A stretch of 9,284 nucleotides of DNA from a virus (taxonomy: Duplodnaviria; Heunggongvirae; Uroviricota; Caudoviricetes). The notes under the pieces were generated by a model that was given only the letters and a program-made list of their open reading frames with translations, was not told where the DNA came from and ran no database searches. The stretch lies in the IMG/VR virus record IMGVR_UViG_2778261085_000014. One strand, 5' to 3'. Positions 1-9,284 of this stretch are shown one piece after another (the stretch's first letter is position 1; every line of letters starts with the position of its first letter). The translations under genes were made by a program, and so were the position numbers.

Positions 1-51
1 AACAAATCAAAAGGGGTTTTAATAACTGGCTCAAAGCTGAAAGCTTTCCGG

Positions 52-81
52 AACCCCCAGCCTAGCTGGGGGTTTTCTGTG
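52..81 (+). terminator. Rho-independent terminator-like hairpin: stem AACCCCCAGC / GCTGGGGGTT, 3-nt loop CTA, then TTCTGT
   Basis: Perfect 10-bp GC-rich inverted repeat (52-61 / 65-74) followed by a T-rich run on the plus strand; the minus-strand side has no T-tract. Likely ends a plus-strand gene lying upstream of the window. Confidence 0.5.
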
Positions 82-744
82 CACAAAAAAGTTTTATCTT
101 TACTAAAGATAAAACATAATAATTATGCTGCAGCGCTGAATTTTGACAACAAAATATATGAACCAGCAAATATTGTTGCAAATGAGCTCAGGAAGAAAAA
201 CAAAAAATTAGTTATATTTAACCCTTATGGCTCTCAGAATAGCAGAACCTTATCTGATGAACAGATAAACAAAGTACTAGCTTACCTTAATAACCTTAAG
301 GGATATCACACAATAGTTTTTAATATGGGAAAACAGATTAATCACAATGGATTGGATAATGTGTCTCTATCTCCATTTTCTGATGCAGGATGTTCATTTG
401 CATTGGTTCGTCATGCTGATTTTGTTATAACTGTAGATACTGCTATTGTACATTTAGCCAGTGCATTAAACATTAAACAATACTGTATATATAATAACAG
501 AATGCATGAAGGAAAATTCGAAAACAATATTGTGTGGGGGCCAAACAGCAAATTAGCGACTCAACTCACCACATCCGAACATCTAAGGTCTGAAGGGGGC
601 GACGATATGCATAAATTCGACATAATGATCTTAATTAATGCTATCAAACAAGATTTGACAAACGATATACCGAATTACCACTCGGATTTAGGTTGTAAAA
701 ATAGATCCAGAAACCCAGAATTAGAAAGTAGCAATTCTTTATAA
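79..744 (+). CDS. AT-rich ORF encoding a glycosyltransferase family 9 (heptosyltransferase-like) C-terminal domain; probably 5'-truncated or a stand-alone domain; start uncertain (GTG at 79)
   Basis: Translation contains KKLVIFNPYGS and ADFVITVDTAIVHLASAL, which resemble the nucleotide-sugar-binding C-domain of LPS heptosyltransferases such as WaaC (compared from memory). Only about 40 residues precede the C-domain motif, so the N-terminal acceptor domain appears absent. The frame is open back to position 1, but a GC-rich hairpin sits immediately 5'. Composition is visibly AT-rich against the adjacent GC-rich tail genes. Confidence 0.5.
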   Translation: MHKKVLSLLKIKHNNYAAALNFDNKIYEPANIVANELRKKNKKLVIFNPYGSQNSRTLSDEQINKVLAYLNNLKGYHTIVFNMGKQINHNGLDNVSLSPFSDAGCSFALVRHADFVITVDTAIVHLASALNIKQYCIYNNRMHEGKFENNIVWGPNSKLATQLTTSEHLRSEGGDDMHKFDIMILINAIKQDLTNDIPNYHSDLGCKNRSRNPELESSNSL

Positions 745-780
745 AGTAGAAACCTCAACAGTTTTATCAGGGCCTACGAT

Positions 781-831
781 ATATTATATAACAACAAGCC
801 GCCCATTACCCAATATGAGGGTATTGGCGGC
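781..831 (-). terminator. Putative terminator of the tail operon after U: imperfect GC-rich hairpin followed by a T-rich tract on the minus strand
   Basis: Minus strand just after the U stop reads GCCGCCAATACCC-tcatatt-GGGTAATGGGCGGC then TTGTTGTTATATAATAT. Arms span 798-811 and 819-831 with one mismatch and one bulge. Confidence 0.4.
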
Positions 832-840
832 AATGTAAAA

Positions 841-1335
841 TCAGAACAGTCCTTTAACTGAACTGGCCGCGCTGTTAAGGGATGATGTCACCTTATCTTT
901 GAAGCCGGACAGCATATCGCTGAACGATGAGGATTGCAGGCGCTCCCGCAAATCCTCATCACAGCGTTCAAGAGTCAGTGAAAATTCTATCTTTTTCGCC
1001 TTACCGTAGCGATCAAACTCGGAGCGGGTCGTATTCGTTTCAGTCAGGACATACATGCCGTAAATCTGCCCGACACCATCAATCAGAGGCCAGGGCCGCC
1101 CTGTATATGCCTGCGTGGTCAGCAGCGACAGCGACACTTCGCCACCTGTAATTTCAGGATAAAGCACACCAGAAAGAACGATGCGATCATCACCTGCACC
1201 GATATACTGCCAGCTTGCTGAACGGTTAACGCGTTCATTTTTCACATGCCGCCAGCTTTTGTTTTGCTGTAACTGCTGATGCGGCAGTGTGCGCAGCTCA
1301 AAAACAAACATGCCGTAGATCATCATCATGGCCAT
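841..1335 (-). CDS. U: Phage tail protein, P2 gpU-like
   Basis: 164-aa ORF starting 6 nt after the tape-measure stop, in the position and size expected for P2 gpU (downstream of T in the FI-FII-E-T-U-D operon); assignment is by position and size, no specific motif checked. Confidence 0.75.
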   Translation of the reverse strand: MAMMMIYGMFVFELRTLPHQQLQQNKSWRHVKNERVNRSASWQYIGAGDDRIVLSGVLYPEITGGEVSLSLLTTQAYTGRPWPLIDGVGQIYGMYVLTETNTTRSEFDRYGKAKKIEFSLTLERCDEDLRERLQSSSFSDMLSGFKDKVTSSLNSAASSVKGLF

Positions 1336-1341
1336 GACTCC

Positions 1342-4185
1342 TCAATCTTTATCGTAAAAACTTCCACGCCCGGCACGGGCGCGCCGTTCCATTTCTGCCC
1401 TGACCATTTCACCGACCAGTTTCGCCAGTTCGCGGGGATTCTGCGTAACAACGTTATGCAGATGAACATGAATTTCACCGCCAAATCCGGAGGCAACAGG
1501 CTCCCGGTTACGGGAAGTTGCAGGAACTGATGCCACTGGCGATCGTATGGCCTCTGCCACCGGGCGGGAGCTGGCCGCAACAACAGGGACCAGCGCCGGA
1601 GGCAGCGGAGCCGGAACCACAGGTGTGATATTAATTGCGGGGGCAGGCTTACTGACCTGCGCAATCTTCCGCTCCTGCCACTCCCCACGAACAGCAAGTG
1701 CGCGGGGCAGGTTCTTAAAGACAATATCGCCGGGGCCAATGCGTTTTTTCGTCTCATCAACCAGCTTACCTGTGTTATCAGCAATTTTGCTGAGTCTGCG
1801 CAGCGTACCGGTATTGCTGTCTGTGAGCGGTTTATTGTCTTTGGAGTTATCACCTCCGGTGCCATTGCCATTTTCCACAGGCTTCGGCGGATTGATTTTC
1901 GCCAGGTCCCCCTGAAGCAAGGCAACCTTGTCCTGAAGAATGGCCGCACGCTGTGCGTCTTCGATTTTCTTGCGCGCCCTTTCCGCTTCATCCGGAAGGA
2001 CGCCAAGTTTTTCAAGTATCCACGCCAGCGTATCCAGCAGCATTTTGGCAGGTGTCAGAACAAGCTGTAACGCACCGCCAAGAACGTTACCGAATATCTC
2101 GCCAGCACTGGTACATTTATCCAGCGTTTCCTTGCTGGACTCCATCGGTGACAGCAGCGATTTAAACCAGTTAAACACCTGGCTGATCCCGCTCCCGATT
2201 GCGTCAAAAACAGGACCAAACCGTTCAAAGGTTTCGCGCAACGGGGCCAGCCTTTCCATAATCCCGCTGAACACCCCGGCAAAAAATGCCCTGATGGGAT
2301 CCCAGTATTTCCAGATAAGAACGGCAGCTCCGGCAAGCGCAGCCACGATAAGACCAACCGGACTGAACAACGCCCCGATAGCGCCTCCCAGCAAAGAAAC
2401 AGAACCCGCCACCATTCCCCACAGCGCAGGCAACACCCTGACGACATTCATTGACCGGGTAAGAATGTCAAAACCAAGACGCAGGGTGGCCAGCTTCCCG
2501 TAAAGCACCCCAATAACCAGCGACAACGAGCCAATCGTTGCAGTCATTGCCAGCAACGCACCGCCTGCTATCAGTAGCTGGCGCGTCAGTACCGGATGGG
2601 CCTGCGCCAGCGAGGTGATTTTTTCAAGCACCCGCGTGAGCCACTGCGTGACAGAACGCAGCGGACCGTCAACCAGATCACTGATGCGAATACGAAGACC
2701 TTCCCATGCGCTGTCGAGATTTTTCAGGTCCCCATCAAGATTATCGGCCATTACTTTTGCAACGCGATCGGCCTCTCCCCTTGCCCCCTGCAATTCTCTG
2801 GTCAGTTTTTGCAGCTCTCCTGAACCAGCCGCCGCAACAAGCGTCTGCAAACCAACGAACGCCTCTTCTCCGGCGATGTCCTTGAAGAAGGAGACCTGGT
2901 CCACCTGTCCGTATTTTTGTGTCGCCTTATAAAGATCAAGCAGCACATCCTCCATCGGGCGCATTTTGCCTCTGGCGTCAGCAACTGACACCCCCAGCTC
3001 TTTCAGTGCATCAGCCGCAGCTTTTGGCGGTGATGCAAGGCGGGACAGACTTGCGCGCATGGCCGTACCAGCATCGCTTCCGCGAAGACCATTATTGGCA
3101 AGCATCCCGGCCATGGCCGCCGCTTCTTCAAGACTGATACCAAGTTTTGCGGCAACCGGACCGGTATACTTCATGGTTTCGCCCAGCGCGCGTAAATCAG
3201 TATTGGTCCGGGTGAATACTGCTGTCAGCGTATCGCCAACCCGGTCCATTTGATCGGCTGTCAGGTTGAACTGTGTGAGGATATTGGAGCCTATATCAGC
3301 CGTCTCGCCGAGTTCGACGCCACCTGCCAGCGCCATATTAAGAACACCGGGCAATGCGGCCTGAATGGCCTGCGGAGTAAAACCAGCCATTGCCAGAAAA
3401 CTCTGCCCACTGGCGGCATCACTCGCAGTAAACTGTGTTTCAGAGCCAAGTTTTAACGCCTGCTCACGCAGCGCCTTAAACTGCGGGCTGTTTTTGTCGA
3501 TTCGCGTCAGTGCCTGAACGCGGGACATCTCTTTCCCGAACCCGATCGCGGGCTGCAAAAAACGTCCGGCAGCATAGCCGCCAGCCGCTGCCGCACCAAT
3601 TGCCAGCGCACCACCTGTTTTCAGTTTTCCCGCAGTTTCCTGCGCGCGCGAATACCGCTCACGCGCCCGCGTTACACGCGCAAGCGCCTGCCGTTCGCGT
3701 TCAAGCTGGTTGTTGTATTGTTCGGTGCGTCTGATGGCCTGCTGAATGGTGTTATCGCTGCCTGTCAGGGAAATGCCGTGGCGTTTCAGCTCTCCGCCAA
3801 GCTCCCGCATTTTCTGAATTTCCCGTGTGCGCGATTCATTCAGGCGTTCAAGCCGGGTGCTTAACTGCTGCATCAGCTTTTGTTGTTTTTCGCTGAGCAC
3901 TGTACCCGTGCGTTGTAACTGATTAAGGGCGTTAAGCTGGCGTCGTGCTTTCACGATACCCGCATCCGCTTTACTGACAGCGTCGCGGGCGCGCTCAAAT
4001 GAACGCGCCTGACGCTCGAGATTTTTGATCGCCCCCTGCGTTCGCTGGATGGAGTCACCAAACTGCCCCATCAGGCGGCGGGCGTTTTCGGCAGGCCGGG
4101 TCAGCCTGTCAACGGCGCTGAAAGCGACCCGGATATCAAGAGTCTTCATTGTCTGCATTCCCGCTGCGAAGTGCCGCCCGCTCAC
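1342..4185 (-). CDS. T: Tail tape measure protein, P2 gpT-like
   Basis: 947-aa ORF with a coiled-coil-like N-terminal region, a conserved tape-measure core (for example LTAVFTRTNTDLRALGETMKYTGPVAAKLGISLEEAAAMAGMLANNGLRGSDAGTAMRASLSRL), long hydrophobic Gly/Ala-rich segments and a Pro/Ala/Val-rich C-terminal stretch. Its start overlaps the E' frame as in P2. The start codon could be the internal Met at MQTMKT. Confidence 0.9.
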   Translation of the reverse strand: MSGRHFAAGMQTMKTLDIRVAFSAVDRLTRPAENARRLMGQFGDSIQRTQGAIKNLERQARSFERARDAVSKADAGIVKARRQLNALNQLQRTGTVLSEKQQKLMQQLSTRLERLNESRTREIQKMRELGGELKRHGISLTGSDNTIQQAIRRTEQYNNQLERERQALARVTRARERYSRAQETAGKLKTGGALAIGAAAAGGYAAGRFLQPAIGFGKEMSRVQALTRIDKNSPQFKALREQALKLGSETQFTASDAASGQSFLAMAGFTPQAIQAALPGVLNMALAGGVELGETADIGSNILTQFNLTADQMDRVGDTLTAVFTRTNTDLRALGETMKYTGPVAAKLGISLEEAAAMAGMLANNGLRGSDAGTAMRASLSRLASPPKAAADALKELGVSVADARGKMRPMEDVLLDLYKATQKYGQVDQVSFFKDIAGEEAFVGLQTLVAAAGSGELQKLTRELQGARGEADRVAKVMADNLDGDLKNLDSAWEGLRIRISDLVDGPLRSVTQWLTRVLEKITSLAQAHPVLTRQLLIAGGALLAMTATIGSLSLVIGVLYGKLATLRLGFDILTRSMNVVRVLPALWGMVAGSVSLLGGAIGALFSPVGLIVAALAGAAVLIWKYWDPIRAFFAGVFSGIMERLAPLRETFERFGPVFDAIGSGISQVFNWFKSLLSPMESSKETLDKCTSAGEIFGNVLGGALQLVLTPAKMLLDTLAWILEKLGVLPDEAERARKKIEDAQRAAILQDKVALLQGDLAKINPPKPVENGNGTGGDNSKDNKPLTDSNTGTLRRLSKIADNTGKLVDETKKRIGPGDIVFKNLPRALAVRGEWQERKIAQVSKPAPAINITPVVPAPLPPALVPVVAASSRPVAEAIRSPVASVPATSRNREPVASGFGGEIHVHLHNVVTQNPRELAKLVGEMVRAEMERRARAGRGSFYDKD

Positions 4186-4665
4186 GCCAGCTAACCACTT
4201 CGCCGGGCGTCATCATGAAGATTTCGGCGGGCGACCAGTTAAAAATAACGGCAATATCTGCCACAAAGTCTTCTATGTGCTCAAAGCACACAACCGTGAT
4301 CAGGCTTCCGTCGCCTGTTCGTTCTTCCCGCCAGAGTCCGCACCGCTCAAAAAATTTACGGCAACCACACATAACTGAATAAAGTCACGGGATGCCATTT
4401 TTTTGATCGTCACTTCATCCAGTCGCGGTGATGTCACGCGTGACAGCAGCGTAAACATGGATTCCGCTTTCAGATTCAGCACATCAGACAGCGACAAATC
4501 TCGCAGAGATCCAGCCTGCTCAATAGCTCCAGTGATCTCCACATACGTGATTTTTTCGCCGCCTCGCTCAATTGATTGGGTAAGTTTTACGCCACGCTCA
4601 CTGGTTTCTTTCACAGTGTCAGCAACGACCGTGTTTTCGGTATCGATGTTTTTCGTCTCTTTCAT
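4136..4665 (-). CDS. Tail assembly chaperone E+E' fusion made by programmed -1 ribosomal frameshift (E frame 4665 to about 4351, then E' frame to 4136)
   Basis: The E frame (stop at 4300) and the overlapping 78-codon E' frame (4372-4136) share the heptamer T TTT TTG at 4348-4354 on the minus strand. In the E frame it reads AAT TTT TTG (N F L); a -1 slip gives TTT TTT GAG, which continues in the E' frame. Same arrangement as P2 E/E' and lambda G/GT. Confidence 0.6.
4300..4665 (-). CDS. E: Tail assembly chaperone, P2 gpE-like (unshifted product)
   Basis: 121-aa acidic ORF between tube and tape-measure genes. Strong SD (AAGGAG) 7 nt upstream of the ATG on the minus strand. Slippery heptamer near its 3' end. 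Confidence 0.75.
   Translation of the reverse strand: MKETKNIDTENTVVADTVKETSERGVKLTQSIERGGEKITYVEITGAIEQAGSLRDLSLSDVLNLKAESMFTLLSRVTSPRLDEVTIKKMASRDFIQLCVVAVNFLSGADSGGKNEQATEA
4348..4354 (-). other. Slippery heptamer T TTT TTG for the E to E+E' -1 frameshift
   Basis: Plus strand CAAAAAA at 4348-4354 equals minus strand TTTTTTG, lying exactly in the E/E' overlap with the phase that shifts the E frame into the E' frame. Confidence 0.6.
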
Positions 4666-4719
4666 CAGGAAACTCCTTTCAGTCAGAGGCGACGCACTGC
4701 GCCGCCTGCATATTACTTA

Positions 4720-5232
4720 TCAGCCAAGCCCGAGCGCAGAACGGATGCGATCGGGCACAATGTCCTTGCCGTCCTTCCGGTAAATGAAGTTCAGCAGGTC
4801 AATCTCCCACAACGGGCGATCGTTAACACTCAGCTTGTAGTAGGTGTTTTTAATGGCGTAAGTGTGTGATGTGGCTTCGCCCTGTTTGGCTTCCCCCATA
4901 TCAATTTCCGTCACACGTCCGCGCATTTCGACTTCATACAGGTCGCTTTCTGCATCGGTGTAATATTCACCCGCAAAACGCAGCAGCGTGCCATCAATCG
5001 TGCCGCCATACTTAAGGAACAGCTCACGAACTGCGCCCCCCATGACAAAGCTCGCATCAAGCGCGGAGTCGTCCAGACCGAGATCAATACTTACCGCACC
5101 CATCATGCCACCACCCCGGTAGCTGTCGGTTTTGCGCGTCAGCTTAGGCAGAGTGACGGACGTCACCTTACCCACTTCGTTTTCACCATCCACAAACAGC
5201 GTAAAAAAGCGAAGATGTTTTGGCACAGCCAT
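4720..5232 (-). CDS. FII: Contractile tail tube protein, P2 gpFII-like
   Basis: 170-aa ORF directly downstream of the sheath gene. Its start overlaps the sheath stop (minus strand TGATG at 5230-5234), suggesting translational coupling. Size and position match P2 FII. Confidence 0.9.
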   Translation of the reverse strand: MAVPKHLRFFTLFVDGENEVGKVTSVTLPKLTRKTDSYRGGGMMGAVSIDLGLDDSALDASFVMGGAVRELFLKYGGTIDGTLLRFAGEYYTDAESDLYEVEMRGRVTEIDMGEAKQGEATSHTYAIKNTYYKLSVNDRPLWEIDLLNFIYRKDGKDIVPDRIRSALGLG

Positions 5233-6416
5233 CAGGCACCTCCCAGCACCGCAAATGCGGGTTCAAAGTATTCATCAGTAAACGTCTGGTAAAGCTCCAT
5301 GTCTTCCAGTGGCGGAACGGGCGTATATTTGTAGCGAATACGCACACGTCCCTGACGTAAATCCGTGGTGCTGTTATCCACCACGTCATACCAGCACTCC
5401 GCGCCAATCAGTTTCCCGGCAGTCACCAGCGAATCCAGTTTTGCCCTGATGGCACTGATAACATCCTTCACGTTCGCAGGCGTCAGTGGACTGTCGATGG
5501 TTTCAAACTGCGCTTCCGCAATTGAATCAGCCAGCACCTGTGCGGTTCGGGTATACACCTCAAAGATGTAGGCGTTCGTTTCCGGTGTGCGGTTGCCCCA
5601 GAAGCGGAACCCGTTGCGACGAATAATGGTCGTGATTTCTTTGTTGTTAAGGCTGTTGGCATCACTGTCTTCGGCCTGCAACGACCAGAAAACATGCCTC
5701 GACATCCCCAGCACATTTTTAACCGGAACGTTGGACAGCGATTTGTGCCATCCCTGCTCATGGTCAATGTACGCACGAAGACCGCACGCATAGGCAGGCG
5801 CGGGGAACGTTTCGTTTTTGCCACTTTTCGGGTTGTAGGCGATGAAGTCCGGCCATAAGAGCATCACCTCACGTTCGTTGAATTTCTGGCGGTAGGTAAT
5901 CGCCGCAGCCATCGTGTTACAGCCGTGACATGAGGCATACACAAACGCGCGCAGTTTACCTGCAATCACGCACAGGGATTTTGTTACAGCCTCCGTGTCC
6001 AGCTCCGGCGCGGCCAGAATACGCGGACGGTATCCGATGCTTTCATCCTGCTCTGCAACAAGCAGCGCATACATCCCCGTATAGCTGCCGTCATCCTCAG
6101 AACCACCGATAACCAGTTGATCCTGCGTCTTTCCGTCTTCTTCTTTGTGTTCAGCCACGCGAACGACGATCACCTTTGTGCTCACCTGGTCTGCGATGGC
6201 CTTAAGCGCACGATAAAGCGTCCCCGTTGTCCCGCATTTTCCCAGCACGTCATTGACGCGGGTCAGCAGTGTGGGCTTGTTCAGCGGGAACAGCTTCGCG
6301 TCCGCATCATCCGCCGTTGCCACGATACCGATAACGCTGGAATCAACATCGTTAATCGCTGTTACCAGGTCGGTATTTTCCGTAACACGGGCACCATGAA
6401 AACGAGTTTCACTCAT
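5232..6416 (-). CDS. FI: Contractile tail sheath protein, P2 gpFI-like
   Basis: 394-aa ORF with AAGGGG SD upstream of the ATG on the minus strand. Size, position (first gene of the operon, followed by tube) and translation fit the tail sheath family. Confidence 0.9.
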   Translation of the reverse strand: MSETRFHGARVTENTDLVTAINDVDSSVIGIVATADDADAKLFPLNKPTLLTRVNDVLGKCGTTGTLYRALKAIADQVSTKVIVVRVAEHKEEDGKTQDQLVIGGSEDDGSYTGMYALLVAEQDESIGYRPRILAAPELDTEAVTKSLCVIAGKLRAFVYASCHGCNTMAAAITYRQKFNEREVMLLWPDFIAYNPKSGKNETFPAPAYACGLRAYIDHEQGWHKSLSNVPVKNVLGMSRHVFWSLQAEDSDANSLNNKEITTIIRRNGFRFWGNRTPETNAYIFEVYTRTAQVLADSIAEAQFETIDSPLTPANVKDVISAIRAKLDSLVTAGKLIGAECWYDVVDNSTTDLRQGRVRIRYKYTPVPPLEDMELYQTFTDEYFEPAFAVLGGA

Positions 6417-6573
6417 AGCTTCAGCCCCTTGTATCCGTTAAATGATTCGGCAACAATCATCACCCACCACGCGCGTAATCTCACCCCTGCGCCATTCTCC
6501 CGCCACGGCGACAACAAAAAGCAGTAACCCCCTCCGCACGTACATGCGACCATGCCACACAGGGAGGGAGCAG

Positions 6574-7683
6574 ATGACCGACACCACCATGCAATTGCTC
6601 AGTCAGGGCACAGACCCCGTAAAAATGCCGGATTTTGATATTCTCGCGGAGGGTAAAACGCTGTCAGGCGTGGCAGAGCGCCTGATGAGCCTGTCACTGA
6701 CCGACAACCGGGGATTTGAGGCAGACCAGCTCACCATCACGCTGGATGATGCGGATGGTCAGTTGCAGCTACCGCCACGGGGCGCACGCCTGACGGTTCT
6801 CATTGGCTGGAAAGGCGAACCGCTGACAGAAAAAGGCACTTACATTGTTGATGAAATCGCTCACGAAGGACCACCGGACAGGCTGACTGTTTCAGCCAGA
6901 AGCGCAGATTTTCGGGATGAATTTAACGTTAAACGAGAGGTGTCCTGGCATGATGTGACCGTTGAGCGTGTGGTATCCGCCATCGCTCATCGGTACGGTC
7001 TGAAACCGCAAATCAGCGAAATGCTGATGGATATCGAAATCGACCACGCCGACCAGACCGAAGAAAGCGACATGTCCTTCCTTACGCGCATGGCGGAAAT
7101 GCTGGGCGCAATCACCACGGTAAAAAGCGGCAATCTGTTATTCATCATGCCAGGTGGTGGCGTGAACGCGCAGGGCCAGCCGTTGCCCTCGTTCGCCATT
7201 ACACGCAGCAGCGGCGATCGCCATCAGTTCCGCATTGCTGACCGCGAAGCGTATACGGGGGTACGCGCTTACTGGCTTGATCTTAATTACGGGAAAAAGA
7301 AAAAAGTCAGCGTGAAACGCCGCAAACCGCCAAAACCCAAAAAGGAGAAAAGCAGCAGCCGTGAAGGTGATTATATGGAAGGCGCGGAAGGCAATGTGTT
7401 TGTGTTACGCAAGACTTATCAGAACGAGCAGGCAGCAAGACGCGCAGCGGCGGCAAAGTGGCAGCAGCTACAACGCGGAGCCGCATCATTCTCCATCACA
7501 CTGGCACGCGGACGCGCAGAACTCTACCCCGAAATGCATGGCACGGTAACAGGATTTAAAAGCGAGATTGATAATCAGGACTGGATTATTGCAAAAGCCG
7601 AGCACACCATTGATAACAGTGGCTTTACCACGCAGCTTGAGCTTGAAGCCAAAATCCCGGAATGGATAGCAGAAACAGAGTAA
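6574..7683 (+). CDS. D: Phage late control gene D protein (gpD, Mu gpP-like tail/baseplate protein)
   Basis: Translation contains blocks typical of the gpD family (RLMSLSLTDNRGFEADQLTITLDDADGQ, SARSADFR, SWHD) and a Lys-rich linker. Start chosen at ATG 6574, which has an AGGGAGGG SD 5 nt upstream; the ORF track's 6442 is just the first in-frame ATG. Confidence 0.85.
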   Translation: MTDTTMQLLSQGTDPVKMPDFDILAEGKTLSGVAERLMSLSLTDNRGFEADQLTITLDDADGQLQLPPRGARLTVLIGWKGEPLTEKGTYIVDEIAHEGPPDRLTVSARSADFRDEFNVKREVSWHDVTVERVVSAIAHRYGLKPQISEMLMDIEIDHADQTEESDMSFLTRMAEMLGAITTVKSGNLLFIMPGGGVNAQGQPLPSFAITRSSGDRHQFRIADREAYTGVRAYWLDLNYGKKKKVSVKRRKPPKPKKEKSSSREGDYMEGAEGNVFVLRKTYQNEQAARRAAAAKWQQLQRGAASFSITLARGRAELYPEMHGTVTGFKSEIDNQDWIIAKAEHTIDNSGFTTQLELEAKIPEWIAETE

Positions 7684-7877
7684 ACAACTTAGATGCATTA
7701 GCCCTGACATTTGCTAACGCGCTTACAGCAAGAATCATAACCAATCTGACAGCCTACCCGGTGTCAAAATCAGAAGAGCCTTACATTAGAATATGTTAAT
7801 TTGTAGCAAACAAATTTACACACAAATGATTACTGCTGAAATAGCCCCCATAAATGCTATGTCAAAGGATCCATGTT

Positions 7878-8543
7878 ATGAATATGCAAATTTTTATCGC
7901 ACCAGCAGCCACAGTTGCTGCAGTCTGCCTTGCTGCATATTTTGCTTTACGAAATGAACGTAAAAAGAAAGCACTTGAGATTAGAACAACTCAACTAGAT
8001 CGAATATCTGAGCTAGTAAACCGAGCATCTACCAATTTGATGCAATATACAGGTACTCTTGCCTCTATACTGGAAGCGCACGCCAAAGATAATTATCTAC
8101 CGAACAAAAAATTTGACATTAATGTAATTAGCAAATGGAAAGATTGCCTCGATGAGAGTGAGGTCTGGGCGATTGATATACAGCAACTAAGAACATGTCA
8201 GCACAGTCTGGAGTTTCATCGTGAAAAAGAATGGGCTGAATGGAAAAAAATAATTCCACCATTACTTGATAAAATTAACCAATTTTTTCTCATATCTAAG
8301 CCAGGGCAACCTGTTACGTTTATAAATGGCCAAAACAAAACAGCTGATGAACTACTTGTTTTCTCAAGATATTTGAGAAAACAAACAGCAGAAATTGAAT
8401 CAGTACGTCAGCTGTTACTTTCTCAAATGAGAGAGGAATTCATCGAGTTAACTAGCTTTGAACCTGTCACAATGTTTAGCTTATTTAAATCAATAAAGAA
8501 AAATGTCATGCAATTTTTCTGTATCAGTGCTCTTAAAAATTGA
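7878..8543 (+). CDS. Hypothetical membrane-anchored protein with no recognised family; AT-rich cargo gene inserted between D and ogr
   Basis: Uninterrupted 221-codon frame from ATG 7878, with SD-like AAAGGA at 7864-7869 (8-nt spacer). N-terminal hydrophobic helix IFIAPAATVAAVCLAAYFAL followed by a basic stretch, then a charged soluble domain of about 190 aa. Markedly AT-rich versus flanking D and ogr, and followed by its own terminator. Confidence 0.65.
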   Translation: MNMQIFIAPAATVAAVCLAAYFALRNERKKKALEIRTTQLDRISELVNRASTNLMQYTGTLASILEAHAKDNYLPNKKFDINVISKWKDCLDESEVWAIDIQQLRTCQHSLEFHREKEWAEWKKIIPPLLDKINQFFLISKPGQPVTFINGQNKTADELLVFSRYLRKQTAEIESVRQLLLSQMREEFIELTSFEPVTMFSLFKSIKKNVMQFFCISALKN

Positions 8544-8558
8544 CGCTCTGTTGCAAGC

Positions 8559-8589
8559 AACCCCAGTGTTAAACTGGGGTTATTCTTGC
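8559..8589 (+). terminator. Rho-independent terminator-like hairpin after the AT-rich gene: stem AACCCCAGT / ACTGGGGTT, loop GTTAA, then ATTCTTGC
   Basis: Perfect 9-bp inverted repeat at 8559-8567 / 8573-8581, 16 nt after the stop codon, followed by a T-rich tail. Confidence 0.55.
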
Positions 8590-8633
8590 TAAGAGACCTT
8601 TCTACGGCATCAGTAAACAAAACGAACTATCAG

Positions 8634-8662
8634 TTGGAGTCTGAGCAAGTTCAGCCTAAACT
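8634..8662 (+). promoter_or_regulatory. Candidate sigma70-type promoter for ogr: -35 TTGGAG, 17-bp spacer, -10 TAAACT
   Basis: Hexamers at 8634-8639 and 8657-8662 with 17-bp spacing, about 30 nt upstream of the ogr SD. ogr is insulated from upstream transcription by the terminator at 8559-8589, so it needs its own promoter. Weak, sequence-only call. Confidence 0.25.
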
Positions 8663-8692
8663 AGCGACAGCACTACGTTAAGGGAGGTCGCT

Positions 8693-8953
8693 ATGTTCCG
8701 TTGTCCGCTTTGTGGCGCATCTGCCCGTATCCGCACCAGTCGTCCGGAAAATGATTCAAACACCGTGCGGCAAAAGTATTACCAGTGTAACAACCTGGAA
8801 TGCGGCGTATGCTTCTCAACACTGGAAGCTTTCCATAAATTCACATCGAAACACGCCTCCGGCATCTACTCTTCAGAAGGTATCCCGTGGCATGAGCTGC
8901 CAGCTTCACACAGGGGAAACAATCAGATGAGCTTGCCTTTACCTCAGAATTAA
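8693..8953 (+). CDS. ogr: Ogr/Delta-family zinc-finger late transcription activator
   Basis: 86-aa ORF starting MFRCPLCGASARIRTSR...YYQCNNLECGVCF, with the Cys-x2-Cys ... Cys-x4-Cys arrangement and N-terminal MF-CPLC signature of P2 Ogr. Strong SD AAGGGAGG 5 nt before the ATG. Confidence 0.85.
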   Translation: MFRCPLCGASARIRTSRPENDSNTVRQKYYQCNNLECGVCFSTLEAFHKFTSKHASGIYSSEGIPWHELPASHRGNNQMSLPLPQN

Positions 8954-9013
8954 CAGGCAGAATTGCCGGAGTAACAAAAAAGCGATAGATTACGCGCGGG
9001 TGCCTTTCGGCTG

Positions 9014-9226
9014 ATGGTCGGAGGGAATACCCGAAGGCCAGATGTGGAAAGGCCCCGGAAAACATCTCTGTTTAACCGAGGCCCTAACCGCATTACCTTG
9101 ACAAGTGAAAGGTTAGCGCCTCTCCGGAAAAGGAGCAAGTGCTATGTCGCAAAAATCGCTTACGGCCATCACGTTCTGCGTGACGGCAATCCTCATCATC
9201 TGGATGTTGCACGGTTCGCTGTGTGA
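9014..9226 (+). CDS. mok-like reading frame overlapping the hok-like toxin gene; true start uncertain
   Basis: 70-codon frame beginning about 130 nt upstream of the hok-like ATG and ending inside it in a different frame, mirroring the mok/hok overlap of plasmid R1 hok/sok. Called from architecture only. Confidence 0.25.
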   Translation: MVGGNTRRPDVERPRKTSLFNRGPNRITLTSERLAPLRKRSKCYVAKIAYGHHVLRDGNPHHLDVARFAV

Positions 9227-9284
9227 AATACGGATGAGCTTCTGGGGAGCGGAGTTTGCGGCGTTCTTACAGTGTAAGCAGTAA
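9144..9284 (+). CDS. Hok/Gef-family type I toxin (small membrane-depolarising peptide)
   Basis: Manual translation gives the 46-aa peptide MSQKSLTAITFCVTAILIIWMLHGSLCEIRMSFWGAEFAAFLQCKQ. It has an N-terminal transmembrane helix followed by the SLCEIR and E-x-AAF motifs characteristic of Hok/Gef peptides. AAGGAG SD 8 nt upstream. The stop TAA is the last codon of the window. Too short for the supplied ORF track. Confidence 0.65.
   Translation: MSQKSLTAITFCVTAILIIWMLHGSLCEIRMSFWGAEFAAFLQCKQ

Follow-up and report, generated by a model that had tools for sequence, protein, structure and literature searches.

The window analysed here, a stretch of 9,284 nucleotides, derives from a P2-like Escherichia coli prophage and opens with an AT-rich ORF that appears to encode only half of a glycosyltransferase family 9 (GT9) enzyme. 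The locus raises the question of whether this half-enzyme is a truncated conversion gene, a remnant of one, or a stand-alone domain that has been put to new use. The answer, which is very probably correct, is that a prophage GT9 gene was cut by IS200 at codon 173/174, leaving a recent, dead 3' fragment on a contig that is broken within the insertion sequence. A simple insertion is the most likely event and is assumed here, as the contig ends before the other side of IS200. The features on which this reading is built are collected in Table 1.

Table 1. Features at the left of the window; coordinates are window positions.
Feature	Position	Strand	Basis
IS200 left end (~IS200 nt 85 to 1)	1..84	-	100% identity over 1-90 to IS200C copies; Rfam RF01405
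IS200 left-end inverted repeat, bidirectional rho-independent terminator	52..74		fold; PMC4513863
A6 run, IS200/target junction	85..90		window aligned with the intact gene and with two further IS200 copies
3' GT9-like fragment, codons 174-392 plus stop, C-terminal Rossmann-like (nucleotide-sugar-binding) domain; pseudogene	85..744	+	L014 alignment, Pfam, model
GT9 signature segment, VDTAIVHL codons	433..456	+	invariance, profile alignments
Hairpin between convergent stop codons, carried by the GT9 cassette; closes the tail operon on the minus strand, with a T-rich tail after it	798..831		fold; invertase-slot comparison
gpU, last gene of the FI-FII-E-T-U tail operon of a P2-like prophage	841..1335	-	PF06995 Phage_P2_GpU, E 5.5e-39; synteny L004-L022

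The ORF at 79-744 is present as first described and its composition sets it apart, with 32.6% GC over 85-744 versus 50-56% in the flanking tail genes. The initial annotation also placed a GTG start directly against a GC-rich hairpin; the position was confirmed, but not its role as the start of a gene. Here, frame 1 is open from base 1, no upstream stop codon delimits the GTG at 79-81 as a start, and the 247-aa partial product reported by the gene caller in L021 corresponds to the open frame 1-744. Exact sequence look-up of the 221-aa product of ORF 79-744 returned no record. The only in-frame start candidates upstream of the GTG are TTG codons, which are antisense to tnpA and lie outside the window. 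Because the GTG lies inside IS200, it is not a gene start and its occurrence is fortuitous. The left edge itself is the edge of an assembly: the window is found at position 3 of draft contig NNXD01000017.1 (L021; assembly GCA_002486915.1) in reverse complement, so that its base 1 is 2 nt from the contig end, and the contig ends there because the short-read assembly broke inside a repeated IS200.

The assignment of the left end to IS200 comes from several comparisons. Positions 1-90 are 100% identical to copies at unrelated E. coli loci, one near carB in ATCC 11775 and the other near pheP in strain 7/2, both of which are annotated as IS200C. In a megablast search with 1-840, the segment 1-90 matched 9410 places in 2361 of the 5426 complete E. 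coli genomes, with up to 35 IS200-end matches per genome and 619 of the 9410 on plasmids. Such a multi-place pattern is the signature of an insertion sequence. On the minus strand, 74..1 matches the 5'UTR RNA element of the IS200 left end, STnc490 (Rfam RF01405), with 77.3 bits versus a gathering score of 56; the match is clipped by the window end. In the carB and pheP copies, tnpA is on the minus strand 60 nt past the equivalent of window base 1, and the tnpA of the window's own IS200 would sit further left, on the minus strand, beyond both the window and the contig end. Overall, the window shares with IS200 (IS200/IS605 family) an identical left end, the site of the terminator hairpin, the STnc490 match, a T-run flank and the disruption of a gene, but differs in showing just the last ~84 nt of the element. 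A whole IS200 would add the Y1 (HUH) transposase gene tnpA and a right end, and would have produced no target-site duplication. A classical insertion of this element in an enterobacterial gene is the polar hisD984::IS200 of Salmonella.

The GC-rich hairpin was found directly before the GTG, as annotated. It consists of a 10-bp G+C-rich stem (52-61/65-74) with a 3-nt loop (62-64), followed on the plus strand by TTTTCT (75-80), and folds with -22.6 kcal/mol (z-score -3.0). Ellis et al. placed the bidirectional terminator of IS200 at nt 12-34 of the 707-bp element (PMC4513863), and setting IS200 nt 1 at window 85 places these published nucleotides at window 74-52, with the inverted repeat beginning about 11 nt from the IS200 tip. 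The hairpin is IS200's own left-end terminator. Calling it terminator-like was therefore correct, while its origin in IS200, evident from the match to the published position (PMC4513863), had been missed.

The breakpoint is defined by an A-run. The three IS200 copies are identical through ...GTGCAC and the A-run and then diverge, and the intact GT9 gene meets the window at this same A-run. As the A6 run is common to the IS200 flank and the intact gene, the breakpoint is ambiguous between 84/85 and 90/91. The A-runs of the two other copies are A6 and A7, and in the orientation of the IS, three of three left ends (window 79-90, L002:6079-6100 and L003:3079-3100) adjoin a T6-T7 run, which hints at a target preference of IS200 for T-runs. 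By eye, the carB and pheP flanks past the T-run hold an inverted repeat, so that the run resembles the T-tail of an intrinsic terminator.

The identity of the interrupted gene is provided by related prophages, which were found by exact look-ups of the gpU and tape-measure proteins. An intact gene of 392 aa lies between the tail-fibre assembly gene and gpU in L001, L006 and L014-L020; of these, the L014-L020 prophages share the same 935-aa tape-measure protein and carry the gene in the same slot. Aligned to the intact L014 gene, positions 85-744 show 0 mismatches over 660/660 nt, comprising codons 174-392 and the stop codon. With no sequence decay in the fragment, the disruption is recent. More widely, 48 of the complete E. 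coli genomes match 85-840 at ~98.5% identity, the gene there being annotated as a 'glycosyltransferase family 9 protein' (WP_001100987.1). Comparison of this slot in related prophages thus supports the earlier proposal of a truncated conversion gene, as the GT9-like gene to which codons 174-392 belong is intact at the same place elsewhere. It had also been asked whether an N-terminal domain exists upstream of position 78: within the window the answer is no, as 1-84 is IS200, but the domain is present in the intact relatives.

Codon 173/174, where the gene is cut, belongs to the linker helix that joins the two domains; the whole of the C-domain is kept and none of the N-domain. After a simple insertion, the 5' half of the gene would be found about 0.7 kb away, across the IS. 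As the N-domain, native start codon and native upstream region are all absent, and a bidirectional terminator lies directly upstream, the fragment is best read as a silent piece of a pseudogene. Two further alleles are irregular. In L018 (13406-14700), the GT9 gene has a 1-nt deletion in an A-rich tract near its 5' end and is called as 361 aa, and the L022 contig ends inside the GT9 gene at the equivalent of window 587. Each may reflect an independent inactivation, an error in sequencing or a break in the assembly.

Membership of the GT9 family was established at the level of profile and fold. The window product matches Pfam PF01075 (Glyco_transf_9) at 27.9 bits versus a cut-off of 22 (E 1.9e-6), and of the 247 profile positions only 102-212, towards the C-terminus, are covered, in agreement with the initial view that only the C-terminal half of a heptosyltransferase-type enzyme is present. 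The intact protein scores 26.4 bits versus the same cut-off of 22, and the GT9-like family to which it belongs comprises 34 clusters at 38-97% identity. A fold search was needed to settle the family, because phmmer of the intact protein versus PDB sequences gave noise only and the WaaC matches in a profile search were weak (E ~0.09). Modelling used P0001, an intact relative that is 97% identical, with 33 homologues in the alignment. The AlphaFold2 model has a mean pLDDT of 90.2 and two Rossmann-like domains, and the top solved structures in Foldseek are all GT9, namely 3tov, WaaC (2h1h, 6dfe, 2gt1) and WaaF (1psw), with E values of 1e-13 to 1e-10 and target TM-scores of ~0.7. As modelled, the intact protein is a divergent GT9 enzyme with a GT-B fold; the window copy, which encodes residues 174-392 only, is without the full fold. 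With PF01075 above its cut-off and GT9 folds at the top of the search, the similarity noted for the 221-aa product is not spurious.

Each of the two domains carries a conserved motif. In the C-domain, V290, D291, T292, V295 and H296 of the signature segment are invariant in the 33 homologues. In profile alignments, D291 (window 436-438) aligns with Asp261 of E. coli WaaC ('VSVDTGLSHL') and the segment also aligns with 'TNDSGLMHV' of WaaF. In the N-domain, an invariant G58-D59 follows strand 1; as this pair is encoded ahead of the break, the window does not contain it. From the motif and predicted secondary structure, G58-D59 would be positioned like G12-D13 of WaaC. In WaaC, D13 of the N-domain and D261 of the C-domain are the catalytic residues, and GT-B enzymes need both domains.

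The named members of the family provide a measure of the divergence. Like WaaC, WaaF and WaaQ (CAZy GT9, PF01075), the intact relative has the GT-B fold, with 3tov, WaaC and WaaF as the best structural matches, a D-T/S-x-x-x-H-L segment falling on Asp261 of WaaC and, to judge from the motif and the predicted secondary structure, a 'GD' in a similar place after the first N-domain strand. It differs from them in being 12-16% identical, with sequence alignment only around the signature motif, and in equivalog scores of 21-27 bits, far below the cut-offs of 185-467. The NCBIfam equivalogs were missed at 25.2 versus 185.3 for TIGR02193, 27.1 versus 467 for NF007742 and 11.5 versus 437 for NF008204. 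By these scores, the intact protein has no orthologue among the named heptosyltransferases (WaaC, WaaF or WaaQ). It further differs in having additional elements at both ends, a basic N-terminal helix and a C-terminal tail, and in its prophage location beside tail-fibre genes, outside the waa cluster; the window copy in addition lacks the N-domain. The helix (P0001 residues 3-33; NRQRNIKTKKIKTK...) is long and very basic, is absent from WaaC and WaaF, occurs in the phage-borne GT9 family and might act as a membrane-surface anchor. The tail (P0001 residues 369-392, equal to window 670-741) is of low confidence and is found in the E. coli version. Among phage protein families, the intact protein matches PHROG 36326, labelled 'unknown function', and none of the PADLOC defence-system models matched it. 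A tblastn search of 50,697 phage records returned only Campylobacter phage matches of 22.6% identity, and therefore no sequenced free phage carries the GT9 gene.

To the right of the fragment lies the tail module of a P2-like phage. The ORF does converge on the tail operon as first noted, with gpU on the opposite strand and a hairpin between the two stop codons. Past gpU are the tape measure, gpE, tube and sheath genes, followed by gpD (6442-7683, +) and ogr (8693-8953, +). This P2-like order is conserved: PF05954 marks gpD and PF04606 marks Ogr in the window, and the domains of tape measure, gpE, tube and sheath are recorded for the syntenic genes of relatives. In canonical P2, the order H-G-FI-FII-E-T-U-D is found on one strand, and the Z/fun position is a variable cargo slot after the tail-fibre genes. 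The GT9 slot similarly separates the tail-fibre assembly gene from the sheath/tube operon and takes a cassette that is non-essential and can be exchanged, but here the FI-U operon is inverted and the slot consequently abuts gpU. Inversion of FI-FII-E-T-U relative to the tail-fibre genes, with gpD divergent from FI, is seen at window 841-7683 and in L004-L022, and is constant in all relatives seen.

Relatives with a 100%-identical gpU hold a Hin-type invertase and alternative fibre tips in this same slot. This holds for most of the same-gpU relatives (among L004-L013), in which a Hin/Cin-type invertase (Resolvase plus HTH_7) accompanies duplicated, opposed fibre-tip and Caudo_TAP genes. Host-range switching and GT9 are thus alternative occupants of one slot. 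The invertase-slot prophages lose homology left of ~833, that is, 5-8 nt before the gpU stop codon, and have a different hairpin there, while the hits H59 and H60 match from 823 onward only. With homology between the slot types resuming only at ~833, the GT9 cassette must include the hairpin at 798-831, which folds with -20.3 and -21.6 kcal/mol (z-scores -3.7 and -3.2). The P2 hotspot described by Rousset et al. 2022 holds old and tin genes, and the text of that paper makes no mention of glycosyltransferases or tail fibres (PMC9122126).

Other cargo was observed in and around these prophages. In L014 (15287-16189), and also in L015-L019, the tail-fibre gene H is separated from the tail-fibre assembly gene by a gene for a 300-aa Macro-domain protein (PF01661, E 7.7e-19; PHROG 2613, unknown, and PHROG 14717, 'tail protein'), a short way upstream of GT9; such a domain is unusual in a tail-fibre module. 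The interval from gpD to ogr holds a second AT-rich cargo ORF (7854-8543, +; 35.8% GC). Counted from its first ATG it encodes 229 aa, and the gene calls in relatives give 221 aa or 167 aa. Searches of Pfam, NCBIfam, PADLOC and PHROG produced no convincing match, and exact look-up of the 229-aa product found none on record. Relatives hold other genes in this position, among them those of a 527-aa GmrSD_N protein (L018) and a 340-aa protein (L005), and the region looks like a second variable, possibly defence, hotspot. At the far end, a 46-aa hydrophobic ORF (MSQKSLTAITFCVTAILIIWMLHGSLCEIRM...) at 9144-9284 (+) ends exactly at the window end. The syntenic ORF of relatives has a weak PF01848 Hok/Gef match and lies at the prophage edge, next to ihfA (L006, L014-L022) or serS (L004, L007); no Sok-type RNA reached the Rfam threshold.

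A history of the locus can be proposed from these observations. A P2-like prophage beside pheST-ihfA would have carried the AT-rich, 392-aa GT9 gene between the tail-fibre assembly gene and gpU. IS200 would then have inserted into the A6/T6 run at codon 173/174, with its left end facing the 3' part of the gene, giving the last ~84 bases of IS200 with their terminator, followed by codons 174-392. In this way, the fragment has lost the promoter, the start codon and the N-terminal acceptor-binding domain with its invariant GD, and the IS200 terminator insulates it from upstream transcription. The intact enzyme, in turn, is proposed to act at the cytoplasmic face, where it would add a sugar, either heptose or a different one, to the LPS core. 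Such a change in LPS may alter the receptor of LPS-binding phages, resulting in lysogenic conversion or superinfection exclusion, and the IS200 insertion would abolish it.

Instead of a primary insertion, recombination between IS200 copies could have removed or moved the 5' half of the gene, perhaps with neighbouring tail-fibre genes. That the contig ends inside IS200, that a single E. coli genome may offer as many as 35 IS200-end matches as substrates for recombination, and that IS-degraded or rearranged relatives are common (L001, L005, L009, L012) all fit such an event. It is nevertheless unlikely, since the break sits at a T-run like those of two other, independent IS200 left ends, as a primary insertion would be expected to do, the fragment has not decayed and the tail module in the window is otherwise undamaged. 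Far less probable still is that the similarity to GT9 is spurious and the frame a chance opening in AT-rich junk. The Pfam score is only ~6 bits above its cut-off and phmmer versus PDB sequences found nothing meaningful, but conservation of the family at 38-97% identity in 34 clusters, a confident structure model with GT9 structures as its top folds, and a signature motif that aligns with both WaaC and WaaF leave this idea next to no probability. The family, model and fold search together rule it out.

The initial annotation had also raised the prospect of a stand-alone or repurposed domain, for which no support was found. On this view, expression of the fragment would either start at the GTG at 79, giving a C-terminal domain by itself, or run on from IS200 as a hybrid ORF, and the product would have a new role, for example in sugar-nucleotide binding or as a dominant negative. 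Frame 1 does indeed continue without a stop from IS200 to the fragment, the GTG is preceded at 6 nt by a G-run, and the art200 promoter of IS200 faces outward (PMC4513863). However, the G-run and the GTG fall within or immediately behind the stem of a strong terminator, a bidirectional one that halts transcription coming from both sides, the upstream in-frame candidates are only the antisense TTG codons, and no gene with the 221-aa product is on record. The product would, moreover, be missing the invariant GD motif of the N-domain in an enzyme type that needs both domains. Finally, the IS200::GT9 junction was absent from all 5426 complete E. coli genomes searched by megablast, and is thus no selected, recurrent architecture. 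Expression as a stand-alone domain is highly improbable, and a gene cut by IS200 is the reading retained here.

The homologues of the intact gene bear on its likely role. Providencia homologues (51-53% identity) lie directly after tail-fibre and Caudo_TAP genes at the end of non-P2 myovirus prophages, which have a different type of baseplate (E217_GP41, Pam3_gp18) and are located next to smpB or mlaA. A homologue in Orbus sasakiae (44% identity) is chromosomal; its neighbours are a canonical GT9, a GT2 and two genes of the sulfatase family, with lapA/lapB close by. Because of the repeated coupling to tail fibres, the LPS-type context in Orbus and the GT9 fold, the intact protein is proposed to act on the LPS core: these features fit a cytoplasmic LPS-core glycosyltransferase that changes the phage receptor. 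When the region upstream of the intact gene was scanned for promoters, no consensus site emerged. In the literature on GT9 or heptosyltransferase conversion genes of phages and prophages, including two P2-hotspot papers, nothing was found on the present gene.

Known parallels include the GtrABC systems of P22/SfV-type phages and the O-antigen acetylases. Gtr systems, which modify the O-antigen, combine a GT2 enzyme with a flippase and a periplasmic GT-C enzyme. The GT9 gene resembles these in being a temperate-phage moron that is AT-rich relative to the phage and that plausibly alters receptor LPS. It differs from the Gtr systems, with their three components and O-antigen target, in being a single cytoplasmic GT-B/GT9 enzyme, and a domain search found no Gtr-type domains. 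Its target is more probably the core than the O-antigen. We suggest tentatively, as a possibility that is somewhat less than evenly balanced, that the intact gene belongs to an undescribed class of conversion factor, in which a single cytoplasmic GT9 moves together with tail-fibre modules among myovirus prophages that are unrelated, P2-like in E. coli and E217/Pam3-like in Providencia, and masks the receptor by remodelling the LPS core. If this is true, the IS200 allele of the present strain is a natural knock-out of a receptor-masking GT9.

For the window itself, the outcome is one more IS-disrupted prophage cargo gene, with part of its apparent truncation being the end of a contig, and the IS200 explanation disposes of the notion that half an enzyme was repurposed. 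The intact genes form a divergent, uncharacterised GT9 family that recurs just after the tail-fibre genes in different types of prophage. It is a reasonable candidate for modification of the LPS-core receptor, and this strain would offer a natural null allele for comparison.

Follow-up and report, generated by a model that had tools for sequence, protein, structure and literature searches.

In bacteriophage P2 the late F operon, with the promoter PF, has the order FI-FII-E-E'-T-U-D followed by ogr, and D ends the operon, abutting the U end with no promoter of its own. Late promoters of the P2 type need an activator together with the RNA polymerase alpha subunit. The activator (Ogr) site has the consensus TGT-N12-ACA (PMC3931495 and the P2 annotation) and in the F operon it precedes the FI ATG by about 70 nt. 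According to the same annotation, the divergent promoters pO and pP share one activator site and their start points are 111 nt apart. In Escherichia phage P88 (Xuanwuvirus) and Salmonella phage SEN5 (Senquatrovirus), the same late genes are annotated in a different order, in which U-T-E-FII-FI runs leftward and D-ogr rightward, and this is also the order of the DNA described here. The window, by which we mean the whole analysed stretch of 9,284 nucleotides from an IMG/VR virus record, carries the following features.

781-831, minus strand: intrinsic-terminator-like hairpin with a core stem-loop at 798-831, proposed end of the FI-U operon
841-1335, minus strand: gpU tail gene, last of the minus-strand operon (Pfam PF06995, 5.5e-39)
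1342-4185, minus strand: gpT tape-measure gene, given from 4185 where its longest reading frame opens (PF10145, 1.7e-56)
4136-4665, minus strand: E+E' product of a predicted -1 frameshift, extending to 4136 (PF06528 GpE on the -1 frame)
4300-4665, minus strand: gpE (PHROG 103 tail protein)
4720-5232, minus strand: FII tail tube gene (PF04985, 7.5e-47)
5232-6416, minus strand: FI tail sheath gene, first of the minus-strand operon (PF04984, PF22671, PF17482)
6417-6573, no strand: FI-D spacer of 157 bp, proposed bidirectional late promoter region
6574-7683, plus strand: gpD, baseplate hub or 'late control D' (PF05954; PHROG 52, 2e-166)
8693-8953, plus strand: ogr-like zinc-finger late activator, co-oriented with D (PF04606, 5.1e-14)

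Pfam and PHROG matches cover all seven of FI, FII, E/E', T, U, D and Ogr, and the open reading frames confirm the layout of the initial annotation at its stated coordinates, with the minus-strand block at 841-6416. Its distance of 158 nt between the FI and D starts also held (ATG 6416 to ATG 6574). The longest gpD reading frame opens at 6442, and the ATG at 6574, which is preceded by GGGAGGGAG, corresponds to the annotated start of P88 D; for gpT, the ATG at 4149 is probably equivalent to the start annotated in P88. A slippery heptamer TTTTTTG is read in frame on the minus strand at 4354-4348 and forms a candidate E/E' frameshift site, the same as that of P2. The window proteins are 30-49% identical to their P2 counterparts. 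D diverges from FI and lies about 5.2 kb away from U, whereas in P2 it follows U, and beyond U no D-like sequence was found; on the left of U there are only the hairpin, the remnant of a glycosyltransferase-9 gene and an IS200-like end. As in P2, ogr is placed downstream of D, and here a cargo insertion of 1 kb separates the two genes. This insert carries a 229-aa reading frame (7854-8543) for which Pfam, PHROGs, PADLOC and NCBIfam gave no match, and a terminator-like hairpin lies behind the insert at 8559-8581. In 127 of 140 relatives the D stop and the ogr start are no more than 150 nt apart (median 47 nt), and in P88 the gap measures 42 nt. The cysteines of the ogr-like protein are spaced C4-X2-C7-X24-C32-X4-C37, that is CX2CX24CX4C in comparison to CX2CX22CX4C in P2 Ogr (PMC3931495). 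Both flanks carry low-GC cargo.

The closest relatives of the window are P88 and other members of Xuanwuvirus (500465-2, PhiR44_2, P884B11 and Citrobacter phiSM), which are 92-98% identical in nucleotide sequence from U through D and in ogr-hok, with the same gene order and the same layout of the 157-bp FI-D spacer. The identity with P88 amounts to 95.3% in one stretch of 6,868 nt and 96.2% in another of 625 nt, with 9.3 kb of the genome compared and the flanks differing; genera are conventionally delimited in ICTV practice at about 70% or more identity across the genome. At the protein level, gpU shares 99-100% identity with its counterparts in P88 and an E. coli prophage, and gpD is 99% identical to P88 gpD. 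The window differs from this group in having a glycosyltransferase-9 gene, interrupted by the IS200-like end, in place of the invertase and tail-fibre flank on the left of U, and in having the 1-kb insert between D and ogr. The junction of the IS200-like end with the glycosyltransferase-9 gene was found in no complete E. coli genome. The inverted order is further found in Salmonella SEN4/SEN5 and, by tblastn on an unannotated record, in Klebsiella phage Kp4871-3 (Reginaelenavirus), the proteins of which are 46-70% identical to those of the window.

At least 80% of the window occurs in 1012 complete E. coli genomes. A survey sample of 170 fetched loci, scored for arrangement on the informative ones, has shown the inverted order in 142/142 loci with a D at least 61% identical to that of the window, and these belong to many Enterobacterales genera; every locus with a D of 54% identity or less has the P2 order. 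The GTDB species survey gave the same division (59/59 inverted at 61% or above, all in P2 order at 54% or below), and all 79 informative contigs of an IMG/VR survey were inverted. The P2 order was found in P2, Fels-2 and Cartapus, and in the Pseudomonas, Ralstonia and Mannheimia outgroups Dobby, RSY1 and phiMhaA1. A shared inversion in Fels-2/SopE-phi was considered and rejected, as Fels-2 has the P2 order. Thus, the opposite orientation of the sheath-to-U block and D-ogr is the normal and anciently fixed order of a large P2-like branch, and the layout of the window is ordinary because P88, SEN4/5 and their relatives have it as well. The arrangement is already present in annotated, ICTV-classified phages which have been isolated and grown. 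In the papers on P88, phiSM, SEN4/5 and Serratia PP4 the text makes no mention of the gene orientation.

The initial annotation had read the FI-U block as inverted relative to D-ogr, and the comparison with P2, Fels-2, Cartapus and the more distant outgroups supports this. The order is not an anomaly of one prophage, as had been suspected, since it is standard in a described P2-like lineage. Particle production had also been doubted, but P88 is reported to be an induced phage which lyses E. coli strains, and phiSM to be plaque-forming (PMC5285337, PMC6456863).

In simple neighbour-joining trees, built without bootstrap support, the inverted loci are monophyletic for each of D, FI and U, and the identity ranges of these three proteins do not overlap between the two arrangement types. 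The identity of D correlates with those of FI and U, with rho 0.85-0.90. One inverted clade is thus recovered by all three genes, which argues for one old inversion and against the mosaic of two elements that had been proposed alongside it. According to the latter explanation an FI-U tail module and a D-ogr remnant, which are unrelated or were acquired independently, meet in the window, and the opposite orientation of the two units, the low-GC cargo on each flank and the IS200-like end at the left edge may be taken in its favour. We nevertheless consider it hardly credible, as complete circular phage genomes hold both units in this order and the FI-D spacer is conserved over its full length, with elements on either side of a central site, besides the agreement of the three trees. 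A recent strain-specific inversion, or a segment actively flipped by an invertase of the Gin/Cin type, is also very improbable. P88 and several relatives do encode a DNA invertase adjoining the U end of the block, and in Fels-2 and Cartapus an invertase adjoins FI. On the other hand, no inverted repeats were found at the block ends, no invertase is annotated next to the block in the window or in SEN5, and not one of the 142 loci with a closely related D was in the other state. Moreover, the P2 order would join U to D with no spacer between them, so that one state does not simply convert into the other.

For the FI-D spacer, 58 distinct sequences from relatives were aligned and showed a conserved core between conserved arms, and the -10 hexamers were predicted from consensus patterns anchored on the central site. 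The elements of the window spacer are as follows.

6456-6461, minus strand: predicted FI -10 hexamer GATGAT, with a predicted transcription start near 6449
6496-6513, no strand: TCTCCCGCCACGGCGACA, TCT-N12-ACA, one mismatch from the P2 activator (Ogr) site TGT-N12-ACA, centred between 6504 and 6505
6545-6553, plus strand: predicted extended -10 for D, TGcGACCAT, with a predicted start near 6560

A search of the window for exact TGT-N12-ACA gave no match because its site reads TCT rather than TGT, and the apparent absence of an Ogr-type site was therefore misleading. In 54 of the 58 spacers T[G/C]T-N12-ACA is present, always at one position of the alignment and at a distance of 65-79 nt to the FI ATG; the relatives mostly have the exact form, as do SEN4/SEN5 and Kp4871-3. 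The corresponding distance in P2-type loci is 67-76 nt. On the FI side the consensus xAxxAT lies 35-40 nt from the site edge and on the D side tG.aA.caT lies 32-40 nt from it, while the -35-like bases are only weak on both sides and a scan with the sigma-70 consensus found no promoter in this spacer. The predicted D start falls just upstream of the ribosome-binding site, GGGAGGGAG, and lies about 111 nt from the predicted start of FI.

This layout resembles the PP/PO region of P2, where a dyad-type site also lies midway between divergent late units, about 55 nt from each start, and 173 bp separate the divergent coding regions in comparison to 157 bp in the window; for the window the site would lie about 55-56 nt upstream, and the centring near -55 that marks late promoters of this type relies here on predicted start points. 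In P2 such a layout is confined to the packaging and head genes, whereas this clade appears to have a second copy at the tail genes FI and D. SEN5 has a two-sided site in its P-O spacer in addition to that between FI and D, and GTTCT-N12-ACAACAAAA recurs in the P-O spacer of P88. Across the 35.8 kb of P88 and the scanned part of SEN5 (nt 1-29,978 of 33.5 kb), two-sided sites with correctly spaced hexamers occur only in the P-O and FI-D spacers. From the likeness to the shared PP/PO region, D probably has an Ogr-dependent promoter which shares the activator site of FI, and the promoter that the initial annotation had expected for D in this spacer appears to exist, the Ogr-type site being conserved and a putative -10 lying at the correct spacing on the D side. 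Binding of Ogr at the spacer and the transcription start points are predicted from the sequence.

It is unlikely, though less so than the two explanations weighed above, that the central site serves FI only and that D is expressed from a constitutive, early or other promoter independently of Ogr. The D-side hexamer of the window (GACCAT) is weak and its site is one base off the consensus, which may speak for such an arrangement. Against it, the D-side arm is conserved like the FI-side arm, with the A and T of the hexamer at 35-40 nt and an upstream TG, and the P-O spacers of P88 and SEN5 show the identical two-sided layout, which is also experimentally annotated for P2 pO/pP. In addition, gpD is an essential tail protein of the P2 late F operon, so that late timing would be expected for D.

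The minus-strand operon ends at U with no D after it, and the hairpin and T-run noted earlier at 781-831 are present. On the U-sense strand the stem-loop is followed by the T-rich tail TTGTTGTTATATAATATA (797-781). The hairpin of 43 nt folds with -20.8 kcal/mol; in its 76-nt context the value is -21.6 kcal/mol (z = -1.7 against shuffles), so it is not exceptional by energy alone, and a simple terminator scan did not list it. Among the relatives, a hairpin with a T-tail within 110 nt after U (-12 kcal/mol or lower) is found in 36 of 58 distinct downstream sequences, compared with 24 of 122 controls drawn from within T, and this criterion fires in 20-34% of control segments. The FI-U transcript may terminate at the stem-loop 798-831, with 3' ends predicted at about 781-797.

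Taking these observations together, we favour, with a probability of roughly 0.8, the reading that the window represents the right-hand end, with the tail and late-control genes, of a P88-like (Xuanwuvirus-type) prophage of the P2 family, that its gene order derives from one inversion and that the FI-D spacer is a divergent promoter region like PP/PO. This order, with U-T-E/E'-FII-FI running leftward and D-(cargo)-ogr rightward, is ancestral and fixed in a large Enterobacterales branch of Peduoviridae, having arisen once when the segment from the PF promoter through U was inverted. This inversion would have placed the dyad-symmetric Ogr-binding site of PF beside D. The central T[G/C]T-N12-ACA would then act on two divergent weak sigma-70 promoters, of which the FI-side promoter may drive FI-FII-E/E'-T-U up to the hairpin and the D-side promoter may drive D, normally reading on into ogr.

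We lean, with less assurance, towards the further proposal that through this ancient inversion the PF activator site became a second bidirectional Ogr-dependent promoter, PF/PD; no paper stating this idea was found. If true, D would gain a late transcription unit of its own, and the distance from a late promoter down to ogr would be 1-2 kb instead of about 6 kb, which would shorten the positive-feedback path of Ogr.

The arrangement itself carries little weight as a discovery, being present in annotated and grown phages as well as in more than a thousand complete E. coli genomes. For annotation it means that a divergent D in a P2-like prophage is no sign of decay or mosaicism. In classification, the arrangement can serve as a clean marker of single origin which separates a large Enterobacterales clade of Peduoviridae from phages of the P2, 186 and Fels-2 type. 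With respect to regulation, the locus may offer a natural case in which, following an inversion, the dyad site of an activator was put to use again in a new divergent promoter.

The late genes of the window, from U to D together with ogr, were located by an ORF listing and Pfam scan, and the main features are as follows.

79-744, plus strand: C-terminal part of a family-9 glycosyltransferase (heptosyltransferase-like, PHROG 36326; low GC, 33%)
841-1335, minus strand: gpU
1342-4185, minus strand: tape measure T, probable start 4149
4300-4665, minus strand: E, with the E' frame running on to 4136
4720-5232, minus strand: tube FII
5232-6416, minus strand: sheath FI
6496-6513: candidate activator site TCTCCCGCCACGGCGACA, found in the window and close relatives
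6574-7683, plus strand: gpD, longest ORF from 6442
7854-8543, plus strand: unassigned ORF of 229 aa, low in GC, in the insert that separates D from ogr
8693-8953, plus strand: ogr
~8977-9284, plus strand: toxin locus of hok/gef type, lying at the prophage's right end

The initial annotation was accurate in every coordinate when the ORFs, Pfam domains, FI-D distance and post-U hairpin were checked: 158 nt separate the start codons of FI and D, and nothing D-like is present 3' of U in the window. Comparison of gene orders also bore out its proposal that the FI-U block is inverted with respect to D-ogr, as P2, Fels-2 and Cartapus, unlike the window, have the canonical co-directional FI...U-D-ogr order. 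The E/E' junction is of the P2 type, with a slippery heptamer TTTTTTG at 4354-4348 and the GpE domain on the -1 frame. The Ogr homologue (86 aa) has the cysteine spacing CX2CX24CX4C, whereas that of P2 Ogr is quoted as CX2CX22CX4C, so that the loop is two residues longer than in P2 (PMC3931495).

The arrangement is not an anomaly of this prophage, as had been implied: a described P2-like lineage has it as its standard, conserved gene order, the very finding that the initial annotation had named as counting against its reading. In a megablast search of phage genomes, the window was found to be 92-98% identical to Escherichia phages P88, 500465-2, PhiR44_2 and P884B11 and Citrobacter phage phiSM, all of them Xuanwuvirus (Peduoviridae), and 1012 of the 5426 complete E. 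coli genomes contain at least 80% of it, in one example as a prophage between btuC and ihfA. The P88 record has the same order, namely invertase (+), U-T-E'-E-FII-FI (-), D (+) and hok; its ogr, which carries no annotation in the deposited record, was placed by tblastn at 34476-34733, between D and hok. Salmonella phage SEN5 (Senquatrovirus) and Klebsiella phage Kp4871-3 (classified Reginaelenavirus) also share this order. P88 is reported to have been obtained by induction and to lyse E. coli strains (PMC5285337) and phiSM is reported to form plaques (PMC6456863), and therefore the inverted order is compatible with particle production. In the phiSM paper (PMC6456863), a figure legend gives the tail as long, non-contractile and of siphovirus type; the genome of phiSM (OR565851.1) is P88-like and classed as a P2-like relative, with a sheath and tube block matching the window at ~93%.

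For a wider survey, D-encoding loci with 9-10 kb flanks were taken from one genome per GTDB species and from IMG/VR, and FI, FII, E, T, U, D and ogr were placed in each by tblastn. Among the named-phage and GTDB loci, all 63 with D 61-100% identical to the window D showed the inverted order and all 27 with D at 43-54% showed the P2 order; in IMG/VR, 79/79 informative contigs were inverted. Identities of FI (54-99.5% in inverted vs 39-51% in P2-order loci) and U (52-100% vs 34-49%) did not overlap either. Hosts of the inverted type include Salmonella, Edwardsiella, Symbiopectobacterium, Serratia, Kluyvera, Erwinia, Mixta, Enterobacter, Pantoea, Kosakonia, Citrobacter, Pectobacterium, Brenneria, Klebsiella, Raoultella, Yokenella, Xenorhabdus, Photorhabdus, Providencia, Morganella, Hafnia, Yersinia and Rouxiella.

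Some individual loci deserve mention. One Symbiopectobacterium purcellii chromosome carries three inverted-type copies, and that of Salmonella enterica strain s1 carries a P88-like (D 99%) and a SEN5-like copy (D 64%). The inverted order is also seen in nine P2-type tail loci from Xenorhabdus and Photorhabdus, which may be either xenorhabdicin (xnp1) tailocin loci or complete prophages. An assembly labelled Vagococcus sp. WN89Y, a Gram-positive genus, contains a P88-type prophage region (NZ_JBQPOM010000071.1; D 98% identical to the window D, ~93% nucleotide identity from U through D) and is likely contaminated or mislabelled. In the degraded prophage of E. coli AR_0119 (NZ_CP021535.1, locus 26490-27599), RefSeq limits D to 801 nt and adds a small pseudogene; a full-length frame 100% identical to the window D was nevertheless recovered by tblastn, and the short D looks like a start-site or annotation problem and not a truncated gene.

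The P2 order is also that of Pseudomonas phage Dobby, Ralstonia phage RSY1 and Mannheimia phage phiMhaA1 and is therefore ancestral; neighbour-joining trees of D, FI and U were rooted on these three. Each time the inverted loci formed one clade with no P2-type members inside, and within it D identity correlated with FI and U identity (Spearman 0.85-0.90). The alternative of a mosaic of two elements, raised in the initial annotation beside the inversion, is rejected, because D, FI and U give the same clade and D identity tracks that of FI and U. A recent event or an assembly artefact is likewise rejected by the clean split in the survey and the single clade in the trees. Inverted repeats were sought at the block ends and none remain. 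Hence, the order stems from a single old inversion and has been passed on as a unit.

The further suggestion that D would have its own promoter in the FI-D spacer also holds up, as a predicted promoter. The window has no exact copy of the P2 late-promoter consensus TGT-N12-ACA; alignment of 58 distinct clade spacers revealed a conserved core T.T-N12-ACA amid otherwise variable sequence, and T[G/C]T-N12-ACA, mostly as exact TGT-N12-ACA, occurs in 54 of them at 65-79 nt (median 73) from the FI ATG. When the spacers were anchored on this site, both sides showed a conserved hexamer, xAxxAT, at 35-40 nt from the site edge and, on the D side, an additional conserved TG at 32-33 that fits an extended -10. 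The site centre is ~56 nt upstream of each predicted start, ~6449 (minus) and ~6560 (plus), the latter just ahead of the GGGAGGGAG ribosome-binding site. This layout matches that of the divergent P2 promoters pP and pO, which in the P2 annotation share one activator site (3057-3087) and start at 3016 and 3127, each ~55 nt from its centre. Scanning all of P88 turned up a site with correctly spaced hexamers on both sides in just the P-O and FI-D spacers, the P-O site (14216-14233) having TCT-N12-ACA followed by ACAAAA, like the FI-D site; the same two spacers alone hold two-sided sites in SEN5 nt 1-29,978 (30 kb of the 33.5-kb genome), both exact TGT-N12-ACA. One half-site is thus TCT and not TGT in both bidirectional sites of the P88-group phage genome. 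Ogr binding at the FI-D site and both transcription starts are inferred from sequence. In P2-type enterobacterial loci, the site of PF, the F-operon promoter, is 67-76 nt upstream of the FI ATG, the same geometry as in the window; PF and its site thus travelled together with FI. The inversion would have placed the dyad site of PF beside D, and a -10 at the mirror position would have let it serve both directions.

At the other end of the block, U is followed by a GC-rich 34-nt stem-loop (798-831) and then TTGTTGTTATATAATATA on the U-sense strand. Hairpins followed by a T-rich tail are enriched in the 110 nt after U in the clade, being present at <= -8 kcal/mol in 46/58 and at <= -12 kcal/mol in 36/58 distinct sequences, against 41/122 and 24/122 control segments within T, respectively, though the criterion is loose. 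The hairpin sequences vary between lineages. In the P2 annotation, one terminator is common to the ogr transcript and the F operon. The start of ogr falls a median of 47 nt past the D stop in 127 of 140 clade loci, and therefore D and ogr are normally adjacent, as in P2; the remaining 13 resemble the window in carrying an insertion of 1-4 kb at this point, and because only these do so the D-ogr gap is regarded as a cargo hot spot. The 229-aa ORF in the window insert had no match in Pfam, PHROGs, PADLOC or NCBIfam, and a terminator-like hairpin (8559-8581) closing the insert may interrupt read-through into ogr.

The glycosyltransferase part, probably lysogenic-conversion cargo, is placed between the tail-fibre genes and the U 3' end, where P88 has a DNA invertase; E. 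coli AR_0119 and other strains have the intact 393-aa gene at this position. On the minus strand, window 1-74 scores 77 bits with Rfam STnc490 (gathering score 56), the IS200 antisense RNA art200, and the hairpin aacccccagcctagctgggggtt is present within 1-84. Since similarity to the intact gene of E. coli relatives begins only at position 85, the gene appears to be broken by an IS200-like element at the left edge; this junction was absent from all complete E. coli genomes searched. The hok/gef-type locus shares ~83% identity with the hok loci found in Stx phages, its CDS (~9144-9284, projected from the AR_0119 annotation) is cut by the window end, and no Rfam family reached its gathering score in this region.

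The P88-type tail and late-control region is already known from public annotated genomes, ICTV genera, and isolated and grown phages. The SEN4/5 subcluster was defined by Casjens & Grose 2016, as cited in PMC5261728. The words inversion and orientation are absent from the text of the papers on P88, phiSM, SEN4/5 and the related Serratia prophage PP4. The statements that the inverted order is a single-origin clade marker, and that the FI-D spacer mimics PP/PO, may each be new to print, and would be modest additions to the well-understood biology of P2.

Follow-up and report, generated by a model that had tools for sequence, protein, structure and literature searches.

What is the single gene that separates two normally adjacent core genes of a P2-family prophage, and what might it do? 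The question is posed by a 9,284-nt stretch of viral DNA (IMG/VR record IMGVR_UViG_2778261085_000014), analysed here over its whole length and referred to as the window. At its D-ogr junction the original prediction had noticed an AT-rich insert encoding an uncharacterised membrane-anchored protein, and had proposed this protein as a new superinfection-exclusion or anti-phage factor. One correction concerns the backbone: the prophage is P88-like (genus Xuanwuvirus, Peduoviridae, P2 family) and not, as had been supposed, P2 proper. The window covers its tail and late-control end, and in E. coli genomes the prophage sits beside ihfA. Gene D lies on the plus strand, divergent from FI-FII-E-T-U on the minus strand, as in P88. 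In the P88-like lineage, too, D and ogr are normally neighbours, as the original prediction had stated for P2.

The left end of the window consists of an IS end (1-84) and a truncated GT9 glycosyltransferase gene (85-744, plus strand), followed on the minus strand by U (841-1335), the tape-measure gene T (1342-4185), E/E', FII (4720-5232) and FI (5232-6416). Gene D (baseplate hub/late control D; about 6574-7683, plus strand; Pfam Phage_GPD, E = 4e-17) forms the conserved left flank of the slot. Compared with its counterparts in P88-like prophages of E. coli it shows 96-98% identity, and in one related locus D was called as a 369-aa gene. The conserved right flank is ogr (8693-8953, plus strand), the late-gene activator with an Ogr/Delta zinc finger (Pfam Ogr_Delta, E = 5e-14; PHROG 603), and a hok-type toxin gene (9144-9284, plus strand) completes the window.

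In P88, 41 nt separate the D stop codon from the ogr ATG. Alignment with P88 and with phage 520873 showed that the window carries about 970 extra bases at this point, an AT-rich single-gene cassette at 7693-8662 (no strand assigned). The insert had been placed at 7684-8590; its existence is borne out, while its limits shift, with the right end lying some 70 nt further on, almost at the ogr Shine-Dalgarno sequence. Its composition is foreign, as had been claimed, with a GC content of 0.37 against about 0.54 in the flanks. The ORF itself has a GC content of 0.36 and a GC3 of 0.28, compared with 0.54 and 0.58 for D, 0.54 and 0.61 for FI, and ranges of 0.54-0.56 and 0.57-0.61 over D, FI and T.

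The cassette contains a single ORF for a 221-aa orphan protein (7878-8543 with the stop codon, plus strand), present in the ORF list and in RefSeq as hypothetical protein WP_001057121.1; a literature search for WP_001057121 found nothing. Direct reading places a Shine-Dalgarno sequence, AAGGA (7865-7869, plus strand), 8 nt before the ATG, and the equivalent GAGGA is kept in Kluyvera. A further ATG in the same frame, at 7854, lacks a Shine-Dalgarno sequence, and in the Kluyvera homologue a stop codon shuts it off. When the insert was shuffled under a Markov model, 1 of 2000 shuffles reached 221 codons (null 70±20 codons). Against homologues of 86% and 74% amino-acid identity, dN/dS was 0.33 and 0.25, respectively, at dS values of up to 0.65. 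The ORF is a real protein-coding gene under purifying selection, and the predicted single ORF with its own ribosome-binding site is confirmed.

The signals around the gene are less clear-cut. DNA homology to the Kluyvera cassettes starts at 7736 or 7781 and ends at 8550, and alignment of the E. coli and Kluyvera copies revealed a nearly invariant block upstream of the gene (7781-7815, plus strand), a candidate promoter or operator. A scan for consensus sigma-70 promoters found no site upstream of the ORF, and the candidates that we picked there by hand were weak and lacked conservation in Kluyvera. Just past the stop codon, a terminator-like match coincides with a stable hairpin (8546-8595, plus strand; core stem 8559-8581; RNA fold energy -26.7 kcal/mol, z = -6.2). 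This is where the gene's own terminator had been predicted (8559-8589). The hairpin itself stands, but its U-tract is poor and partly paired within the extended stem, so that termination there is plausible and the terminator remains putative; the structure may alternatively serve to stabilise the RNA.

The encoded protein has one hydrophobic stretch, residues 4-24 (Kyte-Doolittle up to 2.1; 7887-7949, plus strand), preceded by the uncharged MNM and followed by RNERKKK. From this hydropathy and these flanking charges we predict a single N-terminal transmembrane helix, in agreement with the original prediction. By the positive-inside rule, the charge distribution points to an N-out, C-in orientation, which would leave a very short N-terminus outside and about 195 residues in the cytoplasm. 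A lipoprotein or a cleavable signal peptide was considered for the N-terminus and rejected: a lipobox is missing, most relatives have W in place of the cysteine, and positive charge is lacking in the N-region.

A first AlphaFold run on five near-identical sequences gave a poor model (pLDDT 62) and was replaced by a run on a 24-sequence alignment (pLDDT 80.6, pTM 0.66). In this second model one continuous helix, residues 3-71, passes from the membrane into an elongated antiparallel helical bundle, to which helices 81-93, 101-114, 116-137 and 156-192 also contribute, with a final helix at 199-219 modelled at lower confidence. The bundle is predicted to lie on the cytoplasmic face of the inner membrane. 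Its fold is that of a generic helical bundle and says nothing about activity.

Conservation is concentrated at the membrane. Seven residues are invariant in the family (P9, A20, L24, K30, K31, H114 and W122), and column entropy is lowest, marking the most conserved part of the family, in the transmembrane helix and the juxtamembrane motif LRNExRKKxLE (codons 24-34). This strong conservation suggests that the protein's key contact lies within or at the membrane and involves either another copy of itself or a conserved membrane component of host or phage. Within the bundle, an FHR motif around H114 is the sole conserved feature. We considered whether it forms part of the Rx4-6H motif of HEPN-type RNases and rejected this: H114 is invariant, but only a few members have an arginine six residues upstream, and the window protein has Q there.

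No library that we searched recognised the protein. Pfam, NCBIfam, PHROGs and PADLOC returned no significant match for the window protein or for 16-24 relatives, upholding the earlier statement that no motif could be assigned to a known family. Against the PADLOC-DB 2.0 defence HMMs, the best E value of the window protein was 0.023, and one of 16 diverse members had any match at all (E = 0.006); no PHROG matched the window protein or 16 relatives. A sequence-profile search of the PDB gave chance helical matches alone (E of at least 0.2), the best BFVD fold match had E = 0.1, and Foldseek found nothing significant. Among all of these searches there was no match to a core phage structural or replication protein. 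Four-helix-bundle sensors of the chemoreceptor and histidine-kinase type (Tar/Tsr, NarX/NarQ, TorS, QseE) were compared as candidate relatives and rejected, at 3-13% identity and with designed bundles scoring equally well. The sensor domains moreover lie in the periplasm, with a second transmembrane helix and an output domain after them, whereas the window protein lacks both of these features and has a single transmembrane helix with positive charges behind it. The family is new to every library searched, although an orphan cargo gene in a prophage hotspot is in itself of an ordinary kind, with many known examples.

How widely is this gene distributed? Just seven clusters, each from Escherichia or Kluyvera, came out of a word-indexed search of 5.8 billion proteins. 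When HMMER was run exhaustively over 1.8 billion representatives the number was 23, and a profile search gave 30. The named members are all annotated as hypothetical and come from Enterobacterales (Klebsiella, Citrobacter, Salmonella, Pseudescherichia and Kluyvera), to which tblastn added plasmids of Erwinia, Pantoea and Winslowiella. The ORF is intact and collinear in Escherichia, Kluyvera, Klebsiella, Citrobacter and Salmonella. The family is rare, with one copy in 50,697 deposited phage records and six in 72,556 plasmids. The sole deposited phage copy, in phage 520873, is broken by indels that lie mostly in homopolymer runs and may be sequencing errors; in some strains, IS insertions lie in or beside the cassette. 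Together, the IS insertions and the broken copy suggest that the gene is dispensable.

We then asked how the D-ogr junction looks in other prophages. The full-length cassette occupies the slot in 54 of 5426 complete E. coli genomes and is far from universal. Both flanks lie within joining distance of each other in about 775 of the 5426, and in a spread sample of these two-flank genomes the junction is mostly empty, consisting of the two flanks alone. The D and ogr flanks are 92-99% conserved, and at least eight other contents were seen between them. These include a 500-aa PIN-domain protein, a DUF3800 protein, proteins of 384 and 340 aa with no known identity, and a restriction-endonuclease fragment with IS1. 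O157:H7 carries a 201-aa protein in the slot, which we examined as a possible variant of our gene and found to be unrelated (24% spurious identity). In strain HSP60, a SIR2+HerA system sits exactly between D and ogr (PADLOC E = 2.5e-155 and 4.1e-181). The D-ogr slot is a genuine variable cargo locus that elsewhere holds a known defence system, and the variability expected of the junction across related prophages is confirmed.

This places the slot alongside the known hotspots of P2-like phages, namely old/tin between gpA and gpQ, and Z/fun. There, too, AT-rich accessory genes lie between conserved core genes, and cargo is swapped faster than the backbone diverges; the cargo differs among near-identical prophages and includes known defence systems (PMC9122126, PMC13586616). 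The slot differs from these hotspots in lying between D and ogr of the P88-like lineage, in usually holding one gene and in being empty in most genomes. The main papers on P2 hotspots describe the gpA-gpQ (old/tin) and Z/fun loci and contain neither the term 'ogr' nor 'gpD' (PMC9122126, PMC13586616). A third hotspot, 'between a tail protein and CI', is mentioned in a 2024 preprint alone.

The cassette is also mobile in its own right. In E. coli it occupies the D-ogr slot as two alleles that differ by about 7.4% in DNA over the insert and 8.7% over the ORF. The insert of the window is 99.8-99.9% identical to the copies in E2348/69 and AR_0119, in backbones that differ by up to 10%. Relative to EPEC E2348/69, the ORF DNA is 100% identical while D, T and E-FII differ by 3.5%, 10% and 11%, respectively, which shows that the cassette moves independently of the backbone. 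In Kluyvera, a 966-bp cassette occurs in two places, the copies being 99.4% identical to each other: one is carried by a lambdoid prophage, where the replication genes and Q flank it and a colicin-like gene lies next to it; the other belongs to an integrase island, preceded by a 1207-aa helicase, with a TIR gene in the vicinity. What moves between unrelated mobile elements is this one gene, in a unit of about 970 bp.

Beyond these two genera, the company that the gene keeps is mixed. In Pseudescherichia it lies in a chromosomal island beside cysH, with SMODS+S_4TM (a minimal CBASS) and an nSTAND ATPase and no replicon. On Klebsiella plasmids it is found in one setting among KAP NTPase, TIR+YuaX, SMODS+S_4TM and RES genes, and in another directly downstream of Rep3, with gaps of about 200 nt. 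A Citrobacter plasmid carries it directly after parA and a 101-aa gene, and a replication-type gene precedes it in a Citrobacter lambdoid-type prophage. The genes traC and traU flank it in a Salmonella ICE-like conjugative element, and hipA is its neighbour in another ICE-like island. In every context examined it was a lone gene on a mobile element or in a defence island; the neighbours differ between contexts, indicating that it has no conserved partner gene.

What, then, might the protein do? The reading that we prefer, inferred from genomic context, is that the protein is made in the lysogen and, acting alone on the cytoplasmic side of the inner membrane, blocks other phages or aborts their infections. 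We hold this reading tentatively and put it at a little less than an even chance. The cassette would be a self-contained accessory ('moron') unit in the D-ogr cargo hotspot of a P88-like prophage, and the gene's own upstream region would drive its transcription in the lysogen, without reliance on the late operons. The protein could then stop other phages, and possibly other incoming elements, by one of two routes. It may disturb entry of the genome or some early step associated with the membrane, or it may detect a phage product and abort the infection there. Its nearest analogue would be a membrane-anchored, single-protein abortive-infection or exclusion factor rather than an enzyme.

The original proposal of an anti-phage or exclusion gene fares unevenly in the light of these contexts. 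Neither a match to a core phage protein nor near-universal presence at this site, both of which would have spoken against it, came to light. Given a variable slot that elsewhere holds SIR2-HerA, and distant relatives that neighbour CBASS, TIR, KAP NTPase and nSTAND genes in defence islands, it is fair to call the gene a candidate for an anti-phage or exclusion function. A strictly phage-specific exclusion role, on the other hand, gains no support from relatives beside plasmid rep and par genes and inside a conjugation cluster, and a large domain predicted to be cytoplasmic does not match exclusion proteins of the classical, periplasm-facing kind.

Several observations touch on a defence role from both sides. 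The neighbours of family members include CBASS (SMODS+S_4TM), TIR, KAP NTPase, nSTAND, RES and HipA genes as well as the 1207-aa helicase, and these speak for defence. Speaking against it, guilt by association in hotspots is weak, since partition systems, toxins and virulence genes are found at such loci too (PMC9122126); the protein has no match in PADLOC, PHROGs, Pfam, NCBIfam or the PDB; there is no convincing sigma-70 promoter upstream of the gene; some copies lie directly after rep or parAB, with one between traC and traU; and the IS insertions and the broken phage copy point to a dispensable gene.

Known single-protein systems offer a partial model. Lactococcal AbiP is the product of a lone gene on a mobile element, with an N-terminal transmembrane anchor, the bulk of the protein in the cytoplasm and no recognisable enzymatic domain. 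The window protein is predicted to share the lone-gene, anchored and domain-less layout of such abortive-infection factors, but its family belongs to Gram-negative Enterobacterales, and the likeness drawn here is one of layout. The superinfection-exclusion proteins P22 SieA, T4 Imm, HK97 gp15 and lactococcal Sie2009 are a second point of comparison: small prophage-borne membrane proteins, encoded by morons with their own expression signals, confined to narrow taxa and lacking catalytic motifs. The window protein, with its one predicted transmembrane helix at residues 4-24, would likewise be a prophage-encoded membrane protein. Homology to a described exclusion family was not found by the PHROG search (with the protein and 16 relatives) or the BFVD search described above. 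The family differs from these proteins in the predicted cytoplasmic position of its large domain and in its presence also on plasmids, ICE-like elements and chromosomal islands, which is unusual for phage-specific exclusion.

A further comparison is with Kunado (YmfE), which is encoded by prophage e14, resides in the membrane and confers protection from T5-like phages (doi 10.64898/2026.09.05.749240). AT-rich prophage cargo has been documented as a class, and membrane-protein defences such as YmfE/Kunado are part of it (doi 10.64898/2026.09.05.749240). Like Kunado, the window protein is encoded by AT-rich prophage cargo, is a predicted membrane protein without a known domain, and is possibly H-NS-silenced; H-NS control of the cassette is our conjecture from its 36% GC. 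Compared by description, the two differ in that YmfE is reported to have predicted membrane-spanning regions, whereas the window protein has a single N-terminal helix.

If the gene is protective, it would represent a new domain-less, membrane-tethered defence family that current annotation tools miss entirely, and a new cargo site in the very common P88-like prophages of E. coli, including those of the EPEC and O55/O157 lineages. Being small, self-contained and carried alone, the cassette would also be an unusually easy system in which to study a non-enzymatic block of infection at the inner membrane. A bolder version of this reading would have the gene found an unrecognised family of membrane-anchored, single-protein anti-phage or anti-MGE factors, carried as a cassette of about 1 kb across the mobile elements and defence islands of Enterobacterales, with D-ogr as a third defence hotspot of the P2 family and with a subfamily upstream of CBASS that is perhaps functionally linked to it. 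We consider this version possible, yet doubtful as a whole.

Other roles can be considered. The protein could be a lysogenic-conversion product with no part in defence, a membrane-tethered bundle that modulates the host envelope or signalling, for example by docking on a histidine kinase, a chemoreceptor or a transporter, with a gain in fitness or virulence. We regard such a role as unlikely but worth keeping in mind. Should the gene have no anti-phage activity, it would still be a clean mobile orphan common to phages, plasmids and ICEs, with a selective value yet to be explained.

The copies next to replication and partition functions raise the idea of an accessory for the maintenance or replication of mobile elements, serving as a membrane tether for replicating or partitioning DNA or excluding related plasmids and ICEs. 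Such a role would suit the positions beside Rep3 in Klebsiella, beside parA and the 101-aa gene in Citrobacter, after the replication-type gene of the lambdoid prophage and between traC and traU, but sites beside rep and par genes are common insertion sites for cargo as well. In the window its neighbours are a tail gene and the late activator, and any replication function is far away; it is missing from most P88-like prophages; and the chromosomal defence island of Pseudescherichia holds a family member with no replicon at all. We find a maintenance role distinctly improbable.

We give a similarly small chance to a modulatory or anti-defence role directed at immune effectors that act on membranes, in which the protein would control or neutralise, for instance, the S_4TM-type effectors of CBASS. 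At two loci the gene and SMODS+S_4TM share a strand, with the gene about 520-570 nt upstream, and between these loci the ORF is 76% identical in DNA and the CBASS genes 86%, which points to an older linkage rather than to one recent transfer. The concentration of conservation in the transmembrane and juxtamembrane region would also suit a partner in the membrane. However, these are two of about 12 distinct contexts, the long intergenic gaps argue against a shared operon, and CBASS is absent both in or near the window and in the loci of its closest relatives. With gaps of more than 500 nt in those two contexts, the gene does not show the consistent operon co-occurrence of a CBASS accessory. Finally, a decaying, functionless passenger that hitch-hikes with the cassette would fit the rarity of the family, the IS insertions and the disrupted 520873 copy, but is very improbable given dN/dS values of 0.25-0.33 at such dS, an intact collinear ORF with invariant residues in five genera, and 520873 indels that could be sequencing errors in homopolymers.

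The preferred reading, of a lysogen-made protein acting at the membrane, concerns the ORF; a last observation concerns the cassette's right end. The right flank shows homology to three other cargo-bearing loci from 8618-8633 onward, compared with about 8663 for P88, and the segment 8618-8662 (plus strand) is common to the cargo-bearing D-ogr junctions that we compared and missing from the empty ones. A MAFFT alignment prompted the idea that the right end is a diverged duplicate of the 3' end of D. We rejected this, since in local alignments within each of seven loci the duplicate scored no higher than shuffled controls. A separate promoter for ogr had also been predicted downstream of the insert's gene. 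The consensus scan did not flag one, but the segment contains a weak promoter-like pair, TTGGAG (8634) and TAAACT (8657) with a 17-nt spacer, which weakly suggests that ogr could be driven from within the right end of the cassette.

The slot between D and ogr holds other content elsewhere: in the O157:H7 strain FRIK2069 it carries an unrelated 201-aa protein (WP_000069998.1; positions 2253-2858 of comparison locus L005) with no match in Pfam or PADLOC. Regardless of cargo, the compared cargo-bearing junctions have in common a segment of ~45 nt immediately upstream of the ogr ribosome-binding site (window 8618-8662), which is missing from empty junctions. Within this segment lies a promoter-like arrangement of TTGGAG, 17 nt and TAAACT, the last being replaced by TAGAAT in other loci. 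We also considered whether the segment is a remnant of the 3' end of D and rejected this reading, as it fared no better than shuffled controls.

At the other side of the cassette, an imperfect direct repeat with a spacing of 91 nt lies near the start of the ORF. The first copy (GAATATGTTAATTTGTA, 7789-7805) falls inside a stretch ahead of the ORF that does not vary between E. coli and Kluyvera, and the second (GAATATGCAAATTTTTA, 7880-7896) overlaps the ORF start codon. The two copies could constitute a pair of operator sites, or could have arisen by chance in AT-rich DNA.

Beyond this prophage group, the neighbors of relatives of the 221-aa protein vary. A distant family member is found ~520-570 nt upstream of, and on the same strand as, SMODS+S_4TM (a minimal CBASS), both in a Pseudescherichia chromosomal island (L016, 7001-10199) and on Klebsiella plasmids (L020, 7001-10233). 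Between these two loci the family ORF is 76% identical at the DNA level and the CBASS genes 86%; because the ORF has diverged beyond its CBASS neighbors, the comparison suggests that the linkage is an older one. In a Kluyvera lambdoid prophage (L008, 4077-5652), a homologous cassette instead adjoins a gene for a 408-aa protein with a Colicin domain (PF01024), together with a small gene on the opposite strand that may encode immunity. Such prophage-borne colicin-like cargo may be of interest in its own right.

Judged from sequence comparison, the backbone surrounding the cassette is a mosaic. Relative to E. coli strains AR_0119 and E2348/69, which carry a near-identical cassette (>99.8%), identity is 96-98% for FI and D and only 90% for the tape-measure gene (window 1342-4185, minus strand), while E-FII is 99% identical to one of these strains and 89% to the other. 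In RefSeq, D is shortened to ~800 nt in comparison loci L001 (11240-12084) and L004-L007 and is accompanied by an overlapping 93-nt minus-strand pseudogene; the corresponding part of the window is ~6442-7683. An intact D of ~1.1 kb is present in the window, in phage P88 and in the related locus L012, and the shortened version is probably an annotation artefact.

The first 84 bases of the window (1-84) form the terminal part of a multicopy insertion sequence. They match Rfam STnc490, which corresponds to the IS200 tnpA leader, on the minus strand (77 bits against a gathering score of 56), with the match truncated at the window edge, and these 84 bases occur in up to 35 copies per E. coli genome across chromosomes and plasmids. 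Positions 85-744 then hold, on the plus strand, the 3' portion of a gene for a heptosyltransferase-like glycosyltransferase family 9 (GT9) protein. This gene appears to be interrupted by the insertion sequence, since homology with the intact GT9 gene of AR_0119 begins only at base 85. With a GC content of 0.33 and flanked by tail-fibre genes and gpU, it is a second AT-rich cargo; P88 and E2348/69 have a DNA invertase at this position. The GT9 gene may be an LPS-modifying conversion gene, truncated here by the insertion.

At the right end, where the prophage ends, lies a hok/sok-type toxin-antitoxin module (8977-9284, plus strand), including a Hok-family ORF at 9144-9284 on the same strand. A sok-like RNA match at 8998-9157 scores 48 bits, under the gathering score of 59, and the region is 83% identical to a sequence present in many Stx-converting phages.

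Follow-up and report, generated by a model that had tools for sequence, protein, structure and literature searches.

The stretch of DNA analysed here (the window) comprises 9,284 nucleotides of a tailed-virus record, IMG/VR IMGVR_UViG_2778261085_000014, and on its plus strand the final three bases are the stop codon of a 46-codon gene. An earlier note, made from the letters of this DNA, had described that gene as a Hok/Gef-type toxin locus next to ogr, preceded by a Shine–Dalgarno sequence and overlapped by a longer mok-like frame. The neighbourhood is as described, since 8693–8953 is matched by Ogr_Delta, and the ATG, the stop codon and the ribosome-binding site AAGGAG (9130–9135, 8 nt upstream of the ATG) all lie where the gene had been placed. 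Its absence from the list of open reading frames, to which the note also drew attention, is due to its small size only, and RefSeq does annotate it in an E. coli copy that is 99.9% identical (WP_000078916.1, "Hok/Gef family protein"). The remainder of the window is a P2-type tail cluster encoding gpU, the tape measure protein, the tail tube FII, the tail sheath FI and gpD. The reading frames at the right-hand end are:

8693–8953, plus strand: ogr, P2-type late-gene activator (Pfam Ogr_Delta, 52.4 bits; RefSeq annotation), a neighbour outside the module
9014–9226, plus strand: mok-like open frame of 70 codons (from the reading-frame listing), real in this window and probably non-conserved
9144–9284, plus strand: hok toxin gene, ATG start, 46 codons and stop

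The peptide encoded by 9144–9284, MSQKSLTAITFCVTAILIIWMLHGSLCEIRMSFWGAEFAAFLQCKQ (46 aa), is recognized by the Pfam family HOK_GEF (PF01848) with 29.9 bits against a cutoff of 22 (E = 4e-7, profile positions 5–42 of 42), which is well beyond chance, and by PHROG 251 with 80.6 bits, while none of the PADLOC models searched with it match. The Hok/Gef family search that had been suggested as a check is therefore positive, and the proposed family signature is found at the level of single residues: L26, C27, E28 and E37 fall in columns conserved among HokA, HokB and HokC and correspond to L30, C31, E32 and E41, which are given as conserved in a recent survey of Hok homologues (Escalera-Maurer et al. 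2026, bioRxiv 10.1101/2025.08.07.668861). The predicted N-terminal transmembrane helix is likewise upheld by a hydrophobic stretch over residues ~5–23, with mean Kyte–Doolittle values of 2.2–2.55 in 15-residue windows and a maximum of 2.55 at residues 8–22. The closest NCBIfam model is HokA (NF007290), and the score of 34 bits lies below the equivalog cutoff of 89; together with an identity of 41% to K-12 HokA, this rules out that the peptide is HokA itself. Identity to HokB and HokC is 24–26%. A pN/pS of 0.18, obtained from 23 distinct coding sequences that specify five peptides and pushed downward by the selection of the viral loci on peptide identity, indicates that the peptide is under purifying selection. 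In Table S2 of the survey preprint, the same peptide is entry 72_1621 of a high-abundance cluster (plasmid LRP137), which was cloned for an overexpression toxicity test. The earlier note had also named toxicity as a check, and in the text of the survey 42 of the 45 homologues tested are toxic and the three named exceptions exclude 72_1621.

The window is assigned to a P2-like prophage (Peduoviridae, Xuanwuvirus), and the module also lies inside the genome of an isolated phage, P88. P2-like Xuanwuvirus genomes carry it at 93–97% identity, the copy in P88 being 96% identical and occupying positions 34445–35068 of 35814 bases. The chromosomes of many E. coli strains contain the final 685 bases of the window at 99.9% identity, and 1553 of 5426 complete E. 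coli genomes contain a match (60–99.9% identity, some of them partial), which covers at least 80% of the query in 1158 of the 1553. In E. coli O55:H7 CB9615, the prophage end adjoins ihfA. As the note had pointed out, the gene reaches the window edge and its 3′ elements are out of sight. Many IMG/VR provirus contigs with this gene end 3 nt past the hok stop codon, so that the edge most likely arose in boundary calling, an artefact by which the 3′ untranslated region was lost. For the analyses below, the 3′ flank was borrowed from the 99.9%-identical CB9615 copy, with window positions obtained by adding 5599 to the position in that copy (L001); all elements of the module are intact and there is no insertion sequence.

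The elements of the predicted hok mRNA are, in order:

8963–8968, plus strand: presumed −35 box of the hok promoter, TTGCCG, read from the sequence 17 nt upstream of the −10 box
8986–8991, plus strand: −10 box of the hok promoter, TAGATT, aligning with TATAAT of K-12 hokC and TAGGAT of hokB
8998–9012, plus strand: predicted 5′ end of the hok mRNA with the tac-like element GGGUGCCUUUCGGCU, placed at the first position of the Rfam RF01794 match
9002–9038, plus strand: 5′ local hairpin able to sequester tac in the nascent transcript (GCCTTTCGG with CCGAAGGC), from pairing across 29 loci
9048–9056, plus strand: ucb-like box AAAGGCCCC, alternative partner of the 5′ end in the 3′-shortened mRNA, from the Rfam model pairing and the leader-only fold
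9122–9135, plus strand: local hairpin hiding the hok ribosome-binding site (CUCC 9122–9125 with GGAG 9132–9135), from the consensus fold

The −10 box lies, in the alignment, 6–7 nt upstream of the conserved GGGTGC, and its equivalents in relatives are TAGAAT, TAAATT or TAGAGT. A consensus promoter scan of the extended locus reported no sigma-70 site on either strand; its threshold was nine consensus positions, and the hok and sok promoters, with 8/12 and 6/12, were placed by homology. Both are thus weak compared with the consensus. The core GGGTGC of the 5′ end shows no variation in any relative or in K-12 hokB and hokC, and GGCACCC, the reverse complement of GGGTGCC at 8998–9004, is found 61–67 nt past the window end, with an intrinsic terminator downstream. 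An RNA of 355 nt that starts at 8998 and ends shortly after GGCACCC reaches −161.5 kcal/mol in its minimum-energy fold, compared with −118.6 ± 5.2 kcal/mol for shuffled sequences (z = −8.2), and in this fold its first 15 nt pair with its last in a 15-bp closing stem. Among 29 distinct loci, the pairing between tac and the 3′ end is possible in 96.5% of cells. The seven core pairs of GGGUGCC and GGCACCC are kept in the consensus fold, with all changes being from G-C to G-U, and the extension of the closing stem shows one compensatory change and some unpaired cells. Compensatory changes are also seen in a hairpin 3′ of the hok stop codon. Similarity between loci in differing genomic contexts ends ~8 nt past GGCACCC, and this limit marks the 3′ end of the module. 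A conserved hok mRNA fold, which the earlier note had expected to emerge with extended sequence, is consequently present.

The leader itself (8998–9146) folds at −61.1 kcal/mol (z = −4.05 relative to shuffles) and contains two complementary pairs that had been noticed by eye, GCCTTTCGG (9002–9010) with CCGAAGGC (9031–9038) and GGCCCCGG (9051–9058) with CCGAGGCC (9076–9083). The description of the leader as rich in fold-back complementarity is borne out. The second pair, however, pairs better on the minus strand, and GGCCCCGG and CCGAGGCC are for this reason interpreted as the complement of the putative Sok terminator hairpin. The 9002–9038 hairpin can pair in 98.7% of cells among the 29 loci, in columns that are almost invariant; when the first 48 nt are folded alone, a 5′ hairpin forms in another register (−19.6 kcal/mol, z = −2.2). 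The stem between the 5′ end and the ucb-like box forms in the leader-only fold and pairs in 99.2% of cells; six of its nine pairs never vary, one cell carries a compensatory change, and the GCCCCG within the box is invariant, K-12 hokB and hokC included. Further downstream, the CUCC and GGAG columns of the hairpin over the ribosome-binding site are paired in 28–29 of the 29 loci, with changes from U-G to C-G present. Because the columns are nearly invariant within the subfamily, covariation is no proof of the mRNA helices and, when tested, said nothing about any of the three alternative 5′-end pairings. Diversity was limited at the source, as the scan for relatives with one genome per species gave only seven loci and the viral scan gave 80 loci that are all 100% identical in the peptide.

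Rfam RF01794 ("sok") aligns over its whole length with 8998–9157 on the plus strand (48.4 bits, E = 1e-8). Of the covariance search that had been recommended, the full-length match is the positive part, but the score stays below the gathering score of 59. The strand of the match is no contradiction: in K-12, the model finds the hok-sense strand of hokC (118 bits) and hokB (110 bits), opposite the annotated sokC and sokB, and it is therefore a model of the hok leader. With 48.4 bits against 59 for RF01794 and 34 bits against 89 for the NCBIfam HokA model, the locus belongs to a divergent subfamily.

The earlier note had expected a Sok-like RNA on the minus strand, could not place it by eye and guessed its whereabouts as 8990–9100. 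Homology and strand-specific pairing now place it at about 9102–9041, with the following elements:

9138 to 9133, minus strand: −35 box of the sok promoter, TTGCTC, aligning with TTGCCG of sokB and TTGACC of sokC
9132 to 9116, minus strand: spacer of the sok promoter, 17 nt
9115 to 9110, minus strand: −10 box of the sok promoter, TAACCT, aligning with TAAGAT of sokB
9102, minus strand: predicted Sok start G, 7 nt downstream of the −10 box
9102 to about 9041, minus strand: putative Sok antisense RNA, ~62 nt, from the alignment with annotated K-12 sokB and sokC
9084–9076 with 9058–9050, minus strand: Sok hairpin GGGCCUCGG...CCGGGGCCU, aligned with sokB and sokC
near 9041, minus strand: Sok tail UUUCC, 3′ end approximate

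The −35 box overlaps the hok ribosome-binding site and is conserved in relatives (TTGACT in the 933W relative), and AGGTTAG, the complement of the −10 box, is invariant in 29 of 29 aligned loci. The motif GGTTAG/CTAACC also occurs at the −10 region of sokW, as read from the oligonucleotides of Takada et al. 2021 (PMC8621323). For the 62-nt RNA, the computed fold has −26.4 kcal/mol (z = −4.4), with a free, single-stranded 5′ tail of 9 nt; the 3′ end of the RNA is uncertain because the tail has only three U's. The strongest evidence for Sok is, in our view, the strand asymmetry of the hairpin. Over 25 distinct sequences, 224 of the 225 cells of the nine outer stem pairs can pair on the minus strand versus 168 of 225 on the plus strand, and the departures are all G.U on the Sok strand, which read as A.C on the hok strand. 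Hairpin energies range from −20 to −27 kcal/mol on the minus strand versus −11 to −16 kcal/mol on the plus strand, and the inner stem shows compensatory changes. The stretch recognized by the 5′ tail of Sok is the most variable part of the module, and this variable target may keep co-resident copies from cross-reacting. Sok is predicted to bind 30–40 nt upstream of the hok ribosome-binding site.

The overlapping frame at 9014–9226 had been described as mok-like, and here only the frame itself stands: its 70 codons exist in the window, but the frame is not conserved. Its product has no match among the Pfam, NCBIfam and PHROG profiles. K-12 mokB and mokC start 57–58 nt upstream of hok, beneath the 5′ end of Sok, and the codon aligned with the mokB ATG is ATT (9092–9094) in the window. 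The in-frame start options are TTG 9098, GTG 9044 and ATG 9014; the ATG lies only 16 nt from the predicted 5′ end of the mRNA and has no ribosome-binding site, and the TTG also lacks one, the nearest GAGG being 16 nt away. K-12 hokA was of no use as a guide for placing mok and sok, its leader being interrupted by IS150. Among 46 distinct leader variants of the subfamily with the same or nearly identical Hok, about 20 share the open frame of the window, seven start from another ATG, which lies 103 nt ahead of hok, and 19 are closed by a stop at −46, −31, −19 or −10, after which no ATG, GTG or TTG follows before hok. The closed variants include phage P88, the Stx-phage relative and copies from Salmonella and Citrobacter. 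The position of the frame's own stop also varies (+80 or +131). Since the frame is closed or without a start in about 40% of close variants while the Hok peptide is conserved, 9014–9226 is probably not a conserved mok. A conserved short upstream frame running from ATG 9014 to a point near the hok ribosome-binding site was considered as a stand-in for mok and rejected, as it stops after 4–6 codons in several variants.

The arrangement is close to that of R1 hok/sok (parB), the founding type I system. Both encode a small membrane toxin of the HOK_GEF family on a structured mRNA of ~350–400 nt, the 5′ end of which pairs with a 3′ fold-back element (predicted here) and has a second partner within the leader (a candidate here), in agreement with the mutually exclusive 5′-end partners of the R1 hok mRNA folding pathway summarized in PMC9841398. 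Both also have a cis-antisense RNA of ~60 nt (predicted here), whose promoter sits within the leader and which has a single-stranded 5′ tail ahead of a terminator hairpin. They differ in that R1 Hok has 52 aa and falls into cluster 47, whereas the peptide studied here has 46 aa and falls into cluster 72 (clusters at 60% identity), and in that the R1 system is plasmid-borne and the present module prophage-borne. The start of mok in R1 lies 58 nt ahead of hok, and mok must be translated as far as the hok ribosome-binding site (PMC9841398), whereas a conserved mok is not evident in this subfamily. Among the chromosomal systems, K-12 hokA, hokB and hokC align with the locus in the leader and 3′ elements GGGTGC, GCCCCG, CCGAGGC and GGCACCC, and sokB and sokC align with the Sok proposed here, including the hairpin with its G.U pairs; HokA, at 41% identity, is the nearest named peptide. 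In contrast to K-12 hokB and hokC, which score 110–118 bits with RF01794, the locus scores 48 bits, its hairpin hiding the hok ribosome-binding site is ~9 nt shorter, and it has ATT where mokB and mokC start with ATG.

[quoted passage not shown] Sequence elements, conservation, energetics and the strand-specific Sok hairpin were computed here, and transcription, processing, RNase III cleavage and biological role are modelled on R1 and hokW. From its promoter position and homology, a plus-strand mRNA of ~355–410 nt would start at 8998, and its 5′ end, GGGUGCCUU..., is predicted by folding to pair with the 3′ element ..AAGGCACCC, 61–67 nt past the window. By analogy with plasmid R1, the closed mRNA would be untranslatable and hidden from Sok. 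Slow trimming from the 3′ end would then remove the fold-back element, upon which the 5′ end could pair with AAAGGCCCC (9048–9056) and the leader refold to the active form. A short, unstable Sok, transcribed from its own minus-strand promoter from ~9102 to 9041 as placed by homology and strand-specific pairing, would pair with the leader and silence the active mRNA by RNase III cleavage, a translation block, or both. Once the supply of Sok ceases, the 46-aa Hok would be made, enter the inner membrane and kill or lyse the cell, an activity for which we rely on the literature. On the standard reading of hok/sok systems, such killing would be post-segregational or triggered by induction, and the role of the module is likely to be prophage addiction, assistance in lysis on induction, or both.

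In a canonical hok/mok/sok arrangement of the R1 type, the 9014–9226 frame, or its internal TTG 9098, would be a true mok, whose translation opens the hok ribosome-binding site and whose initiation is blocked by Sok. The frame is open in the window and in its nearest variants and is shifted by one base relative to hok, as is K-12 mokB; TTG 9098 lies beneath the 5′ end of Sok, like the mokB and mokC starts; and R1 does require translation of mok up to the hok ribosome-binding site (PMC9841398). Yet 19 of the 46 variants are closed without a later start and seven use another ATG, the stop of the frame shifts between +80 and +131, the mokB ATG position is occupied by ATT, and neither candidate start is well placed (ATG 9014 follows the predicted 5′ end by only 16 nt and lacks a ribosome-binding site; TTG 9098 is 16 nt from GAGG), and we consider a true mok of this kind unlikely. 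Also less likely than not is the conjecture that cluster 72, with its 46-aa peptides from P2-like and Stx prophages, is a hok branch that dropped mok. In such a branch, the refolded mRNA might be translated into Hok straight from the strong ribosome-binding site of the gene, with Sok acting via RNase III cleavage or by keeping the mRNA in its inactive fold rather than by blocking a leader peptide. The module could also be a decayed, silent hok remnant, as are several K-12 loci, in which the peptide frame survives and expression or Sok control is lost. In favour of this, both promoters are weak, there is no conserved mok, the Rfam score is under the gathering threshold, and in K-12 insertion sequences interrupt or border hokA and hokC. 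Against decay stand the intact state of every element and the lack of an insertion sequence, conservation from the promoter through the 3′ fold-back across different genomic contexts, purifying selection on the peptide (pN/pS 0.18, biased downward), the strand-specific preservation of the Sok hairpin, the presence of the module in isolated phages such as P88, and the cloning of 72_1621 for a toxicity test and its absence from the three named non-toxic homologues; a remnant is thus very improbable.

The hypothesis that the same module mainly serves the phage rather than addiction, either through faster lysis and progeny release on induction or through superinfection exclusion by killing of the infected cell, is a serious possibility, which we would put a little short of even. 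It draws on the finding that hokW-sokW approximately doubles the release of phage Sp5 after mitomycin C (PMC8621323), on the lowered plating of T4 in the presence of R1 hok/sok (as cited in PMC8621323), on the roughly four-fold enrichment of hok in prophages given in the survey (bioRxiv 10.1101/2025.08.07.668861), and on the position of the module at the prophage end beside the late-gene activator ogr. However, HokW is a different, 51-aa HokD/C-like protein of cluster 35 from a lambdoid phage, and a section heading of the survey states that hok is not enriched near defence systems.

The locus is ordinary and already catalogued, being named in RefSeq and in phage databases, with its peptide listed and cloned, and it has little importance beyond correct annotation. 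According to the survey (bioRxiv 10.1101/2025.08.07.668861), hok is present in almost 80% of available Enterobacteriaceae genomes, and 6290 homologues occur in IMG/VR phages, with an enrichment in prophages of about four-fold; by its own statement, the survey left out Sok, Mok and mRNA structure. What is added here is a coordinate map of RNA parts that lack annotation in this subfamily, namely Sok, the two promoters and the elements that pair the 5′ end with the 3′ end. Mildly new are only the non-conservation of mok, the variable target of the Sok tail and the loss of the regulatory 3′ end at the boundary. With regard to the first, mok is essential in R1 and non-conserved in this prophage subfamily, which, if confirmed, would be a modest revision of the generalized view of hok translation control. 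The last is a warning that a provirus boundary set at the last gene cuts away the 3′ fold-back element predicted to control the toxin.

The nearest prophage relatives also call for some care with names. The hokW-sokW pair of the Stx2 prophage Sp5 (Takada et al. 2021, PMC8621323) is, like the present module, prophage-borne, has been demonstrated to be a working type I pair, and carries the same CTAACC motif in the −10 region of sokW as the sok described here, whereas HokW itself (51 aa, MKQQKAM..., HokD/C-like, cluster 35) comes from a lambdoid phage and the present peptide, with 46 aa, belongs to cluster 72. Within cluster 72, where 72_1621 is identical at the peptide level in Table S2, entry 72_1589 is the hok next to lom in 933W and Sp5, with 74% peptide identity and 83% DNA identity across the module, and the preprint (bioRxiv 10.1101/2025.08.07.668861) has it likewise cloned for toxicity tests. 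This 83%-identical Stx-phage relative was considered as hokW and ruled out, since this gene beside lom is a hok of its own, with 46 aa, and HokW has 51 aa. Phage databases label the gene of the present locus "MokW-like host killing"; the label is a naming carry-over and no evidence that the gene is mok or hokW.

The most variable part of the hok/sok module is the stretch of the hok mRNA leader at about 9085-9105 (columns 113-136 of alignment A4) that is complementary to the single-stranded 5' tail of the predicted antisense RNA Sok. Here the mean majority fraction is 0.81 compared with 0.92-0.96 in the rest of the module, and 11 versions of the target are found among the 29 distinct aligned loci. 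Some E. coli genomes contain up to 7 matching places, and variation in the target may prevent cross-reaction between hok/sok copies that share a cell.

At the other end of the module, dozens of IMG/VR provirus contigs (L017, L019, L023 and others) terminate 3 nt past the hok stop codon and are missing the 3' untranslated region with the fold-back element, which is predicted to pair with the mRNA 5' end; the window likewise stops at 9284, the last base of hok. Placing the provirus boundary at the last called gene removes a functional part of the hok module.

A hok gene of the same subfamily, coding for 46 amino acids, adjoins lom in Stx phages, including 933W and VT2-Sakai (Sp5), and is left without annotation in several GenBank records. 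Its position in 933W is:

L005 770-910: 46-aa hok of phage 933W, adjoining lom

This gene differs from the published hokW of Sp5, which encodes 51 amino acids; if hokW sits elsewhere in those genomes, they would have two different hok loci.

Within the window, a further ORF lies between gpD and ogr:

7854-8543, plus strand: 229-aa ORF with a hydrophobic N-terminus, flanked by gpD and ogr

This ORF is low in GC, at 32-39% compared with 52-57% in the flanks. Searches of Pfam and PADLOC returned no significant match and no match, respectively, and a shorter, 221-aa version is named hypothetical in RefSeq (WP_001057122.1). As the annotation of P88, a P2-like phage with the module, has no gene of this size at the corresponding position, the ORF appears to be a second accessory gene.

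Three features are found at the left end of the window:

1-74, minus strand: Rfam STnc490 match (77.3 bits; gathering score 56)
52-115, plus strand: second, weak STnc490 match, on the opposite strand to the first
79-744, plus strand: 221-aa ORF with a GTG start, adjoining gpU and matching part of the glycosyltransferase family 9 (heptosyltransferase) profile

STnc490 is an Hfq-binding small RNA, the 3' part of which is lost at the window edge in the 1-74 match, and both matches share a palindromic hairpin, AACCCCCAGC..GCTGGGGGTT, at 52-74. The glycosyltransferase match scores 27.7 bits and covers profile positions 103-212 of 247; the ORF, at the left of the tail cluster, is possibly a truncated gene or an accessory one.

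A further small RNA match lies outside the window, in L001, the chromosomal copy in E. coli O55:H7 CB9615:

L001 3903-4047, minus strand: Rfam STnc540 match (41.3 bits; gathering score 38)

The match falls in the interval from the prophage end to ihfA.
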